Below are positions 1-58,473 of a stretch of 58,473 nucleotides of DNA, one piece after another. Under the pieces are notes generated by a model that saw only the letters and a program-made list of their open reading frames with translations, had not been told where the DNA came from and ran no database searches. The stretch is from Nanobdellota archaeon (lineage in GTDB: Archaea; Nanobdellota; Nanobdellia; SCGC-AAA011-G17; JAGVZF01). Location of the stretch: the NCBI GenBank assembly GCA_038046405.1, contig JBBSWI010000008.1:60939-119411 (forward strand), written 5' to 3'. Positions within the stretch are counted from its first letter, which is position 1, and the number at the start of each line of letters is the position of its first letter. A program made the position numbers and the translations under genes.

Positions 1-1
1 G

Positions 2-229
2 AAGAATTTTGAAAGAGGAACTAAGGAAATTTTGAAGGCTGTTGTAAAAAGCAAGGTCTTTAGCATTGTTGGCGGAGGTCATAGCTTGGATGCTGTTGAA
101 AGATATGTTGGCAAGAGAAAAATAAGCTATGTTAGCCTAGCTGGTGGAGCTTTACTTGAATATATGGCTGGAAAAAAGCTTCCTGGTTTAATTGTTTTGG
201 AAATGTGGGCAAGAAGATTTGACTTATAA
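2..229 (+). CDS. pgk: phosphoglycerate kinase, C-terminal part (5' end lies outside the window)
   Basis: The frame is open to the window edge. ...FSIVGGGHSLDAVERY...SLAGGALLEYMAGKKLPGL matches the PGK C-terminus (GGGDS / STGGGA..E...GK.LPG pattern). Confidence 0.85.
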   Translation, partial: KNFERGTKEILKAVVKSKVFSIVGGGHSLDAVERYVGKRKISYVSLAGGALLEYMAGKKLPGLIVLEMWARRFDL

Positions 230-255
230 AAAGAAAAATCAAGTATAGAATAAAA

Positions 256-531
256 TCTTATGTTATATTCAACGAAGACTTAAAAAATACTAATCCAGAA
301 TTACTGAAGAATTATATTGGTAGCTATAAGTTCCACCCCAAAGAGTTTTCTAGCATTACTGACACTATAATTTACAAAGACACAGTTATCTTGTTTGTAT
401 GGACTGGAAAACCACCGATTGCAATTGTCATAAAAAATAAAGATAATGCGGAGAGCTATAAAAACCAGTTTAAACTTATGTGGAAAAATGCAAAAAAAAT
501 AAAGAAAACCTTCTTAGTTATAATGCATTAG
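256..531 (+). pseudogene. start-less C-terminal fragment of a TrmB-like regulator paralog
   Basis: The open frame has no ATG/GTG/TTG start. VIFNEDLK..YKFHPKEFSSITDTIIYKDTVILFVWTGKPPIAIVIKNKDNAESYKNQFKLMWKNAKK is colinear with the C-termini of the ORFs at 38245-39012 and 53117-53866. Confidence 0.45.
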
Positions 532-598
532 TAGTTAAGATAATTTATATATTATTCAGAGGTTTTATTTTTTAGTTAATTTTAGGGGGTTTAATAGA

Positions 599-706
599 AT
601 GAATTTAGAACTAGAAGAAGTAGAAAGAATTACAAGTATTTTATTGAGAAAACTGCCATTAGGGCAATTTAGTTTTGAACAAGCAGGCATTGACAAGATT
701 GCCTGA
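599..706 (+). CDS. small ORF (35 aa), hypothetical
   Basis: ATG preceded by a GGGGG SD-like run. It ends in a CAGGCA/TGCCTG hairpin and has no recognisable family. Confidence 0.2.
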   Translation: MNLELEEVERITSILLRKLPLGQFSFEQAGIDKIA

Positions 707-711
707 TTCTT

Positions 712-1140
712 TTATTTTTGCGCAAAAGAAGGCGCTAATTTTATACTGTTCAGTCTGTTTATGCAATCTATAAGTTTGCCTTTTATAATATAAAATTTCT
801 CTCTTACAATGTCAGTATCCTCTATTAATGTTCTGAAGTTGCTCTTTATGAACTCTATATACTCTTTTATGATATATTTTATATCTCCATAAATTACACC
901 TAAATCCTCCTTATTTTCATCTGAAAGCGGAGAATTTTTATCTTTTTTTGCATTATTTACCCACTGCAATAATTTGATCATTATCTCAAAATCTTGCTCA
1001 TAAATCTTTTTATAGAATGCAGATATTTCTCTTACAGTTATATTGGACTTCTCCATTTTAAGTATAAAGTCTTCATTGTAATTCACGAAACCAGTTAAAT
1101 AAATACTGTAATAATCTATTGTTTTTATTATGTCTTGCAT
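712..1140 (-). CDS. hypothetical protein
   Basis: 142-aa ORF with ATG start and no recognisable motif. Confidence 0.55.
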   Translation of the reverse strand: MQDIIKTIDYYSIYLTGFVNYNEDFILKMEKSNITVREISAFYKKIYEQDFEIMIKLLQWVNNAKKDKNSPLSDENKEDLGVIYGDIKYIIKEYIEFIKSNFRTLIEDTDIVREKFYIIKGKLIDCINRLNSIKLAPSFAQK

Positions 1141-1207
1141 TAATATTCAAATTACTATTTATTTATAATGATTTTCGTTTTTTAAGAGGTGTTTAAATAA
1201 ATTTTTA

Positions 1208-1516
1208 TTGGGGTATAAACCATTGTTAAATCTAGAGAAATTAGGCTATCTTTATTATAAATTGCATCTAAAACTCCATAATACAAATGCCGAAAGAGAG
1301 AAAGAGCTAGACTCATTCTTATTCTCAAATCCAAATATTATATATAAAAATAAGTCAATCGGTAATACTGATTATGAAATTGATATCAATGTAGAAAATC
1401 CTATGAAGTTAAGGTTGCTAATAAAAAAGATTAAGGACAAATTTTTTGATATCCTCCAAGATTATGTAATACTGTACTACCTAAAAGAGCACAAATATGT
1501 GTTGTTTCCATCATAA
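1208..1516 (+). CDS. Lrp/AsnC-like ligand-binding (RAM) domain protein lacking the N-terminal HTH; possibly truncated
   Basis: TTG start. GYKPLLNLEKLGYLYYKLHLKL... resembles the linker plus RAM domain of archaeal Lrp-type regulators. There is no room for an HTH upstream. Confidence 0.35.
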   Translation: MGYKPLLNLEKLGYLYYKLHLKLHNTNAEREKELDSFLFSNPNIIYKNKSIGNTDYEIDINVENPMKLRLLIKKIKDKFFDILQDYVILYYLKEHKYVLFPS

Positions 1517-1566
1517 GTCCCACATCAGTTAATTTTTTAAATGTCGGTTTTCTTGTTTATTATTAT

Positions 1567-1640
1567 GGGCCGGTAGTTTAGCTCGGCAAAATACTCGCAT
1601 GGCATGCGAGTGATCGAGGGTTCAAATCCCCCCCGGTCCA
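1567..1640 (+). tRNA. tRNA-Ala (anticodon GGC)
   Basis: Hand-folded cloverleaf. Acceptor GGGCCGG/CCGGTCC with G3:U70; anticodon stem CTCGC/GCGAG; loop ATGGCAT; T-loop TTCAAAT. One A-C mismatch in the T-stem. No encoded CCA. Confidence 0.8.
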
Positions 1641-1645
1641 CTTAA

Positions 1646-1718
1646 GGGCCAGTAATTAAACTTGGTATAATACTGCGTTCGCAATGCAGAAGTTCGGGTT
1701 CAAATCCCGACTGGTCCA
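1646..1718 (+). tRNA. tRNA-Ala (anticodon CGC)
   Basis: Acceptor GGGCCAG/CTGGTCC with G3:U70; anticodon loop TTCGCAA; T-arm TCGGG-TTCAAAT-CCCGA. Lies 5 nt after the previous tRNA. Confidence 0.85.
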
Positions 1719-1719
1719 G

Positions 1720-2295
1720 ATGAAAATGATAACAATAAAAGAATTCAAGAGACTGAAATTTAAGAACAAGAATCCCATCAATGTAGATGAAGTTATAGGC
1801 AAGAATATATTTAATGCCCTAAAAGAAAAAATTGACATTGTCAATAAAAATATTGTTGTTCTTTGTGGAAATACCAATAAGGGCCATTTGGGATTAATTG
1901 TTGCAAGATACTTAAGAGAAGAAGCCAATGTAAAGGTTATTTTTCTGGACAAGAAAGAGAACCTTGATGAGGACTTCAAAATAAATTACCTAAGAATTCT
2001 TGGAAATTTAAAACAAGATCAAAACTTGATATATAATACCGATATTTTAATAGATGCAATCCTTGACAATGAAATTAGGGGATTTATTAGGGAGCCTGCT
2101 AAATCAGCCATAATAAAGTATAATAACTCAAAGGCTTATAAGATTGCCATGGATTATCCTTCGGGATTAAATCCTGATAATGGAATAGTGATAGACATAT
2201 CAACAAATAATGACCTGATATTAACGATACATGACACTAAAAAAGGATTATTAGACTACAAAAACGTTGTAATTGTTGAATCAGGATTAAAGTAG
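1720..2295 (+). CDS. YjeF_N-type NAD(P)H-hydrate epimerase-like protein
   Basis: VVLCGNTNKGHLGLIVARYL and IAMDYPSGLNPDNG match the YjeF N-terminal domain pattern. The start was moved to the ATG at 1720 because the longer ORF overlaps tRNA-Ala. Confidence 0.7.
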   Translation: MKMITIKEFKRLKFKNKNPINVDEVIGKNIFNALKEKIDIVNKNIVVLCGNTNKGHLGLIVARYLREEANVKVIFLDKKENLDEDFKINYLRILGNLKQDQNLIYNTDILIDAILDNEIRGFIREPAKSAIIKYNNSKAYKIAMDYPSGLNPDNGIVIDISTNNDLILTIHDTKKGLLDYKNVVIVESGLK

Positions 2296-2296
2296 A

Positions 2297-2483
2297 ATGA
2301 TACAAATATTAGTCTTTGGAGATAGTATTTCATATGGCGCATGGGACTTAGAAGGTTGGTGAGTACAAAGATTAAGGAAATACTTAGGCAAAAAAATTAA
2401 CAATTAATTCCTACTACACAATATACAATCTTGGAGTCGATGGTGATACAACAAATAATTTATTAGAAAAATTTATGTATTGA
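2297..2483 (+). pseudogene. decayed GDSL/SGNH hydrolase remnant
   Basis: MIQILVFGDSISYGAWDLEGW (block I GDS), then an in-frame TGA, then VQRLRKYLGKK, then TAA and a frameshift, then YNLGVDGDTTNNLLEKF (block II). It is then truncated. Confidence 0.6.
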
Positions 2484-2498
2484 CTCTCTTATGATATT

Positions 2499-2519
2499 TT
2501 GTTCATTTATAGTGAACAA
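2499..2519 (+). promoter_or_regulatory. perfect inverted repeat TTGTTCA-N7-TGAACAA spanning a TATA-like TTTATAG upstream of the COG1373 ATPase
   Basis: Seen directly in the sequence. It lies about 25-45 nt upstream of the candidate starts at 2545 and 2584. Confidence 0.3.
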
Positions 2520-2544
2520 AAAATAGCTATTTTGTGCAATAATA

Positions 2545-3867
2545 ATGAAAAGATTTATAAACTCTCATTTTCATTATATTGCCATGTTATCAGAAGCAGA
2601 AATAAAGGATATACTTACAAGGCAAAAAGAAACCATTCTTAGCAAGGAGTATGGCGTAGAAAGAGTAATTTTAAGGGGAGTAGAGCCTAAGATAAAACTA
2701 CCCCATGTTGTTGTTTTAACAGGTCTGCGAAGAAGCGGCAAATCTACATTATTAAGGCAGTTAATAAAAAAACATTATAAAGACGAAGACTTTTATTACA
2801 TAAACTTTGAAGATGAGAGATTATTCAATTTTCCAGCAAACGAATTTAATAGGCTCTATGAAGCATTAATAAGCTTGTACGGAAAAAAGAAAACTTTTTT
2901 TCTTGACGAAATTCAGAATGTAACTAATTTTGAGACATTTGTAAGAAGGTTTTATGAAGAAAAATTTAAATTTTTTATAACTGGCTCAAGTGCGGCCCTA
3001 TTAAGCAGAGAGTTAGGAACAAAACTTACTGGCAGGCATGTGGACATTATTGTCAGGCCTTTCTCGTTTTTGGAATTTCTAGAACTACAAGGAGTTAAAA
3101 TAAACCAGGAGCCTATTTACAAAACAGAGACAAAAGTCAAAATCAAAAAATATTTTGAAGCGTACCTACTAAAAGGAGGCATGCCTGAATATTTGATTTA
3201 TAATGATCTGGAATTATTAACAAGAGTTTATGAAGACACTATAATTAAAGATATAGCAGTTAGATATAAAGTAGATAATGTGGCAATTCTAAGACAATTA
3301 TATTTCTGCCTAATAAATAATTTTGCCAACAAGTTCAGCTATAACTCTCTTAAGAAAGTTACTAGTATTAAGAGTGTTAATACCATCAAGAAGTTTATAT
3401 CCTATCTTGAAGAGACTTATTTTGCCAAAACAATAAATAAATTTGATTACTCCTACAAAAAACAGATGATAAATAATAAGAAATTTTATGTTTTAGATAA
3501 TGGATTTATTGGGGTTCTCTCTAAGAAGCTAACTAACGACAGCGGATGGCTGCTGGAAAGCTTAGTTTTCAACTGCTTAAATAGATTTCATGAAGTCTTT
3601 TATCATTCTGATAAAAAGGAATGTGATTTTCTTATTGTTAAAAATAAAGAAATAAAGCAAGCAATACAAGTTTGTTATGAATTAAATGAAGAAAATAGAG
3701 AAAGAGAAGTTGAAGGGCTAATTGAGGCAATAGAGAAATTTAAGCTTAAAGAAGGATTGCTTCTGACAAATAGCCAGGAAGAAGAGCTTAAACTAAACGG
3801 GAAAAAAATAGTTATTAAACCTGTTTGGAAGTGGCTCCTGGAAAATCGTGAAGAGATTAAAAAATGA
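2545..3867 (+). CDS. AAA+ superfamily ATPase (COG1373-like; AAA_14 plus DUF4143 architecture)
   Basis: Walker A motif LTGLRRSGKST. Length and C-terminal pattern are typical of archaeal COG1373 ATPases. The start may instead be the ATG at 2584. Confidence 0.75.
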   Translation: MKRFINSHFHYIAMLSEAEIKDILTRQKETILSKEYGVERVILRGVEPKIKLPHVVVLTGLRRSGKSTLLRQLIKKHYKDEDFYYINFEDERLFNFPANEFNRLYEALISLYGKKKTFFLDEIQNVTNFETFVRRFYEEKFKFFITGSSAALLSRELGTKLTGRHVDIIVRPFSFLEFLELQGVKINQEPIYKTETKVKIKKYFEAYLLKGGMPEYLIYNDLELLTRVYEDTIIKDIAVRYKVDNVAILRQLYFCLINNFANKFSYNSLKKVTSIKSVNTIKKFISYLEETYFAKTINKFDYSYKKQMINNKKFYVLDNGFIGVLSKKLTNDSGWLLESLVFNCLNRFHEVFYHSDKKECDFLIVKNKEIKQAIQVCYELNEENREREVEGLIEAIEKFKLKEGLLLTNSQEEELKLNGKKIVIKPVWKWLLENREEIKK

Positions 3868-4054
3868 CAATAAAATTTTTAGTTGCTGGTGACTCAAGTT
3901 TCATGAGAAAATTAATTTCAGATATTTGTATGATGAACTTATAAAATTAAACTATGAAACATTGTTAGAAAATGAGGATTATCCAAATACAAATGGACAT
4001 GAATTAATATTTAAACTAGTAAAAAATTATTTATTAAAAAAACAATATCATAAA
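3864..4054 (+). pseudogene. possible CheY-like receiver-domain remnant (frameshifted) upstream of the HAD gene
   Basis: MTIKFLVAGDSSFMRKLISDI resembles the CheY N-terminus (..DDSAFMR..L.DIL). After a 1-nt frame change, LYDELIKLNYETLLENEDYPNTNGHELIFKL continues the pattern. Confidence 0.3.
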
Positions 4055-4696
4055 ATGATAAAGGCAATAATATTTGATTCAGACAACACTTTAATAGATT
4101 TCAGCAGAATTGCGACACCTTGCATTCAGAAAACAGCGAAGGTTATGGGCTTAAAAGTTCCTAGCCCTGAAATAATAAATAAATTTTGGGGCAGAAGCCT
4201 AAATTATATTATAATTAATTTATGGGGTAAAAAATATATTAAGGAATTCAGGAAAGACTATTTTAAGATAATCTTCAAGTATAAATTCAAAGAAATAAAA
4301 GGGGCTAAAGAAACTATAAATTCCTTGAAGAAAAAGTATAAAATGGCTATAATAAGTGCCAAACCAAAATCATTGATGGTAAAAAATTTTAGAGATATAA
4401 ACCTAGATACTAAAATCTTTAAATTTATGTTAAGCGCAGACGATACCAAATACCATAAGCCTGACCAAAGAGTTTTTAATGGCGTTGCAAAAAAATTGGG
4501 AGCCCAGAAAAATGAAGTATTGTATGTTGGAGACTCTATAGTTGATTTTATAGCCACTAAAAAAGCTGGCCTTAACTTTGTTGCAGTATTAACGGGAAGC
4601 TATACTAAAAAAGATTTCCAAAAATTTGGATTGAAAAAAGAAAACATTTTAAAATCTATAAAAGAACTGCCTAAATGGCTGGAGAAAAATGGATGA
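4055..4696 (+). CDS. HAD-superfamily hydrolase (phosphoglycolate phosphatase-like)
   Basis: Motif I IIFDSDNTLIDF, motif II ISAKP, K in HKPD, motif IV VGDSIVDF. The start was set at the ATG immediately before motif I. Confidence 0.8.
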   Translation: MIKAIIFDSDNTLIDFSRIATPCIQKTAKVMGLKVPSPEIINKFWGRSLNYIIINLWGKKYIKEFRKDYFKIIFKYKFKEIKGAKETINSLKKKYKMAIISAKPKSLMVKNFRDINLDTKIFKFMLSADDTKYHKPDQRVFNGVAKKLGAQKNEVLYVGDSIVDFIATKKAGLNFVAVLTGSYTKKDFQKFGLKKENILKSIKELPKWLEKNG

Positions 4697-5096
4697 ATGC
4701 CTATTTTGCAGGATAGTGAAAGGAGAAATTCCAAGCTTTAAGGTCTATGAGGACAAGGAGTTTATAGCTTTCCTAGACATCGGGCCCGTAAATAAAGGCC
4801 ACACTTTGATAGTTCCAAAAACGCATTCCGAAACTTTTATGCATATGGATGAGAATGAACTAGGAAAAGTGATGCACGCAGTTCAGAAAGTTGCAAATGC
4901 TATATTAAAAGCAACTAAAGCTGACGGATTTAACCTGATGCTTAACAACAAAAAGGCGGCAGGACAGGTAATTGACCATACACACTTCCATATCATCCCA
5001 AGATTCCATAATGATGGATTTAAGCACTGGCCACAGGGAAAATATGCTGATGGAGAAGCAGGAAAGATTGCCACTGAAATAAAAAGGTTTTTATAA
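4689..5096 (+). CDS. HIT family (histidine triad) protein
   Basis: CLFCRIVKGEIPS... and the HTHFHIIP triad. Confidence 0.9.
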   Translation: MDECLFCRIVKGEIPSFKVYEDKEFIAFLDIGPVNKGHTLIVPKTHSETFMHMDENELGKVMHAVQKVANAILKATKADGFNLMLNNKKAAGQVIDHTHFHIIPRFHNDGFKHWPQGKYADGEAGKIATEIKRFL

Positions 5097-5123
5097 GGAC
5101 TTTTTTCTAATTTAATTTAATAA

Positions 5124-5197
5124 GCCTCGGTAACTCAGCCTGGTAGAGTGCGGCTCTCATAAGGCCGTTGTCGTGGGTTCAAATCCCATCCGAGGCA
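5124..5197 (+). tRNA. tRNA with CAT anticodon (elongator Met or Ile2)
   Basis: Acceptor GCCTCGG/CCGAGGC; D-stem ACTC/GAGT; anticodon loop CTCATAA; T-arm GTGGG-TTCAAAT-CCCAT. Confidence 0.85.
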
Positions 5198-5337
5198 GTC
5201 GTTCCTTTTTCTCGACGATAAAAACCATGCTGTCGACGACGCTAGACATTGAACTAAGATTTCTATTGAATTTTATGGGTTGAGTTAAATGTTGTTGGGT
5301 GGCAAATCGCTAGGATTTCGAAAGGTTTAAATACTAG

Positions 5338-5353
5338 GTAAGACTTATCTTAC
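5338..5353 (+). promoter_or_regulatory. inverted repeat GTAAGA-CTTA-TCTTAC (putative antitoxin operator)
   Basis: Lies directly upstream of the SD (GGTGA) of the AbrB-type antitoxin. The same half-site recurs at 37436-37458 and 44140-44154. Confidence 0.35.
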
Positions 5354-5365
5354 TTGGTGATAAAA

Positions 5366-5635
5366 ATGGTAGAAATAAACATAACAAAAATGAGTTCAAA
5401 AGGACAAATTGTAATTCCTATAGAAATGAGAAAAGATTTTAGTATTAATGAGAGATTTATATTAATAAGAAATAGGGATCAGATAATACTGAAGAGAGCA
5501 ACAGATTTCAATAAAGAACTAGAAGAAGATTTGATATTTGCAAAGAAAACAGAAGAAGCGTTTAGAAGATATGAACGTGGTAAATCTAAGAAAAAGAGTG
5601 ATAAAGAATTTTTAGAAGAACTTAATAAATGGTGA
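5366..5635 (+). CDS. AbrB/SpoVT-family antitoxin
   Basis: MSSKGQIVIPIEMRK swapped-hairpin motif. Overlaps the toxin start (ATGGTGA). Confidence 0.8.
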   Translation: MVEINITKMSSKGQIVIPIEMRKDFSINERFILIRNRDQIILKRATDFNKELEEDLIFAKKTEEAFRRYERGKSKKKSDKEFLEELNKW

Positions 5636-5877
5636 CCATAAAATATGACGCTGTTTTTGAAAGAAACATAAAAAAGATAAAAGATGGGCTTTTAAAGCTA
5701 AAAGTTAAGAAGCAGATTGAGAAGATTGTTAAATCTCCAGAAATTGGTAAGCCCATGAAATTCGGTAGAAAAGGAACTAGAGAAGTATATATTCCGCCAT
5801 TCAGACTTTCTTATTCTTATATCAAAGAAGAAGACACAATAATATTCTTTGAATTATATCATAAAGACGAACAATAG
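5629..5877 (+). CDS. RelE/ParE-superfamily toxin
   Basis: 82 aa. ...GKPMKFGRKGTREVYIPPFRLSYSY..EDTIIFFELYHKDEQ matches the typical RelE/YafQ-like C-terminus. Translationally coupled to the antitoxin. Confidence 0.7.
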   Translation: MVTIKYDAVFERNIKKIKDGLLKLKVKKQIEKIVKSPEIGKPMKFGRKGTREVYIPPFRLSYSYIKEEDTIIFFELYHKDEQ

Positions 5878-6154
5878 AATTCTTTACAAAAATGAAACAA
5901 CTAAAAATTAAAAAAGAAATAGTATAACTTATTCTGTGACTATTGATTATTCTCAGAATAGTACTTACCTGTTTCCATAAAAAATGTTGAATTTAATTGA
6001 CAAAATAAAAGAGCGTGGCAACGGAATCTTGCCATGCAACCACAATAGCGTTAGCGTGAGTTTTCCTTTGCCAGGAGAACAAAAATGGAACACTCTGTCC
6101 ATAAAGTTGGCTTGAACATTCACTTAGAAGTAAAAGAAGAAGCAGATAAAATAT

Positions 6155-6307
6155 TTATTCCATTCCTAAACTTACTCTTATTGCCAGATTAACTTTTTCC
6201 ATTAAATTGCATTCTATATGTGATAACCTTCTTAATACTCTAGATTTATCTATAGTGCGTATTTGATTTAATAAAATTGTGGAGTCTTTTTCTAAAATTT
6301 TATCGTC
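6155..6307 (-). pseudogene. MazF/PemK-type toxin, C-terminal fragment only
   Basis: ILLNQIRTIDKSRVLRRLSHIECNLMEKVNLAIRVSLG matches the conserved MazF C-terminus (DQIRTIDK.RL...G.L....M..V..AL...LGL). A stop lies upstream and there is no start. Confidence 0.5.
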
Positions 6308-6342
6308 CTAAAATTCCTAGAAGACATGTGCTCATTCGAGCA

Positions 6343-7335
6343 TTAAAATTTTATAGAATTGACTTTCTTCCCCCTCATGAAACTTTTTATATTGAATATT
6401 GTTGTTTCAAGAATTCTTTCGACAGCTTCTTTTGTGTTGAAGGCGTTATGCGGGGTAATGATGACATTGTCTCTTTTTAATAAGCTGTAATCTTCCAGTA
6501 TTATTTTAAGATCCTGTTTATTCATTTTTGATTTTATAAACTTAATTTCCTCTCCAATAAAATTCTCTTCTTCAAGAACATCAAGACCCGCTGCTGAAAT
6601 TATCTTTGAATCAAGTGCTTTGATCAATGCCTTTGTTTCGATTAATGCGCCCCTTGCAGTATTTATCAATATAGCACCTTTTTTTATTTTGCCTATGTTT
6701 TTGGTGTTAATCAAATGATGCGTATTCTTATTATAAGGGACGTGAAGGCTTATAATATCGCTCTTTTTTAGGAGTTCATTAAAACTTGTGTAATTGAACT
6801 TTAATTCCTTGGCAAGCTTTTTGTCTGGAAATAAATCATAGGCAATTACATTCATATTGAAGCCCTTTGCCATTCTTACCATATGCTTGCCTATATTCCC
6901 TGTGCCGACTATGCCGATTGTTTTGTTATTCAAGTCAATTCCAATAAGTCCTATCGAGCTAAAGCTCCTACTTTTAACTCTTTCAATACATTGGCTGATT
7001 TTTCTGGTTAGGTTTAATATCAAAGCGAATGCATGCTCTGCAACAGTATTTTCGCCGTAATGTGGAACATAACAGACAGTAATATTTCGCTTTTTGCACT
7101 CCTCTAAATCAATGTGATCGTAGCCAGTCGACATTGTAGCTATTAACTTTAGTCTTTTCATTTTCTTAAGAACGTTCTTGTCTATTTTTTTGTGGATAAA
7201 CACTGCTATTGATTCATAGTTCTTGAATTTAGATGCGTTGTTTGGAGTAAGGTGAAAGCTGAATAGATCTGCTTTAATCCCTTTCCTTACAAACTCTTTC
7301 TCATGATTTTCAAGCTCGAAAAATGCCGTTTTCAT
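6343..7335 (-). CDS. D-isomer-specific 2-hydroxyacid dehydrogenase (NAD-binding)
   Basis: GIVGTGNIGKHMVRMAKGFNMNVIAYD Rossmann motif and the ...ITPHNAF catalytic His region. Confidence 0.85.
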   Translation of the reverse strand: MKTAFFELENHEKEFVRKGIKADLFSFHLTPNNASKFKNYESIAVFIHKKIDKNVLKKMKRLKLIATMSTGYDHIDLEECKKRNITVCYVPHYGENTVAEHAFALILNLTRKISQCIERVKSRSFSSIGLIGIDLNNKTIGIVGTGNIGKHMVRMAKGFNMNVIAYDLFPDKKLAKELKFNYTSFNELLKKSDIISLHVPYNKNTHHLINTKNIGKIKKGAILINTARGALIETKALIKALDSKIISAAGLDVLEEENFIGEEIKFIKSKMNKQDLKIILEDYSLLKRDNVIITPHNAFNTKEAVERILETTIFNIKSFMRGKKVNSIKF

Positions 7336-8627
7336 AGATTAACCCTGCATGAATAATAGCAGACCCTTTCTGGATAGACCGCTTTTTTACCCAGTTCTTC
7401 TTCTATCCTTAGTAATTGGTTATATTTCGATATTCTTTCGCCTCTTGAAGGAGCTCCTGCTTTTATCTGGCCAAAGCCCAGGCCGACTGACAAGTCTGCT
7501 ATGAATGAATCCTCTGTATCTCCGCTCCTATGGCTGATTATTACGTCCCAGCCATTTTTAATTGCGAGTTTCCCCGCATTTATCGCTTCTGTTAAAGTGC
7601 CTATCTGATTTAATTTTAATAATAGACAGTTGCATGAGTTTAATTTTATGGCTTTTTTAATCCTCTCAATGTTTGTTACTAGCAAATCATCGCCGATTAC
7701 AGTAACTCCAGTCCCAAATTCAACAAACTTCTTGAATTCAAGGAATTTGTCCTGCTCAAAAGGATCTTCCAAAGCAATTATCGGATATTCTTCAATTAAG
7801 CTTTTGTACAATCCAAATAATTGATTTAATGAATAACATTTCCCTTCAATGCAATATTGTTTCTTGCCTCTAATTTTTTTGTACAAACTAGAGGCAGCTA
7901 CATCGATTGCTATATTGACATTTTTTTCATATCCAAGCTCTTCTATTGCTTTCATCATTAAATCCAAAGGCTCCTTTACACTTTTCAAGTTTGGAGCGAA
8001 ACCACCTTCATCCCCCAGATTTATGGAAAACTTTCCATGTTTTTTTATTATAACCTGCTTCAATGTATGGTATATTTCAGAGCCCATTCTTAACGATTCT
8101 GAATAGTTCTTTGCAATAGGCACTATAAGATATTCCTGAAAGTCCAGAGCATTTCCTGCATGCATTCCGCCATTTATCACATTCATGAAGGGAACTGGAA
8201 CCACATAATTCCTGTTATCAGAAATTTTTGCTATGTATTCATAAAGCTTCAGGCCCTGACAAATTGCAGAGGTTCTTGCGCAGGCCATGCTCACTCCCAG
8301 GATTGCGTTGGCGCCGAGTTTCTTTTTATTTTTTGTGCCGTCCAATTTAACCATTAAACTGTCAATAAAGTCCTGGTCTTCTATGTTTTTTCCTGTTAAT
8401 TTTTTTCTTATTACTGTGTTTACATTGTTGACCGCTTTTTTCACCCCTAGCCCTAGATATCTTTTATTGTTGTCACGCAATTCAAAGGCCTCATACCTCC
8501 CTTTAGAAGCGCCGCTAGGAACTATGGCAGAAGACTTGCAGTAATTAGTTGAAACTTCTACTTCTATTGTAGGATTGCCCCTAGAGTCAAGAACCTCCCT
8601 TGCTTTAATATCCTTTATTTTGTTCAT
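7332..8627 (-). CDS. eno: enolase
   Basis: IKAREVLDSRGNPTIEVEV and the SHRSGDTEDSFIADLSVG signature. Confidence 0.95.
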   Translation of the reverse strand: MNKIKDIKAREVLDSRGNPTIEVEVSTNYCKSSAIVPSGASKGRYEAFELRDNNKRYLGLGVKKAVNNVNTVIRKKLTGKNIEDQDFIDSLMVKLDGTKNKKKLGANAILGVSMACARTSAICQGLKLYEYIAKISDNRNYVVPVPFMNVINGGMHAGNALDFQEYLIVPIAKNYSESLRMGSEIYHTLKQVIIKKHGKFSINLGDEGGFAPNLKSVKEPLDLMMKAIEELGYEKNVNIAIDVAASSLYKKIRGKKQYCIEGKCYSLNQLFGLYKSLIEEYPIIALEDPFEQDKFLEFKKFVEFGTGVTVIGDDLLVTNIERIKKAIKLNSCNCLLLKLNQIGTLTEAINAGKLAIKNGWDVIISHRSGDTEDSFIADLSVGLGFGQIKAGAPSRGERISKYNQLLRIEEELGKKAVYPERVCYYSCRVNL

Positions 8628-10996
8628 CTTTCGAATTTTTTTATTTTAATCAGGGTGCTTATTACCGAATCTGGATTTAATGAAATACTCTGTATTTTGC
8701 TCTTCACTAAAAATTTAGCGAAATCCAAATAATCACTTGGGGCCTGGCCGCAAATTCCAATGTATTTATGGCGCTTATTGCAGGCTTTAATGGCATCCAT
8801 AATTAATTTCTTCACCGCAGGATTTCTTTCATCGTAAACATGGCTCAGCATTGAATTATCCCTGTCTGTAGCCAGAGTAAATTGAGTTAAATCGTTGCTT
8901 CCTATAGAGAAGCCATCGAAAATCTTTAGAAACTCATCAGCTAAGATGATATTAGATGGAATCTCACACATAGCATAGATTTTCAGGCCGTTCTTTCCTT
9001 TTTTCAGGCCGTTCTTTCCAAGCATATTTAGAACGTTTTTTCCTTCTTTAATTGTTCTGACCATCGGCACCATTATCTGCAAGTTCTTAAGACCATACTC
9101 TTTTATCACCCTCTTAATTGCGAGGCATTCCATTTTAAAAGCGCCAATAAATCTCTTGTCATAATAGCGAGACGCACCCCTCCATCCCATCATAGGATTG
9201 TCTTCATTAGGCTCAAACAGAGAACCACCGATCAAGGTCCTGTATTCATTGGTCTTAAAATCACTTAGCCTTAGTATCACTGGCTTAGGGTAGAATGCAG
9301 CAGCAATCTTCGCGATGCCTTCTGCCATTTTATCAACAAAGAAATCTTTTATTTTATAGCCCTTGGTGATTTCCAGAATTTTTCTCTTATCTTTGCTGCT
9401 TAATTTATTAAAGTTCAGTAATGCATTTGGATGTATTCTAATATAAGAGCCCGCAATAAATTCTTCCCTAGCCAAACCAACACCTTGCACAGGCAAAAAG
9501 CTTAATCTAAATGCCTCTTCAGGCTCTCCGATGTTGACCATTATTTTTGTTCTGGTCTTTGGAAGTTTTTTTATGTCATGCTTGATTAAATCGTATTTTA
9601 GAACTCCACTATATACATATCCAGTTTCTCCTTTGCTGCAGTCTATTGTTACTTTAGATTTGTTCTTTAATTTTTTAGTCGCGTTTTCAGTGCCAACAAT
9701 GCAAGGTATTCCTAGTTCCCGAGACACGATTGCAGCATGGCATGTGGACCCTCCACGATTTGTAACTATCGCAGAAGCAATTTTTAGAATGGGCTCCCAA
9801 TCTGGATCAGTCATTTCTGTAACAAGTACTTGGCCTTTTTTGAATTTGTAAATACCTTTCACATTTGAAATTACATTAACCTCACCTGTTCCAATTTTCT
9901 GCCCAACAGAACGTCCTGTTACTAGAACTTTTGATTTTTCCTTTAGTTCGTACTCATAATATAGATTTTTCTTGATATTTGAATGGACAGTTTCCGGCCT
10001 TGCCTGCACGATAAAAAGCTTTTTTGTAATGCCATCCTTTGCCCATTCTATGTCCATTGGCTTATTGTAGTGCTGCTCTATGATGCAGCCCCATCTTGCT
10101 AACGTTAAGATTTCATCGTCATTTAAAGAAAATTTATTTTGATATTTCTTAGAAACAGAAACGTTTTTTGTCGGATGTTTTTTATATTTAGTGTAGACTA
10201 GTCTCTTTTTTTTGTTGCCAAGAGATCTTGAAATTATCGGCTTGAATTTATTTAATGTCGGCTTAAAAACATAAAAAGTGTCTGGATTTACATAGCCCTT
10301 GACTATATTCTCGCCAAGGCCATAGCTTGAGTTAATAAAAACTACGTTCCTGAAACCGCTTTCAGTGTCTAGAGTGAACATAACTCCGGAAGAAGCTAAA
10401 TCGCTTCTTACCATTTTTTGAACTCCGATAGAAAGGGCTATCTTGAGATGGTCAAATTTCTTGTCATGGCGGTAAGAAATTGCTCTGTCTGTGAATAACG
10501 AAGAGAAGCACTTCTTGCATGCTATTAATAATTCTTTTTCACCGCGAATGTTTAAATATGTTTCTTGTTGGCCCGCAAAAGATGCATCAGGAAGATCTTC
10601 TGAAGTGGCGCTAGAACGAACAGCAACATCGCAATTTTTACCATATTCTTGCCGTAATTTTTTATAATATTTTAAAATTTGTTTTTCAAGATCTTTTGGA
10701 ATTTCTAATGAAAGAATTAATTCCCTAATTGATTTGCCAGTTTGCTGCAGGCTCTTTAAGTTTGAAGTGTCAAGATTTTTAAGCAAGGCCTTTATTTTTT
10801 TATCGGCTTTTGAATACTTGAGTAAATAGATGTATGCATTAGAAGTGATGGCAAACCCGTTAGGAATATTAAGGCCTTTTCTTTTTAGTTTAGAATACAT
10901 TTCTCCTAAAGATGCATTTTTTCCACCGACTAGAGGAACATCGCTGTTTCTTATGCTTTTGAAAGGAATTACTAATAGATTTTGTTTTTTAGTGAT
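8624..10996 (-). CDS. ppsA: phosphoenolpyruvate synthase (pyruvate, water dikinase); 5' end extended to an ATC behind a GAGGTG SD
   Basis: GGSTCHAAIVSRELGIPC phospho-His motif. The conserved N-terminal VGGKNASLGEM lies in frame upstream of the first ATG (10900). There is no ATG/GTG/TTG between the upstream stop and this motif. Confidence 0.85.
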   Translation of the reverse strand: MTKKQNLLVIPFKSIRNSDVPLVGGKNASLGEMYSKLKRKGLNIPNGFAITSNAYIYLLKYSKADKKIKALLKNLDTSNLKSLQQTGKSIRELILSLEIPKDLEKQILKYYKKLRQEYGKNCDVAVRSSATSEDLPDASFAGQQETYLNIRGEKELLIACKKCFSSLFTDRAISYRHDKKFDHLKIALSIGVQKMVRSDLASSGVMFTLDTESGFRNVVFINSSYGLGENIVKGYVNPDTFYVFKPTLNKFKPIISRSLGNKKKRLVYTKYKKHPTKNVSVSKKYQNKFSLNDDEILTLARWGCIIEQHYNKPMDIEWAKDGITKKLFIVQARPETVHSNIKKNLYYEYELKEKSKVLVTGRSVGQKIGTGEVNVISNVKGIYKFKKGQVLVTEMTDPDWEPILKIASAIVTNRGGSTCHAAIVSRELGIPCIVGTENATKKLKNKSKVTIDCSKGETGYVYSGVLKYDLIKHDIKKLPKTRTKIMVNIGEPEEAFRLSFLPVQGVGLAREEFIAGSYIRIHPNALLNFNKLSSKDKRKILEITKGYKIKDFFVDKMAEGIAKIAAAFYPKPVILRLSDFKTNEYRTLIGGSLFEPNEDNPMMGWRGASRYYDKRFIGAFKMECLAIKRVIKEYGLKNLQIMVPMVRTIKEGKNVLNMLGKNGLKKGKNGLKIYAMCEIPSNIILADEFLKIFDGFSIGSNDLTQFTLATDRDNSMLSHVYDERNPAVKKLIMDAIKACNKRHKYIGICGQAPSDYLDFAKFLVKSKIQSISLNPDSVISTLIKIKKFER

Positions 10997-11045
10997 GGTT
11001 TCACCTCTTTTACTTATTTAATAATTTTTAAGTTTAAATACCTTA

Positions 11046-11408
11046 TTAATTAGGTAAAGAACATCCCGACTTTGATGCAAGCTGCTCTATTGTTAGTTCA
11101 CCACTTAACCTTGAGCCATCTTTGAATTCCCATGTAGGATAGCCTTCTATCTTTGCATCCTTGCATATCTGCATTTGTCCACGGCCGTCTGGAGTAGAGC
11201 ACTCTATGCTGTTAATATACTGAAATGAATCTCCGAACATCTTTTTCTGGTTGGCGCAATGAGGGCACCAAAAAGCGCCATAGAATTTCACGCCATTATC
11301 GGTGAGGCACTTCGCAAAATTATCCAGCTGAGGACTGGCTTTTTTTGTGCAGCTAGACAAAAACAATAAAGAAATTAAAAATAGTGATACTATAATCGCT
11401 TTTTTCAT
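11046..11408 (-). CDS. secreted/lipid-anchored thioredoxin-fold protein (WCPHC)
   Basis: Signal peptide with LSSC lipobox-like site. GAFWCPHCANQKKMFG...IEGYPTW resembles the thioredoxin-like domain that accompanies VKOR proteins. Confidence 0.7.
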   Translation of the reverse strand: MKKAIIVSLFLISLLFLSSCTKKASPQLDNFAKCLTDNGVKFYGAFWCPHCANQKKMFGDSFQYINSIECSTPDGRGQMQICKDAKIEGYPTWEFKDGSRLSGELTIEQLASKSGCSLPN

Positions 11409-11509
11409 ATCAAAAATTTTTATCCTGATAGAGTTTATAAATGTTTTTAAAATTTTAAACTATAGTTAAAACAAATAGTTTTAAATATTATTCAATATTG
11501 TTAATTTAT

Positions 11510-11872
11510 ATGAGAACCATGGTGATGCCTCAGGAGATTGAGGTGTGGTACATAATTCCGGGCATAAGGGCGGAATTTGCAAAGAGTCTTAGTTCTAAAG
11601 GATTGCCGCAAAAACAGATAGCGAAGATGCTTGGCATTACAGAGCCGGCAGTGTGCCAATATTTAAAAAATAAGAGGGCCAGCACTCTCAAGTTTAGCCA
11701 TGACATCATTGAAGACATAAATAGATCTTCTGATCACCTAAAGAATAACTCTGATTTTATTAAAGAAACCCAAAAAATCTGCGGAAAGCTTATGGATTCT
11801 GGATTTATATGCAAGGTCCATAAGGAATACAACAAGGATCTTCCCAAAGACTGCAACATCTGCCAGCACTAA
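11510..11872 (+). CDS. HTH transcriptional regulator with a Cys-rich C-terminus (COG2522-like)
   Basis: EVWYIIPGIRAEFAKSLSSKGLPQKQIAKMLGITEPAVCQYLKNKR plus C-terminal ICGK...FICK...CNICQH. The start is uncertain (11498, 11510 or 11525). Confidence 0.55.
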   Translation: MRTMVMPQEIEVWYIIPGIRAEFAKSLSSKGLPQKQIAKMLGITEPAVCQYLKNKRASTLKFSHDIIEDINRSSDHLKNNSDFIKETQKICGKLMDSGFICKVHKEYNKDLPKDCNICQH

Positions 11873-14074
11873 TCAATAAGTTATTATCGGGAATTCTTGC
11901 TCTTTGTATGGTATTTTTACATAGCTGATTTTTTTCAGATTTTCTAGCGAGTTTGCCTTTACAACTAAATCTGATATTGTATATAGTATGTTGTCTATGT
12001 ACAATGATCTTCTTATCTGGTAGCGGTAGTCATAATAATATCCTTTTTCTGAAAGCTCAGTGAGATTTTCTTCTGAAAGATGTGAAACCCGGCCTTTAAG
12101 CTTAAATCCATCTTCAAGGTTTAATGAGAATACATATGCACCGATATATTTCTCCTCGCCGTATGCGCTTGGAGGAACATTTCCTTGGTATTTCGAAGAA
12201 TCTATGATTCTTAATGTTATCGGCAACACTAGCAATTCTTTCTCCTTGTCAAACAAAAATGCCTTGTGCTCATACAAAGCTTCTGAATCTGTTCCCCTGT
12301 CTCCAATATTGAATTTTGAAATTTCCTTTGGATTTTCAGGATCTGAAACATCAAACAAAGCTAATTTAATTCCTTGGTATAGTGCGAAGTCCCTGCCTGT
12401 GTCTTCCATGTCTATAGCTTCCTTTCCCAAACCAATGATATGAGTTTCATCATATGGATGCAAGTAATTCGAGTAGCCAGGTATTTTTAATTCTCCTAGC
12501 AGTTTTGGATTTTCAGGATCTTTCAAATCTATCACAAACAAAGGATCTGTGTTCTTGAACGTAACAATATATGCGCGGTTCTGCATGAACCTTACAGAGT
12601 AGATTTTTTCCTTAGCACCCAGATCTTCTAGCTTCCCTGTTATGCTTAAATCTTTGTCTAACACATATAGGTGGTTCAATGAAGTGCCACTCCATGCTTC
12701 TCCTGTTGTCGTAGCAATTCTGAAATTGTCTTTGTACTCGTCCATCGAGAACTGATTTAATACAATCCCAGGCACTTCTCCACGGGCCTTATATTCAATA
12801 CTGCTCTTGTCGATAGAAATTTTATGGATTACTGTCTTTTGCGTTTCTTTCTGTATTTCTGTTTCTACATCTTTTGTCTTTTTAGCAACCTTATCCATAA
12901 AATCCTTTTTTTCTTCCTCAGAAAGCTTATTATAATAAACCTGCACCAGATTGTCTATCTCAGACTGCTTATCATAATAAGGAAGATCTTTTTTAAGGAC
13001 GTTATTTATTTTAGATGAAGTTTCAGAATCCACCAATGAAAGCAATACTTTCCCCAATACACGTTCTTGGTATTCCGTGTAAGGAATATATTTCTGCGAG
13101 GTCAAATAAACATTGTCTTTGGAAACAAAAATGTTTTGAGTATAGCCTGTCAAGAAGCTCTTTTTCTCCAAACTTGAATCGTCATTCACGTCAAACGCAA
13201 TTATCGTGGTTAATCTGTATGAATCATCAAATATGTCAAAATAATAGATCTCTTCAGGCATTACCTTTATTGGCAGGTTATTTTCTTTTATGGCAGGCAT
13301 TGTTATTACATCGTCACGATACATTATAGGCTGGTTTATTACTGCATAAACATAGTTGCCAATCATCCTTGAGTTGTAATAGTCGCCGTCATAGGAAATT
13401 GTGTTGAAGAGTTCAGGATTTTTTATGTCTGAAATATCATAAACCTTAATGAAAGACATTGGGGAATAATATATTGGCGGGAATATCATGCTCTCACGGG
13501 CAACTCCTACGGCTTCTGCTCCGGAGTTTGCTGAAGATGTTTCAGAGTCTTTTTCTAAGGGCATAGGCCCTTGGTAGTAATAGTTTTCCCTTCCGAAAAC
13601 TATTAGCTTGTCTTTGTTTATGAAAATCCCGTCTATGGAACCATTAGCATCTATACTAGAAATAATCTCCATATCATCGGCAGGGTAAGCTTCTATGATA
13701 TACACTATACCGTTAGAAACCTTATATATATATTTGCCATCATTTTTTATTATGTCTGCTTCATCTACTCCCTCTACTTGAATATTTGTTGTCGAATAGC
13801 CGATACTAGAGGAATCAGATGCTTTTTCAGCACCAGCAGCTGTAGGAGTTGCAGTTGCCAAGGTTTCTCTTAAATACTGGCCATAATAGCCTTGACTTTG
13901 CCTTTCTTTCAGGAAACTTTTTAGTTCATCCGAGGAGGAGAATTTTTTTGCGATTCCATAACTTGTTGCAGTCTCTATTTTGCAGCCCGCTAAAAACAAA
14001 ATGCCTATTAATAAAGTTATGATGATTAAACTTTTGTTTGTGTTTTCCATATTTGTTGCCATATCTCTTAGCAA
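11873..14074 (-). CDS. secreted beta-propeller domain protein (COG4880-like)
   Basis: N-terminal TM/lipobox LFLAGC. YSTTNIQVEGVDEADIIKNDGKYIY is typical of the Beta_propel family. Confidence 0.65.
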   Translation of the reverse strand: MLRDMATNMENTNKSLIIITLLIGILFLAGCKIETATSYGIAKKFSSSDELKSFLKERQSQGYYGQYLRETLATATPTAAGAEKASDSSSIGYSTTNIQVEGVDEADIIKNDGKYIYKVSNGIVYIIEAYPADDMEIISSIDANGSIDGIFINKDKLIVFGRENYYYQGPMPLEKDSETSSANSGAEAVGVARESMIFPPIYYSPMSFIKVYDISDIKNPELFNTISYDGDYYNSRMIGNYVYAVINQPIMYRDDVITMPAIKENNLPIKVMPEEIYYFDIFDDSYRLTTIIAFDVNDDSSLEKKSFLTGYTQNIFVSKDNVYLTSQKYIPYTEYQERVLGKVLLSLVDSETSSKINNVLKKDLPYYDKQSEIDNLVQVYYNKLSEEEKKDFMDKVAKKTKDVETEIQKETQKTVIHKISIDKSSIEYKARGEVPGIVLNQFSMDEYKDNFRIATTTGEAWSGTSLNHLYVLDKDLSITGKLEDLGAKEKIYSVRFMQNRAYIVTFKNTDPLFVIDLKDPENPKLLGELKIPGYSNYLHPYDETHIIGLGKEAIDMEDTGRDFALYQGIKLALFDVSDPENPKEISKFNIGDRGTDSEALYEHKAFLFDKEKELLVLPITLRIIDSSKYQGNVPPSAYGEEKYIGAYVFSLNLEDGFKLKGRVSHLSEENLTELSEKGYYYDYRYQIRRSLYIDNILYTISDLVVKANSLENLKKISYVKIPYKEQEFPIITY

Positions 14075-14140
14075 GTTAATTGTCTATATAAATCTGGCGT
14101 AGGCTTCAACTTAACTTGAAGCTTTCATAGGATTTATATA

Positions 14141-15823
14141 CTATTTTGAAAGCATTTTTCTCCTGTAGTTTATGTAATTTCTATAGTATATCTTTCCCCA
14201 CTTCTTTATTCCTTTATTGCTCAGGTGAAGCAAGTAATCAGCGATTTTCTGCCCCGAGAACAATTCTGGAACTATTACGAAATCCGCGCCAGCCCTGTAA
14301 AGCTCTATTGCAGCTTCAATTTCCTTTGATATTACAAATATCAATGATTTGCTGCCTTTCATTTCCCTTATTAGGAACTTGTCATCCTCGAAACTCGGGA
14401 CTGTCGAGATAACTATTTTAGGGTTTGCTAGTTTTATCTTTTCTATCACATCATAATCAGAAACGTCCCCATATAAATAAGGGATATTCTCCTTAGAAAG
14501 CTTCTCTGTTATCCTTGGATTAAAGTCCACTATAAGGAATTTCTTCTTTTCTTTTTTTAAATACTTGATTAAGTTGAAAGCTCCCCTGTCGCCGCCTATA
14601 ATCACAACATCATAATGCGCAAATTCTTGATAGTTATGCTTGCCTTCTATTGTTTCCTTTCTTTCAAAAACTTCGAGGTATCTCTTCAGCTTTTTGTATA
14701 TCTTATCATTATAGACTATTATGTAAGCAGAGCCTGTTATTGTTATTATGCCTATTAATGTTACTAGGGAGGCTATTTCTTTTGAGATATGATTTAACTT
14801 AAGGCCAATTGCCACCAGTATCAATGAAAACTCGCTTATTTGCGCTATCGCAACTCCTGTCATAAAGCCTGTTTTTTTTCTATAGCCAAAAATGCCCATC
14901 ATTATCATTACTATTATCGGATTGCCTACTAAAACAAACAAAGACAATAAAATAGCTGGGACTATAAGGCTCTTCATGGAAAGCAGCTCTATCTGCAATC
15001 CGAGACTAACAAAGAATATGACTATGAAAAAATCCCTTAGGTGTTTTATTTTGTTGATTATGTCATAGCTATATGGAAGAATGGCAAGGCTTATTCCTGC
15101 AAGGAAAGAGCCTATTTCTATTGAAAGCCCGAGCAAGTATGAAACAACAGAAATCAGGAAGCACCATGAAAGACTTGTTATCAGCAACAATTCCTGGGAA
15201 TGGGCAGCATTCTTGAATAGCTTTGGTAATACTGTCTTTGAAACGAGAAATATAAGAAATACAAGCAACAAGAACTTCAGCATTAACAGAAATAATACGC
15301 TGGCAGATGAATTTTCGTTTGCTCCGGCCAAGAAAACTAAGGTTATTAATGCAAGAAAATCCTGGACCAATAAGATCCCTATAGTGATTCTTCCGTATAA
15401 AGTGTCTAGTTCGTCCTTGTCTGTCAAAAGCTTGACTACAATTACTGTGCTGCTGAAAGTCAAGGCCAAACTAATGTAGACAGAAGTTAGATTGTCAAAG
15501 CCAAGGACCTTTATGAAAAAATATCCTATTACTGCAGTGAATAGCACTTGCCCAAGTCCTGCAATCAATGAAATCCTTCCAAGCTTTTTCACATGGTTAA
15601 AGTTCAGGCTCAAGCCGACTAAGAAAAGCAGCAATGAAATCCCTATCTCTGAGAGAATATTTAATGTGTCTGAAGGCTTCACTAAGTTTAATACAGTGGG
15701 CCCGAGCAAAATTCCTGTCAGGATATATGCTATAATCAACGGCTGCTTGAACTTTCTCCCTATGATCGCAACTATGGTGGCAGCAATGATTATCAAGCCG
15801 AATTCCAAAAATAAGTTACCCAT
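14141..15823 (-). CDS. Kef-type cation:proton antiporter (CPA2) with C-terminal TrkA-N/RCK domain
   Basis: About 11 TM segments, then VVIIGGDRGAFNLIKYL (Rossmann GxGxxG-like). Confidence 0.85.
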   Translation of the reverse strand: MGNLFLEFGLIIIAATIVAIIGRKFKQPLIIAYILTGILLGPTVLNLVKPSDTLNILSEIGISLLLFLVGLSLNFNHVKKLGRISLIAGLGQVLFTAVIGYFFIKVLGFDNLTSVYISLALTFSSTVIVVKLLTDKDELDTLYGRITIGILLVQDFLALITLVFLAGANENSSASVLFLLMLKFLLLVFLIFLVSKTVLPKLFKNAAHSQELLLITSLSWCFLISVVSYLLGLSIEIGSFLAGISLAILPYSYDIINKIKHLRDFFIVIFFVSLGLQIELLSMKSLIVPAILLSLFVLVGNPIIVMIMMGIFGYRKKTGFMTGVAIAQISEFSLILVAIGLKLNHISKEIASLVTLIGIITITGSAYIIVYNDKIYKKLKRYLEVFERKETIEGKHNYQEFAHYDVVIIGGDRGAFNLIKYLKKEKKKFLIVDFNPRITEKLSKENIPYLYGDVSDYDVIEKIKLANPKIVISTVPSFEDDKFLIREMKGSKSLIFVISKEIEAAIELYRAGADFVIVPELFSGQKIADYLLHLSNKGIKKWGKIYYRNYINYRRKMLSK

Positions 15824-15905
15824 ATCAACCTCTTTAAACTTTTAAGAAATCATATGTTTTTAAATATTTTTAACTACTCAAGCAAAAAATATGAAAGGAA
15901 GAAAA

Positions 15906-16140
15906 TTACCTTCTTCCCAAAGTGACTTCTATTGTTGAGACTCTTACTAGCCTGTGCTCTTTGTTCTCGAATTCTTCAGAGTTTATCTTTATGTCTTTTA
16001 ACTCAATTATATTCTCTAGAAATCTCTTTGCTGCTACTTCTGCCACGTCCACTGCTCTCGAAATAAATTTCCCTCTTGCCTTTATTACTACTTCTTCTGC
16101 GTTCTGCGTCGTAAACTGCATGACTACACCTGTTACATAA
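15906..16140 (-). CDS. albA: Alba (Sac10b family) chromatin protein, downstream part of an interrupted frame
   Basis: (N)YVTGVVMQFTTQNAEEVVIKARGKFISRAVDVAEVAAKRF...VSTIEVTL, colinear with Alba. Confidence 0.85.
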
Positions 16141-16171
16141 TTATTGGCTCGATAGCCTTGACTACCGAACT
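16141..16171 (-). other. 31-nt insertion in alba; candidate BHB-like intron (boundaries +/-2 nt)
   Basis: Removing it joins ...KPFM to NYV... in frame. It contains a 9-bp stem GUUCGGUAG/CUAUCGAGC. Confidence 0.45.
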
Positions 16172-16236
16172 TTCATAAATGGCTTGCTGCCTATGAACAC
16201 TGTGTGGTCGTCAGTCCTGTGCATTTCCGAAGTCAT
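16172..16236 (-). CDS. albA: Alba N-terminal segment (MTSEMHRTDDHTVFIGSKPFM-) in a different frame from the rest
   Basis: GGGGGT SD-like run 7 nt upstream of the ATG at 16236. VFIGSKPFM corresponds to Alba beta-1. The unspliced frame ends at the TAG at 16162-16164. Confidence 0.6.
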
Positions 16237-16361
16237 TTTTGTTACCCCCATAATACACTACTTGTTTTACTAATTGTTATTGTTTTCTCTTTATGCTAAA
16301 ACCCACATGTTTGTAGAAATTTATAATACTTTCTTTTTTATACATATTAAAGAACAAAGAA

Positions 16362-16550
16362 CTATTCTTTTTTATTTGCTAATCTTGTTATATAGCCAGC
16401 TATGATATTTCTTAATTTCTTTGAGCCAGTATCTAATTTTTCTGTCACTATCTTTTTATTGCTTTCGAAATCCTTCTGGAATGCTTCTTTATTGCTGCTG
16501 AATAAAGAAATTGCTGTCCTTTTTGTTAATGTTGTTTTAATTCTTCCCAT
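16362..16550 (-). CDS. rps17e: ribosomal protein eS17
   Basis: MGRIKTTLTKRTA... N-terminus typical of S17e. Confidence 0.9.
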   Translation of the reverse strand: MGRIKTTLTKRTAISLFSSNKEAFQKDFESNKKIVTEKLDTGSKKLRNIIAGYITRLANKKE

Positions 16551-16582
16551 AATATATGTTGGAAAATTAGGCTTTTTAAAGC

Positions 16583-17902
16583 TTACCCTTTATTTTTACC
16601 TTTATTTCTTTGGAAATTTTTCGAGTTTCTGTAAGCTCTGGATGCGCAGTTTACGGGATTCTTGCATTTGCTGCAATACTCATCCGGGTCTTTGACTCCG
16701 AGGCTTCTGTAATAGTTGTCGTTGTCGCAGTTTGGAGGCAAGATTTTTTTATTCTGCCTTTCGTGCCATAAAAGCTGTGTGTTTATGTAACCTTGTTTTA
16801 AAGGTACGGGATTCTTTGAGTTCCATTCGTTTAATATGGACCTTATTTCATCTTTATTGTAGTTAGTTGATTTTAGGAAATTAATAAGTATGAATAATGC
16901 CCTTTTCCTTCCGTCATTTAAATTGCCCGCCAGAAGCTTTTTTATGCATCCCGGAAAAAATTCTTGAGGTATTTTGTCTATGGAATCCTCGTAATTTTTC
17001 TGACCCTGAATTTTTAATTCCGGCTCTATGGACCTAGTTTTTGCCGCAAAGTCAAAGGCCTGCATTATCAAATGACGGGCTTCTCCTTGCTCGAATTTCT
17101 CCTGGTCAAGAAAATTAAGTTCTGTACTTACGCTTTTTGGATCGGCCATTTCAAGGCTGAAATTTTTCAGTTGCTCTAACGTAATGGGCACAGAGACAAG
17201 GCCAGATTTTTCATTTATAGAATAAGCCGCCCTGAATAAATGTCTTGAGCTTATTAGAATAGTATCAATATCGACTACTGAAAAAGAATCGAATTTTCCG
17301 TCCTTAAACAGAGCTTCTTTTTCTTTGCCTGTGTTTTTGGCGATATCATCGAGATTATGCTTTAAAAGTTCTGATGCCAAATGGTCTTTTATGAGATACT
17401 TAATATACATGGCAATTATCCTCAATCCTTCCGGGAAAAGAAGTTTTGTGTCTAGGTTATTTACCCTGTCTGGAAATGCCCTGAAATGAATTCCTATATG
17501 AAATCCATGATTTCCAGAGAACTTAATATCGATGTTCTTGATATTATGGAATTTAATGGCCTCTATAACTAGTAATGTTGCAATCCTCGAGTATTCTAAA
17601 TGTTTTGAGTCAGTATCCAAAACCAAATCCCAGCCAATCCTTAAGTCATCAAGATCTTTTTTTGACATCCCGGACTTGAGCATTAATGGATTTTGCCATG
17701 TCTCTTCTGAAATGTGGAAAGAATATGCGCCTTGCTTTACTAGTTCTAGTATATCATTGTCATACTGCAGGACATCTGGACGCTTTCCAAAATTGCCGTC
17801 ATGGAACAAAACGCCGATTTCCTTGTTTTTTGCAGCGCTTACTATCTTGCTTTGAATTTCCTTTCTTGAGTAATAATCGAAGTACGGATTAAAACTATTC
17901 AT
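16583..17902 (-). CDS. DNA primase, fused PriS catalytic domain plus PriL-like Fe-S C-terminal domain
   Basis: DLVLDTDS and FSGNHGFHIGI PriS motifs. The C-terminus FFPGCIKKLL...RKRALFILINFL...PPNC...CSKCKNPVNC resembles PriL-CTD. Confidence 0.75.
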   Translation of the reverse strand: MNSFNPYFDYYSRKEIQSKIVSAAKNKEIGVLFHDGNFGKRPDVLQYDNDILELVKQGAYSFHISEETWQNPLMLKSGMSKKDLDDLRIGWDLVLDTDSKHLEYSRIATLLVIEAIKFHNIKNIDIKFSGNHGFHIGIHFRAFPDRVNNLDTKLLFPEGLRIIAMYIKYLIKDHLASELLKHNLDDIAKNTGKEKEALFKDGKFDSFSVVDIDTILISSRHLFRAAYSINEKSGLVSVPITLEQLKNFSLEMADPKSVSTELNFLDQEKFEQGEARHLIMQAFDFAAKTRSIEPELKIQGQKNYEDSIDKIPQEFFPGCIKKLLAGNLNDGRKRALFILINFLKSTNYNKDEIRSILNEWNSKNPVPLKQGYINTQLLWHERQNKKILPPNCDNDNYYRSLGVKDPDEYCSKCKNPVNCASRAYRNSKNFQRNKGKNKG

Positions 17903-18299
17903 CAGAATATTGAATCTCTTTTCTTAACGAATCTAACTCGGAATTCAGGGCAATCAAATCTTTTTCAGACTGCTGGAAAGCGTTTTCCAAATCATTTATC
18001 TGCGATTCTATGATTTTTTTTGAATCTTCAACAGACTTATTCACCACAATATTAGCGCCTATGTTCATCAGCACTTGATTATTGTTTTTTACAGATGTAT
18101 TGATTAATATGCCCGGGCCTATTGGAACTAATATTTCATGGCCTGTTTTTAAATTGCTTAATTCATCCATGCTCTCAATCAATAATTTAAGCTCTGCTAT
18201 CTTGTTGCTTATCAATTGCACTTGCTGGTTCATGATGTTCGATTGCCTTGAAAGCAGCTGGAATTCAAGGTATTTCTGCTGAGCATTTTCATTCGTCAT
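17895..18299 (-). CDS. pfdA: prefoldin alpha subunit
   Basis: Coiled-coil / beta-hairpin / coiled-coil layout: ...ILVPIGPGILINTSV...NIGANIVVNKSVEDS. Confidence 0.8.
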   Translation of the reverse strand: MTNENAQQKYLEFQLLSRQSNIMNQQVQLISNKIAELKLLIESMDELSNLKTGHEILVPIGPGILINTSVKNNNQVLMNIGANIVVNKSVEDSKKIIESQINDLENAFQQSEKDLIALNSELDSLRKEIQYSDE

Positions 18300-18657
18300 T
18301 TTTTTGTTTCTTTTCTTTTATGGTTTTTTTGTTTTCTTTTTTTGGTTTTTTCTCAGACTCTTCTTCTGGCCCTGCTTTTTTATCCTGCGCTATTTCTTTA
18401 TTCTCTTTGGCTTTTTTTCTCTTTTCATGAATTTCATAGCCTAAAGCGGAAAGCTCTTTTTTTACGTCTTCTGTAGACATTGTATTGTCAAGGTTGATTA
18501 CTTGATTTAGGGGCTCGAGATGCCTTATGTTGCATTTCCTTCTCTTTACATCTCCATCTACTATCACGAATTTGTCATCTATATTTTCCAAGATGGCGCA
18601 GATGTTTCCTTTTTCAGCTCCACTTGTTTTTCTGCATACTCGTCCAGGACTTAACAT
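18289..18657 (-). CDS. rpl14e: ribosomal protein eL14 with a K/E-rich C-terminal tail
   Basis: PGRVCRKTSGAEKGNICAIL..DDKFVIVDG KOW-like N-terminus. Confidence 0.8.
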   Translation of the reverse strand: MLSPGRVCRKTSGAEKGNICAILENIDDKFVIVDGDVKRRKCNIRHLEPLNQVINLDNTMSTEDVKKELSALGYEIHEKRKKAKENKEIAQDKKAGPEEESEKKPKKENKKTIKEKKQKNDE

Positions 18658-18704
18658 TTTTTACCCCCTGATTTAATTTGTCAATTAGCCTAATTAATTC
18701 AGCT

Positions 18705-19151
18705 CTAGTACACCTTTAAAAACTTTCTCAATAGGCTGCTGAATGCAAAAGAAGTTACTAAGTAAACACCAAACCAGCCGAAGCCTTCGTTATCGCCCAT
18801 CTTAGGGATATCAAATGGCATATTTAGTATGACCTGAGTTATGGGTAATGAATCCTTTATCAAGGCAAATATTAAGATTGCGGGAACGAAAGTTATTATC
18901 ATGGGCTTGAGGCTGTGCTTCAGCTGATCCATTGAAATTTCCATCGAGCGTTTCTGCAGGTCATTTAACTTACTTAGATCCTGCTTTGATTCATTCATCT
19001 GCTTTTTTATGTTTTTCAGCTCTTCCCTGTATGATTTTAATTTTGTTTGGTCTGTAGTGTATTTGTAGATTATTGTAGTTATGAAAGTCATCAAAAGACT
19101 CAATAAAATAACGCTCAACAATGGATATTTTACAATAAACTCAATGGCCAT
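18705..19151 (-). CDS. DUF106 membrane protein (archaeal Oxa1/YidC-like insertase family)
   Basis: TM, coiled-coil, then TM layout. Its position after secY is typical for archaea. Confidence 0.65.
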   Translation of the reverse strand: MAIEFIVKYPLLSVILLSLLMTFITTIIYKYTTDQTKLKSYREELKNIKKQMNESKQDLSKLNDLQKRSMEISMDQLKHSLKPMIITFVPAILIFALIKDSLPITQVILNMPFDIPKMGDNEGFGWFGVYLVTSFAFSSLLRKFLKVY

Positions 19152-19152
19152 C

Positions 19153-20532
19153 TTATTTCTCCATCATCTTTCTCAAGGCAGGATGCATGTCAACTGCATG
19201 CTGCTGTGCTATAGTTTCATATAACTGGTATATAATCATTACTGCAAGCAATATACCAGTGCCTCGAGACAAGGCACTGCTTAAATCTGCTAGCGAAGCA
19301 AGAAAACCTACAGTGATACCTCCCATTATTGTCAATGGGAATATATAGCGATTTAATACGTGCTCTAAAACTCGTTCATCACGCCTGAATCCTGGAATCT
19401 GCAGTCCAGATGCCATTATTTGCCTAGCCTGGCTTCTGGAATCCATTCCAGAAGTCTGCACCCAGAATATCGAGAACATTACAGATCCAAGTATCATGAA
19501 TATTACATAAACAAGTGCCTTTGCCAAGTCTAGAGGTATGAATGAGCCACGAATTAGATTTCCTACAATGTCAGGGCCAAAGACCCATGCCACTAATCCG
19601 GAAGAAGGCTGATTCCCTACAAATGTGCCTAAAAATGGTCTTCCCCAATTTTCCAATAACCGGGCCCATAATTGTATATTAGCAAGTAATGCCGATATTA
19701 AGATTACAGGAATATTGCTCGTGTAAAGAAATCTTAAAGGCCATCTGATTCCATGGCCTCGGATTCTTCCGAATGACAATGGAATTTCAACTTTCATAGC
19801 TTGGGCATAGACTGCGACAACGAAAACAGCGATTGTTGCTATTATTGAAGCAATTGCGACTCCAGCCCCCCTTATATCCTGATTTACTAACGAGATGAAG
19901 AATGACAAGACCGCCCCTATCGGAGGCTGGCCTGAACCAAAAGCAAAGGTTCCGGTAGAGCTCAAAGGCGAGAAAGCCCTGACGAATATTTCTGTCGAGA
20001 CTCCAGCCGCAATAAATAATGAAACTCCGGAACCGAAGCCCCATTTACTCACGACTTCGTCCATATAAAGCACCAGTATTCCGCCTATAAACAACTGAAA
20101 CACCAAGATTAGAGGATGAATTCCTGCAGATGGGGACAATCCTCCTAGATAGACATAAATTAAAGATTCGAAAATTATGAAAAACACGGTCAATACTTTT
20201 TGCAATCCTTGGAACCGCTGCCTGCCTTCATGTGTTGTGTTGTCTATCTTCAATATTCCTGAACCGACTAATAGCTGCAAGACTATAGAAGAGGTAACTA
20301 TAGGGCCTATACCAAGTGACATTATAGAGCCGAAACTTGCTCCTAGCAATATCGAAAGAAACTCGAACTGCTGCAAAGAATTCTGACCAAGACCATATAA
20401 TGGAATGACTGAAAGTATGAAGAATGCAAAAAGCATCAACAGTGTCCACTTGAGCTTTTCTTTAAATGACAGCTTTTTTTGAAGCGGTTTTTTTATTTCC
20501 GGAAGCAAAGATAATATGTCATTAAGAGCCAT
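19153..20532 (-). CDS. secY: preprotein translocase subunit SecY
   Basis: 10-TM protein at the end of the ribosomal protein operon. LGIGPIVTSSIVLQLL plug/TM2 motif. Confidence 0.95.
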   Translation of the reverse strand: MALNDILSLLPEIKKPLQKKLSFKEKLKWTLLMLFAFFILSVIPLYGLGQNSLQQFEFLSILLGASFGSIMSLGIGPIVTSSIVLQLLVGSGILKIDNTTHEGRQRFQGLQKVLTVFFIIFESLIYVYLGGLSPSAGIHPLILVFQLFIGGILVLYMDEVVSKWGFGSGVSLFIAAGVSTEIFVRAFSPLSSTGTFAFGSGQPPIGAVLSFFISLVNQDIRGAGVAIASIIATIAVFVVAVYAQAMKVEIPLSFGRIRGHGIRWPLRFLYTSNIPVILISALLANIQLWARLLENWGRPFLGTFVGNQPSSGLVAWVFGPDIVGNLIRGSFIPLDLAKALVYVIFMILGSVMFSIFWVQTSGMDSRSQARQIMASGLQIPGFRRDERVLEHVLNRYIFPLTIMGGITVGFLASLADLSSALSRGTGILLAVMIIYQLYETIAQQHAVDMHPALRKMMEK

Positions 20533-20962
20533 TAATTACCTCACCATTAAGGCTTTTTATTTTTTGCAAGGCTTTTTTGCTTACCTTATTGCATATTATT
20601 CTGTATTTTTTCGTTATCTCTCCTGTTCCCAGCAACTTTGTGAAGCCAAGATCATTAAGATTTATTGTATAAAAATCATTCTCTTTTTTTGCAATCTTAT
20701 CGAGGTTTTCCTCAAGGAAATAAAGATTTACTGGTTTGTCTTTTCTTACTACTTTTGATTGCCTTGTGAATCCTAATTTTCCGAAATACGTGTTTCCATA
20801 TTCTTTCAATATAGACGGTTTTTTTTGATCTGCTCGTTTTCCTGAGCCCGCCATTCCTCTCCCTCCTCTGTTGCCTGCACCCCTATGCTTTTTCTTTGCG
20901 CCCCAGCCGTGAGTTTGCGAAGCCCTCATTCTATGGCTTTTTTTCCTTTTGTTTACGGTCAT
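20522..20962 (-). CDS. rpl15: ribosomal protein uL15
   Basis: RGAGNRGGRGMAGSG motif and operon position. Confidence 0.9.
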   Translation of the reverse strand: MTVNKRKKSHRMRASQTHGWGAKKKHRGAGNRGGRGMAGSGKRADQKKPSILKEYGNTYFGKLGFTRQSKVVRKDKPVNLYFLEENLDKIAKKENDFYTINLNDLGFTKLLGTGEITKKYRIICNKVSKKALQKIKSLNGEVINGS

Positions 20963-20963
20963 A

Positions 20964-21440
20964 TCAAATCATCCTTTTTATAAGATCATTAATCTTCTCC
21001 TTTCTATAGCCAAGAGCGCCTCCAAGAGAGAAAGGAACTTTGGTGCCTTTCCTTTCAAATCCATGAACCGGAGGCTTTAATCTGAAATAAGGCTTAATTC
21101 CTGGAATGTCTTTCAGTTCTTTGTTGAATGAGAAAAATTCGTTTGTGAAATCTTCTATGCCCATGTTTAACTCGGTTTTCAAGTAAGCATCATCTATTTT
21201 TTTGTTTCCTGCAATTTTTCCCCGGTTTTTTAAGAGCAGAGTGAATGTCTCTGGATTAAGCTCACCCCAAGTTACGAGCTCCTTTATCGAGTTTAGCATT
21301 CCTATGTATTGGGGAGTGTTCTTTATTATGGTACAGTTGAACTTGTCATATAGCCTTAGCATGTGCATAGTTGAATCTAATTTCTTCTTAATATTATGAT
21401 CTCCCTTGATCCTTATTATTGCGATTCTTTTAGTTTCCAT
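20964..21440 (-). CDS. rpl30: ribosomal protein uL30
   Basis: IAIIRIKGDHNIKKK... and operon position. Confidence 0.9.
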   Translation of the reverse strand: METKRIAIIRIKGDHNIKKKLDSTMHMLRLYDKFNCTIIKNTPQYIGMLNSIKELVTWGELNPETFTLLLKNRGKIAGNKKIDDAYLKTELNMGIEDFTNEFFSFNKELKDIPGIKPYFRLKPPVHGFERKGTKVPFSLGGALGYRKEKINDLIKRMI

Positions 21441-21441
21441 T

Positions 21442-22218
21442 TTAAGAAGATAATTCTATTTCCTTATTGCTTATTGTTGATTTAGTGGTACTGAGCTTTT
21501 TTAATGCCTCAAAGCAAGCATAGATCAAATTTATTTTTGTTCTGGTTTGGCCCCTTGTTTTAGAGTAGATGTCTTTCAGGCCAGCAAGGCCAAGCATTTT
21601 TTGCACTTCCCGCTCTGTGCAAAGATTGGTTCCTTTTGGAGCAGGCATCAATGTTATTCTTACGCTGCCGCACCTTCCATTAACCTTGAATGGGATTGAA
21701 TGAGGATCCTTGCAATAGCAAGCCCATGAACCACAGCCCTTGTTTATTTTTATCAAGTTCAGCTTTGCTTTCCTTATTGCTTTTTCCCTTGCAGGAACAG
21801 TTTCCTTCGCCTTTCCATAGCCAATGCCTATATGACCATTTCTGTCTCCAACAACAGCAAGGGCTGCAAATTTTGGCTTGTTTCCCTCGTTGGTTTTTTT
21901 CTGGGTTTGCTTCCAGATGCTTCTCTTGCCGCCGCCGAACTTGCCCTTTGACTGGCCTACTAAAATTAAAGTGTGCTCTATTCCCGGAATAAGGAAATCT
22001 ATGATTTCAGGCTCTAGAATTCTATGGCCTTTTTCAAGTACTTCATCAATATCATTTAACTCGCCTTTCTTTATCCTTTTGCCGAGGTTTGTCTTTGGAA
22101 TCCATGATTCAAAACTCTCATGCCTTTTCTCTCTGGAAATGCCTAATGGCGCATCTTCTAAAGGCGGCTGCAATTCGGCTCTTGCTTCAATGTCCTTTGG
22201 CTTTTTTTGTCCTCTCAT
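21442..22218 (-). CDS. rps5: ribosomal protein uS5
   Basis: FAALAVVGDRNGHIGIGYGKAKE motif. Confidence 0.9.
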   Translation of the reverse strand: MRGQKKPKDIEARAELQPPLEDAPLGISREKRHESFESWIPKTNLGKRIKKGELNDIDEVLEKGHRILEPEIIDFLIPGIEHTLILVGQSKGKFGGGKRSIWKQTQKKTNEGNKPKFAALAVVGDRNGHIGIGYGKAKETVPAREKAIRKAKLNLIKINKGCGSWACYCKDPHSIPFKVNGRCGSVRITLMPAPKGTNLCTEREVQKMLGLAGLKDIYSKTRGQTRTKINLIYACFEALKKLSTTKSTISNKEIELSS

Positions 22219-22806
22219 TTAAACTGCTCCATTAATTATTTTTTGCTTTATTTCTTGGAAATGTGAAACTAGCTGCTCTGGCTTTATGCTGTTTTTGATA
22301 TACCTCGAAAACTGCTTTTTATATACAATATCGTCCTTAAGCAGCATGCTCGCGTAATTTGAAATTATCTTCCCTGAAATCGAATCCTCACTTGGAAGTA
22401 TCTCTTCTGAGCAAGGGACATTAATCCCCGAGTCTATAACGCCCTTTACAGCAGCGTATATTCTTGAGCCTTTTACAGAACGATGTGATCCAGAGTCTAG
22501 GATGGCCTTTTTAATGTTTTTCTTTTTTGCAATTATCCCTGCATATAACCCTGTTAAGTAAGATGACGGGATATTTCCGCGATTTGCCTTCCAGCCAAGA
22601 GATTCGAGCTTTTTTGAATTTACAGTAACAATTACTTTATCGCCAGTTTCATTGAACTCAACAAACTGCACGACCAAATTGTCTAGATGAGGCCTTACAA
22701 CTAATCTAAGCTCATGGGACTTTACTAAGGAAAGTCTTTTCTTGTAATTTGTCTTTTGCTCTAATCTTCTCTTTAACCTTGCAGTGTAGTTTTTATTTAT
22801 TGCCAT
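22219..22806 (-). CDS. rpl18: ribosomal protein uL18
   Basis: RRLEQKTNYKKRL...LRLVVRPHLDN pattern and operon position. Confidence 0.9.
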   Translation of the reverse strand: MAINKNYTARLKRRLEQKTNYKKRLSLVKSHELRLVVRPHLDNLVVQFVEFNETGDKVIVTVNSKKLESLGWKANRGNIPSSYLTGLYAGIIAKKKNIKKAILDSGSHRSVKGSRIYAAVKGVIDSGINVPCSEEILPSEDSISGKIISNYASMLLKDDIVYKKQFSRYIKNSIKPEQLVSHFQEIKQKIINGAV

Positions 22807-23257
22807 CTTTGTTAATTAAAAGCTTGTTTTCATTCAAATAAAGCATGATGTGGCTTTTGCTTCTGAAGAAGCCGCCCTTGGATTTTTTGTATATTGTCTT
22901 GAAGGTCTCTTTCGAAATCCGATCCTTCGATTTCAAATTGAACAGCAAGTACCTTTGCGATCTTATCTTGTTTATCCATTCCCTCTTTCGACTCAATCTC
23001 GAGGTTCTCTTGCCCTTTCTTGTGCCAATGCCTTGCTGTCTTCCTTTTTTTCTCTGCAGACTCCTTTTCCTTGCCCTGAATTTTGAAATTCCTGTCTGGG
23101 GCTTCTTCTTTATTATACCCCTCTTTATCAATGAACGCAAGTCCGATTTCGTGATTGCTTCCTTTATTTCTTCAAGCTTTTCAGGATCGAAATACACTCT
23201 TGTACGCCCGACATTTAAAAGCTGGGCAGCAAGCCTTTTTTGTGTTTTGAGGTTCAT
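22793..23257 (-). CDS. rpl19e: ribosomal protein eL19
   Basis: MNLKTQKRLAAQLLNVGRTRVYFDP. Confidence 0.9.
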   Translation of the reverse strand: MNLKTQKRLAAQLLNVGRTRVYFDPEKLEEIKEAITKSDLRSLIKRGIIKKKPQTGISKFRARKRSLQRKKGRQQGIGTRKGKRTSRLSRKREWINKIRSQRYLLFNLKSKDRISKETFKTIYKKSKGGFFRSKSHIMLYLNENKLLINKDGNK

Positions 23258-23931
23258 ACGCTTCTGTCTCCGCCGGTCGGTATTTTAGTCCTTACAGTGT
23301 CAGTCTTTGCTGACTTGTCAGATATTTTTTCATGCAGTATTTCGTGATGATGCTTTGCATAAGTTTCTTTTTCCAGGATTTTCTTCTCTAATTGCTTTTC
23401 TTCCCCTTTTTTTTCTTCTTGAGTTTTAGTTTTTTCGCTGGATTCCTTTTCCTCTGCTTTCTTAAGCAGATCTTCCCTTGCCTTTTTCCTCTTCTCACTA
23501 ACATGCTTTTTCTCAGCCTTTGATGATTCCCTCGATTTTTTCACATCTTCAAGGAATTTTGCAGCATCTTTTATGTTCAGGATTTTTATGTTCATGGAAT
23601 TGCATTTTTCTATCATCTGTATTTTTTTCTTCAGGCCGAGCTTTCCAGATATTATTACGGCATGAATGCTGTTGTCTATTTTTTCTAGGCTTTTCATATT
23701 ATCTGCAAGTATAGGCATTAAATTTGACTTGTGCAGGTATCTTGCTTCCTTAGGGCTTCTGTATCCAGAGTCAACTCTAACTCGATGACCTTTCTTGCCA
23801 AGGCGCATCTTGTTATGCATGCCACGAGGCCTTCTCCAATTTTGAGGAAGATGGAGCTTGTGAGCATCTTGCCTAAGGAAACTCGGCTTCTTTCTCTTCA
23901 ATTTTATTTTTAGCTGCATCAAACTGCTCAT
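23254..23931 (-). CDS. rpl32e: ribosomal protein eL32 with a roughly 90-aa K/E-rich C-terminal extension
   Basis: NWRRPRGMHNKMRLGKKGHRVRVDSGYRSPKEAR core. The tail contains the repeat shared with uS3. Confidence 0.9.
   Translation of the reverse strand: MSSLMQLKIKLKRKKPSFLRQDAHKLHLPQNWRRPRGMHNKMRLGKKGHRVRVDSGYRSPKEARYLHKSNLMPILADNMKSLEKIDNSIHAVIISGKLGLKKKIQMIEKCNSMNIKILNIKDAAKFLEDVKKSRESSKAEKKHVSEKRKKAREDLLKKAEEKESSEKTKTQEEKKGEEKQLEKKILEKETYAKHHHEILHEKISDKSAKTDTVRTKIPTGGDRSV
23414..23517 (-). repeat. copy A of a roughly 104-nt near-identical segment (K/E-rich tail module)
   Basis: tcttcttgagttttagttttttcgc(t/c)ggattccttttcctctgc(t/c)ttcttaagcagatcttcccttgcctttttcctcttctcacta(a/g)catgctttttctcagc. 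Three mismatches versus 28261-28364. Confidence 0.9.
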
Positions 23932-24500
23932 TTCAACTTCCTCGATGGTTTTTGAACTATGTATATGCCATCTTGAAATATTCTTCTGTCTTTGTTAGTG
24001 ATTCTAGTGGCCCTTTCGATGTTTGCGGCACTTTGCCCTGCCGCTTCCTTGTCAAGGCCATCTATTGTTATCTCATCGCCTTTCAACACGGCTTTTGTAT
24101 TCGGGGACAAATGTGCTATCCTGGGCACTTTCTCTCCAAGGAAATTCTTTATAACTACTTTATTTGAACTGTCTATGCTTACATTCATGGGAAAATGGCC
24201 GGAGACAATTTTTAGTTTGTAGGTATAGCCTTCAGTAACTCCTTGCACCATATTCTTTAAGTGTGCCTTGAATGTTTTTAGCATCCTTTTTTCATTTTTG
24301 GTATATTTCTTGCCTAAGAGCTCTAACTTGATGGAGCTATTTTCCTTTGCGATATTTATGAAAGGATGCGCGAATTGTCTTTCTAGACTGCCTTTTGGGC
24401 CGTTTACTATAACCTTATAAGCTTCGATGCTGCAGTCTACACCAGAAGGCATCTCTACAATTTCAGATAATTTACTTTGAGTTTTTTTGCTAGTAGACAT
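23928..24500 (-). CDS. rpl6: ribosomal protein uL6
   Basis: Operon position and the two-domain L6 pattern. Confidence 0.9.
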   Translation of the reverse strand: MSTSKKTQSKLSEIVEMPSGVDCSIEAYKVIVNGPKGSLERQFAHPFINIAKENSSIKLELLGKKYTKNEKRMLKTFKAHLKNMVQGVTEGYTYKLKIVSGHFPMNVSIDSSNKVVIKNFLGEKVPRIAHLSPNTKAVLKGDEITIDGLDKEAAGQSAANIERATRITNKDRRIFQDGIYIVQKPSRKLK

Positions 24501-24882
24501 ATGCTATAAGCTTGCCCCCCAATTTTTTTTCTATAGCTTCGTAGTGAGTAGTCAAACCTTTTTGAGTGGAAATTATCATAATGCCGAAGTTCTTGGCAGG
24601 CAGGAATCTTTTCTCGTATTTTTCTATCTCATTTTTTGTTACAGAGAACCTTGGCTTTATCGTACCACATTTATTTATAGATCCGGTCATTGTAAGCTTT
24701 ATTATGCCGCCCTTGTTGTTCTCTATATACTCTGTTTTTTCCACATAATTGTGCTGTTTCATTATTTCGAGCACATTTTTGATAAGATTTGAACTTGGCT
24801 TGATTATGCATTCCTGCTTTCCAACCTTTTCACAGTTCAATATATGTGATAATGCGTTTGATAGTGTGTCATTAGATGCCAT
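24490..24882 (-). CDS. rps8: ribosomal protein uS8
   Basis: DTLSNALSHILNCEKVGK N-terminus. Confidence 0.9.
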   Translation of the reverse strand: MASNDTLSNALSHILNCEKVGKQECIIKPSSNLIKNVLEIMKQHNYVEKTEYIENNKGGIIKLTMTGSINKCGTIKPRFSVTKNEIEKYEKRFLPAKNFGIMIISTQKGLTTHYEAIEKKLGGKLIAYVY

Positions 24883-24890
24883 TTTTTACC

Positions 24891-25121
24891 TCAGCTGTAT
24901 TTCTTGAATCCTATGTCTTTTGCGATGTCTCTGAAGCACTGCCTGCAGAGATGAATATCATACTTTTGTATATGGGCCCCGTAACGGCCGCAGCGCCTGC
25001 ATTTTCTGGAACCGGGTCCGATCTCGCGATGTTTCGGGAAATTGTGCTTCACAAATTTTTTGTACTTGGCCTGCTTGTTTATAAGAGGCTTGAGCATTTT
25101 CCTGAAATTCGATGATGTCAT
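24891..25121 (-). CDS. rps14: ribosomal protein uS14 (zinc type)
   Basis: [24 protein letters not shown]. Confidence 0.85.
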
Positions 25122-25657
25122 ATTTCTGATTCTCCTTCACTTATGTCTGTGCTGAACTTGGACTTGATAAATTCCATTGAGGCCTCCTTGCTTATCCTGT
25201 GCCTTAGCGGAATATGGCTGCGCTTGATTTTTCTTTTTTTTACTCTAAAACCCGGCCTTTCTAATGTCACTGCTGTTTCTAATCCTATGATGCCAAGGTC
25301 CATGTCGTATTCTGTTCCCGGGATATCAATATACTCCTTGATACCGAACGAGAAATTCCCGCTCTTGTCAAACTTTGAAGCATTAATCTTATTGTCTATG
25401 GCCTTGAGCAATCTTCCAAGAAGCTCTTCTGCCCCTTTCCCCCTAATCGTAACTTTGCAGCCTATCGCAAGATTAGGCCTTAGGCCCCATGTAGGGATTC
25501 TTTTCATTGTTTTAGTCTGGACTGGCTTCATTTTTGTAATTGTGTTTAATAATTTCATTGCCTTATCCAATTTATCTCCTGACTGGCCGACGCCTATATT
25601 CAAGGTTACTTTTTCAATCTTGATTTGCTTCATCTTATTTTTATTTGCCTGATTCAT
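25118..25657 (-). CDS. rpl5: ribosomal protein uL5
   Basis: [11 protein letters not shown]... pattern and operon position. Confidence 0.9.
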
Positions 25658-26369
25658 TTTCTTGAGGTATCGATATTAGGCTCTTTTCCTTGCCTATCAC
25701 AAAAGCATAATCTTTTAAAGTTTCGAATTTTTCCTTTCCTGACTTCAGCACGATCCTTGCAGGTTCAGTCCCTCTTTGTTCGCTCACTGAATCTAATATC
25801 CCTATATGACCTGTTTTCTTTCCATCCATGATGTAGACTATCGCACCCTTCTCGAATTTCAAATGACTTGAGAAGGCTTTTTTATGCAGATCATAAATCA
25901 TTGTGTCTGAAGTCTTATAAATATCCTTGTCGACAATCTTGTTTTTGCCGTCATAAAAATTCAACTGAAGCCTTTTTTTCTTAAGGATAGTTTTGTTTAT
26001 TATCTTTAATGGCTTTATTGAGGATTCGCCCTTCTCTATCTTATGAACAATTAGGTTTCCCTTTTCATTGAAAAATACCCTGAAATTTTCATCAGTGTCT
26101 TTTATCGAAATTACGTCCATTAATCCGACAGGAAATTTAGGGTCAGTTCTTGGTATGCCATCTATCTCTATCTTTCCAGAGTAGATTATTTTTTTTGCTT
26201 CCCTGCTAGTCTTTGCATATTTCAAATAATTTCTTACCAATACGCTTAATGGTACGGACTTTTCCAATCCATGGGGGCCAGAAGACGGATGTATAGTGTA
26301 TTTGCTTTCCTTCCTGTGTATTTCCCAGAACTTGGGTGCTGAAATCCTGAATAAGTGTTTCTTTACCAT
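25641..26369 (-). CDS. rps4e: ribosomal protein eS4
   Basis: KKHLFRISAPKFW...HGLEKSVPL N-terminus. Confidence 0.9.
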   Translation of the reverse strand: MVKKHLFRISAPKFWEIHRKESKYTIHPSSGPHGLEKSVPLSVLVRNYLKYAKTSREAKKIIYSGKIEIDGIPRTDPKFPVGLMDVISIKDTDENFRVFFNEKGNLIVHKIEKGESSIKPLKIINKTILKKKRLQLNFYDGKNKIVDKDIYKTSDTMIYDLHKKAFSSHLKFEKGAIVYIMDGKKTGHIGILDSVSEQRGTEPARIVLKSGKEKFETLKDYAFVIGKEKSLISIPQENESGK

Positions 26370-26371
26370 TT

Positions 26372-26752
26372 TTATTTCCTTTCAATTAATTTTTTCCTTG
26401 ATATATCTTCCAAGCTCAATTCTGCAATCTGCAGATTTGATGGATGGATCGGTGAGAGTGTTTTTGTGCCGTCTTTCCTGACATTATAAATGTTTTCTAG
26501 GTACACTTTCTGCAGATTCGGGAGTACCTTTGATATTTTTTCTACCTTGCCTTTGAACTTCCCATTCATGACCTTTACTTTGTCCCCCTTTCTTAATGGA
26601 ACATTTCTCTTGTGGTATTTCTTGCGGAGCTCTTTTGAAAGATTTGCAGAGAGCAATTTTTTTGCCAAGTTTTTCGGAATATTATGAATGTACTTGCGCT
26701 GCTTCCTTGGACTCTTGCTTGATTTCCATGATCTTGAAAACTTGGCTCTCAT
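26372..26752 (-). CDS. rpl24: ribosomal protein uL24
   Basis: KOW motif LRKGDKVKVMNGKFKGK. Confidence 0.9.
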   Translation of the reverse strand: MRAKFSRSWKSSKSPRKQRKYIHNIPKNLAKKLLSANLSKELRKKYHKRNVPLRKGDKVKVMNGKFKGKVEKISKVLPNLQKVYLENIYNVRKDGTKTLSPIHPSNLQIAELSLEDISRKKLIERK

Positions 26753-27166
26753 TTACACTACCATTCCTGCTAGCTTGGCGATTCCAGGCCAGCGATCTGC
26801 AGCTTCTTTTGCGACAGGGCCTTTGATTATTGTACCTTTTGGGTTGCCCTTGTCATCTTTTAGGACTACTGCTGCATTGTCCTCGAATTTTATCCTGGTG
26901 CCGTCTGCCCTTCTGTACTCTTTCCTTTGCCTTACTATGATTGCTTGCACCACTTGCTTTCTCATCTCTTGCGTGCCCTTTATTACAGAGGCTGTTACTA
27001 AGTCAGCAATTCCTGCTGAGGGATATCTTCCTTTAGTTGTTTTAAGTGTCTTGACTGAGATTATCCGGATTACCTTTGCGCCCGAATTGTCGCAAGTTTC
27101 AACCATCGCCCTCTTTGGAAGGGACCTTACGATTCTAGATTTTACTGCTTTCATTTTTCTCCACAA
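26753..27166 (-). CDS. rpl14: ribosomal protein uL14
   Basis: VETCDNSGAKVIRIISV... pattern. Confidence 0.9.
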   Translation of the reverse strand: MWRKMKAVKSRIVRSLPKRAMVETCDNSGAKVIRIISVKTLKTTKGRYPSAGIADLVTASVIKGTQEMRKQVVQAIIVRQRKEYRRADGTRIKFEDNAAVVLKDDKGNPKGTIIKGPVAKEAADRWPGIAKLAGMVV

Positions 27167-27473
27167 TCACGAATTTTTTTGTTTTTGATATGGGACGGCA
27201 CTCCATTACAGTAACACTGTCATTAATATCAGCGTTAATGCACGGCGGATTATGGACTTTTATCCTAGAGCGCCTTTTTTCGTAACGCTCATACTTTGGC
27301 AGGTAAAAGAGCCTTGGCCATTCTACTACTGCTGTTTTGTGAGTGTCTTTTTTTATTATTTTGCCAGTGAAGATTCTGCCCCTTAACTTAAAGCCGCTGT
27401 GGAAAGGACAATGCTTATCGCTGCAAGATTGCTTTGGCATGCTAACTTCTAGGCCTATGTTTGCTTCTTTCAT
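27135..27473 (-). CDS. rps17: ribosomal protein uS17
   Basis: CSDKHCPFHSGFKLRGRIFTGKIIK pattern. Confidence 0.9.
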   Translation of the reverse strand: MKEANIGLEVSMPKQSCSDKHCPFHSGFKLRGRIFTGKIIKKDTHKTAVVEWPRLFYLPKYERYEKRRSRIKVHNPPCINADINDSVTVMECRPISKTKKFVIVEKNESSKI

Positions 27474-27730
27474 TTTTTCAATCTTTCCTCGGCTCTTCCG
27501 ATTAAGTCTGAGCCATTTATTACTGTTTCATTTTTGTCCATGATGAGTTTCATTTTTACTTGGTTTTTAAGTATCTTTTTTGGTTTGCTGTTTGTTCTTA
27601 CTGTCAGAGTATATTTGCTTTCGTTTATGATCTTGCCTCTGATGCCTATCAAACTCTTGTTCTTCGAGGCTATTATTTCTGCGTACAGCCCGATTAGCTC
27701 GTGCTTCAAAGGATTTATTGTGTTGTGCAT
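27470..27730 (-). CDS. rnp1: RNase P protein component 1 (Rpp29/Pop4)
   Basis: ELIGLYAEII.SKNKSLIGIRGKIINESKYTL pattern. Canonical archaeal position between SUI1 and S17. Confidence 0.8.
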   Translation of the reverse strand: MHNTINPLKHELIGLYAEIIASKNKSLIGIRGKIINESKYTLTVRTNSKPKKILKNQVKMKLIMDKNETVINGSDLIGRAEERLKK

Positions 27731-27731
27731 A

Positions 27732-28040
27732 TCAGCTTAGGTCTATTGTCTTCGAGTTGAATCCAAGGTTTACTAATGCTTCTTTTGTTTTTGATGCGTG
27801 GTTGCCTTGCAGCTCTATTACGCTTTTCTTCACTGTACCGCCACAAGCAAGCTTGGACTTAAGCCTTTTTGCTATGTCCTTGATCTGGATGTCCGCTTCG
27901 TCCAAGCCTTCAACCAAGGTTATTTCCTTTCCAAAGCGTCTCTTGACAACCCTGATTCTGATTTGTTGCTCTTCCTTTGCTATGGTTTCACAAACACAAA
28001 GCTCTCTCTTCAGCCCGCATTTTGGGCATACATCATTCAT
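27732..28040 (-). CDS. translation initiation factor aSUI1 (eIF1)
   Basis: CPKCGL..ELCVC zinc knuckle, then IRIRVVKRRFGKEITLVEGLD. Confidence 0.85.
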   Translation of the reverse strand: MNDVCPKCGLKRELCVCETIAKEEQQIRIRVVKRRFGKEITLVEGLDEADIQIKDIAKRLKSKLACGGTVKKSVIELQGNHASKTKEALVNLGFNSKTIDLS

Positions 28041-28258
28041 ACTTTTTGCTTACCTCCTGTTGGTTTTTTTAAGCTCAATTGAAAATAAATTTTGGCTATT
28101 GTTCTCCGTATCTCTTTTATACGGCCTGACTTCTCGGGAATTGTGCCGACGGCTCTTTGCGAGTTTATCTTTAAGAGCTCTTTTTTAAGCTCATTCATCT
28201 TGTCTTTCAGTGATTTTTCATTCATCTGTTTTAGTTCAGTCTTCTTTATTATCGCCAT
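28037..28258 (-). CDS. rpl29: ribosomal protein uL29
   Basis: MAIIKKTELKQMNEKSLKDKMNELKKELLKINSQ. The long upstream extension of the ORF track was rejected because it overlaps the uS3 tail. Confidence 0.85.
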   Translation of the reverse strand: MAIIKKTELKQMNEKSLKDKMNELKKELLKINSQRAVGTIPEKSGRIKEIRRTIAKIYFQLSLKKPTGGKQKV

Positions 28259-29066
28259 TTTCTTCTTGAGTTTTAGTTTTTTCGCCGGATTCCTTTTCCT
28301 CTGCCTTCTTAAGCAGATCTTCCCTTGCCTTTTTCCTCTTCTCACTAGCATGCTTTTTCTCAGCTTTAGCTTCCTTATTTTCAGGCGCGTCTTCGGATTT
28401 TTCCGGAGCTTTTATTTCCAGCACTTCTTTTTCCGGAACAACTTCTATTTTTTTCGGTGCAGGAGTCTCGTTTTTTATTCTCATCTCATCAGGAAGCCTT
28501 ACGTCTGGCTTTAAAATCCTTACTTGAATCCCTACTGCTCCGGACCTTAAATGCGCTATTGCATAGCCCCTCTCAACGAAATTGTCTGAAATATCGCCGG
28601 ATTTTTTTAAGTAGCCTGCCTTGAAGCGCCATAACCTGGCTCTCTGACTTGGAACGCCTCTTCCGGAGATTACTATTTCTGCCCCGATGGCACCAGCGTC
28701 CATTATTTCCTGGAGTTTTTTGTAGCCAATCGACTTGAATCTCTTCGGGCCATACCTCTCAAAAATATGAACTATATTCTTTGCGATGAATCTTGAGTTT
28801 AAGTTTGGATTTTCTATTTCTGCAACTTCTACTTGCGGATTCTCAAGCTTGAATCTCTTCTTCAAGGTTTCTGCAAGTTCCCTGATATTGGAGCCTTCTC
28901 TTCCAACAATTAAGCCCGGCTTTGAAGTATATATCGTGATTTTCTCTCCTAATGGGGTTCTTTTTATCTCAGTATGACTATAACCAGCTTTGTCTAAAGT
29001 GCTTGCCATAAACTCTTCTATCTGGTATTCTTTTATCTTTCTCTGGATAAACTGTCGTTCAATCAT
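28236..29066 (-). CDS. rps3: ribosomal protein uS3 with a K/E-rich C-terminal tail
   Basis: KH domain ...GLIVGREGSNIRELAETLKKRF. The tail contains the repeat shared with eL32. Confidence 0.9.
   Translation of the reverse strand: MIERQFIQRKIKEYQIEEFMASTLDKAGYSHTEIKRTPLGEKITIYTSKPGLIVGREGSNIRELAETLKKRFKLENPQVEVAEIENPNLNSRFIAKNIVHIFERYGPKRFKSIGYKKLQEIMDAGAIGAEIVISGRGVPSQRARLWRFKAGYLKKSGDISDNFVERGYAIAHLRSGAVGIQVRILKPDVRLPDEMRIKNETPAPKKIEVVPEKEVLEIKAPEKSEDAPENKEAKAEKKHASEKRKKAREDLLKKAEEKESGEKTKTQEENGDNKED
28261..28364 (-). repeat. copy B of the roughly 104-nt K/E-tail module
   Basis: See 23414-23517. Same orientation and same reading frame (KAEKKH(A/V)SEKRKKAREDLLKKAEEKES(G/S)EKTKTQEE). Confidence 0.9.
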
Positions 29067-29509
29067 TTTTCTTCCTTCTCAATGGCTTTTATAAATATAT
29101 GGCAGCGCTTCATTCTCCTGCGCCTTTTCCTGCCAGGATGCCATGTGGCATTTCCCTTATTTGCCATGAATTCGCTTATTATTAACTTGTTAATGTCGAG
29201 GCTTTTGTTTTCTGCGTTAGCTTCCAGAGATTCGAGAAGCTTCAAGATTGCTTCCGAAGCCTTTACAGGAAATCTTCCTGCCGAAATTCCCGGCTTATGG
29301 CCCAGGTCGCGATTAAACCTCTTGAAAGGCACGGCTGTTTTCTTGGCTATCACGTTTTCTAGAATGATCTTTGATTTTTTAAAGTCTTTATTTTTTATGA
29401 AGTTCCCAATCTCTACTGAAAACTTCAATGACAATGGCAAATTAAAAGCCTTGACGCTGGCAAAATGTGCCTTGTCGCTTTCAATTTGAATATTATTTTT
29501 TTGCACCAT
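29063..29509 (-). CDS. rpl22: ribosomal protein uL22
   Basis: Operon position. ...HKPGISAGRFPVKA pattern. Confidence 0.85.
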   Translation of the reverse strand: MVQKNNIQIESDKAHFASVKAFNLPLSLKFSVEIGNFIKNKDFKKSKIILENVIAKKTAVPFKRFNRDLGHKPGISAGRFPVKASEAILKLLESLEANAENKSLDINKLIISEFMANKGNATWHPGRKRRRRMKRCHIFIKAIEKEEK

Positions 29510-29511
29510 TT

Positions 29512-29910
29512 TTATTTCACCGAGACGGCTGCGCTAGACCTTGTTGCGCCTATTCCTGGAGCTGAGTGCGCTACTCTTTGCCTATTATAGGTAAATTCAC
29601 CGAGATAATGGCCTATCATGTCTTCGTTTATCATTATGGGCATGAATTCCTTGCCGCGATGAATATGAATTACAATGCCGACCATTTCTGGGAGTATTAT
29701 CATATCACGAACTTGAGTTTTAATGGGCTTCTTCAATTTTCCGGACTTGAATTTCCTTATTTTTTCCAGCAATTTTTTTTGCTGGTCTGTAAAGCCGTGC
29801 CTTAATGAGCGTCGTGCCCTTGATGTTGTCAATCCCATGAAATCGTTAATTGACAGGCTTTGCAACTCCTGCAAGGTTTTTCCTTTATACATGAATTCCT
29901 TCTTGACCAT
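29512..29910 (-). CDS. rps19: ribosomal protein uS19
   Basis: ...YLGEFTYNRQRVAHSAPGIGATRSS. Confidence 0.9.
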   Translation of the reverse strand: MVKKEFMYKGKTLQELQSLSINDFMGLTTSRARRSLRHGFTDQQKKLLEKIRKFKSGKLKKPIKTQVRDMIILPEMVGIVIHIHRGKEFMPIMINEDMIGHYLGEFTYNRQRVAHSAPGIGATRSSAAVSVK

Positions 29911-29911
29911 T

Positions 29912-30637
29912 TTATTTCTTCCTTCCCGTTCTTCTGGCCCCTATCAGGCCGACTTTGGCTCCTGGAGGAGCGAATTTCGATGGTGTCTTTGGCTTTCCGA
30001 TATGCCTTCCACGCCCGGATCCGAATGGATGATCTACAGCGTTCATTGCAACTGCTGAAGTCCTTGGATATAATTTATTTCTTGACTTCATTGCATGATG
30101 TCTCTTTCCTGCTTTTACGAATGGCTTGTCTTTCCTTCCTGAACCTGCTAAAACGCCTATTGTGGCGCGGCACATTCCGTCTAGTTCTTTTAATTTCTTT
30201 GAAGGGAATTGAATAGTCACTTTGTTTTCTGTTTTTGATACTACAACTGCAGAGCATCCTGCAGCCCTTATAAACTTGCCACCATCACCAGGATTTTTCT
30301 CTATGTTATGAATTCGCATTCCTATTGGAATATTTATCAATGACAATATATTTCCTGTAGAAGGGTTTGCTTTTGATCCAGTTTCTATACTGCTGTTGGT
30401 GCTTATGCCTTCTGCTGCCAGCATATAATTTTTTTCACCGTTTTCATATTTTAATATCACTATAGGCGCAGAATGGCCAGAATCATGGACAATATCGAGA
30501 ACTTTTGCCGTCAACAATTCAGTTTTTTCTTTTAAATCATACGGCTTATAAGCGATTCTTCCTATATAGCGATGGCTAGGCGCCCTATACCTAGGACCGC
30601 CCCTTCCACGATGTTGTGCTATTATATTTTTTCCCAT
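29912..30637 (-). CDS. rpl2: ribosomal protein uL2
   Basis: MGKNIIAQHRGRGGPRYRAPSHRY and ...AMNAVDHPFGSGRG. Confidence 0.95.
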   Translation of the reverse strand: MGKNIIAQHRGRGGPRYRAPSHRYIGRIAYKPYDLKEKTELLTAKVLDIVHDSGHSAPIVILKYENGEKNYMLAAEGISTNSSIETGSKANPSTGNILSLINIPIGMRIHNIEKNPGDGGKFIRAAGCSAVVVSKTENKVTIQFPSKKLKELDGMCRATIGVLAGSGRKDKPFVKAGKRHHAMKSRNKLYPRTSAVAMNAVDHPFGSGRGRHIGKPKTPSKFAPPGAKVGLIGARRTGRKK

Positions 30638-30638
30638 T

Positions 30639-30899
30639 TTACATCAAACCTAGTTGTGTAGCTACGTCAATTGCTGGAGTTTCTACAGATAAAGTTATGT
30701 ATGCCTTTTTAATTCCCTTATTTGAAACCATTGTATTTATTTTAATTACATTGACTTTAAACAAGTTTTCCATGGCTTTCTTGATTTCTTTTTTTGTAGA
30801 CTTAAGTGATACTATAAATGTCAGTTTGTTCTCTGCTTCCATCAACCTTACAGATTTTTCTGTCGTTAACGGATATTTTATGATTTTGTAAGGATCCAT
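30639..30899 (-). CDS. rpl23: ribosomal protein uL23
   Basis: IIKYPLTTEKSVRLMEAENKLTFIV. Confidence 0.9.
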   Translation of the reverse strand: MDPYKIIKYPLTTEKSVRLMEAENKLTFIVSLKSTKKEIKKAMENLFKVNVIKINTMVSNKGIKKAYITLSVETPAIDVATQLGLM

Positions 30900-30902
30900 T
30901 TA

Positions 30903-31793
30903 TTAGCTCTCCTTCTTTACAGGCCTGCTTTTTTTATTTTCAGACTCTTTCCTTTCTTTTTTCTGCTGATTTTCTTTTGGTTTTTTGTTTAGTATGAACA
31001 GATTTTCGGATTTTAATCTTTCAATGGCAGCGTTGCTCCATATTACCAAGCGTCCTGGACTGCCTCCTGGGGCAAGCAAATATGCATTTAAGTTATGTAC
31101 ATTAGTAATTTCAAAACCTTGCAAGTTCTTTGCCGCATTAAACAATGCGCATTTTTTCGAGACGACAATTAACGGGCCAGTTTTCTTTAAGTATTTCCTG
31201 CCCCGGGTTTTTCCCCTGCCCGGCCTTATCTTCTTTTCCTGCAGCCTTTCCATTTCGTTCTTTAAACCTATCTTGGTTAGAATATTGACAAGATCTTTTG
31301 ACCTTGAGATTGTTTCTAGCTTTTCCTCAATGATTAAAGGAGCGTTAATGAATTTATGGCCTCTTGACTTGATAAGCTCGATATTAAGCGAGGCTGCAAT
31401 CGCACTCCTTATTGCTTTCCTGTTTTCCTTTTTGTTTATCTCTTTAAAGTATATTTTAGAGGACTTTGGAGGATGGGCCCTTCTTCCTCCCACTGTTCCG
31501 GGAGCAAAAGCGCCTATCCACACCATTTGGGAGCCTCTTCTCGAAACTATCTTGCGAGGCGCCCTTGATATTCCACGACCGTATGTTGCCTTAAAATCAC
31601 GCCGTCTTCTTGAAAGATTTGCGTACTGGCGCATTCCGGCGCCCCTAAAAGCACCATAGGATTGCCTGAATGAGCTTTGGATTGAAATAAAAGCCCTTCT
31701 TATTAAGTCTGGCCTTATTTCTTCATTAAATTGTTCGGGAAGTTCTACTGACGCAACTTTATTTGCCTGCAAGTCTAGAATGTCTGCTTTCAT
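30903..31793 (-). CDS. rpl4: ribosomal protein uL4 with a K-rich tail
   Basis: Archaeal L4/L1e pattern ...RRGSQMVWIGAFAPGTVGGRRAHPPK. Confidence 0.9.
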   Translation of the reverse strand: MKADILDLQANKVASVELPEQFNEEIRPDLIRRAFISIQSSFRQSYGAFRGAGMRQYANLSRRRRDFKATYGRGISRAPRKIVSRRGSQMVWIGAFAPGTVGGRRAHPPKSSKIYFKEINKKENRKAIRSAIAASLNIELIKSRGHKFINAPLIIEEKLETISRSKDLVNILTKIGLKNEMERLQEKKIRPGRGKTRGRKYLKKTGPLIVVSKKCALFNAAKNLQGFEITNVHNLNAYLLAPGGSPGRLVIWSNAAIERLKSENLFILNKKPKENQQKKERKESENKKSRPVKKES

Positions 31794-32764
31794 TGTTTAG
31801 ATTCCACGCTTATATAGTTAATATCTATCGGAGAAAATTTACTGGCCCTGAAAGACTCCGTAAGCCTGATTAATCTTTTTTGAGGGCCAGGAACAGAGCC
31901 TCTTATCAATAGGAAGTCTGATTTTACCAAGCCATAATGGGGGAAGCCATCCTTCGGATTTATTTTTTCAGGAGCAGAGCTTATCTCTATAATTTGCTTA
32001 TCATATTCGGTTCGGTTATGGAAACCCATCTGGCCTTTTTGAGGGATTCTGAAAGAAACTTTCTTTGGTGTCCATGCTCCAAGATTTCCTGCTGAACGCC
32101 TTTTTTTCTCTGACTTGTGGCTTTTTAGAGTTACTCCAAACCTTTTTACCGCGCCCTGCAAACCTTTGCCCTTTGTCACTGAATGTATGTCTATAAATTG
32201 TCCTGCCTTGAAAATTTCATGTATTCTTATTTCCTTGTCGAGAAGGTTTTTTGCATATTCATACTGCTCTTTGGCATTATTTCCTGACAAAGCAATTTCA
32301 AAAATTTCAGGAGTTTTCTTTAATTTTATTAATCTTGGTTGTGTATACAGGCAGAGCCTTACTTCTGAGCTTTGTTCAAGAAAAGAGCCTATGTTTTTTT
32401 CCTTGTTTTTTTTAAAAATCTTGATTTTCCTGCCAAGATACTTTTCAAATTTTGAAGCGAGAATTTCTGAAATGACACTTAAGCCCTTATCTGTTTTTTT
32501 ATAAAACCTTATTGAATATGCCTTTAATGGAGGGCATTCAATTACTGTTACTGGAATGAAAACATTCTCGTTCTTTGTCGGAGAATTAGGATTTGTGTCT
32601 TTTGAAAGAATATGAGTCATGCCCGCCTTATAGCCGGCAAACCCCAGAAGCTTTAAGTCTTTTACGTTTCTATACCAAGACCTTATTCTTGGATAGATTC
32701 TTTTAGCTCGAACTCTATGCCAGTACTGCATGCTTCCTGATCTAGGACTGTGTGCTCTTGCCAT
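31790..32764 (-). CDS. rpl3: ribosomal protein uL3
   Basis: HSPRSGSMQYWHRVRA...GYKAGMTHI. Confidence 0.95.
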   Translation of the reverse strand: MARAHSPRSGSMQYWHRVRAKRIYPRIRSWYRNVKDLKLLGFAGYKAGMTHILSKDTNPNSPTKNENVFIPVTVIECPPLKAYSIRFYKKTDKGLSVISEILASKFEKYLGRKIKIFKKNKEKNIGSFLEQSSEVRLCLYTQPRLIKLKKTPEIFEIALSGNNAKEQYEYAKNLLDKEIRIHEIFKAGQFIDIHSVTKGKGLQGAVKRFGVTLKSHKSEKKRRSAGNLGAWTPKKVSFRIPQKGQMGFHNRTEYDKQIIEISSAPEKINPKDGFPHYGLVKSDFLLIRGSVPGPQKRLIRLTESFRASKFSPIDINYISVESKQ

Positions 32765-32925
32765 TTTTTATTTCAACTTCAAATCTTTGATTTATAAACT
32801 TTTCTAGGTTTTTTTCTAGAATCAGATAGCTAATAAGGAATATGTCCTCTTTCAGATCAGTAGGGTGAATTAAAAAGAAAATCAGACATTTATAAACATA
32901 TCGTTTTTAATTCCATTTTATTTTC

Positions 32926-32942
32926 CGAAAGGGTTAAATAAT
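32926..32942 (+). promoter_or_regulatory. putative BRE/TATA (cgaaaggg-TTAAATAAT) for the histone gene
   Basis: Lies about 45 nt upstream of the ATG at 32983, leaving a short leader that carries the GAGGTG SD (32972-32977). Confidence 0.3.
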
Positions 32943-32982
32943 AGCTTCAAGCTTAGAATAACAAAATAATTGAGGTGCTTTT

Positions 32983-33192
32983 ATGACAAGAGAAAACATT
33001 TTGCCTTTGGCTGCAATGGAGAAATTGCTGAAGAAAGCAGGCGCTGCAAGGGTAAGCGAGGACGCGAAGGAAGCCTTAAGAACTGTCCTTGAGGAAAAGG
33101 CCCATGAGATAGGCGAGAAAGCAGCGAAGTTTGCGGCACATTCTGGAAGAACTACGGTTAAATCAGCTGACGTAAATCTTGCGAAAAAATGA
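32983..33192 (+). CDS. archaeal histone (HMf family)
   Basis: LPLAAMEKLLKKAGAARVSEDAKEAL...AAKFAAHSGRTTVKSADVNLA histone fold. Confidence 0.9.
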   Translation: MTRENILPLAAMEKLLKKAGAARVSEDAKEALRTVLEEKAHEIGEKAAKFAAHSGRTTVKSADVNLAKK

Positions 33193-33647
33193 TTCTTTTA
33201 AAGGATATTTTAATCACAATATATATACAACTAATATTCATAAGTATAGCTTTTTGGGAATCCTATATAGAAGGCTATAATGCTTGGGCAACCGGAAAGA
33301 GGGGATGGAAAATAAGGATAGATTTCCTTAAAAAGGAACCATTGACAGCATACCACTTATTTTTGTATGTGATAACAATCCCATTGTTTTTAATGCTCCC
33401 ATTTATTGTTTTTGGGTTCAATACGCATCTTTTTTTGCTTATAGTCGCAAATTATTTTCTTGGATTGGTTGTAGAGGATTTTTTGTGGTTTGTAGTTAAT
33501 CCCGTCTGGGGTGGCTTAAGAAATTTCAATTCAAAAAAAGTATATTGGCACAGGTTCTTTAAAATTGGAAAATTTGAGATACCAGACTTCTATGCATTTT
33601 TTCTACTATTTTTTCTGCTGATATTGACTTTGATTTATATTAAGTGA
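33189..33647 (+). CDS. hypothetical integral membrane protein
   Basis: 4-5 hydrophobic segments. Its start overlaps the histone stop (ATGA). Confidence 0.6.
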   Translation: MILLKDILITIYIQLIFISIAFWESYIEGYNAWATGKRGWKIRIDFLKKEPLTAYHLFLYVITIPLFLMLPFIVFGFNTHLFLLIVANYFLGLVVEDFLWFVVNPVWGGLRNFNSKKVYWHRFFKIGKFEIPDFYAFFLLFFLLILTLIYIK

Positions 33648-34578
33648 ATGGTATCATAAAATATACCAACCTCTTTTCATATAATTTATTAATGATCTTT
33701 ATAAAATATTTTAATAAATCTAGCTTAAGCAGCTTATTTCCAATGTTTATTAGGACACCATCATCAGGGAATCTTTCACATTTAAAATTTACTGCACCAG
33801 TATTTTCCTTAAATTTTTGATATCCTGTACCACTAATTCCTAGGCCCAAATGTACGTTTAAGCCTTTCGAACAAGCATACTTGATAATTTCGTCATACAA
33901 TTTATTATTTGCCCTATACTTAAAAAAATCAGTCTTAGACCCTGCAAATGATAAATAAATATTATCTTTATACTCTGCTCCTAAACCGTAAGATACTGGT
34001 TCATCTTCAAAATAAACAATGAACAATACTGAACCTTTAAGTTTGATATAATCTTCAAAAAATGATTTTGGCAATATAAAAGAATTAAGTCTATCCACTT
34101 GCGATTGGTATATGAAATAGACTGTATCTAATGGGGATAAATCCTCTTTGAGAATCTTGCATGTTAAACCGTATTTTTTCGACTGTCTGACACCCTCTTT
34201 GAATGAGTGTTTATAATCTTTAATCGCATCTTCATATTTTTTTTGAAATATTATTGAGTACTCGATAATTGATTTCTTTTCAGCTGTTGAATTATTTATG
34301 TTTAATACTCGCATAAATGATATTTTATTGCATATAAAAAAGTCACATATATCATTGTTATAATTGCTAATTGAAATATTCTTGTTATTCAATAAATAAA
34401 AATGACCGTCTTCCGTAGTTACATTAGACAACTCAACATTGCTATTTTTACTACAAAATTCTGCAAATTCCTTGGAAAGATAGAAATTATTTTTGAAAGC
34501 TCCTTCAAAGTTGTCTTTCGAGCTTACAGACCCTTCATCTTTTTCGAGACGTCTATATTGTTTTTGCATTTGCTGCAT
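33640..34578 (-). CDS. FemAB-like / GNAT-fold acyltransferase (Acetyltransf_6-like)
   Basis: The C-terminal half ...VLFIVYFEDEPVSYGLGAEYKDNIYLSFAGSKTDFFKYRANNKLYDEIIKYACSKGLNVHLGLG fits the FemAB/BioF2-like acetyltransferase pattern. Confidence 0.5.
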   Translation of the reverse strand: MQQMQKQYRRLEKDEGSVSSKDNFEGAFKNNFYLSKEFAEFCSKNSNVELSNVTTEDGHFYLLNNKNISISNYNNDICDFFICNKISFMRVLNINNSTAEKKSIIEYSIIFQKKYEDAIKDYKHSFKEGVRQSKKYGLTCKILKEDLSPLDTVYFIYQSQVDRLNSFILPKSFFEDYIKLKGSVLFIVYFEDEPVSYGLGAEYKDNIYLSFAGSKTDFFKYRANNKLYDEIIKYACSKGLNVHLGLGISGTGYQKFKENTGAVNFKCERFPDDGVLINIGNKLLKLDLLKYFIKIINKLYEKRLVYFMIPFT

Positions 34579-34940
34579 TGGAACCTTAATACCTCTACAG
34601 ACTTTTTTTTCCCAGACTCTTCGTTAATGATTTGGACTTTTTTCCTTTTGAATTGTATTACAGATTCACCTTTGTTGCCGCAACTAGGACATTCGTAGAC
34701 TGCCTCTGCATTCAAAGTCTGCTCATATTCCTCTTCTGGCATGGAAAAATGGCAGGATTCGCAGACATATTCCGTTGCCCTTATTTTTACCTTGCCCTTA
34801 TTATCTTTCGGCTTAGACATTAAAGACTTGTTGCATTTAGGGCATTTCTGCTTATATGCCCATGCTTTTACTTTGCCTTTGCCAATAATCCTGTTGGTAA
34901 AATATATGCATTGGGCCGTTGATGTAGGCTCTGTAACCAT
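34524..34940 (-). CDS. double zinc-ribbon protein, hypothetical
   Basis: Four CxxC pairs: CPKC, CESC, CPSC, CSKC. Confidence 0.6.
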   Translation of the reverse strand: MVTEPTSTAQCIYFTNRIIGKGKVKAWAYKQKCPKCNKSLMSKPKDNKGKVKIRATEYVCESCHFSMPEEEYEQTLNAEAVYECPSCGNKGESVIQFKRKKVQIINEESGKKKSVEVLRFQCSKCKNNIDVSKKMKGL

Positions 34941-34993
34941 AAATCAATATTGTAACAGATGTATTTAAATATTTTTTCCTATTGTTGTTTTTT

Positions 34994-35359
34994 ATGACAA
35001 CAAAAAAGAATTTAGAGCATTATACCTTGAAATTAGGCGCTGGAAAGCATTTAGGGCCATCTGCTGCACAAAAGTTTTATTTTAGAGTACATGCTTCCAA
35101 TGATTCTTTTTTGATAGGACAATCTCATGCAGAATCCCTTTTATTTTTAGCGTATTTGACCTGTAAGGTGGTTCATAAGGATGATTCTTCTAAAGCCGAC
35201 ACTATTAATGTGAGGAATTTGGAAGATTGTTTTAATTATGAACCGTTAACTAGCAAGGAGCTGAACGATTTCAAGGAACACATTTCTGGGTTAGAGGCAA
35301 AATATAATTATGGCTTGCATTTTAATTTTGATGATTACCAAACAAGACACAACAAATAA
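34994..35359 (+). CDS. hypothetical protein
   Basis: ORF with an ATG at 34994 (the track starts at a TTG at 34982). No motif recognised. Confidence 0.45.
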   Translation: MTTKKNLEHYTLKLGAGKHLGPSAAQKFYFRVHASNDSFLIGQSHAESLLFLAYLTCKVVHKDDSSKADTINVRNLEDCFNYEPLTSKELNDFKEHISGLEAKYNYGLHFNFDDYQTRHNK

Positions 35360-35415
35360 ATTTTTAAACTGCTTAATTCTGATGTTATTTTACAGCCCCG
35401 TGGTGTAGCGGCCAA

Positions 35416-35438
35416 ATTTTTCATTGGAAGAAGGCTAG
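35416..35438 (+). other. 23-nt D-loop intron of tRNA-Gln (between D-loop ...GGCCAA and D-stem 3' strand GCAT)
   Basis: BHB layout: central helix GGCC/GGCU, bulge AAA, inner helix UUUUUC/GAAGAA with loop AUUG, second bulge AG(G). Confidence 0.7.
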
Positions 35439-35454
35439 GCATTACAGGCTCTGG

Positions 35455-35471
35455 AATTTAAATATGAAGAA
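35455..35471 (+). other. roughly 17-nt intron at the canonical 37/38 position of tRNA-Gln
   Basis: The insert lies between CTCTGG and A-CCTGT. It is AT-rich and only a weak BHB can be drawn. Confidence 0.55.
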
Positions 35472-35519
35472 ACCTGTCGACCCAGGTTCGAATCCTGGCG
35501 GGGCTATTTTAAATCTAAG

Positions 35520-36356
35520 ATGATGCAAGAAAAAAACCTAAAAACTTTTGACGGGATGAATGTAAAATATTGGGTTTTAAAACAAAAAACAGGCAAGCCA
35601 TCATTATTCTTCATACATGGCTTGGGTGGAAATTCTACAGCTTGGACAAATATCATTAAAATAATGTCCAAAAACGGATTCTCTACAACTAAAATAGACT
35701 TAAGGGGCCATGGAAAAAGCGACAAACCTCTTAAGAAAACTTATTATTCTATAGACAACATGGCCAGGGATGTTTATGACATAATCAAGAATGAGAAACT
35801 AAAGAATGTTGTTTTTGTAGTGCACTCCTTTGGTGGATATGTGGCTTATAGGTATATAGCTAGGAACTACAGCGAAATAAAAAAAGTAGTTTTATGCAAT
35901 TCACCCCATACAAAGCCATTTAAGTACAGCCCAAGTTTTTTGCTGAGAAAATTCTACTGGGTAATGCTGCCCTTTATATGGGTTATATCCAAATCCATTT
36001 TTTATGACAACAGAAATTATGAATATCCCATTTACTCAGATTTAAAGGAGCTTTCTGAATTCAAACTAATACTAAAAGACATTTCAGGAATGCCATTTAA
36101 AGTTTATCTCTGGAACTACATGCTGCTTTTTAAAAATAATTCAGACATAGAAAAAATTTCAAAAATGAAAATTCCATTTTTGCTCATAACTTCTTACGAG
36201 GATTCATTCCTGTCTTACAAGTCTTTGGAAGAATTGTCAAAGATGTTAAAAAACTCAAAACTGAGAATAATCAAGGGCTGCGACCACGAAACTATACTAA
36301 GAAAGCCTAAAGAGGTTTCTGAATATATACTGAACTTCCTCAAAAAAACTGGTTAA
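35520..36356 (+). CDS. alpha/beta hydrolase
   Basis: FFIHGLGGNSTAW oxyanion region, nucleophile elbow VVHSFGG, C-terminal ..GCDHE. Confidence 0.85.
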   Translation: MMQEKNLKTFDGMNVKYWVLKQKTGKPSLFFIHGLGGNSTAWTNIIKIMSKNGFSTTKIDLRGHGKSDKPLKKTYYSIDNMARDVYDIIKNEKLKNVVFVVHSFGGYVAYRYIARNYSEIKKVVLCNSPHTKPFKYSPSFLLRKFYWVMLPFIWVISKSIFYDNRNYEYPIYSDLKELSEFKLILKDISGMPFKVYLWNYMLLFKNNSDIEKISKMKIPFLLITSYEDSFLSYKSLEELSKMLKNSKLRIIKGCDHETILRKPKEVSEYILNFLKKTG

Positions 36357-36388
36357 CTTTATAAACCAAGTAATTTCAATATTTTTGA

Positions 36389-36486
36389 GCTCCCGTAGTG
36401 TAGTCCGGTCAAATTAATTTAAAAATTAAGACTAAGCACTAGGGCTTCTCGAGCCTTCGACCCGGGTTCAAATCCCGGCGGGAGCA
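36389..36486 (+). tRNA. tRNA-Glu (anticodon CTC) with a D-loop intron
   Basis: Acceptor GCTCCCG/CGGGAGC; D-arm GTGT-AGTCCGGTCAA...GCAC; anticodon loop TTCTCGA; T-arm CCGGG-TTCAAAT-CCCGG. 98 nt in total, 75 nt after removing 23 nt. Confidence 0.8.
36413..36435 (+). other. 23-nt D-loop intron of tRNA-Glu
   Basis: BHB layout: central helix GGUC/GACU, bulge AAA, inner helix UUAAUU/AAUUAA with loop UAAA, second bulge AA(G). Same position and architecture as in tRNA-Gln. Confidence 0.7.
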
Positions 36487-36520
36487 AAATAATAGAATTT
36501 TAGTGCCTAAAACAGGTTTC

Positions 36521-36541
36521 ATGCACCCGTAAAGGGTGCAT
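36521..36541 (+). other. perfect 8-bp hairpin ATGCACCC-GTAAA-GGGTGCAT, 35 nt after tRNA-Glu
   Basis: Seen directly. Function unknown (possibly a terminator or recombination site). Confidence 0.3.
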
Positions 36542-36631
36542 GATTTTATGTTCAATTTAGAAAAATTTTTATGGAGAAAGCATAGATGGTGGGACTGAAT
36601 AAATAACTTAAAAAGGAAAAGTTTTTATACT

Positions 36632-36663
36632 AGTTTAACTATTTAATAGTTTAACAGTTAAAC
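36632..36663 (+). promoter_or_regulatory. AGTTTAAC direct repeat plus perfect inverted repeat GTTTAAC-A-GTTAAAC (putative operator of cassette 1)
   Basis: Lies 15-45 nt upstream of the ATG at 36678, just downstream of a TTTTTATA box. Confidence 0.4.
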
Positions 36664-36677
36664 GGAGATAAAACAAT

Positions 36678-36941
36678 ATGGCAGAACAAGAAATAGTCAA
36701 AATGAGCCCTAAAGGACAATTAGTAGTCCCCCAAAATATAAGAAAACTTGAAAAATTTAAGACTGGGGACAGATTTGTACCGGTACAAGTAGAAGGCGGC
36801 GTATTATTTAAGAAATTAGAAATACCAGATGTTAGACTAGAATTTGATAGATTGGTAAAAGAACTAAGGGGTCATGTAAAGAGACAAAATATTACTCGCA
36901 ATGATGTGTCAGAGGCGATTAAATGGGCAAGAAAAGGATAG
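36678..36941 (+). CDS. AbrB/SpoVT-family antitoxin (cassette 1)
   Basis: MSPKGQLVVPQNIRK motif. Overlaps the downstream PIN gene. Confidence 0.8.
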   Translation: MAEQEIVKMSPKGQLVVPQNIRKLEKFKTGDRFVPVQVEGGVLFKKLEIPDVRLEFDRLVKELRGHVKRQNITRNDVSEAIKWARKG

Positions 36942-37342
36942 TTTTAGATACTAATATACTAATCTCTGCATTTGGCTGGAAAGGAAACCCTTATAGGATT
37001 CTAAATTTAGTAATAGACCAAAACTTTGAATTAATTATATCGCAGAAACAAATAGAAGAACTAAGAAGAGTTTTAACTTATCCCAGATTAAAAATTACTC
37101 AAGAACAACAATCTAGATTCTTAAATCTTGTTCTTAATATCGCTATTGTCGTAAAAACAAATGATAGATTAAATATAATAAAAGAAGATCCATCTGACAA
37201 TATTATTCTAGAGTCGGCAGCAGATAATGATGTAGAATATCTAATCTCTGGCAATAAACATTTGTTAAAACTTAAGAAATTTGAAAATGTTAAAATTATG
37301 ACTGCTGCCCAATTTCTAAGTTTCATTAAAGATAAATTTTAA
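36923..37342 (+). CDS. PIN-domain toxin (PIN_3-like; cassette 1)
   Basis: IVLDTNILISAF..., ...EDPSDNIILESA..., ...YLISGNKHLL acidic PIN residues. Confidence 0.8.
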   Translation: MGKKRIVLDTNILISAFGWKGNPYRILNLVIDQNFELIISQKQIEELRRVLTYPRLKITQEQQSRFLNLVLNIAIVVKTNDRLNIIKEDPSDNIILESAADNDVEYLISGNKHLLKLKKFENVKIMTAAQFLSFIKDKF

Positions 37343-37435
37343 CCTGATTATGGTATTACAATGAAACGTCCTGAATTTACGAAGCTTTTAATGGAGAAGA
37401 TTGCTACAATTGGACTGAAATAGAAACCTTTATAA

Positions 37436-37458
37436 GTAAGATAATCTTACTATCTTAC
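37436..37458 (+). promoter_or_regulatory. inverted repeat GTAAGAT-A-ATCTTAC plus an extra ATCTTAC half-site (putative operator of cassette 2)
   Basis: Immediately upstream of the GGAGGT SD and the ATG at 37476. Confidence 0.4.
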
Positions 37459-37475
37459 TAATGGAGGTATTAAAA

Positions 37476-37745
37476 ATGGATGTTGAAATAACAAAAATGA
37501 GTTCAAAAGGACAGATTGTAATTCCTCAAAATACTAGAAAAGAGATTAATGCAAATGAAGGAACTATGTTTGCAATAACTGCAGAGAAAGATACAATAAT
37601 ACTAAAGAAAATAAAAACTCCTTCAAGAGAAATGTTAATGCAAGAATTAAGAGAAATAGCAAAAGAAGGAAGAAAAAGGCTAGAGAAGAAAGGGGTTAAG
37701 GAATCTGACATTCAAAGGATTATAGAAAAAAGAAGGCTGAAGTAA
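37476..37745 (+). CDS. AbrB/SpoVT-family antitoxin (cassette 2)
   Basis: MSSKGQIVIPQNTRK. The start was chosen 7 nt after GGAGGT. Confidence 0.8.
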   Translation: MDVEITKMSSKGQIVIPQNTRKEINANEGTMFAITAEKDTIILKKIKTPSREMLMQELREIAKEGRKRLEKKGVKESDIQRIIEKRRLK

Positions 37746-38150
37746 ATGAATGTAGTTTTTGATACAAATGTATTAATATCTAGTACTCTATGGGACAAGA
37801 GTGTTTCTCAGAAACTACTCTTTAAACTTATAGATTCTGACATCAAAATCTATACTTCTAAAGAAATCATTCAAGAATATTCAAAAGTTATAAATAGAGA
37901 TTTTTATTATTCGCAAGAGGAAATCAGTAGAGTAACAAATACATTATTACCACTCTTAACTAACATAAGCCCTATAGAAAAATTAAATGTTATTAAAGAA
38001 GATCCTGATGACAATAAAATAATTGAATGTGCAATTGCTTCAAAATCAGATTATATAATAACTTATGATAAACATTTACTTAAACTACAAAAATTTAGAG
38101 ATATTATTATAATAAAACCAGAAGAAGCATTAAAAATATTTAAATTATGA
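37746..38150 (+). CDS. PIN-domain toxin (cassette 2)
   Basis: VVFDTNVLISS..., EDPDDNKIIECA..., YIITYDKHLL. Confidence 0.8.
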   Translation: MNVVFDTNVLISSTLWDKSVSQKLLFKLIDSDIKIYTSKEIIQEYSKVINRDFYYSQEEISRVTNTLLPLLTNISPIEKLNVIKEDPDDNKIIECAIASKSDYIITYDKHLLKLQKFRDIIIIKPEEALKIFKL

Positions 38151-38166
38151 GTTAAAAATAGTATTA

Positions 38167-38197
38167 TTCAAATCCCCAGCTAGTCCCGCCGGGAGCA
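38167..38197 (+). repeat. composite scar of the tRNA-Glu 3' end
   Basis: TTCAAATCCC (T-loop plus 3 nt of stem), then CAGCTAGT, then CCCGCCGGGAGCA (T-stem 3' strand plus acceptor, 12/13 identical to the tRNA). Confidence 0.7.
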
Positions 38198-38244
38198 ACT
38201 TTTATTATATATTTTGTAGTATATAATATACTTCTGTTTATTTT

Positions 38245-39012
38245 TTAGCTCTTTGCTATATCCCATAAAATATTAAAATAACTCAAAAATGATCTTGATG
38301 TTTCTAAGTCTTCTATCACTATTACAATAGGCTCTTCTTTCCTTATAAGTATCACTACTTTTTCTTTATGTATCAATATCTCTGATGGTGTAGCCTCATA
38401 TAAAAATTTCCTATCATACTTTTTTCCCAATTTTTTTTCAATACGTTCAACGTAGGCTTTGGAAGATTCATCAAAGATAATCTTTGTTTTCACGCCTTTC
38501 TTTAAAGCTAATTTGCTATACCTAAGAAAAAATCTTTCGAGTCTTTCTTCATTACTAGAAGCTCCTGCCCCCAAAATGTAAGCTTTGTCGTTCTTATGGC
38601 AATTAGAGACTAGATCTAAGTACACAGTTTCCATCCCTTTCCATCCGATGAATACCCCTACTTTTGTTTCTTTGACTTTCTTGTTTTTTATCGTGTTTAA
38701 TTTAGGAAGTAAGTTATCTAAAAGTTCTTGGTTTTTCATTATTTCTTCTTTCTTTTTGTCTAGGTAATCTTTAATCCTTAAGGGAGGAGCCGGTGAAAAA
38801 TGTTTTACGTTATTTTTTGTTATAATGCTGACTAAACCTTTTTCTATAAGTTTGTCTATGACATAGTATAACTTAGATGGCGCTGTCTTGGACTCCTTCA
38901 GGATACTGCCTTTACTAGAGATTCCTATTTTTAACAAAGCAACATATACCTTAATCTCCGAATTAGTTAGGCCTATATTTCTAAGAATTTGATAGTCTAC
39001 TTCATTTACCAT
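38245..39012 (-). CDS. TrmB-like winged-helix regulator with an uncharacterised C-terminal domain
   Basis: N-terminus LTNSEIKVYVALLKIGISSKGSILKESKTAPSKLYYVIDKLIEKGLV. Paralog of 53117-53866. Confidence 0.7.
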   Translation of the reverse strand: MVNEVDYQILRNIGLTNSEIKVYVALLKIGISSKGSILKESKTAPSKLYYVIDKLIEKGLVSIITKNNVKHFSPAPPLRIKDYLDKKKEEIMKNQELLDNLLPKLNTIKNKKVKETKVGVFIGWKGMETVYLDLVSNCHKNDKAYILGAGASSNEERLERFFLRYSKLALKKGVKTKIIFDESSKAYVERIEKKLGKKYDRKFLYEATPSEILIHKEKVVILIRKEEPIVIVIEDLETSRSFLSYFNILWDIAKS

Positions 39013-39080
39013 ATAGGCCCTACCAATGGGGGAGCTTATATTTAAATATTTCTTTTTAGGCTAATCATTTAGTAGTAAAA

Positions 39081-39545
39081 ATGGTAAACCTAGAAGTGTT
39101 AAACATCAAACTAAGAAAATGCAAAAGGGAAGACGTCGGATTTGTATATGAGTTGATGAGGTATTACTTGGCTGATTTTTTTAATAATTACACTAAAGAA
39201 GGGTGGTCAAGAGACTTATTTAAAGAAAAATTTGATAGTAATAGAGTTACGATTATTGAGCATGAGGATATGCCTATAGGTTTTGTAGATTATGAAGTAA
39301 TAAACAACGAAATTTATATACATAATTGCAATATATCCCATGATTATCAGGGATTAGGAATTGGTTCTTATATAGTTAAGACAATCGAAGATATAGCTTT
39401 ATCTAAAGGTATTAAAAATTTAAGAAGTAAGATATTTATAAAAAATCAAAAATCCATGGCTTTTGCTTTTAAAAACGGATTTGTTATTTGTGATAAATCC
39501 ACTGAAGAAGATTCGTATATAGTTAAAAAAATCCTAAATATATAA
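39081..39545 (+). CDS. GNAT family N-acetyltransferase
   Basis: HDYQGLGIGSYIVKTIEDIALSKG acetyl-CoA motif A. Confidence 0.8.
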   Translation: MVNLEVLNIKLRKCKREDVGFVYELMRYYLADFFNNYTKEGWSRDLFKEKFDSNRVTIIEHEDMPIGFVDYEVINNEIYIHNCNISHDYQGLGIGSYIVKTIEDIALSKGIKNLRSKIFIKNQKSMAFAFKNGFVICDKSTEEDSYIVKKILNI

Positions 39546-39549
39546 AAAA

Positions 39550-40230
39550 ATGGAAAGCATCGGAGTCAATTCTAAATATTTTAATAGTATATCCCTATTT
39601 TTTGTAGCGTTTCTTATGATATCTAATACAGTGGCAGTCAAATTAATAAGCATTGGCCCCTTTATATTCACAGGAGCCATCATTATTTTTCCAATTACAT
39701 ACATATTTGGTGATATACTTACAGAAGTTTACGGTTATAGACGTTCCAGAAAAATAATATGGGGCGGTTTTATTGCAATATTGTTTATGTCTTTTATTTA
39801 CTGGATTGTCGGCCTTCTTCCATCTGCCCCGTCTTGGCAAAATCAACCTGCTTATGACTCTATTTTAGGACTTGTACCCAGAATAGTTATTGCGTCGCTA
39901 ATTGGATACTGGGCAGGCGAGTTTTCTAACTCTTTTGTATTAGCTAAATTTAAAATTATAACAAAAGGCAGATATCTTTGGACAAGAACTATAAGTTCTA
40001 CTCTAATTGGGGAAGGAATAGATACAGTACTATTTGTACTAATTGGATTCTTTGGTATAATTCCAAATAGTTTATTGCCAGTAGTTATTCTTTCTGGCTA
40101 CATGTTTAAAGTGCTTTATGAAGTAATAGCAACTCCAATAACCTATAAAATAGTTAAATTCCTAAAAAAAGCTGAGGGGTATGATCATTTTGATTATAAT
40201 ACAAACTTTAATCCATTCATGATAAAATAA
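39550..40230 (+). CDS. yhhQ: queuosine-precursor (preQ0/preQ1) transporter, YhhQ/VUT (DUF165) family
   Basis: FPITYIFGDILTEVYGYRRSRKIIWGGF motif, 6 TM. Confidence 0.75.
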   Translation: MESIGVNSKYFNSISLFFVAFLMISNTVAVKLISIGPFIFTGAIIIFPITYIFGDILTEVYGYRRSRKIIWGGFIAILFMSFIYWIVGLLPSAPSWQNQPAYDSILGLVPRIVIASLIGYWAGEFSNSFVLAKFKIITKGRYLWTRTISSTLIGEGIDTVLFVLIGFFGIIPNSLLPVVILSGYMFKVLYEVIATPITYKIVKFLKKAEGYDHFDYNTNFNPFMIK

Positions 40231-40286
40231 AGATAGAATTTTAAGAGTCTGTCTATATATCTTGAAGGTTCCTCACAGAACTCTTT

Positions 40287-40433
40287 TTATTTTCTTAATT
40301 TAACAAAAATCAGATTGCCTTCAGAAGTCACATCTACATCAAACTCATCGCCTTGCTGCAAGCTTGCTCTTTTTATCTTTTCAATTGGTATTGTGATAAA
40401 ATGATTGCCTTTATAGGTTTGTAATTTTACCAT
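40287..40433 (-). CDS. orphan AbrB/SpoVT-like small protein (48 aa)
   Basis: MVKLQTYKGNHFITIPIEKIKRASLQQGDEFDVDVTSEGNLIFVKLRK. Below the ORF-track size cutoff. Confidence 0.45.
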   Translation of the reverse strand: MVKLQTYKGNHFITIPIEKIKRASLQQGDEFDVDVTSEGNLIFVKLRK

Positions 40434-40518
40434 ACAAAAGACATTTATATAACCACTAATTTATAAATTTTATATATCGGAATGACTAAACTTACCTGAT
40501 AAGTTGTAGGGCATATAT

Positions 40519-40537
40519 AATGCTCGGCGGGAGCATT
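40519..40537 (+). repeat. third partial copy of the tRNA-Glu 3' end (CTCGGCGGGAGCA, 12/13) embedded in the hairpin AATGCTC-GGCGG-GAGCATT
   Basis: A G+C-rich 11-nt exact match (CGGCGGGAGCA) to the tRNA-Glu acceptor end, in AT-rich surroundings. Confidence 0.5.
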
Positions 40538-40621
40538 ATTTAGAGCAACCTTGATGCCTCTTGCGTTATACAACAACCTAAAATAAAATTTATACTAATC
40601 AATCGATTTAAACATTATAAA

Positions 40622-41671
40622 TCAGTCTTTTAATAAAGAATCAAGTTGTTTTATATGTTTAGAAAGATAAAAAGTGAAATCAGTAGCTTTTTTGTGGTAA
40701 CTTGGTATTTGTTCTGAACCCATAGGTAGGGTAAACCCTTTGAATGTTTTTGTTAACGTTTCCCCTTTCTTTAATAGGTCTTCTTCTATGAAACCTTTTT
40801 CTCTATCATACATTGTATAGATTTTTGGCATATTACCAAAAAAGAAATTAAAATGTTCATTATTGCTTAGGAGAGGAGACGACCTAAATAAAATATACAC
40901 TGCTGCAGATATGGTGTTCAATATATCTTGATCGTTCGATATTACCCTCACATTTCTGTTTTCTGCTATGCCCTCAAATAGCACCGTTGAAGCCAATTCT
41001 ATGTCTGTGTCTTCATCATAATTATGGTTCTCTTTTCTAACATCAAAGAAGTCTGCTAGATCCTTAAAGAAATCTTTGATTAAAAAGTAAGGTACACTTT
41101 TTAAATTTTCAGAATATTCTTTATCTGGCAACATGCTTTTAAGCCTCGTTATACTTTCTTTATATCTTAATAGCGAATTATAAATTTGATAGTTTTCGTC
41201 TCTACCCCTATTTAATATAGCATTAAACTGTGTGAATAAGAAGTTTTGCCCCCTCCATTCTATATTCTGAACATTGTTTTGAATCTGCTTTTTCACCTGT
41301 TTTATAACACCTGTGGTTATCTTAGAATCTTTGATACTATCGAGAAGATCATTAGTAAATTCCGATGACATTATTGCTCTCTCTAAATCTGATGTGGGAA
41401 TGTCTATGTTTCCAGACAAATTCTTTTCAGGGTCAGCACCAGAACCAGATTTTCTTCTGTCGAGATGATTTTTATAAATACTCCATTGTTCACTAGGCCA
41501 AAGTATATTTGTGTCTAGGAAGGTGATAGTATTACGCGAATATAGAAGTTCTAATTTGTTGGCTTCAACTTGCTCAACAGAAGATTCTATTCCTTCATTA
41601 GCTTTAATTTCTTCAGATGTAGGTTGCTGTTCTTCTCCATCTTTTTCTCTATCCTGATCACAATCGGTCAT
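40622..41671 (-). CDS. large atypical PIN-like domain protein with an acidic N-terminus and a long helical insert
   Basis: ITFLDTNILW, DEDTDIELASTVLF and RVISNDQDIL are spaced like the PIN catalytic acidic residues but separated by about 170 aa. Confidence 0.45.
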   Translation of the reverse strand: MTDCDQDREKDGEEQQPTSEEIKANEGIESSVEQVEANKLELLYSRNTITFLDTNILWPSEQWSIYKNHLDRRKSGSGADPEKNLSGNIDIPTSDLERAIMSSEFTNDLLDSIKDSKITTGVIKQVKKQIQNNVQNIEWRGQNFLFTQFNAILNRGRDENYQIYNSLLRYKESITRLKSMLPDKEYSENLKSVPYFLIKDFFKDLADFFDVRKENHNYDEDTDIELASTVLFEGIAENRNVRVISNDQDILNTISAAVYILFRSSPLLSNNEHFNFFFGNMPKIYTMYDREKGFIEEDLLKKGETLTKTFKGFTLPMGSEQIPSYHKKATDFTFYLSKHIKQLDSLLKD

Positions 41672-41761
41672 CTTTATAATGCCTGCAGGTAAATTTTTAA
41701 AGCTTTTTATTTAAAAAATTTTAGATTGATTGTAATTTGTGAAAGGTAAGCGGCTGAAAAA

Positions 41762-42889
41762 TTATGTATCTGAACTTCTAATCTGACTCCAGGAATTATC
41801 TTTAACCGAATTTCTTATTATTTCTGCAGCTTTTAATGCAGATTCTGGATTTGCCAATACACTTGCATTATTCTTCATCAGCATAAGCCTTTTGTTGTTT
41901 TTAATAAGATCGTAGATGATTTGCTTTAAGTGTTCTAGTGATTTTACTTTTATAGCGACATCTTTTGAGATTAGATAAGCGGTGTTTTTCTCTTCTATTC
42001 CTGGCAAAGGATTTGTAATGATTAAGGGATGCCTTATTGCAAGTAACTCTGAAGAAGTTAAGCCACCCGGTTTGGTAATAACAATATCTGCAATCCTGTA
42101 AACCTCATCTATGTCTTCCGTATATTCAAAAACTTTTATGCCAGGAAATTTTTTCTCTAGTTTTTCTTTTAGGGTTTTATTATTGCCAATACTAATTATT
42201 ATCTCAAAATCATTTTTTATGGTATTTATTATCTTCTCGTAATAGCCAAGCCCCGCACCACCCCCTAACACAAGAATCGTGGTTTTGTCACTTAGCTTGT
42301 ACTTTCTCCTTAAAACATGTTTGTCTTTCTTTACAGAAAATTCAGGATCTATAGGCACTCCTGTGATAAATATCTTTTTATTCAGATGACTCATCCTTTC
42401 TTCAATTTCTTTGTTTGGCACTAGAATTATGTCGGCATTGGTCCTTAAATGATATGACATCAAATCAAAATCCGTTACGACATAAACCAATGGTACATTT
42501 ATCCTTAATTTTGATATTGCAGTGCATGGAAACGCATGAGTGCAAACGATAATATCCGGGCTGCATTTTTTTAGGATTATACTAAATTTTCTTTTATAGT
42601 ATGAATAAACCAAAATTTCTAATGGCATTAATACTTTTAATATGGAATTTTCATATTTATAAAGCAACCTAAGCACGGCTGGAATTGTTTTGAGCAATGA
42701 CAGTCTTACATATTTTAATATCCTTTCAAAATTGGTTGTGCTCTCATATAATGCATTTAATGTTGTTACTTCTACATCTTTGTATAGCCGTCTTAATGAC
42801 TTTTCTATCGCCTGAGCTGATCTCTTGTGACCATAACCAAGAGCGGCAGTGTATAGTATAAGCACTTTCATTATGGAATTAAGATTCAC
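41762..42889 (-). CDS. GT28-family glycosyltransferase (MGDG synthase / UgtP-like)
   Basis: MKVLILYTAALGYGHKRSAQAI N-terminus and C-terminal ...ITKPGGLTSSELLA. Confidence 0.75.
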   Translation of the reverse strand: MNLNSIMKVLILYTAALGYGHKRSAQAIEKSLRRLYKDVEVTTLNALYESTTNFERILKYVRLSLLKTIPAVLRLLYKYENSILKVLMPLEILVYSYYKRKFSIILKKCSPDIIVCTHAFPCTAISKLRINVPLVYVVTDFDLMSYHLRTNADIILVPNKEIEERMSHLNKKIFITGVPIDPEFSVKKDKHVLRRKYKLSDKTTILVLGGGAGLGYYEKIINTIKNDFEIIISIGNNKTLKEKLEKKFPGIKVFEYTEDIDEVYRIADIVITKPGGLTSSELLAIRHPLIITNPLPGIEEKNTAYLISKDVAIKVKSLEHLKQIIYDLIKNNKRLMLMKNNASVLANPESALKAAEIIRNSVKDNSWSQIRSSDT

Positions 42890-42971
42890 AAAAATTAAAA
42901 AGCTTAGTGTTACACCCTAGTTAAAGGCAATGTATTTAAATCATTGAAACTAGCTCTTTAAAATATTCAAA

Positions 42972-43760
42972 ATGGCACAAAAAAAGTCAACTAAAAGAAT
43001 TTATATGTTTATATTCCTTGTTTTCTTAGTCGGAATTACAGTAGGATTAAGCATAAATTATAAGATAAAGCCCGAGAATTATCAAACTATAGTAAAGCAG
43101 AATGTTGACATAATAAAATATGAGCCCACTAATTTGTACAACAAAGACCTTGGAATATCACAACTTAAGATTCCTGCTGTTGACAATAATGGCGATGGCG
43201 TTACTACAACCTTAATAGTTGAAGCTGTTCCCGGGACAGGAAAAACTCTAGTGGACATTGACAGTTTGCTGTTTATTGCCGACACACAGAACAGTATCAG
43301 AGTTGCTAAGGAAGTAGCCTCCCAGTTTACAGGACTTGACTTAAGCAAATATGACCTAATCTACCATTTAGACGCTAACGCATCTGTTATAGGCGGCCCA
43401 AGCGCTGGAGCAGCCGTTACTATAGCTACTATCTCTGCTTTAGAAAAGCGATCATTAAAACAAGATGTCATGATTACCGGTGGAATAAATCATGACGGCA
43501 CTATAAGCCCTGTTGGGGGCATAGTAGACAAGGCGAAAGCAGCAAAAAGCGTAGGCGCAAACTTATTCTTAGTTCCACTAGACCAGAAAGAAGAAGTTGT
43601 TTATGAAAACAAGGAATATTGCAGGAGAATAGGCATAACAGAATTCTGCTCAATAGAGCAAATCCCAAAGAGAATAAGCGTGGAAGACGAGGCAAAAATA
43701 ACTGTGCTAGAAGTAAACAACATCACTGAAGCTTATAGCTATTTTATTAGGCCTTCTTAG
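42972..43760 (+). CDS. membrane-anchored S16 (Lon C-terminal) serine protease without an ATPase domain
   Basis: N-terminal TM. GGPSAGAAVTIA (Ser) and GGIVDKAKAAKSVG (Lys) dyad. Confidence 0.8.
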   Translation: MAQKKSTKRIYMFIFLVFLVGITVGLSINYKIKPENYQTIVKQNVDIIKYEPTNLYNKDLGISQLKIPAVDNNGDGVTTTLIVEAVPGTGKTLVDIDSLLFIADTQNSIRVAKEVASQFTGLDLSKYDLIYHLDANASVIGGPSAGAAVTIATISALEKRSLKQDVMITGGINHDGTISPVGGIVDKAKAAKSVGANLFLVPLDQKEEVVYENKEYCRRIGITEFCSIEQIPKRISVEDEAKITVLEVNNITEAYSYFIRPS

Positions 43761-44002
43761 TTATAATGACCTTTAAAAGTTAATGGCACAGGATTTATCT
43801 GCCTGCAATCCGGGCATTCAATATAAGGAAAATCCATTGTCCATGCTTTTTCTTTGTTATATTTGCCGCACATCTTGCATATGTACTCAATAGTTATTTC
43901 TAAATTAAGTTTGTCTTCTTTAACAGACAGAACTGTAAACATATCATCTTTTACTTTACTACCAATTGCCACAAATTTTTTTAATAATGTATTTAAATAC
44001 AT
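43757..44002 (-). CDS. small zinc-ribbon protein, hypothetical
   Basis: CKMCGK...CPDCRQ. The start was moved to the ATG at 44002 because the longer ORF overlaps tRNA-Val. Confidence 0.45.
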   Translation of the reverse strand: MYLNTLLKKFVAIGSKVKDDMFTVLSVKEDKLNLEITIEYICKMCGKYNKEKAWTMDFPYIECPDCRQINPVPLTFKGHYN

Positions 44003-44022
44003 AATGAATCCTGCATCTGTAT

Positions 44023-44108
44023 GGGCCCATGGTCTAGTGGCTATGAAGAAATTAGCAAACACTGCTCTCACTCAGCAGAGATCGAGAGTTCGAATCTCTC
44101 TGGGCCCA
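44023..44108 (+). tRNA. tRNA-Val (anticodon CAC) with a 13-nt D-arm intron
   Basis: Acceptor GGGCCCA/TGGGCCC; anticodon stem CTGCT/AGCAG; loop CTCACTC (unusual U37); T-arm GAGAG-TTCGAAT-CTCTC. 86 nt in total, 73 nt after intron removal. Confidence 0.7.
44046..44058 (+). other. 13-nt intron in the D-stem 3' strand of tRNA-Val (about position 23/24, +/-1-2 nt)
   Basis: Relaxed BHB: outer helix GUG/CAC, central helix GCUA/UAGC, bulge AAA on the 3' side, no inner helix. Confidence 0.55.
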
Positions 44109-44132
44109 GACTTTTTAGGAAGATTTATATAC

Positions 44133-44158
44133 AAGATATGTCTTACTTATAAGATATG
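44133..44158 (+). promoter_or_regulatory. AAGATATG direct repeat flanking TCTTA-CTTA-TAAGA inverted repeat (putative operator of cassette 3; overlaps the ATG)
   Basis: ATTTATATA box at 44123-44131, about 25 nt upstream of the ATG at 44156, suggests a leaderless transcript. Confidence 0.35.
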
Positions 44159-44437
44159 GTTGTATTAAAGACACCTAGGAAAGAGAGTATAGAATTAGGT
44201 ACTATTAGCTCTAGAGGACAAATAGCTATACCTTCTAATATTAGAAATGAAATGGATTTAAAAGAAGGTGAAAAAGTATTGTTCTTATTATCTGGAGATA
44301 CTTTACTAGTAAAAAAAGTAACATCAAAAACATTTTCACATATTACCAAACCTCTAAAAGAAGAAGCCAGAAGAGTTGGTTTTAAAGAAAGTGAAGTCCC
44401 AAAAATTATAGCTGGGGTTAGAGCAAAGAAAAGATGA
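44156..44437 (+). CDS. AbrB/SpoVT-family antitoxin (cassette 3)
   Basis: ISSRGQIAIPSNIRNEM motif. Overlaps the PIN start (ATGA). Confidence 0.8.
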   Translation: MVVLKTPRKESIELGTISSRGQIAIPSNIRNEMDLKEGEKVLFLLSGDTLLVKKVTSKTFSHITKPLKEEARRVGFKESEVPKIIAGVRAKKR

Positions 44438-44844
44438 AAATTACAGTAGATACTAATGTCTTAGTATCGGCTACTTTCTGGTATGGTGACTCAAATAAAA
44501 TAATAGAAATGGTTGAAAATAAAAAAATTGTATTAATTCTTTCTAGACCAATACTGGAAGAGTATGTAGAAGTAATAAATTCAGAAGATGTTCAATCAAA
44601 AATAAAAAATAAGAAACTTATTTTTAAATATAGTACAGAAAGTCTAAACGCTTTAGCTGAAATTATTAACATAAAGTCTAAAATTAACATAGTAAAAGAA
44701 GATCCAGATGATAATAAAATTTTAGAATGTGCATTTGATGGCAGAGTAGACTATATTATAAGTAAAGATAATCATCTATTAAAATTAAAAGAATTTAGAG
44801 GTATAAAAATTATAAAACCAGAAGAAGCATTAGTATTATTTTAA
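44434..44844 (+). CDS. PIN-domain toxin (cassette 3)
   Basis: ITVDTNVLVSA..., EDPDDNKILECA..., YIISKDNHLL. Confidence 0.8.
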   Translation: MKITVDTNVLVSATFWYGDSNKIIEMVENKKIVLILSRPILEEYVEVINSEDVQSKIKNKKLIFKYSTESLNALAEIINIKSKINIVKEDPDDNKILECAFDGRVDYIISKDNHLLKLKEFRGIKIIKPEEALVLF

Positions 44845-44915
44845 CCCCCGCTTTATTTGAACTATATAAATCGCATTCGATATGTATTTAATATTTTCTT
44901 TGTTATTTCAACCTA

Positions 44916-44946
44916 TTCGAATCTCTAGCCATGTTCTCTGGGCCCA
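44916..44946 (+). repeat. composite scar of the tRNA-Val 3' end
   Basis: TTCGAATCTCT, then AGCCATG, then TTCTCTGGGCCCA (12/13 identical to T-stem 3' strand plus acceptor). Confidence 0.7.
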
Positions 44947-45008
44947 TATTTTAATAGAAAAATTTAATAATGCCTGATTATTCTTATATTTGAAAGAGGT
45001 GATTATGA

Positions 45009-45164
45009 TTGGTCATTAAAGTCAAGGAATTTCGAGTACACTTAGGTGTTTTAGACAATCAGGTTAATAGATTTATCGTGGAACACAGGATAAAAAAAAT
45101 AATCGACATAAAATATGTTGCTAATAGCATAGGGACATTCGCATTGCTTATATATGACGATTAG
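45009..45164 (+). CDS. small Cse60-like protein (51 aa, TTG start)
   Basis: GAGGTGA SD 6 nt upstream. (M)VIKVKEFRVHLGVLDNQVNRFIVEHRIKKIIDIKYVANSIGTFALLIYDD resembles the Cse60/DUF2758-type small-protein pattern. Confidence 0.3.
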   Translation: MVIKVKEFRVHLGVLDNQVNRFIVEHRIKKIIDIKYVANSIGTFALLIYDD

Positions 45165-46155
45165 CTCTGCTTTTCTTGGTTAATTTCTCTACTAACTCGC
45201 AGACCTTGCATAAAATGCCCGAACAAGGCTCATTGCAATTAGCGCAGTATTTCAATTTGGAGTCTTCATTTTTGTATTTTTGCTTGAGCAGAGGAAGCAT
45301 TTCCATATAGCTGTTTATTATGCCATATTTTGTTCCTGGATGTTTGTTTTCAAATTCATTCAAGATATCCCTTATTTCGCCACGATACGAAAACTTTGCA
45401 TTGGGACACTCTACAAAGTCATTGCTGGCGAAGCCCTTTAAATAAGCATAGAGCATCACTTCCTTTTCTGTCATAAAATACAATGGCTTAATCCTTGGAA
45501 TAAATGCCTTGTTTCTTATTATTCCTGTCAAGGGGCCCATCCTTGCATTTAAAGCAACATTGTTTCGGAACTGGTTCATTAAAATTGCTTGGGATTCGTC
45601 ATCTAGGTTATGGCCTGTTGCCAATTTTGTTGCTTTTAACTCGCGGGATTTTTTATTGAGCAAATATCTTCTAAATACCCCGCACATCGCGCATGGAATC
45701 ATGGCTGATTTTTTGGTCATTTCATCCAGAGTCATGCCGAATTCTTCTTTATAGCTGCATATATCAAGTTCTATATTGTATGCTTTGCAGAATTTCTTTG
45801 CATCCTTAATTGTTTTGTTCCTGTAACCTTTAATGCCTTCATCTATCAACAGCGATTTTAAGGAAAAATTCCTGTTCATTGTGCTTAACTTGTTCAATAA
45901 ATAAAGCAACGACAAAGAATCCTTGCCACCAGAAATTCCTGCTACTACCTTGTCATTGTTTTCTATAAGCTTATATTTGGATATTGTCTTGAACACTTTT
46001 CTTTCAAAATACTTGGTGAAATCGTTTCTACAGAGTTTTCTGCCAGAAATCAATGTTATTACAGGATTTTTCTCGCAAGCTTTGCAGGCCATAAAGATGC
46101 TATTTTGATATGGTTTAAAAACATATTCTTTACAAAGCCCTTTGCTGGAAAACAT
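45148..46155 (-). CDS. PP-loop ATPase of the TtuA/NcsA tRNA 2-thiolation family
   Basis: VAGISGGKDS PP-loop, N-terminal CKAC..LC and C-terminal CANC..CKVC zinc fingers. The start may be the ATG at 46092. Confidence 0.75.
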   Translation of the reverse strand: MFSSKGLCKEYVFKPYQNSIFMACKACEKNPVITLISGRKLCRNDFTKYFERKVFKTISKYKLIENNDKVVAGISGGKDSLSLLYLLNKLSTMNRNFSLKSLLIDEGIKGYRNKTIKDAKKFCKAYNIELDICSYKEEFGMTLDEMTKKSAMIPCAMCGVFRRYLLNKKSRELKATKLATGHNLDDESQAILMNQFRNNVALNARMGPLTGIIRNKAFIPRIKPLYFMTEKEVMLYAYLKGFASNDFVECPNAKFSYRGEIRDILNEFENKHPGTKYGIINSYMEMLPLLKQKYKNEDSKLKYCANCNEPCSGILCKVCELVEKLTKKSRANRHI

Positions 46156-46195
46156 AGATTTATAAACAATAATTTATTAACTTAGAAACCTTAAA

Positions 46196-46642
46196 ATGGC
46201 AAACTATAGCGAAGAAATCAACCAGAATATGTACAACTATCTGCATGAAATTGCGGTTCAGAAGTTTGGTGCTGATGAGGCTGATGACTTAACAGGGACG
46301 GCTGTTTTGAATACATTGATGCTAAGACAGCATTTTCCAGGTAAGTCGATAGAGAGATTACTGCAAGAATCATTGGGGATTGCGGCAGCTTCAATGTACT
46401 TTTTAAGAACCACCGAAAAAGAAGGGCTAACAAAACTAAAAAACAAGGGCTATGATGAACTTACTAGCATATTAAGGAGAAATATTGGCAATTTAAGCGA
46501 CATGGAAAGAGTAATAGCCCAGGAATTAATGGAAGGCACTAAACCAGAGAAAATAGCAGACAAGCATAAAGTGAGCGAGTCTTGCATAAAAAGCTATATC
46601 GGAATGATAAGCGATGGAATAGACGGATGCATTTATCAATAA
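46196..46642 (+). CDS. sigma-70/LuxR-like HTH protein (region-2-like N-terminus plus region-4-like C-terminus)
   Basis: LSDMERVIAQELMEGTKPEKIADKHKVSESCIKSYI resembles sigma70_r4 / LuxR HTH. The N-terminus ...ADEADDLTGTAVLNTLM is weakly region-2-like. Confidence 0.45.
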   Translation: MANYSEEINQNMYNYLHEIAVQKFGADEADDLTGTAVLNTLMLRQHFPGKSIERLLQESLGIAAASMYFLRTTEKEGLTKLKNKGYDELTSILRRNIGNLSDMERVIAQELMEGTKPEKIADKHKVSESCIKSYIGMISDGIDGCIYQ

Positions 46643-47661
46643 TGTCACTAAACGAGAATTTCAAAGGTTTTATTGGAAAAGAGATTTTCACTGATATTCT
46701 AGGACAGGACTCTACCAAGAGGCAATTGCTTTCAGGGTTATTGGTTTCTAGGCATTTGATTATTGTAGGGCCTCCTGGTATAGGGAAGACTACCCTTGCC
46801 AAAAATGTGGCGAAATTACTTCCGGATTTAATAGTAAATGACTGCAATTTTAATTGCCTTCCAGAAGAACCTTTATGCCCTGAATGCAAAAGCAACAAGA
46901 CAAAAAAAACTAAAAAGATTAGGGGCATAGAAAGATTTGTAAGAGTTCAAGGCTCTCCTGACTTGACTGTGGAAGACTTACTTGGGGACATAGATCCCAT
47001 AAAGGCATTGAAATTCGGGCCTTTGAGCGTGGATGCTTTCACTCCGGGAAAGATATTCAAGGCAAACAATGGAGTTTTGTTCTTTGATGAAATCAATAGG
47101 GCGCCTGAAAAACTGCAGAATGCCCTGCTCGAGATTCTAGAGGAGAAAAAAGCAACCCTTGGAAGCTATGATGTAGAGTTCCCCGCAAATTTCATATTAA
47201 TTGGCAGCATGAATCCAGAAGACTTTGCAGGCACAGAAAAACTTTCAGAGGTTTTCTTAGACAGATTTGATATAATCTACATGCACTATCCTGAAAACAT
47301 TGAAATTGAACGGAATATAGTAAAATTGAAGTCAAAAACATTCAAGGAAATCAAGTTCAATGAAAACTTGCTTAACAATGCGCTGGATTTTATTGGCCAT
47401 TTAAGAAACCACAAAGACATTGAGAGAGCTCCTAGCGTGAGGGTTTCTATTGGATTGTATGAAAGAGCCCAGAGCAATGCGTTAATAGCCGGAAGGAAAG
47501 AAGTAATCAAACAAGATATCCAGGAAGCTTTAATCTCTGTGCTGAGCCACAGAATAAGGCTGAAGCCGAGCGTAAAATACCTGATCAGCAATGAAGAGTT
47601 CATAAAAAAAGAAGCAAAAGAATTTCTAGACTTAAAAGAATCAAGTGGTGATTTACCGTAG
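46642..47661 (+). CDS. ChlI/BchI (MoxR-related) AAA+ ATPase with a Cys4 insertion
   Basis: Walker A VGPPGIGKTT, CNFNC...CPEC, Walker B VLFFDEINR, GSMNPEDFAG..LSEVFLDRF. The start overlaps the upstream stop (TAATG). Confidence 0.8.
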   Translation: MSLNENFKGFIGKEIFTDILGQDSTKRQLLSGLLVSRHLIIVGPPGIGKTTLAKNVAKLLPDLIVNDCNFNCLPEEPLCPECKSNKTKKTKKIRGIERFVRVQGSPDLTVEDLLGDIDPIKALKFGPLSVDAFTPGKIFKANNGVLFFDEINRAPEKLQNALLEILEEKKATLGSYDVEFPANFILIGSMNPEDFAGTEKLSEVFLDRFDIIYMHYPENIEIERNIVKLKSKTFKEIKFNENLLNNALDFIGHLRNHKDIERAPSVRVSIGLYERAQSNALIAGRKEVIKQDIQEALISVLSHRIRLKPSVKYLISNEEFIKKEAKEFLDLKESSGDLP

Positions 47662-48838
47662 CGCTGAAGAAGAGACTGAATTCAATCAAGTAAAGCCGCT
47701 GAAGGAAAAGAAAGGCAAGCTCCAATCTCAAGAAGAAGAGAAATTAATGCACAGCATTCTTGAAAATGACAAGAAAAGAATAGACCAAGGCCATATCATT
47801 TTCGATTCGATAAATCAAGGACTTTTTTCTTTCAACCCAGACATGATGATGGAGCATTTAGTAAGAAATTACAGCATGGCAAAGCAGCTATACGGGGAAA
47901 CTTTTCTTAAGGCAATAACTGGCTATGACGAATCTTCTTTGGCCAGGAACTTAAGAATTCCCGAATTCCAGAAAGAGCTTAGGAAGAAGATAAACCAGAA
48001 TGTAGAGGATCTAAAGTATGAGGATTTTATAGACCGAGATAATGAGCTTACAGAAAAAGGAATTAAGCTGGCTGCATTGACTTTGTATAGGGAAGAATTA
48101 AACAATCTTATGGCAAAGGGTCTTATAGGCGAGAAAAAGTCAGAGAGGATTTCCCATTACGGAAGCCCATTTGAATTTAGGCAATTCAAGAAGGGAGACA
48201 GGTATAAGGACATTGCATTAAAGAAATCAGTCAAGACAGCGATAAGAAAAAAGCACATTGCAATAGAAAAGGAAGACCTTCAGGTTATGAGGAGAGAAGG
48301 CAAAGGAAAAATATGCATTATCTATGCTCTAGACGCTTCCGGCTCCATGAGGGGAAACAAAATAGAACTATGCAAAAAAGCTGGCGTGGCGCTTGCATTT
48401 AAGGCAATACAAGAGCATGATGAAGTTGGCTTAATTGTTTTTGGATCTGGCGTAGACAAGATAGTAAGACCCAGCACTGATTTCATGAATCTGCTCAAGG
48501 AAATAACAACAATAAGGGCAAAGAAAGAAACTAATATTGCATTAACAATAAAAAAATCCATTGAAATATTTCCTGGCAACAAAGACATCACAAAACACTT
48601 AATAATAATCACTGATGGATTGCCAACTCATGGAGAAGACCCTGAAAAAGAAACTCTTGAAGCTGTAAATGAGGCAATTTTTAATGGAATTACTGTTTCG
48701 GTAATAGGAGTAAATCTCGATGAGAAAGGAAAGGCTTTAAGCGAGAAAATTGCGCAGCTCGGACAGGGCAAGATATACATTGTAAGGGATTTAAAGAATC
48801 TAGATACTATAGTGCTGCAGGATTATTACGCTTTGTGA
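47645..48838 (+). CDS. vWA (von Willebrand A) domain protein, ChlD-C-terminal-like, with an uncharacterised roughly 230-aa N-terminal region
   Basis: MIDAS LDASGSM...IIITDGLPT. The GTG start overlaps the ATPase 3' end by 17 nt. Confidence 0.75.
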   Translation: MVIYRSAEEETEFNQVKPLKEKKGKLQSQEEEKLMHSILENDKKRIDQGHIIFDSINQGLFSFNPDMMMEHLVRNYSMAKQLYGETFLKAITGYDESSLARNLRIPEFQKELRKKINQNVEDLKYEDFIDRDNELTEKGIKLAALTLYREELNNLMAKGLIGEKKSERISHYGSPFEFRQFKKGDRYKDIALKKSVKTAIRKKHIAIEKEDLQVMRREGKGKICIIYALDASGSMRGNKIELCKKAGVALAFKAIQEHDEVGLIVFGSGVDKIVRPSTDFMNLLKEITTIRAKKETNIALTIKKSIEIFPGNKDITKHLIIITDGLPTHGEDPEKETLEAVNEAIFNGITVSVIGVNLDEKGKALSEKIAQLGQGKIYIVRDLKNLDTIVLQDYYAL

Positions 48839-49818
48839 CTTCTTTTTTTCTTTGGAATAAATGCAATAGCAACCAGTATTATTATGATTATTGCCGTTAT
48901 TAGAATAGAGCCGGTCTTGTTTATCTTGCTAGGGTTGCTAGGAGTTGCTCCGCAATCCCCATTTTGATCAGCGCAGAGTTGATTTTTTTCTAAATCCTCA
49001 GATGTAGGCTGAATCATATCCTCTGATTTTGCTAATGATAAGTCAAGATTTAATTCAGCCCTCTTATTTGCAGCTATGTTAATTGCGCTATCTGCCATGG
49101 ACATATCACTGTTTATTGCATAAACTCTATAACTATCTGCTTTTGCAAAGATAAGCATTGGAGACTTTCCAAGTATCAATTCATTTAAAGCAACATCAAG
49201 GTTTGATGGCTCAGTAGTTATAAAGTATGAACCGAACTCTTGTTTTGATTTTTCTGAAGTTTCTATTTCTATTTTAATATAAGTAGTTACCGACTCCTGG
49301 ACCTCGATTTTTTGGGATGCTGAATAGTATCCTTTTTTTGAGACCATCACTTGATGATCACCAAGAGTTGTTGAAACTAAGGAAGGGCTTGTTCCTATCA
49401 AGGCGCCGTCTAAATAGATTTTCGAGTCAGGCAAATCAGTGTCTATCAAAACAAGGCTTTGCTTTAACTGCTCATTATTTAAGGGAGTCTTTATAAATAA
49501 TTTTAATATTTTTTCAGGCAATGCCGCAAAATAAAATGAAATCTCTTGGTAGCCCTCTTTTTTCAGCGTTAATTTATAGGTTCCTGTTTTTAGATGGTCT
49601 ATTGTTATTGGGCTTGTACCCTTTAATACATCGCCTATATACACATTAGAGCCGCCAGGATTTACATTAATGTAAACAGATGTTTCTTGATTCAAATCTG
49701 TGAAAGCGAGCCCAAGAATCTTGTTGTTTGTTTGGTAGTTTATTAGAAACAATGATATTAAAACAAAACCGATTGCCAGAATAGAGACAAAAATAAGATC
49801 AATTTTTTTCATGAGCAT
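48826..49818 (-). CDS. PEGA-domain surface protein with N- and C-terminal TM anchors
   Basis: VYINVNPGGSNVYIGDVLKGTSPITIDHLKTGTYKLTLKKEGYQE and IYLDGALIGTSP...GDHQVMVSKKGY PEGA repeats. Confidence 0.7.
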   Translation of the reverse strand: MLMKKIDLIFVSILAIGFVLISLFLINYQTNNKILGLAFTDLNQETSVYINVNPGGSNVYIGDVLKGTSPITIDHLKTGTYKLTLKKEGYQEISFYFAALPEKILKLFIKTPLNNEQLKQSLVLIDTDLPDSKIYLDGALIGTSPSLVSTTLGDHQVMVSKKGYYSASQKIEVQESVTTYIKIEIETSEKSKQEFGSYFITTEPSNLDVALNELILGKSPMLIFAKADSYRVYAINSDMSMADSAINIAANKRAELNLDLSLAKSEDMIQPTSEDLEKNQLCADQNGDCGATPSNPSKINKTGSILITAIIIIILVAIAFIPKKKRSHKA

Positions 49819-49909
49819 TACCTCTTTTTACTATTGTAACATATACTGATATAAAAAGCTTATGTAATCCCATATAAAAGAAAAAAGGAAAAGGCATTAT
49901 TGTTTCTTT

Positions 49910-50053
49910 TTATTTAGCCTGCGGAGGAGTACTTGCTGCCGGAGGCATTTTGTTTTCCTTCAAATGTCCCTTCTTCTTTGCCCACCACACTATCAAGAAT
50001 GCTATCACTACAATCAATAAAATCCATATCAACCACGTGTTTGTTGTTGCCAT
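49910..50053 (-). CDS. small single-pass membrane protein (47 aa)
   Basis: GAGGTGA SD 4 nt upstream of the ATG. MATTNTWLIWILLIVVIAFLIVWWAKKKGH... Lies directly downstream of trmB. Confidence 0.45.
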   Translation of the reverse strand: MATTNTWLIWILLIVVIAFLIVWWAKKKGHLKENKMPPAASTPPQAK

Positions 50054-50087
50054 TTACTCACCTCTTTTAGTTTTTAGGAGAATTTAT

Positions 50088-50909
50088 TTATTTATTTGCT
50101 GTTTTTTCTGCCGGCTCAAGTTCTCTCCATGTTTGGTTAAACAAGTTTTCAAGAGCACCCGCAAAGAAAGGCGTGTTAACCCATATTCCTATATCATATG
50201 TTGGATGCACGTCTTTATCATCCATCAGCATAAACATCAATTCCTTGCTATCTATGATGCAGAAACGACCGTCCATCCCCTTTAAGTGCCTTACATCGGC
50301 AAATTTTGAGATTTCCTTCAGTGCAGGAGCGGTGTCTTTTGACATAGGCGCTGCAATTCTTATCTTAACATCCTTTTTAGCCAGCTTCTCAAATATTGGG
50401 CCTAATGACTCTATCTTTCTCAAGAATCCTTTGTTAGTGGTCATTATAGTAACGGATTTATCTGCTTTTTTTACCATCAATTCAAGATGGTTATAGATAT
50501 TATGCCTTGACCTTATTGCACCGCTTAAATCTGTTGGTTCTACGAACTCGATGCCTTGCTTATGCAAAACATTTAATTCATTAAGAACATCTGTGTTGCT
50601 TAATTCCTTGAGTTTCTGTATATTAAAATCTGCATATTCCCTGATATTCTTTTTTACCCTGTCTATTACTTCGCAAGGATCAACTGCAAGATACTTAATT
50701 GGCTTTCCTAACTTCATGACAACGAATCCTTTCTTTTCAAGAGACTCGAGAACATCATAGGCTCTAGACCTTGGAACATTTCCTATATCGCTCAACTCTC
50801 CTGCTGTAGAAACACCTCGAGAAAGCAACGCAGTCCAGATTCTTGCCTCATATAAGTTAAGACCGAAAATTTGCCTTAATTTTGTTAAAAATTCTTCTTT
50901 GACTATCAT
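50088..50909 (-). CDS. trmB: TrmB family transcriptional regulator
   Basis: LYEARIWTALLSRGVSTAGELSDIGNVPRSRAYDVLESLEKKGFV wHTH plus TrmB C-terminal domain. Confidence 0.85.
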   Translation of the reverse strand: MIVKEEFLTKLRQIFGLNLYEARIWTALLSRGVSTAGELSDIGNVPRSRAYDVLESLEKKGFVVMKLGKPIKYLAVDPCEVIDRVKKNIREYADFNIQKLKELSNTDVLNELNVLHKQGIEFVEPTDLSGAIRSRHNIYNHLELMVKKADKSVTIMTTNKGFLRKIESLGPIFEKLAKKDVKIRIAAPMSKDTAPALKEISKFADVRHLKGMDGRFCIIDSKELMFMLMDDKDVHPTYDIGIWVNTPFFAGALENLFNQTWRELEPAEKTANK

Positions 50910-51112
50910 TAAGACAACCTCCTAAGAGCACCTCTTTTGTTTTTGATGTTTTTACCCAATAACAATGCTATACTTTCTTTACTATCACTTGGATATAAAT
51001 ACTACTATGTTTGAATTACTACTATATAAAGATTATTATAGTAAAAGTTATATTTTTAACTTTTTTGTTTTTTGTTTTGTATTCGGAAAATTTGCCGTAA
51101 TTTTAGCATATT

Positions 51113-53035
51113 TCAAATTTTATTTCTGCCTCGCTGCTTTTCATAGATTCTTTCTAGGTCTTTTAGAGTTGTGATGTCCTTTAATGGTTTGTCCTGCCTT
51201 AAATTTTTAATCCTTGGGAATCTTAAGGCATAGCCGCTTGAATAAGTAGGGCTTTTCTGGACTTCTTCATATATTACTTCGACTATTATCTTCGGCTTTA
51301 CTGTCACGTTTCTTCCCTGTTTTTTTATTATTAATTGATTGAGCAGATTTGTCATCTCCTCATAGCTTAAGCCCTCTTCTGACTTTTCCTTTAAGCCTGA
51401 ACTAGACATTCCGCATTCAAGCAGCTTATTTTGGCCTTTGCAGGCAAGCGCATAGGAACTTAAGAAAGCGGCTCTTTTTCCTTCTCCATAAGTTGCTCCG
51501 ATTATTACTAGGTCTAGAGGTTCTAGACTAGGCTTGAACTTAATCCAGCCACCGACTCTTCTGCCCGGAGTGTATTTTTTATCCAGGTTTTTAAGCATAA
51601 TACCTTCATTTCCCGCCTTAAGTGATTCCTTATAGAATTTTTCAACTTCAGGGACTGAATCTGTGATTAATTTTTTAGCAGTCCTTATCTTTCCAGGAAT
51701 TGGCTTTACTAGCTTCTCCACTATAGAGCGGCGTTCTTTTTGAGGAGAGTCAATTAAGCTTTTTCCGTCTAAATACAGCACGTCAAAAACATTAATCTCG
51801 ACAGTAACTTCTTTTGCTGTTCTCTCTATATGGTATTTTCTTTTTATCCTCTGCGAGATGTTCTGGAACGGCAAATATTTTCTTGTTTTAGGATCAATGC
51901 CTACAACCTCGCAGTCTATAATAAAAGAACTGCTTTTAATGCTGTCCTTGACTACCTGAATTAATTCCTTAAATTGGTTCAGCACATTTTCTAGACGCCT
52001 GGTATAAAACCAAAACCTGTCTTTGTCACGATGAATTTGGAGCCTAAAACCATCTAATTTGTACTCTGCCAATAAAGAGCTTCCTAAAGCTTCGAAGCAT
52101 TCTTCAAATGTTTCTACCCTTACAGCTAGCATCGGATTAATCGGGATGCCTGGATTGATTCTTATCTTTAAAGTGGTGTTGTCTTTCAGTGCAATAGCCA
52201 CTTGAGAAAAGTCATTGCACATATCATAAAGTTCTTGAACCTCATCGATGAAGTAATTATAAATGCTGCGGGCCAGTTTTTCGTCTTCTACTGTTATAAT
52301 GCTGTATTCTCGGATTTTGCTCTTTAACTTCTTTATATCTTCCAATGATGAAACTTTTATCGAGTTCTTGAAGGTTTTTTTTGATTCTTCCTTAAAGTCT
52401 AGCTCTAGCTTTTTTTTACAGTTTGGGCAATTAATAATGCCGGGCACTAATTCCTTGCAATTTTCACATTTAAAGAAAATGCCTATGACTTTTGGATAGG
52501 ATGTCCATGCAATCGCGTCCCTTAAAATGCCTTCTGCAATGCCGACTCTTAATTGCCCCAGAATAGTTCTTATTATGAACTTGGCTTCGTTTGATGTTGC
52601 ACTCGTCAATAATTCTGCCACCAAAGAAACTTTCCTTGAAACGGTTCCTTGGCCTTCTAAAGAGGCAAGCGTTTCTAAATTGCCGAATACTTTTTTTACG
52701 GTTAATTTGCTTGAAAACAGTGTAGTTTGTTTTTTTGAGGCGATCAATTTATCGGCCACTAATCCTAAATCTCCTTTCTCTGCCCATAGTTTTTCTATGG
52801 TTTCAGTACTAGAGCCAGTTGCCTGGGATATGGCTTTTATTACTAGCCTTGAAGACACTCCCAGCTCTCTTGGATCATATGAAGCATAAATACGACCTTC
52901 AAGCAAGAAAATCACATGCCTGAAATCCTCTTTTTTTGTTTCACCCAACAATTTTGAGACAATAAATGTCTTTTCCAGCCTTTTGGTTGTTTTCTCAAGT
53001 TGCTCGTAGAAAGAAACTAAGTTAATGTACTCCAT
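51113..53035 (-). CDS. lig: ATP-dependent DNA ligase with a roughly 70-aa zinc-ribbon insertion in the DNA-binding domain
   Basis: AEYKLDGFRLQIH (KxDG), ...EGIMLK..., ...WIKFK motifs. Insert includes CENC-N9-CPNC. Confidence 0.9.
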   Translation of the reverse strand: MEYINLVSFYEQLEKTTKRLEKTFIVSKLLGETKKEDFRHVIFLLEGRIYASYDPRELGVSSRLVIKAISQATGSSTETIEKLWAEKGDLGLVADKLIASKKQTTLFSSKLTVKKVFGNLETLASLEGQGTVSRKVSLVAELLTSATSNEAKFIIRTILGQLRVGIAEGILRDAIAWTSYPKVIGIFFKCENCKELVPGIINCPNCKKKLELDFKEESKKTFKNSIKVSSLEDIKKLKSKIREYSIITVEDEKLARSIYNYFIDEVQELYDMCNDFSQVAIALKDNTTLKIRINPGIPINPMLAVRVETFEECFEALGSSLLAEYKLDGFRLQIHRDKDRFWFYTRRLENVLNQFKELIQVVKDSIKSSSFIIDCEVVGIDPKTRKYLPFQNISQRIKRKYHIERTAKEVTVEINVFDVLYLDGKSLIDSPQKERRSIVEKLVKPIPGKIRTAKKLITDSVPEVEKFYKESLKAGNEGIMLKNLDKKYTPGRRVGGWIKFKPSLEPLDLVIIGATYGEGKRAAFLSSYALACKGQNKLLECGMSSSGLKEKSEEGLSYEEMTNLLNQLIIKKQGRNVTVKPKIIVEVIYEEVQKSPTYSSGYALRFPRIKNLRQDKPLKDITTLKDLERIYEKQRGRNKI

Positions 53036-53116
53036 GATTTTTTGGTTACTTCGAAAAATAAAAAGCTTTGTATTTTGTTTATAAGTAGTCTTGGAAAGAA
53101 GTTTTCTCCGATTTTT

Positions 53117-53866
53117 TTATTCTTTTTTTGCTAAACTCCATAGATTATAAAAGAAACTTCTGAAGGATAGTGCTATTTCTGGATTTCTAATAGCTAAACA
53201 GGAGGGAACTTCACCATATGTATAAATATGAATAGTGTCGTTCATAACATCAACTGCTGATGGTGTAATACCCTCCAAGACCCTGACTTCAGTGTACTTC
53301 ATTTTCTTAAATGCCTCGAAGTATTCAGTGTCTCTGTCAGAAAATAGTACTTTGCAAAGAATTTTTCTCTTTATCCTAGCCTTATGCCATCTTTGAAACA
53401 TTATATTGTACTGCTTCTTTTTTGAGGAAATGACACCCATAGTGAGATCTTCATCATTAGTGGTTAGTTCTTCTAATGACTCATAGATAGCAGCTTCAAT
53501 GCCTTTTATGCCCCTAAACAGATTAGTTTCATAGTTTTTCTTAGTAGAATTTCTTATTGCTAACAAGGAAGGCAGTAGTTGAAGGATTTTCTGCTCTTTT
53601 TCCTTAAGAGACTGTTCTTTATTGTGAAGATAATCTATAATTCTGTTCGGAGAGGCAGCAGTGAAGTACTTTGTCTTCTCTTTTATGATAAAACTTGCTA
53701 GTCCCTTGTCAATGAGTTTTCCTAATATAACATATACCTTCCCACTGGAGATTTTAGCATGTTCTATTATCAGGCCCGTAGTTGATTCACCTAATTTTAG
53801 CAAAGCTAAATAAACTTTTATTTCACCCTTTGTGAAGCCTATGTCTTCTAGCAAAGTTGGGTCCAT
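53117..53866 (-). CDS. TrmB-like winged-helix regulator, paralog of 38245-39012
   Basis: FTKGEIKVYLALLKLGESTTGLIIEHAKISSGKVYVILGKLIDKGL and a matching C-terminal domain ending ...FRSFFYNLWSLAKK. Confidence 0.7.
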   Translation of the reverse strand: MDPTLLEDIGFTKGEIKVYLALLKLGESTTGLIIEHAKISSGKVYVILGKLIDKGLASFIIKEKTKYFTAASPNRIIDYLHNKEQSLKEKEQKILQLLPSLLAIRNSTKKNYETNLFRGIKGIEAAIYESLEELTTNDEDLTMGVISSKKKQYNIMFQRWHKARIKRKILCKVLFSDRDTEYFEAFKKMKYTEVRVLEGITPSAVDVMNDTIHIYTYGEVPSCLAIRNPEIALSFRSFFYNLWSLAKKE

Positions 53867-53992
53867 ATATAATTCTTAAAATCACTTATATATAAATCCT
53901 ATCATTTACTCCCTACCTAGGAGGTAATAAAATATATATACTATATGACTATGCTACTACTATTAAATAATAAAATATTGGGGCAAATAAAA

Positions 53993-54436
53993 ATGACAAC
54001 AAGGGAAGAAATATTTAATGAAATGGAAAGACTGAGAAAGGAATGCGCTGAAAAAAGTAAAAAATTTTTGGAACATATTGGTTTAGAATTTGACGAAGAA
54101 AAATTTAATGGCGGAGAATTTTGGCAGCACTATCTTAATAATCTCTCGTTAAAAACTTCATGCAAATTTAGAGATGATGTCGAGAAACTCGCTATTAAAG
54201 ATAATACTTGTGATATAAAAGGATTTTACCTAAATTCAGATTCTAGCGAATTAAGAAAATCTCAAAGTCTAAGGCAATTTCATATGACCATTGATAAAGT
54301 AATCGCTGAAGAAAAAATAGATTTAGAAGAATTAAGAACCATTAGTGATATTGCTGAAATAAATAAGAGACTATTTGGTGCCTACATAAGACTTAGGGAA
54401 TTAGGATACAATCACTGGCCAGATTTAACAGCGTAG
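53993..54436 (+). CDS. hypothetical protein
   Basis: ORF with no recognised motif. The start was chosen at the second-tier ATG; the track ORF starts at 53945. Confidence 0.5.
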   Translation: MTTREEIFNEMERLRKECAEKSKKFLEHIGLEFDEEKFNGGEFWQHYLNNLSLKTSCKFRDDVEKLAIKDNTCDIKGFYLNSDSSELRKSQSLRQFHMTIDKVIAEEKIDLEELRTISDIAEINKRLFGAYIRLRELGYNHWPDLTA

Positions 54437-54462
54437 GTAAAATATATTGGGAGGAAACAAAA

Positions 54463-54804
54463 ATGGATGTATCTTTTAGAGATAAAATGATTCTACACGA
54501 GATTAATCATGAAGAATATCTAAAGGTGGTTGACTATATTTGCAACACCGAAGGCTTATTATTTGGTAGTTACGAAGGTAAACCACTGATTATTGAGTCA
54601 AATAGAGTCTATGGCCCCCCCATGTGTTATCAGATAGTTCGCATAGGGATAGCTTCATTAGAAATATCATTATTTAAAGCAGCATCTGAAACAGAAAAAA
54701 GACATTATAGGGCTAACAAAAGAATAATAAACGAAGCAGTAAGTGGTCTTGTGAAAATTCTCTTTTCCACAGAAACTAACAAAAATATTAACGAAGCTAT
54801 CTAA
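54463..54804 (+). CDS. hypothetical protein
   Basis: GGGAGG SD 8 nt upstream. No recognised motif. Confidence 0.55.
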   Translation: MDVSFRDKMILHEINHEEYLKVVDYICNTEGLLFGSYEGKPLIIESNRVYGPPMCYQIVRIGIASLEISLFKAASETEKRHYRANKRIINEAVSGLVKILFSTETNKNINEAI

Positions 54805-54912
54805 TTTATTTTTCTCTTTTCTTTTTTATACGCAATTATTACAGTGTATATTTAAATGTATTTTCACTTAACCAACCAATAGATTTATTAAATTGCTTAT
54901 TTTTTTACTGAT

Positions 54913-55569
54913 ATGCAATTAAACGAATGCCTCGAAAAAAGAGCAAGCTACAGAAGTTACAACAGCAAAGAGGTTTCTTGGGAAGATTTAATAGCAATAT
55001 TAAATGCTGCAAGGCTAAGCCCTAGTTCTGGGAACTTGCAGAACTGGTCTTTTATCGTAGTTCAGAAACCTGAAATAAAAGAAGAGATAAGCAAGGCTGC
55101 CTTAAATCAGGTTTGGATTAATCAGGCTCCTTTAGTGATAGTTGTATGCAGCAGGCTTGAGAACATAAAGAGGCATTATGACGAGAGAGGAGAGAAGCTT
55201 TATGCCATACAAAACTGCGCTGCGGCAATAAACAACATTTTGCTTAAATCAACTGATTTAGGAATGGCCTCTTGCTGGATCAATGCTTTTGATGATAATG
55301 CAATCAAGAGAATCTTGAAGATTCCTGATTCTGTGGTGCCGCAAGGAATTATTACAATAGGCTATAGCGATGAAAAAATCGAGAAAATGAAAAGGTACGA
55401 ACTAGATTTGTTGATTCATTTCGATGAGTGGAACGGCAAGAAAGCAGAAGGATTATTCCCGTTGAAAGAGCACAGGCAAGATGCTATGGAAGGCCTTTCT
55501 GAAACAAGAAACAAAACAAAGAATTTCTTTTCAAGCTTGTTTGCAAGATTCAAGAAAAAACAACAATAG
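54913..55569 (+). CDS. nitroreductase family protein
   Basis: KRASYRSY......ILNAARLSPSSGNLQNWSFIVV motif. Confidence 0.85.
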   Translation: MQLNECLEKRASYRSYNSKEVSWEDLIAILNAARLSPSSGNLQNWSFIVVQKPEIKEEISKAALNQVWINQAPLVIVVCSRLENIKRHYDERGEKLYAIQNCAAAINNILLKSTDLGMASCWINAFDDNAIKRILKIPDSVVPQGIITIGYSDEKIEKMKRYELDLLIHFDEWNGKKAEGLFPLKEHRQDAMEGLSETRNKTKNFFSSLFARFKKKQQ

Positions 55570-55623
55570 TTTACTGTTGAATTTTTAGAATTTCGTTTAA
55601 GAATTTAAAAAAAATAAAAAAAA

Positions 55624-55644
55624 GCTAATGCCATGGGCATTAGC
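55624..55644. terminator. perfect 9-bp palindromic hairpin GCTAATGCC-ATG-GGCATTAGC between convergent genes
   Basis: Preceded by an A-run on the plus strand, which reads as a T-run on the minus strand. Confidence 0.35.
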
Positions 55645-55695
55645 GAAATTATTAAACAGGGCAATTTAAGGGGGTTTAGAAGTCTTTGATTGCCC

Positions 55696-56778
55696 TTATT
55701 TAATCATGTCAATTCCCAGCTCCCTTGAAAGGTGCGCTCTCTTCTGCATTGTTTTTCCTTTGTCAGCCCTTCCAAGAATGTAGGCACTGTTCACGCCGGT
55801 AATAATCGTCATTACCCTTAGCTTGCCGTTCATCTTCTCGGAGATTCTTGCGCCCCAGATTACGTTTGCGTCAGGATCAAGCGCTTCTGTCACTAGCTCG
55901 CCCACTTGATTTACCTCATCAAGCAATAGGTCGTCGCCGCCAGTTACATGTATTAAAGCTCCTGTTGCACCTTCATAGCTTACATCCAATAAAGGATTGG
56001 TCAGTGCCCTTCTTGCAGCTTCGTCTACTCTGTTTTCTGAATCAGACTCACCTACTCCGATTACTGAGACGTCTCCATTAGACATTATTGCCTTTACGTC
56101 AGCATAGTCTAGATTGACTAATGAAGGAACTGCTATTATTTCTACTATTGACTTGATCATTGTCGAGATTAATTCATTTGCAACGGCAAATGCTTGCTGC
56201 ACTGGCAAGTTTCCTGCTATCGAGACCAGCCTGTTGTTGTCAACTACAATTACAGTATCACTTACATCCCTTAACTGCTGTAATCCAAACTCGGCTTTGT
56301 CGATTCTTGCCCTCTCTATGTTGAATGGCATTGTCACAGCACCGATTACTATGGCCCCCATCTCTTTTGCAACTTGCGCGACTACTGGAGCAGCTCCTGT
56401 TCCTGTTCCACCGCCCATGCCTGCGCATACAAACACCATGTCGGATTCTTTAAGGGCTTCTTTAATATCATACAATGCTTCTTTGGCAGCTTCTCTTCCT
56501 TTTTCTAGGAAACCACCAGCTCCTAATCCACGAGTTAACTCGCGACCTATCAATATTTTCCTGTCGCCTTCAGAAATGTCTAAGTGCTGCTTGTCTGTGT
56601 TCATTATTATTACTTCTGCTCCTTGAATGCCTTTTTTGTATAGCCAAGAAACAGCATTACAACCACCACCGCCAACGCCAACAACCTTCATGTTAGCTTG
56701 ACCGACTTTTATGTCTTCACTTGTTTTTGTTTCGCCCTGTCTTTTCAAGGCCTCTGAAATTATAAAGTTCGTAACCAT
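55696..56778 (-). CDS. ftsZ: cell division protein FtsZ
   Basis: GGGTGTGAAPVVAQVAKEMGA tubulin signature; NTDKQHL; VIVVDN. Confidence 0.95.
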   Translation of the reverse strand: MVTNFIISEALKRQGETKTSEDIKVGQANMKVVGVGGGGCNAVSWLYKKGIQGAEVIIMNTDKQHLDISEGDRKILIGRELTRGLGAGGFLEKGREAAKEALYDIKEALKESDMVFVCAGMGGGTGTGAAPVVAQVAKEMGAIVIGAVTMPFNIERARIDKAEFGLQQLRDVSDTVIVVDNNRLVSIAGNLPVQQAFAVANELISTMIKSIVEIIAVPSLVNLDYADVKAIMSNGDVSVIGVGESDSENRVDEAARRALTNPLLDVSYEGATGALIHVTGGDDLLLDEVNQVGELVTEALDPDANVIWGARISEKMNGKLRVMTIITGVNSAYILGRADKGKTMQKRAHLSRELGIDMIK

Positions 56779-57108
56779 CTTTTCGGGACCCCCGGTTTTT
56801 TGTTTATTATTATGTAAGGTATATATTGCAGTACAATAATATTTATATTATAGTTAACACTATATACCTCTTTAGAACGAGTTTTTATGCGCCAACGTAA
56901 AAGCTTGAAATGATACAATACAAACTAAGTACAAAGGTAAGATTAGATTTAGAGCGTTAAACTTCAATCGCCAAATTGAGTTTAAGCCAATCAAACACTA
57001 ACTTTTTCTATTTTATTACTCAATCAAGTATTTAAATATTATTAATGTTAAAAATATATTTTTTACAATATAAATGTTATTTAATCGTCAATAGATTGTG
57101 TATTTCCG

Positions 57109-58395
57109 ATGAAAGAAGGCGATTATGTAGTGGTTAAAACTAATCTTGATGAGTTAAAAGGAATTTTATTGCCTAGCAAAAAAAGCGATAAAATCTTGCT
57201 AAAATTGGATTCTGGATATAACCTTTCGATAAACAAGAAAGAAATAAGGGAATCTTCAATACTCCAGAAAGAGAAAAAACAAACAACAGAGAAAGAAGGG
57301 AAAATTGAACCGAAGAAAGGATTAAAGAGCATAACAATATTGCATACTGGCGGGACTTTCGCTTCTAGAGTAGACTATAATACTGGGGCAGTGTCTGCCT
57401 CATTCAAGCCAGAAGACTTAATAGAGATGTTTCCTGAAATTAGGAACCTGGCAAATATAAAAAGCAGGCTTATAAGCAACATGTTTTCTGAAGACATGAA
57501 CTTCAACCATTACAATTTAATAGCAAAGGAAATCAAAAATGAAATCGAATCTGGAAATTGCGATGGAATTATTATTACGCATGGAACAGATACCTTGCAC
57601 TATACATCTGCTGCATTGAGCTTTATTTTACATAATTTAAACTGTGCAGTAATATTGACTGGAGCACAAAGAAGCTCTGACAGGGGAAGCAGCGACGCAT
57701 TTCTTAATTTAAATAGTGCAATAAATTTTATCGCGAAGACTGATTTTAGTGGAGTTGCTATCTGCATGCATGAAAATTTAGATGACGAGAATTGTGTAAT
57801 ATTGAATGGATTGAGGGCAAGAAAGATGCACACCTCAAGAAGGGATGCCTTTAAACCCATTAATTCTGCCGCGATAGCAAGAACAAATATGCATAAAGTT
57901 GAATTTCTTTCTGCTTATACTAAGAAACAAGCTACTGGAAAACTGGATTTGAGATTATTTGATCCGAATTTGAAAATCGGGATATTAAAGCTGCACCCGA
58001 ATTTTAAGGCAGAGGAATTAAAATATTGTTCAAAATTCGATGGCTTAATATTGGAAGGTTATGGATTAGCAGGACATCTGCCAATAAACAAGATAGATGA
58101 GTACACTAATGAAAATGAAGAAATATACAATATACTAAAGAAAATTGCAAAGAAGATTCCAGTTGTGGCTACTAGCCAGACTATCTTTGGCAGGACCAAC
58201 ATGAATGTTTACAGCACAGGAAGGAAGATGCTCGAAATTGGAATACTAGGGGATAATTCTGACCTGACAACTGAGACTAGCTTTATTAAGCTGGCTTGGC
58301 TTCTAAGCAATTACAGCAAGGAAGAAGTGAAGAAAATATATAACACTAATTTGATTGGCGAGATTAATGAAAGAAGCCAGCAAGATTTTTTCTAA
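57109..58395 (+). CDS. gatD: Glu-tRNA(Gln) amidotransferase subunit D
   Basis: N-terminal small domain plus asparaginase-like ILHTGGTFAS and ITHGTDTL motifs. About 430 aa, as in archaeal GatD. Confidence 0.85.
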   Translation: MKEGDYVVVKTNLDELKGILLPSKKSDKILLKLDSGYNLSINKKEIRESSILQKEKKQTTEKEGKIEPKKGLKSITILHTGGTFASRVDYNTGAVSASFKPEDLIEMFPEIRNLANIKSRLISNMFSEDMNFNHYNLIAKEIKNEIESGNCDGIIITHGTDTLHYTSAALSFILHNLNCAVILTGAQRSSDRGSSDAFLNLNSAINFIAKTDFSGVAICMHENLDDENCVILNGLRARKMHTSRRDAFKPINSAAIARTNMHKVEFLSAYTKKQATGKLDLRLFDPNLKIGILKLHPNFKAEELKYCSKFDGLILEGYGLAGHLPINKIDEYTNENEEIYNILKKIAKKIPVVATSQTIFGRTNMNVYSTGRKMLEIGILGDNSDLTTETSFIKLAWLLSNYSKEEVKKIYNTNLIGEINERSQQDFF

Positions 58396-58415
58396 AGAAG
58401 CTTTGCACAAAAAGT

Positions 58416-58430
58416 AGTCCTACAAGGACT
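58416..58430 (+). terminator. hairpin AGTCCT-ACA-AGGACT after gatD, followed by a second hairpin ATCGCT-TCTTG-AGCGAT at 58442-58458
   Basis: Seen directly. Function is inferred only. Confidence 0.25.
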
Positions 58431-58473
58431 TTATAGTGCTTATCGCTTCTTGAGCGATTTTAGGGCTTAAGCC

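Follow-up and report, generated by a model that had tools for sequence, protein, structure and literature searches.

What could be the nature of 31 nucleotides that interrupt the gene of the archaeal chromatin and RNA-binding protein Alba and whose exact removal restores its reading frame? In the window, i.e., the whole 58,473-nt stretch of DNA that was analysed, the minus-strand alba gene consists of two segments, 16236..16172 and 16140..15906, parted by 31 nt (16171..16141). An open reading frame (ORF) having its ATG at 16236 encodes MTSEMHRTDDHTVFIGSKPFMKVR and ends with a stop codon at 16164..16162, three codons inside the insert, while a 71-amino-acid ORF (16121..15906, minus strand) represents the C-terminal portion of Alba. 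Omission of 16171..16141 leaves a coding sequence of 300 nt and a 99-amino-acid protein, containing ...VFIGSKPFMNYVTGVV..., that matches the Pfam Alba family PF01918 over positions 1–66 of 66 (E=4e-18), whereas the unspliced 71-amino-acid fragment matches positions 23–66 only, positions 1–22 being lost. The spliced protein shares up to 85% identity with intact Woesearchaeota Alba proteins and is 100% colinear with them, and it is through these relatives that the colinearity of KPFMNYV could be verified, without need of the Sulfolobus motif that the original prediction had invoked. The start of alba is probably at 16236 and not at the upstream ATG (16251) of the mechanical ORF list, the N-termini of relatives being MTSEMH; the gene lies in the order S17e–alba–Na/H exchanger, a synteny common to the relative L155.

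The insert is not flanked by any duplication and its junction may be placed at any of three equivalent positions (ATG|AAA.., ATGA|AA.. and ATGAA|A..). Its 81-nt context has a folding energy of -19.2 kcal/mol (z=-2.5), and no second copy of its sequence exists in the window, even when up to three mismatches are allowed, so that nothing there points to a repeated mobile element. These data bear out what the original prediction had claimed with regard to the split of alba by an insert whose exact removal restores KPxMNYV, to the frame running from 16236 to a stop at 16162 with a second part extending down to 15906, to the 2-nt sliding of the junction and to the lack of a target-site duplication. 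The insert is also GC-richer than its surroundings, as had been stated, albeit only modestly (45% vs 40% in the exons), and it does contain a hairpin, of 10 bp (GUUCGGUAGU/GCUAUCGAGC) with a CAAG loop instead of the 9 bp with a UCAAGG loop originally described.

We consider it highly probable that the 31 nt (16171..16141, minus strand) represent a bulge–helix–bulge (BHB) intron within the alba coding sequence, excised by an endonuclease and followed by religation of the exons, an interpretation that derives from sequence comparisons, since splicing is unobserved, and that is subject to the reservation that a second, intact alba copy is not excluded. The hBHBh' motif is defined by 3-nt bulges on opposite strands, with a 4-bp helix between them, located at the exon–intron boundaries (PMC5829648), and the elements of the locus can be assigned to it as follows:

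16172..16236, minus strand: alba exon 1, comprising 21 codons and the AA with which the Asn22 codon begins, encoding MTSEMHRTDDHTVFIGSKPFM, with a start that fits the N-termini of relatives
16141..16171, minus strand: putative 31-nt BHB-type intron AGUUCGGUAGUCAAGGCUAUCGAGCCAAUAA, with predicted 5' cut at 16172/16171 (AA|A), predicted 3' cut at 16141/16140 (AA|U) and an in-frame UAG
15906..16140, minus strand: alba exon 2, third base of Asn22, 77 codons and stop, encoding (N)YVTGVVMQFTTQ...TLGRR
16147..16170, minus strand: inner helix h', a hairpin of 10 bp whose arms are 16170..16161 (5') and 16156..16147 (3'), with the loop CAAG at 16160..16157
16171..16173, minus strand: 5' bulge AAA of 3 nt, predicted to be cut after nucleotide 2
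16174..16177, minus strand: 5' strand of the central helix H, UAUG (the Met codon preceded by the last base of the Phe codon), with 16146..16143 as partner
16143..16146, minus strand: central helix H, intronic 3' strand CAAU, followed by AA (16142..16141), nucleotides 1 and 2 of the 3' bulge
16179..16181, minus strand: outer helix h, 5' strand C-A-U (Pro codon bases 2–3 and Phe codon base 1), with 16138..16136 as partner
16136..16138, minus strand: 3' strand of the outer helix h, A-U-G, from the Tyr and Val codons of exon 2, with U16139/U16178 mismatched and U16140 as third nucleotide of the 3' bulge

In the window's copy h' and h consist of 10 and 3 bp, respectively, and both bulges of 3 nt, but only two of the four positions of H are paired in register (G-C and U-A), the A.A and U.U oppositions remaining unpaired. 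The unconstrained minimum free energy (MFE) structure of a 53-nt fragment includes the outer helix h plus h', in keeping with the CAU/AUG pairing of the flanks that had been anticipated; the full BHB fold, on the other hand, is not the MFE, having a calculated energy of -10.1 instead of -12.4 kcal/mol, so that a folding of the pre-mRNA, proposed by the original prediction as a check, supports two of the helices without yielding the complete motif (2.3 kcal/mol above the MFE). As modelled, the window's BHB is a relaxed motif, of the type cut only by broad-specificity endonucleases.

Before attributing a function to the insert, it must be considered that assemblies of metagenome-assembled genomes (MAGs) do have errors, and this prior is the only argument for regarding the 31 bases as a spurious product of assembly or sequencing. 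However, the split alba is present on ten contigs, seven of which were compared and are base-for-base identical across 420 nt including the insert; these seven stem from separate assemblies (ENA Hainich H43 and H51 replicates, Logan ERR3858114 and ERR3858118, NCBI MAG GCA_964358805.1) that differ in samples and assemblers, H43 and H51 being groundwater wells. Furthermore, in a collection of 5.8 billion proteins none of the contiguous ORFs exceeds 85% identity to the spliced Alba, and inserts at the identical site occur in 26 other genomes. The artefact, initially left standing as an alternative, was rejected in view of the seven identical, independently assembled contigs, and its chances can be regarded as negligible.

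The latter genomes allow the intron to be examined as a family. Scanning the GTDB species representatives with a sequence pattern yielded 27 loci, 26 of them with alba split at the identical codon by inserts of 21–35 nt, and one additional split alba (L040) emerged from a metagenome scan; the titles of the 26 further genomes refer nearly all to Woesearchaeota or Nanoarchaeia. The insert lengths recorded are 21, 27, 31, 32, 33, 34 and 35 nt and the sequences of the basal stems are unrelated between genomes. As a separate observation, an apical AG-U...CU element is conserved among the alba introns. Cutting between bulge nucleotides 2 and 3 gives back KPFMNYV in each of the 27 split genes, and an in-frame stop is found within every one of the 27 inserts, vs an expectation of 0.52 each upon shuffling. 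The spliced ORFs are complete and devoid of any other lesion in 25 cases, the other two being not fully assessable (L010 is truncated by the end of the locus and the start of L014 is unresolved). None of the 120 best matches is a contiguous protein that equals one of the spliced products, be it from a transcript or from an intron-less allele; P0001, taken into consideration as the intron-less allele of L010 whose N-terminus it matches, was discarded, the DNA differing at synonymous sites, and represents an intron-less relative. An uninterrupted alba is also present in the close relative L155, in spite of its sharing the same synteny. The metagenome scan (gap 3–33), which gave 119 intact genes and 1 split gene, can detect introns of no more than 30 nt, so that this ratio underestimates intron frequency. 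In the preferred reading, the alba intron goes back a long way and has been passed on mainly by vertical descent in part of the Woesearchaeota, some close relatives being without it.

What is preserved throughout the family is a succession of elements, in which an outer helix is followed by a 3-nt bulge, a 4-bp helix, a second 3-nt bulge and a hairpin. In 23 of the 27 sequences the insert has an MFE fold made up of 3 unpaired nt, a hairpin and 7 unpaired nt. With the predicted cut sites as anchors of the alignment, the first, second and third pairs of h' are each formed in 26 of the 27 genes, with all four Watson–Crick pair types represented, the four positions of H are paired in 27, 26, 14 and 19 genes and the three pairs of the outer helix in 25, 24 and 27; the 5' bulge reads AA|A or AA|U in 25 genes and the bulges of the family can be summarised as AA|A and NN|U. 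The proportion of paired cells is 87.1%, compared to 65.1% in shuffles, and the covariation score 0.613, compared to 0.177 (in both cases none of 500 shuffles reaches the observed value), whereas slid registers are only 25–46% paired. Double compensatory changes affect all six basal pairs of h' (25 sequences) and 8 of the 13 pairs overall. It should be borne in mind that covariation was analysed on cut-site-anchored, apex-trimmed sequences and that the 27 sequences are phylogenetically related, so that the pairing and covariation counts are not independent events. When 15 whole introns were simply aligned by MAFFT, RNAalifold recovered the hairpin only in part and at an energy close to zero, since the basal stem is misaligned on account of the differing lengths.

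At the family level the predicted motif is close to the canonical hBHBh', with 3-nt bulges, a 4-bp central helix and cuts after bulge nucleotide 2, and three attributes of a BHB intron are fulfilled: two opposite 3-nt bulges and a 4-bp helix at the exon–intron boundaries, conservation of structure rather than sequence and, as far as predicted cuts can tell, a mature RNA of functional length after cleavage behind bulge nucleotide 2. The window's copy is among the weakest of the family; “relaxed”, as the original prediction had termed the fold, fits this copy, with its two pairs out of four in H, and not the family.

The exons, too, carry the imprint of the fold. In 24 of the 27 split genes, but only in 37 of the 115 without the intron (p=9e-8, Fisher test), the third base of the Pro codon can pair with that of the Tyr codon to give the middle pair of the outer helix, which covaries among the split genes as G-C, A-U or G-U; likewise, the Phe codon is UUC, the form that pairs with an intronic G, in 19 of 25 split but in 31 of 115 intron-less genes (p=1e-5). 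The intron-less controls (n=115) derive from metagenomes, i.e., a different collection, and their lineage composition may differ. Such visible selection of a splice motif on exon synonymous positions represents direct evidence of function and makes alba a rare case in which exon–intron coevolution can be measured in a prokaryote, a clean natural experiment.

These data are also relevant to the premise that the insert is an inactivating micro-insertion with an incidental hairpin, alba being a pseudogene or about to become one. This premise could account for the stop three codons into the insert in the frame of the uninterrupted gene, for the intact gene of L155 and similar close relatives and for the imperfect BHB of the window's copy. 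It does not account for the interruption of 26 other species-level genomes at the identical site, for the lack of further lesions in the assessable spliced ORFs or for the values of pN/pS, which are 0.185 for exon 1 (last 11 codons of 27 split genes) and 0.152 for exon 2 (41 aligned codons), with synonymous divergence being saturated (pS ~0.8). Both exons, as judged from these alignments, are under purifying selection, and the structure of the insert covaries with exon synonymous sites in a way that preserves the fold; a dead gene would not keep this constraint and this covariation, and the marks of a pseudogene (relaxed constraint, extra lesions, unconserved interruption) are not met. The “recent inactivating micro-insertion” envisaged at the outset is thus rejected on account of cross-species conservation and purifying selection on both exons, and must be deemed very improbable. 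Instead, the candidate-intron reading gained support from the comparison of alba loci in related genomes, a further check of the original prediction, in that 26 other genomes display the same codon, the same geometry, compensatory changes and intact exons, and no plain decay.

If the gene is alive, must its RNA be processed? A stable hairpin and an in-frame stop near a potential take-off site superficially resemble the signal of phage T4 gene 60, and a ribosome bypassing the insert or shifting frame could in principle produce Alba without any RNA processing. However, the invariant Asn codon requires that the AA of exon 1 be physically joined to the U or C of exon 2, and the AAY codon is missing at the landing site in most genomes (e.g., L009, ...CAAGAG|U UAC). 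There is no match between take-off and landing codons, as a bypass of the gene 60 type would demand, the Asn codon being split across the gap; the insert lengths represent each of the three frame classes, so that no single frameshift rule works; and the covarying exon–insert helices H and h remain unexplained. Recoding is therefore hardly credible.

Alternatively, the two parts might never be joined, the product being the 71-amino-acid form from Met29, with or without a 24-amino-acid peptide, and the hairpin a regulatory or terminator-like element between cistrons. Exon 2 does offer an ATG (Met29), the one used by gene callers, and split protein genes are reported for Nanoarchaeum equitans (PMC3655853). 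Met29, however, is equally invariant in intron-less genes and hence provides no evidence for a start site, the six codons from the junction to Met29 (YVTGVV) are invariant in the frame of exon 2 though they would be untranslated, exon 1 is constrained like exon 2, and the shorter form misses the first 22 Pfam positions. Nor would exon–intron pairing and its covariation be explained, and we regard this possibility as very unlikely, leaving the BHB intron as the preferred reading.

Indirect support for an endonuclease cutting non-canonical positions comes from the tRNA genes of the window. Default ARAGORN and Rfam gathering-threshold scans found three tRNAs only, all intron-less, the intron-containing ones being found by ARAGORN -i and manual excision of D-loop inserts. 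The two D-loop introns to whose AA|A cut context that of alba had been likened are real (35416..35438 and 36413..36435), must be removed for the tRNAs to be functional and follow the rule AA|A-hairpin-4nt-NN|, i.e., the same geometry as the alba insert. Removal of 23 nt from the D-loop leaves a clean tRNA-Glu(CUC) in one case, the precursor of which spans 36389..36486; in the other, probably a tRNA-Gln, an anticodon-loop intron is still present after the 23-nt removal. A Pfam scan of ten ORFs of the window identified ribosomal proteins, SecY, enolase and GatD, and neither EndA nor RtcB was among these ten, the rest of the genome not being covered. Brute-force scans for other BHB or hairpin inserts fusing ORFs gave 561 candidates in the window and 215 in the window plus 27 loci, none convincing besides alba; these are dominated by chance matches in AT-rich DNA and further mRNA introns are not excluded, given that even the alba of the window escaped the stricter scan, no more than two of the four H pairs being formed there.

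The pathway proposed for the BHB intron is the following. The pre-mRNA would pair through the CAU/AUG outer helix, the AA|U bulge, the UAUG/CAAU central helix, the AA|A bulge and the intronic hairpin of 10 bp; EndA, the tRNA-splicing endonuclease of archaea, would cleave each bulge between nucleotides 2 and 3, and a ligase of the RtcB type would unite AUGAA and UUAUG to give the Asn codon of the invariant KPFMNYV and a 99-amino-acid Alba. The predicted mature junction is ...CCAUUUAUGAA|UUAUGUAACAGG..., 31 nt shorter than the DNA, and the predicted peptide spanning the exons is KPFMNYVTGVVMQF; the 31-nt intron would be released, probably as a circle, whereas an mRNA left unspliced would undergo termination at the intronic in-frame UAG. 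The enzymes, the actual cleavage and ligation and the circularisation are inferred, there being no data on spliced transcripts, junction reads or circular introns.

More speculatively, and with rather less than even expectation on our part, an ancient, obligatorily spliced intron might make these reduced DPANN cells dependent on the tRNA-splicing machinery for their main chromatin/RNA-binding protein, with the retained stop and the apical AG-U...CU serving as a gate or regulatory handle, and might be the tip of a wider set of unannotated BHB introns in DPANN coding genes that are now scored as truncated or missing in MAGs. In practical terms, gene callers shorten alba to 71 amino acids in these MAGs, which affects inferences on DPANN gene content, completeness and a “missing chromatin protein” and argues for BHB-aware annotation; moreover, alba offers a simple substrate of ~65 nt with which the specificity of splicing endonucleases in DPANN, so far little studied, can be probed.

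How does alba compare with known systems? In the literature searched, cbf5 of Crenarchaeota is listed as the sole archaeal coding-sequence BHB intron, in addition to one Haloferax 5'-UTR case (PMC7714728, 2020; PMC12397907, 2025), in agreement with the premise from which the original prediction had started; a mRNA intron in alba or in Woesearchaeota is unmentioned in the literature searched, subscription-only papers being outside its scope. The cbf5 pre-mRNA intron (Watanabe 2002; Yoshinari 2006; Yokobori 2009, PMC2738675) resembles that of alba in that it is short, of BHB type and splits a codon of a conserved motif, has predicted cuts between bulge residues 2 and 3, relaxed motifs in many copies and mis-annotated truncated ORFs, and is patchily distributed among related species, which implies gain and loss. 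Cleavage of the experimentally supported cbf5 introns occurs between bulge residues 2 and 3 (PMC2738675), and the agreement of the alba cut rule with this one was counted as support for a BHB intron. On the other hand, the gene is a different one, hyperthermophilic Crenarchaeota stand against DPANN Woesearchaeota of mesophilic groundwater, and the host endonuclease probably differs, being by inference α4 with an L3 loop (PMC5829648) in the alba hosts and (αβ)2 in the cbf5 hosts; also, splicing of cbf5 has experimental support and that of alba comparative evidence only. Membership in the cbf5 type (cbf5 gene, catalytic Asp codon, Crenarchaeota) is thus not met, the element being of the same kind and the family another.

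With the non-canonical archaeal tRNA introns having a relaxed BHB (Marck and Grosjean 2003; PMC5829648) alba shares a geometry identical to that of the window's D-loop introns (4-nt helix strands, 4-nt loop, AA|A, NN|) and presumably the enzymes; the hairpin of these introns has 6 bp instead of the 10 bp of alba, and the alba introns always contain an in-frame stop. Since the host RNA is a mRNA, codons constrain the exon halves of H and h, which are kept up by way of synonymous sites. In Haloferax volcanii, the HVO_1309 mRNA has a BHB intron in its 5' UTR (PMC7714728) and is, as proposed for alba, a substrate of the archaeal splicing endonuclease; removal of this intron is apparently needed for efficient expression (PMC7714728). 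Unlike that of alba, it lies in an untranslated leader without interrupting a frame, belongs to a single species and is experimentally verified.

In eukaryotes, HAC1/XBP1 splicing is cytoplasmic, stress-regulated and carried out by the IRE1 endonuclease together with RtcB or Trl1 ligase. Here too a short intron of a coding region, RNA stem-loops, a protein endonuclease and a tRNA ligase alter the protein made, but IRE1 and its recognition motif are unrelated and there is no evidence of regulation for alba. Compared with all these cases, alba would constitute the second family of coding-region BHB introns, in a new gene, a new superphylum and at least 27 species-level genomes, and with such a second family endonuclease-type splicing of mRNA would be no crenarchaeal oddity.

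On the minus strand, an ORF with its ATG at 16236, behind a GGGGG Shine-Dalgarno-like run, encodes MTSEMHRTDDHTVFIGSKPFMKVR and then stops, and a second ORF (16121..15906, minus strand) encodes the C-terminal 71 residues of Alba. The N-termini of relatives indicate that the true alba start is likely to be 16236 (MTSEMH); in the ORF list and in some gene calls, a 29-aa fragment (MGVTKM...) begins further upstream, with the ATG of 16237..16251 (minus strand). With 31 nt (16171..16141) removed, the CDS is 300 nt long and its 99-aa product, which contains ...VFIGSKPFMNYVTGVVMQF..., spans positions 1–66 of the 66 of the Pfam Alba domain PF01918 (E=4e-18), the 71-aa fragment alone covering only positions 23–66. 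The top matches of this spliced product among 5.8 billion proteins are intact 95–104-aa Alba proteins named Woesearchaeota or Nanoarchaeia, with up to 85% identity at 100% coverage, and all of them share KPFMNYVTGVVMQFTTQ unchanged. The two frames and their restoration to Alba by a 31-nt deletion, as read in the original prediction, are thus borne out. The window has a GC content of 35% and its other genes include a ribosomal-protein/SecY operon, enolase, GatD and the primase PriS.

An artefact of assembly, which had been raised as a possible source of the insert, is contradicted by its recurrence in separately assembled DNA. The exact 71-aa product is found on ten contigs and the seven that were fetched, each assembled separately (Hainich groundwater wells H43 and H51 in several replicates, two Logan raw-run assemblies and one NCBI MAG), match the window base for base over 420 nt, the 31-nt insert included. 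Since, in addition, the protein collection (5.8 billion) holds no contiguous ORF >85% identical to the spliced product, the insert is present in every assembled copy of this population.

The decisive result is the conservation of the interruption across species. Scanning GTDB, one genome per species, for the exon motif (CCN TTY ATG, 19–49 nt, TAY GTN ACN GGN GTN GTN ATG CA) returned 27 loci, in 26 of which alba is interrupted at one shared position, with ATG-AA on one side and Y-TAY on the other; the remaining one (L025), a chance double motif within an intact gene, was excluded. The comparison of alba loci in relatives that accompanied the original prediction as a check gave 26 further species genomes split at the same site, plus one split alba (L040) from a metagenome scan. 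Nearly all source MAGs are titled Woesearchaeota, Nanoarchaeota or Nanoarchaeia; the MAG that holds one archaeal split alba (L030, JAHIVA010000097.1, 2384 nt) bears the title “Patescibacteria group bacterium”, probably through a binning error. The inserts are 21, 27, 31, 32, 33, 34 or 35 nt long and their basal stems cannot be aligned between genomes (GUUCGG/UCGAGC in the window, GAAAAA/UUUUUC in L034, the closest relative of the window copy, and CCGCAG/UGGCGG in L015), and yet in 23 of 27 the MFE fold consists of 3 unpaired nt, a hairpin and 7 unpaired nt. Removal of the insert leaves a complete Alba ORF of 97–112 aa without further lesion in 25/27; of the two others, L010 is cut off where the stored locus ends and L014 has an unresolved start.

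Anchored at the cut sites, the split alba sequences display a single common architecture of the bulge-helix-bulge (BHB) type. The outer helix h is formed by C-G, N-Y (the third bases of the Pro and Tyr codons) and U-A, followed by a U.U mismatch; the central helix H pairs a 5′ strand YAUG (third base of Phe plus the Met codon) with the four intron nucleotides that follow the hairpin (consensus CAxG); the 5′ bulge is AA↓A and the 3′ bulge NN↓U, the arrow marking the predicted cut, and the inner hairpin is h′. Placing the cuts between bulge nucleotides 2 and 3, the rule given in PMC2738675 for cbf5 introns with experimental support, restores KPFMNYV in 27/27 split alba genes. In two loci (L026, 3656..3686, minus strand, and L028) the entire motif lies one nucleotide downstream (AAU↓A ... 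UCAG AG↓UAY) with Asn-Tyr still made, an example of intron sliding. The elements in the window are:

C16181-G16136, A16180-U16137, U16179-A16138, minus strand: outer helix h
U16178.U16139, minus strand: mismatch
G16174-C16146, U16175-A16145 (paired), A16176.A16144, U16177.U16143 (unpaired), minus strand: central helix H
16173..16171, minus strand: 5′ bulge
16170..16147, minus strand: inner hairpin h′
16142..16140, minus strand: 3′ bulge

With two of four pairs, the H of the window is among the weakest of the set; in its unconstrained MFE structure h and h′ are retained and an internal loop stands in place of H, a BHB-like fold lying 2.3 kcal/mol higher. The exact BHB is the MFE structure in several relatives (L008, L027) and is within 1 kcal/mol of it in four loci (L023, L024, L029, L030). 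At the hairpin apex (16163..16152, minus strand, in the window and homologous positions in L009–L034), A-G / C-U closes a 6-nt loop starting with U; this AG-U(N5)-CU element is common to most inserts despite their unrelated basal stems (e.g., UAG-UCAAGG-CUA and AAG-UUAAGG-CUU) and could reflect common descent or a bound element.

The fold is supported by covariation. In a gap-free alignment of 25 cut-anchored sequences (41 columns, hairpin apex trimmed for register), 87.1% of the cells are paired on the proposed structure vs 65.1% after shuffling, double-sided changes number 87 cells vs 28 and the covariation score is 0.613 vs 0.177, paired fraction and score being reached by 0/500 shuffles. 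All six h′ pairs undergo compensatory double changes, with the four Watson-Crick types represented. These counts derive from related, not independent, sequences; however, sliding the 3′ partners by 1–3 columns either way, a control that retains the relatedness, leaves only 25–46% paired. Because the exon strands of h and H lie within codons, only synonymous sites in them can vary, and here the split genes depart from 115 unique intron-less alba genes with the same protein motif. The Pro third base can pair with that of Tyr in 24/27 split genes (13 G-C, 9 A-U, 2 G-U) vs 37/115 (Fisher p=9e-8), CCU/UAU being the commonest combination in the intron-less set, and Phe is encoded by UUC, which pairs with an intronic G, in 19/25 vs 31/115 (Fisher p=1e-5). 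Selection at synonymous sites for pairing with the insert can be understood only if the RNA fold is in use.

Pairwise Nei-Gojobori comparison among split genes (pS ~0.8, saturated) gave a pN/pS of 0.185 in exon 1 (last 11 codons) and of 0.152 in exon 2 (41 codons). Exon 1 is under no less constraint than exon 2, though the unspliced frame would give a peptide of only ~24 aa, and the six codons from the junction to Met29 (YVTGVV) are invariant; judged by these substitution patterns, both exons are functional. A pseudogene, or the inactivating micro-insertion envisaged in the original prediction, is contradicted by this purifying constraint together with the interruption at the same site across species and the adaptation of exon synonymous sites to the insert. 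If a 71-aa protein were expressed on its own from Met29, the constraint on exon 1 and YVTGVV would be left without explanation, as would the exon–insert covariation. Translational bypass or frameshifting across the insert is also rejected, in that the Asn codon arises only from joining AA with U/C, take-off and landing codons do not match and all three frame classes are represented among the insert lengths. A stop in the exon 1 frame occurs in 27/27 inserts, those of the window and of L008–L034, vs 0.52 per insert expected from shuffling, a count inflated by shared ancestry; even so, the stops differ in form (UAA, UAG, UGA) and in position, in stem or loop. They may plausibly reflect selection against aberrant Alba translated from unspliced mRNA, which by inference would matter most for inserts of 21, 27 and 33 nt, otherwise read through in frame.

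The original prediction had also noted an AA↓A 5′-cut context shared with two inserts in the D-loops of tRNA genes:

35416..35438, plus strand: 23-nt D-loop insert, GGCC AA↓A UUUUUC-AUUG-GAAGAA GGCU AG↓G
36413..36435, plus strand: 23-nt D-loop insert, GGUC AA↓A UUAAUU-UAAA-AAUUAA GACU AA↓G

The likeness extends to the whole cut rule (AA↓A, hairpin, 4 nt, 2 nt), which sums to 31 nt in alba (1 + 24 + 4 + 2) and to 23 nt in each tRNA intron (1 + 16 + 4 + 2). Removal of the second by the alba rule gives a clean 75-nt tRNA-Glu(CUC) (gene 36389..36486, plus strand) that Rfam does not detect at the gathering threshold. Removal of the first leaves a tRNA still holding an anticodon-loop intron of ~17 nt (gene 35394..35506, plus strand), probably Gln(CUG) with two introns, which is missed by default ARAGORN and Rfam; ARAGORN -i labels it Leu and, after D-loop removal, Pyl(CUA), through alternative intron placement, and both labels are taken as erroneous. 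The window also holds, at 1567..1718 (plus strand), a tandem tRNA-Ala pair (anticodons GGC and CGC) separated by 4 nt. From these same-geometry introns it is inferred that the genome must possess an endonuclease cutting such geometry at non-canonical positions. From DPANN lineages, α4-type splicing endonucleases (EndA) with an extra L3 loop are reported, linked to more disrupted tRNA genes (PMC5829648).

Self-splicing by a ribozyme is, by inference, implausible for inserts of only 21–35 nt. Conservation, covariation, exon adaptation and exon constraint support the candidate intron, and we hold it highly probable that the alba insert is an RNA-level BHB intron, in the absence of RNA or enzymatic evidence and with endA, rtcB and a second alba copy unchecked genome-wide.

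For 19/26 split genes, vs 19% by chance, the closest Alba neighbour is likewise a split gene, and intron subtypes track protein relatedness (window/L034; L009/L021/L014; L017/L027; L026/L028; L023/L024). Together with the shared apical element, this fits one old acquisition followed by vertical descent. A Logan contig (L155, SRR32573209, 378..677) with the S17e-alba-Na/H-exchanger synteny of the window carries an uninterrupted alba (...CCATTTATGAATTATGTT..., protein 85% identical), an “empty site” indicating that precise loss, or patchy gain, also occurs, as likewise described for cbf5 introns (PMC2738675).

No report of an alba intron was found in the searched literature, including a preprint of 2026 that covers 208 complete Nanobdellota genomes, subscription-only work lying outside the search. 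The mechanism class, with EndA as the nuclease for BHB introns and RtcB as the ligase, is already known. In line with the original prediction, coding-sequence BHB introns in this literature are confined to cbf5 of Crenarchaeota: a 2020 paper (PMC7714728) states that “only one example” was on record and adds a 5′-UTR intron in Haloferax, and structural work of 2025 on archaeal splicing endonucleases refers to the same three papers on cbf5. The alba intron is not a member of the cbf5 family and is classed as a second family of coding-sequence introns, new in both gene and superphylum.

Follow-up and report, generated by a model that had tools for sequence, protein, structure and literature searches.

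The window analysed here, a stretch of 58,473 nucleotides from the genome (G000) of a small groundwater archaeon (Woesearchaeota), contains an array of small genes downstream of a tRNA-Glu gene. This tRNA-Glu(CUC), at 36389..36486 on the forward strand, carries an insert of about 21-25 nt in its D-loop (~36413-36435) and, as it stands, is missed by ARAGORN and by Rfam; with the insert taken out, ARAGORN calls tRNA-Glu(ctc). The orthologue in a relative of the same genus (G001) is 84% identical and has an identical-type D-loop insert. The last 13-15 nt of the gene (TCCCGGCGGGAGCA) form a putative att core and would represent attL of the array.

As the preliminary description had claimed, the 3' end of the tRNA is present three times, as the intact end at 36486 and as repeats at 38167-38197 and 40523-40535, and in a repeat search the three form a single family of direct repeats, spaced 1711 and 2338 nt apart. 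Copy 2, a putative att copy at 38167..38197 (forward strand), is bipartite (TTCAAATCCC + CAGCTAGT + CCCGCCGGGAGCA): it is the 20-nt 3' end of the tRNA, with one mismatch, interrupted by an 11-nt insertion. The same bipartite form is found 3' of an AbrB-PIN cassette at tRNA-Val, and in G001. Copy 3 (40523..40535, forward strand; CTCGGCGGGAGCA), also a putative att copy, is identical to the tRNA 3' end at 12 of 13 positions, sits within a 7-bp hairpin (40519-40537) and is kept in G001 as GCTCGGCGGTAGCA; it appears to be the outer boundary of the array. For the 10-mer alone significance is mild, with 4 matches against 0.93 expected and 3 of 100 shuffles reaching 4. When the last 12 nt of 36 tRNAs were sought within 8 kb, allowing up to one mismatch, 7 copies of a tRNA's own 3' end, from 4 tRNAs, were found downstream on the same strand, against none upstream, none downstream-reverse and none upstream-reverse, a result that decisively supports the earlier view that such copies are unlikely by chance.

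Segment 1, between the tRNA and copy 2, holds two AbrB-PIN pairs. Cassette 1 (36678..37342, forward strand) consists of an AbrB-like antitoxin (36678-36941; AbrB family TIGR01439, E=0.004) and a PIN_3 toxin (36923-37342; E=9e-19), and cassette 2 (37461..38150, forward strand) of an AbrB/MazE-fold antitoxin (37461-37745) and a PIN_3 toxin (37746-38150). The two are only 31% and 36% identical to each other; the nearest relatives of cassette 2 are a cassette on C38 and that at 44156-44844 of the window. In front of each pair is the end of an integrase gene, amounting to the last ~20 codons (~60 nt). Remnant 2, at 37362..37423 on the forward strand (RPEFTKLLMEKIATIGLK*), is detected in a genome-wide nhmmer search using a profile of integrase tails (E=4.1e-9); in blastn it matches C38:2244-2420 (78% over 178 nt, E=3e-33) and, with 85% identity, the C7 integrase at its 3' end. 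Remnant 1, at 36548..36606 in the orientation of the tRNA (..FRKIFMEKA*MVGLNK*), comes from alignment and is not detected by nhmmer with that profile; its peptide pattern, a post hoc choice, occurs only in the three intact integrases of the genome, in a 76-aa ORF on C38 and in remnant 1 itself, and weakly suggests an integrase tail. The preliminary description had seen no integrase remnant. For segment 1 this has to be corrected in view of the two tails, but it holds for segment 2, where no integrase trace was detectable. Because the two AbrB-PIN pairs are not separated by an att copy, an extra deletion has to be assumed.

Segment 2, between copies 2 and 3, begins with a left arm (38198..38227, forward strand; CTTTT..TATATATTTTGTAGTATATA) that matches the 3' end and flank of tRNA-Glu(UUC) with 89% identity across 44 nt. 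The motif TATATTTTGTA occurs five times in the genome, three of them directly 3' of att copies, and G004, a genome of another genus, has a similar motif after its tRNA-Met. The cargo (38245..40230) comprises a TrmB-like regulator (38245-39012, reverse strand), a GNAT (39081-39545, forward) and a predicted YhhQ-type queuosine-precursor transporter (39550-40230, forward; Vut_1/YhhQ, TIGR00697); another genus has this trio in collinear order immediately 3' to tRNA-Met (69% nucleotide identity; 81% amino acid identity for YhhQ). The right arm (40286..40522, reverse strand) is made up of a 48-aa gene with a weak AbrB-like match (40287-40433) and its upstream region. With C8:7362-7607, in the tRNA-Glu(UUC) island, it shares 88.6% identity across 246 nt, and with the syntenic copy in G001 72.7%; it was not found outside the genus. 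For both segments, protein-family searches returned the gene contents first described. Composition analysis gives a GC content of 0.28 for segment 1 and 0.30 for segment 2, against 0.35 for the flanks and the genome. Adjoining copy 3 is a 1.27-kb stretch specific to G000 and absent from G001 (40536..41805, reverse strand), with no second repeat bounding it; it encodes a 349-aa ORF (40622-41671) with PIN-like motifs and no match in Pfam, NCBIfam or PHROG.

Comparison with G001 defines the insert. G001 is syntenic, being collinear on both flanks, but 36487-40285 is missing; instead, tRNA-Glu(CUC) is followed by ~900 nt of other small genes and then by the AbrB-like gene and copy 3, the right arm being all of the array that is retained. 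When three right arms are aligned, homology stops exactly after the copy, and at the tRNA-Glu(UUC) locus homology with G001 restarts ~45 nt beyond the last copy. Genes also differ from G001 where there are no repeats, namely an alpha/beta hydrolase upstream of the tRNA and the 349-aa ORF past copy 3. In a second assembly, 99.92% identical to G000, the structure of the array is the same, and 10 of the 13 differences fall in a junction patch of 56 nt with two hairpins (36487..36542), a divergent tract that begins at the first base 3' of the tRNA. No sign of current excision was seen in these two assemblies.

Similar arrangements are present at other tRNAs of the genome. At tRNA-Glu(UUC) the order is Lrp regulator, radical SAM, AbrB-like gene, copy, MazE-PemK, copy, without integrase traces; the first of these segments shares its arms with segment 2 (30 nt on the left and 246 nt on the right), whereas the regulators and cargo of the two are unrelated. 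The tRNA-Val slot (44023-44947) holds one AbrB-PIN pair and a bipartite copy; in G001 the pair is of ParE type. Both genomes have the bipartite copy here, as well as the ~24 nt that immediately follow the tRNA. On C21, single toxin-antitoxin cassettes have att copies on each side and no room for an integrase.

Three intact integrases were found elsewhere in the genome, on C7, C35 and C38. They are Xer-like tyrosine integrases (405-426 aa) that carry a zinc ribbon at the C-terminus, a family common in Woesearchaeota/Nanoarchaeota whose site is directly 3' of tRNA genes. Neither tRNA-Glu has an intact integrase, and none of the three is assignable to tRNA-Glu. There is also an N-truncated, frameshifted copy followed by AbiEii on C30, an 80-aa tail followed by AbrB-PIN on C38 and a 45-aa piece on C22; from the intact genes to the C22 piece, these form a decay series. 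Of 61 loci in other genomes, 35 have a tRNA just upstream of the integrase gene and on its strand; the same holds on C7 and C35. In the intact layout, the tRNA is followed by the integrase gene (same strand, start 70-330 nt past the tRNA), small cargo such as a toxin-antitoxin pair and, at the end, a 12-15 bp copy of the tRNA T-stem/acceptor 3' strand; integration leaves the integrase gene whole, as in the lambda/pNOB8 paradigm. Locus L053, from a single-cell genome, has the intact form with tRNA-Glu(UUC), integrase, AbrB (63%) and PIN (56%), and L099 has tRNA-Glu(CUC), integrase, a restriction-modification gene and then repeats of 15 nt and 13 nt from the same part of the tRNA. A downstream repeat was not found within ~6 kb at 30 of 31 foreign integrase loci, so that the att core of the family rests on few cases.

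The 3' end of tRNA-Glu(CUC) is very probably an integration hotspot at which small integrative elements have accreted in tandem, their integrase genes having since decayed. The breakpoints at the copies, the parallel tRNA-Glu(UUC) array and the intact relatives agree with the serial site-specific integration first proposed. The insertions are not nested, as had been thought: at copy 2, a right arm of AbrB-PIN type meets a left arm of segment-2 type, and this hybrid junction of two element types points to tandem accretion. We infer the following order of events. A segment-2-type element (left arm TATATTTTGTAG; right arm the 48-aa AbrB-like gene plus core) would have integrated first, its right arm probably being older than the split from the sister species. 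One or two elements of integrase-AbrB-PIN type may then have entered at the tRNA, with the copies serving as functional att sites, displacing segment 2 outward and giving rise to the hybrid middle junction. Deletions would then have stripped each integrase down to its last ~20 codons and eliminated an att copy that once separated the AbrB-PIN pairs; the toxin-antitoxin genes would have been retained together with their promoters, possibly through addiction. The short length of the putative att cores (12-15 nt) counts against accretion, and accretion does not account for the 11 extra nt of the bipartite copies.

It is possible, if doubtful, that the cassettes are integrase-less units (CIMEs, satellites or integron-like cassettes) on which the intact integrases still act in trans, excising and exchanging them and inserting them anew; this would supplement accretion and does not exclude it. 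The conserved arms around different cargo at the two tRNA-Glu loci would fit such mobility, as would the greater similarity of the right arm between these loci than between orthologous sites, the swapped pair in the tRNA-Val slot, the C21 cassettes and the 56-nt divergent tract; however, the two assemblies are identical in structure, the right arm was not found beyond the genus, the remnants of segment 1 suggest decay in place, and homologous recombination of tandem or paralogous elements also gives conserved arms with different cargo. Alternatively, the att copies could be ancient scars, with differences in content arising as the fast-evolving tRNA flank underwent deletion and recombination, homologous or illegitimate. 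The outer copy and right arm do date back to the genus, the left breakpoint of the tRNA-Val slot is ~24 nt past the tRNA end and not at the core, and the hydrolase and 349-aa ORF differ from G001 without repeats. This is nevertheless unlikely: several breakpoints are exactly on copies, the cassettes have integrase tails in front, and tandem site-specific integration predicts just such a hybrid as copy 2.

Two further readings concern the copies themselves. That they are chance matches, or terminator-like functional hairpins unrelated to the tRNA, would suit the weak 10-mer statistic and the folding of copy 3, but is very improbable given the strand and side controls, the ending of homology at copies in independent loci, the lack of a T-run after the copy 3 hairpin and the change in the G001 copy, which weakens the hairpin and preserves the tRNA-like sequence. 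It is scarcely credible that they are parts of other tRNA genes, either pseudogenes or split halves of Nanoarchaeum type. Insert-bearing tRNA genes are numerous in the lineage and copy 2 runs from T-loop to discriminator base, but there is no covariance-model match at copies 2 and 3 (E<=1) or in a genome-wide tRNA search, the 5' half, anticodon arm and complementary leader are all absent, and copy 2 begins 16 nt past a PIN stop codon.

Tandem accretion of decayed elements has precedents. In the CIMEs of ICESt1-type islands of Streptococcus, integration genes are lost and attL and attR kept, and a later element enters the att site of the resident to build a tandem array at a tRNA 3' end, decayed elements predominating, as here (PMC5704250). 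Unlike these, the present array is in an archaeal (DPANN) host, has no conjugation genes anywhere and consists of units of 0.8-2.3 kb, mostly single toxin-antitoxin pairs. The tycheposons of Prochlorococcus, serial tRNA-targeting tyrosine-recombinase elements in which newcomers push older ones inward, share the displacement of older arrivals, the partial tRNA copies between neighbours and the marking of older events by fragmented integrases and scattered partial tRNAs (bioRxiv 10.1101/2020.12.28.424599); they differ in integrase family and host domain, and the present array, whose cargo is mainly toxin-antitoxin pairs, showed no modules for replication or packaging. For archaea, it is described that elements can integrate in tandem at a single locus and can lose the integrase once integrated, and type II (pNOB8/lambda-paradigm) elements likewise target tRNAs and keep the integrase gene intact on integration (PMC8371274); the integrase here is distinguished by being Xer-like with its zinc ribbon, and the att copies by being bipartite with an 11-nt insertion. 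Integrases of the SSV type ('suicidal', type I) have their gene divided by integration, the N part at one element end and the C part at the other, which also leaves short fragments adjoining a tRNA-derived att site (PMC7253208, PMC8371274), but in the present family whole integrase genes adjoin tRNAs, and all the fragments are 3' tails, differing in length, which argues for deletion and not for SSV-type partition. DPANN, Woesearchaeota and Nanoarchaeota have no occurrences in review PMC8371274. The array is a CIME-like tandem accretion of decayed tRNA-targeting integrative elements, a genomic island of a well-known kind, here in a little-studied lineage.

The organism's genome assembly (931 kb in 40 contigs, 35% GC; samples of groundwater well H43 yielded further assemblies of this organism) contains a complete tRNA-Glu(CUC) gene at 36389-36486, with an insert of about 23 nt in the D-loop, and the inserted DNA begins at 36487. 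With the D-loop insert in place the gene was detected by neither ARAGORN nor Rfam, and the ARAGORN intron options give the wrong fold; when the insert is removed ARAGORN calls tRNA-Glu(ctc). An insert at this position (36413-36435) is also present in the sister species (locus L039, ~7861-7884), in another genus of the family (L022) and, in a distantly related single-cell genome of Nanoarchaeota, in tRNA-Glu(UUC) (L053, 5802-5898); it is absent from a further genus, G004. The preliminary description had the 3' end of this tRNA recurring twice downstream, and this was borne out. Copy 2, at 38167-38197 (TTCAAATCCC-CAGCTAGT-CCCGCCGGGAGCA), is the 20-nt 3' end interrupted by an 11-nt insertion and differing at one position, its core (38185-38197) being identical to the tRNA at 12 of 13 positions; copy 3, at 40523-40535 (CTCGGCGGGAGCA), is likewise 12/13 identical and lies within a 7-bp hairpin (40519-40537). 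GC content falls to 0.28-0.30 in the two segments that the copies delimit, against 0.35 around them.

A 10-mer count gave 4 occurrences against an expectation of 0.93, which by itself is only suggestive of a non-chance origin, and therefore a genome-wide test was made in which the last 12 nt of each of 36 covariance-model tRNAs were sought within 8 kb, allowing at most one mismatch. Seven copies, from four tRNAs, were found downstream on the same strand; the other three combinations of side and strand (upstream, downstream opposite-strand and upstream opposite-strand) gave none. It is clear that the copies are not due to chance. Nor do they appear to be parts of other tRNA-like genes, the possibility that would have counted against the preliminary description: split or pseudo-tRNA genes were rejected on finding no Rfam match at the copies at E≤1 and none in a genome-wide RF00005 search. 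The simple scars (40522-40535 here; L006 4095-4108 and 4732-4745; L039 9069-9082) all read GCTCGGCGG(G/T)AGCA, and they admit a second reading, the tRNA's first 4 nt joined to its last 10 nt as a mini acceptor-stem hairpin.

A relative lacking the insert, the comparison called for at the outset, is provided by G001, a sister species of the same genus, whose orthologous site was found by a DNA search with the tRNA, the upstream hydrolase gene being absent from G001. The two genomes are collinear on either side of the array. In G001 the tRNA-Glu(CUC), with the same D-loop insert, is followed by just ~900 nt of unrelated small genes, then by a homologue of the 48-aa AbrB-like gene, a copy of the 3' end (GCTCGGCGGTAGCA) and the glycosyltransferase corresponding to 41762-42889; 36487-40285 is missing, as is 1.27 kb at 40536-41805 that contains a 349-aa ORF. 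When the three right arms (the AbrB-like gene plus terminal copy, from the window, from the tRNA-Glu(UUC) locus of the same genome and from G001) are aligned, all similarity ends directly past the copy. The 349-aa ORF abuts copy 3 and has PIN-like motifs (FLDTNIL, ISNDQDIL); it gave no family match, and no second repeat bounds this stretch. On the other side, the alpha/beta hydrolase gene just 5' of the tRNA (35520-36356) is missing in the sister species, where a 108-aa ORF resembling a membrane protein is found instead; the 5' side of tRNA-Glu is therefore variable too.

Gene and domain annotation agreed with what had been proposed for the content of both segments. Segment 1 holds two AbrB-PIN pairs, with PIN_3 matches of E=9e-19 and 1e-19 in cassettes 1 and 2 respectively; the antitoxin matches the AbrB family in cassette 1 (E=0.004) and MazE_antitoxin in cassette 2 (E=6e-7), and the AbrB and PIN genes overlap in the former and abut in the latter. 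By gene order and domain content both pairs qualify as VapBC-type type II toxin-antitoxin genes, with toxicity and neutralisation predicted. A recent tandem duplication was rejected, the pairs being just 31% and 36% identical, and they are therefore separate acquisitions. In segment 2, the TrmB-GNAT-YhhQ cargo has a collinear counterpart in a third genus (69% nucleotide identity; YhhQ 81% at the amino acid level), where it lies immediately 3' of tRNA-Met and a similar left-arm motif precedes it. A search of 151 genomes of the order found close copies of the 48-aa AbrB-like arm gene confined to this genus, the gene neighbourhoods of more distant matches giving no further indication; the right-arm pattern was also sought in metagenome contigs and none was found.

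Similar arrangements are present at other tRNA genes. The 3' end of tRNA-Glu(UUC), at 4606-4680 of the same contig, is identical to that of tRNA-Glu(CUC), and the gene is followed by a double-Lrp regulator, a B12/radical-SAM gene, a 45-aa AbrB-like gene, a copy, a MazE-PemK pair and a second copy; homology to G001 resumes ~45 nt past the last of these. Window positions 40291-40535 are 88.6% identical to the first right arm of this locus, and 38184-38225 (copy 2 plus 30 nt) are 88.6% identical to the 3' end and flank of tRNA-Glu(UUC). Right-arm identity is higher within this genome, from one tRNA-Glu locus to the other (88.6%), than between species (72.7%). Of the five occurrences of the motif TATATTTTGTA in the genome, three lie just past att copies. 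A regulator common to segment 2 and the tRNA-Glu(UUC) island was considered and rejected, the two being unrelated; the tRNA-Glu(UUC) regulator is homologous to one on contig C21, where copies lie on both sides of a RelE/ParE pair and likewise of a nucleotidyltransferase-HEPN pair. In another genus, G002, a nucleotidyltransferase-HEPN pair lies directly 3' of tRNA-Glu(CUC). Past the tRNA-Val(CAC) gene (44023-44108), which has a small insert, come a single AbrB-PIN pair and, at 44917-44947, a bipartite copy, that is, one carrying the 11-nt insertion; G001 keeps the tRNA, the first ~24 nt past it and the bipartite copy, and has a ParE-type pair in this slot instead. The stretch 5124-5877 holds tRNA-Met and, after it, an AbrB-type antitoxin gene (5354-5635) and an 82-aa ORF (5629-5877) that reads as RelE-like; no downstream copy of this tRNA's 3' end was found at 9-11 nt with at most one mismatch.

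Bipartite scars were seen at several sites (38167-38197 and 44917-44947 in the window; L039 11702-11733; contig C38, locus L007, 5137-5176 on the minus strand, the last made up of two tandem units). Each has a 20-nt tRNA 3' end with the 11-nt insertion at one fixed spot in the 3' strand of the T-stem, and the spacers are similar (AGCYAKGT) despite the differing tRNA-derived parts; a related inverted motif lies 3' of tRNA-Met in G004 (L129, ~6115-6135). A second public assembly, GCA_964358805.1, has the same structure and is 99.92% identical over 16.8 kb, and 10 of the 13 differences fall within the 56 nt immediately past the tRNA (36487-36542). These changes remodel one hairpin and alter another in its loop, its stem being kept; the patch resembles a tract imported by recombination or a mixture of strains.

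No intact integrase is present within 36487-40535. The genome elsewhere, searched as had been proposed, holds one XerA-like gene, three intact integrases of 405-426 aa (on contigs C7, C35 and C38) and several fragments. The integrases of C7 and C35 each begin shortly past a tRNA on the same strand, with an HTH-nucleotidyltransferase toxin-antitoxin gene next; C38 has an 80-aa copy of the integrase C-terminus upstream of an AbrB-PIN pair, and C30 an N-truncated, frameshifted integrase followed by an AbiEii pair. The statement that neither integrase nor remnant was visible held for segment 2 and failed for segment 1, where two 3' tails were found. Positions 37360-37525 are 78% identical (E=3e-33) to the tail-AbrB junction of C38, 37382-37427 are 85% identical to the 3' end of the C7 integrase, and an nhmmer profile of four integrase tails recovers remnant 2 at 37362-37423 with E=4e-9 genome-wide; at the protein level tblastn gave just E=0.5, so that DNA comparison and the tail profile were needed. 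Remnant 1, MEKA*MVGLNK* at 36571-36606, is weaker: the profile misses it, and a pattern built on it post hoc was found just in the intact integrases, the C38 tail and 36571-36606 itself. Each remnant spans about 20 codons, in the orientation and position expected for the order tRNA, integrase, AbrB, PIN. No integrase remnant was detected in segment 2 or at tRNA-Glu(UUC). The intact integrases are all located no more than 2 kb from the end of a contig (C7 1-1937, C35 1-1652, C38 1-1786), and C7 and C35 both end inside the same HTH-nucleotidyltransferase gene; repeated elements therefore break up the assembly. Other assemblies show an RHS toxin with a ribonuclease tip, and Barstar, downstream of the C38 integrase, and an IS200/IS605-type Y1 transposase gene (L007 3823-4245) lies in the same island as this integrase and its AbrB-PIN pair.

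The structure of the locus is one of tandem accretion. As in a functional integrative element, the insert lies at the 3' end of an intact tRNA, is bounded by direct repeats and is lacking at the site in G001; an integrase of its own next to attL is absent, and, since only integrase remnants occur at the array, it was classed as decayed remains rather than as a functional element. The absence of an intact integrase and the putative att copies at both ends of each segment are those of a cis-mobilizable element (CIME). Decay from an integrase-bearing element is indicated for segment 1 by the integrase tails and by an intact homologue (L053, described below); segment 2 shows no trace of it. Copy 2 is a hybrid, its left part being the bipartite form seen after AbrB-PIN pairs, as at tRNA-Val, and its right part the arm shared with tRNA-Glu(UUC), the form predicted if a new element integrates at the attL of one already resident. 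The serial site-specific integration originally suggested is thus upheld by the hybrid copy, by the parallel arrays and by homology that ends at the copies. The cores would formerly have acted as att sites. The right arm, because it is common to G001, appears to be the oldest part, and segment 1 would be the youngest; its integrase genes would then have been deleted down to their 3' tails, and the second of these deletions probably also removed the att copy between the two AbrB-PIN pairs, the toxin-antitoxin pairs presumably being retained through addiction.

The right-arm similarity, the change of cargo at tRNA-Val and the 56-nt tract can be accounted for by ongoing exchange at the att sites or by homologous recombination of related elements. 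It is conceivable, though we consider it unlikely, that the short att-flanked units, with their toxin-antitoxin pairs or small cargo and their conserved arms, form a living DPANN cassette system, in which the few intact Xer-like integrases act in trans to excise integrase-less cassettes and exchange them among tRNA slots, and the arm-encoded 48-aa AbrB-like protein and the bipartite att sites would belong to the recombination site or help to control it. An SSV-type (type I) split into int(N) and int(C) was rejected, as integrase genes are found whole immediately past tRNAs (C7, C35 and 35 of 61 foreign loci). Nor is the array an integron: there intI stands by attI with attC-hairpin cassettes, whereas here an integrase is lacking and the repeats are tRNA-derived direct repeats. 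Tandem accretion at this locus matches the CIME/accretion scheme of streptococcal islands (PMC5704250), resembles Prochlorococcus islands, which likewise have partial tRNAs, fragmented integrases and newer elements displacing older ones inward (bioRxiv 10.1101/2020.12.28.424599), and is consistent with archaeal type II integrative elements that have subsequently lost the integrase (PMC8371274).

Relatives of the integrase, at 36-68% identity, were found at 61 loci in other genomes (Woesearchaeota/Nanoarchaeota MAGs), and in 35 of these ARAGORN places a tRNA ending shortly 5' of the integrase on the same strand; the closest solved structures are of XerA, and no relatives were found in viral contigs. 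L053, from the Nanoarchaeota single-cell genome, has in order a tRNA-Glu(UUC) with D-loop insert, an intact integrase, AbrB (63% identical to the C38 copy) and PIN (56%), and on this sequence comparison is the intact form of the former segment 1. At L099 a tRNA-Glu(CUC), a frameshifted integrase and a restriction-modification gene are followed by repeats of 15 and 13 nt from the T-stem/acceptor 3' strand, the same part of the tRNA as is repeated in the window; of 31 foreign integrase loci searched, with ~6 kb available in each, downstream att repeats were found solely here.

The locus does not reveal a new mechanism; it adds to a known kind of structure in an under-studied lineage. The mobile elements of DPANN archaea are poorly charted, and these lineages are unmentioned in a 2021 review of archaeal tyrosine recombinases (PMC8371274). 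A Xer-like integrase family with a fixed tRNA-integrase layout is widespread in Woesearchaeota, its payloads minimal and mostly toxin-antitoxin pairs, and the decay of its elements leaves ordered cassette arrays at tRNA genes that differ between sister species. This gives a simple rule for locating variable regions in these tiny genomes and explains the origin of part of their toxin-antitoxin load, while the queuosine-precursor transporter may be an adaptive passenger.
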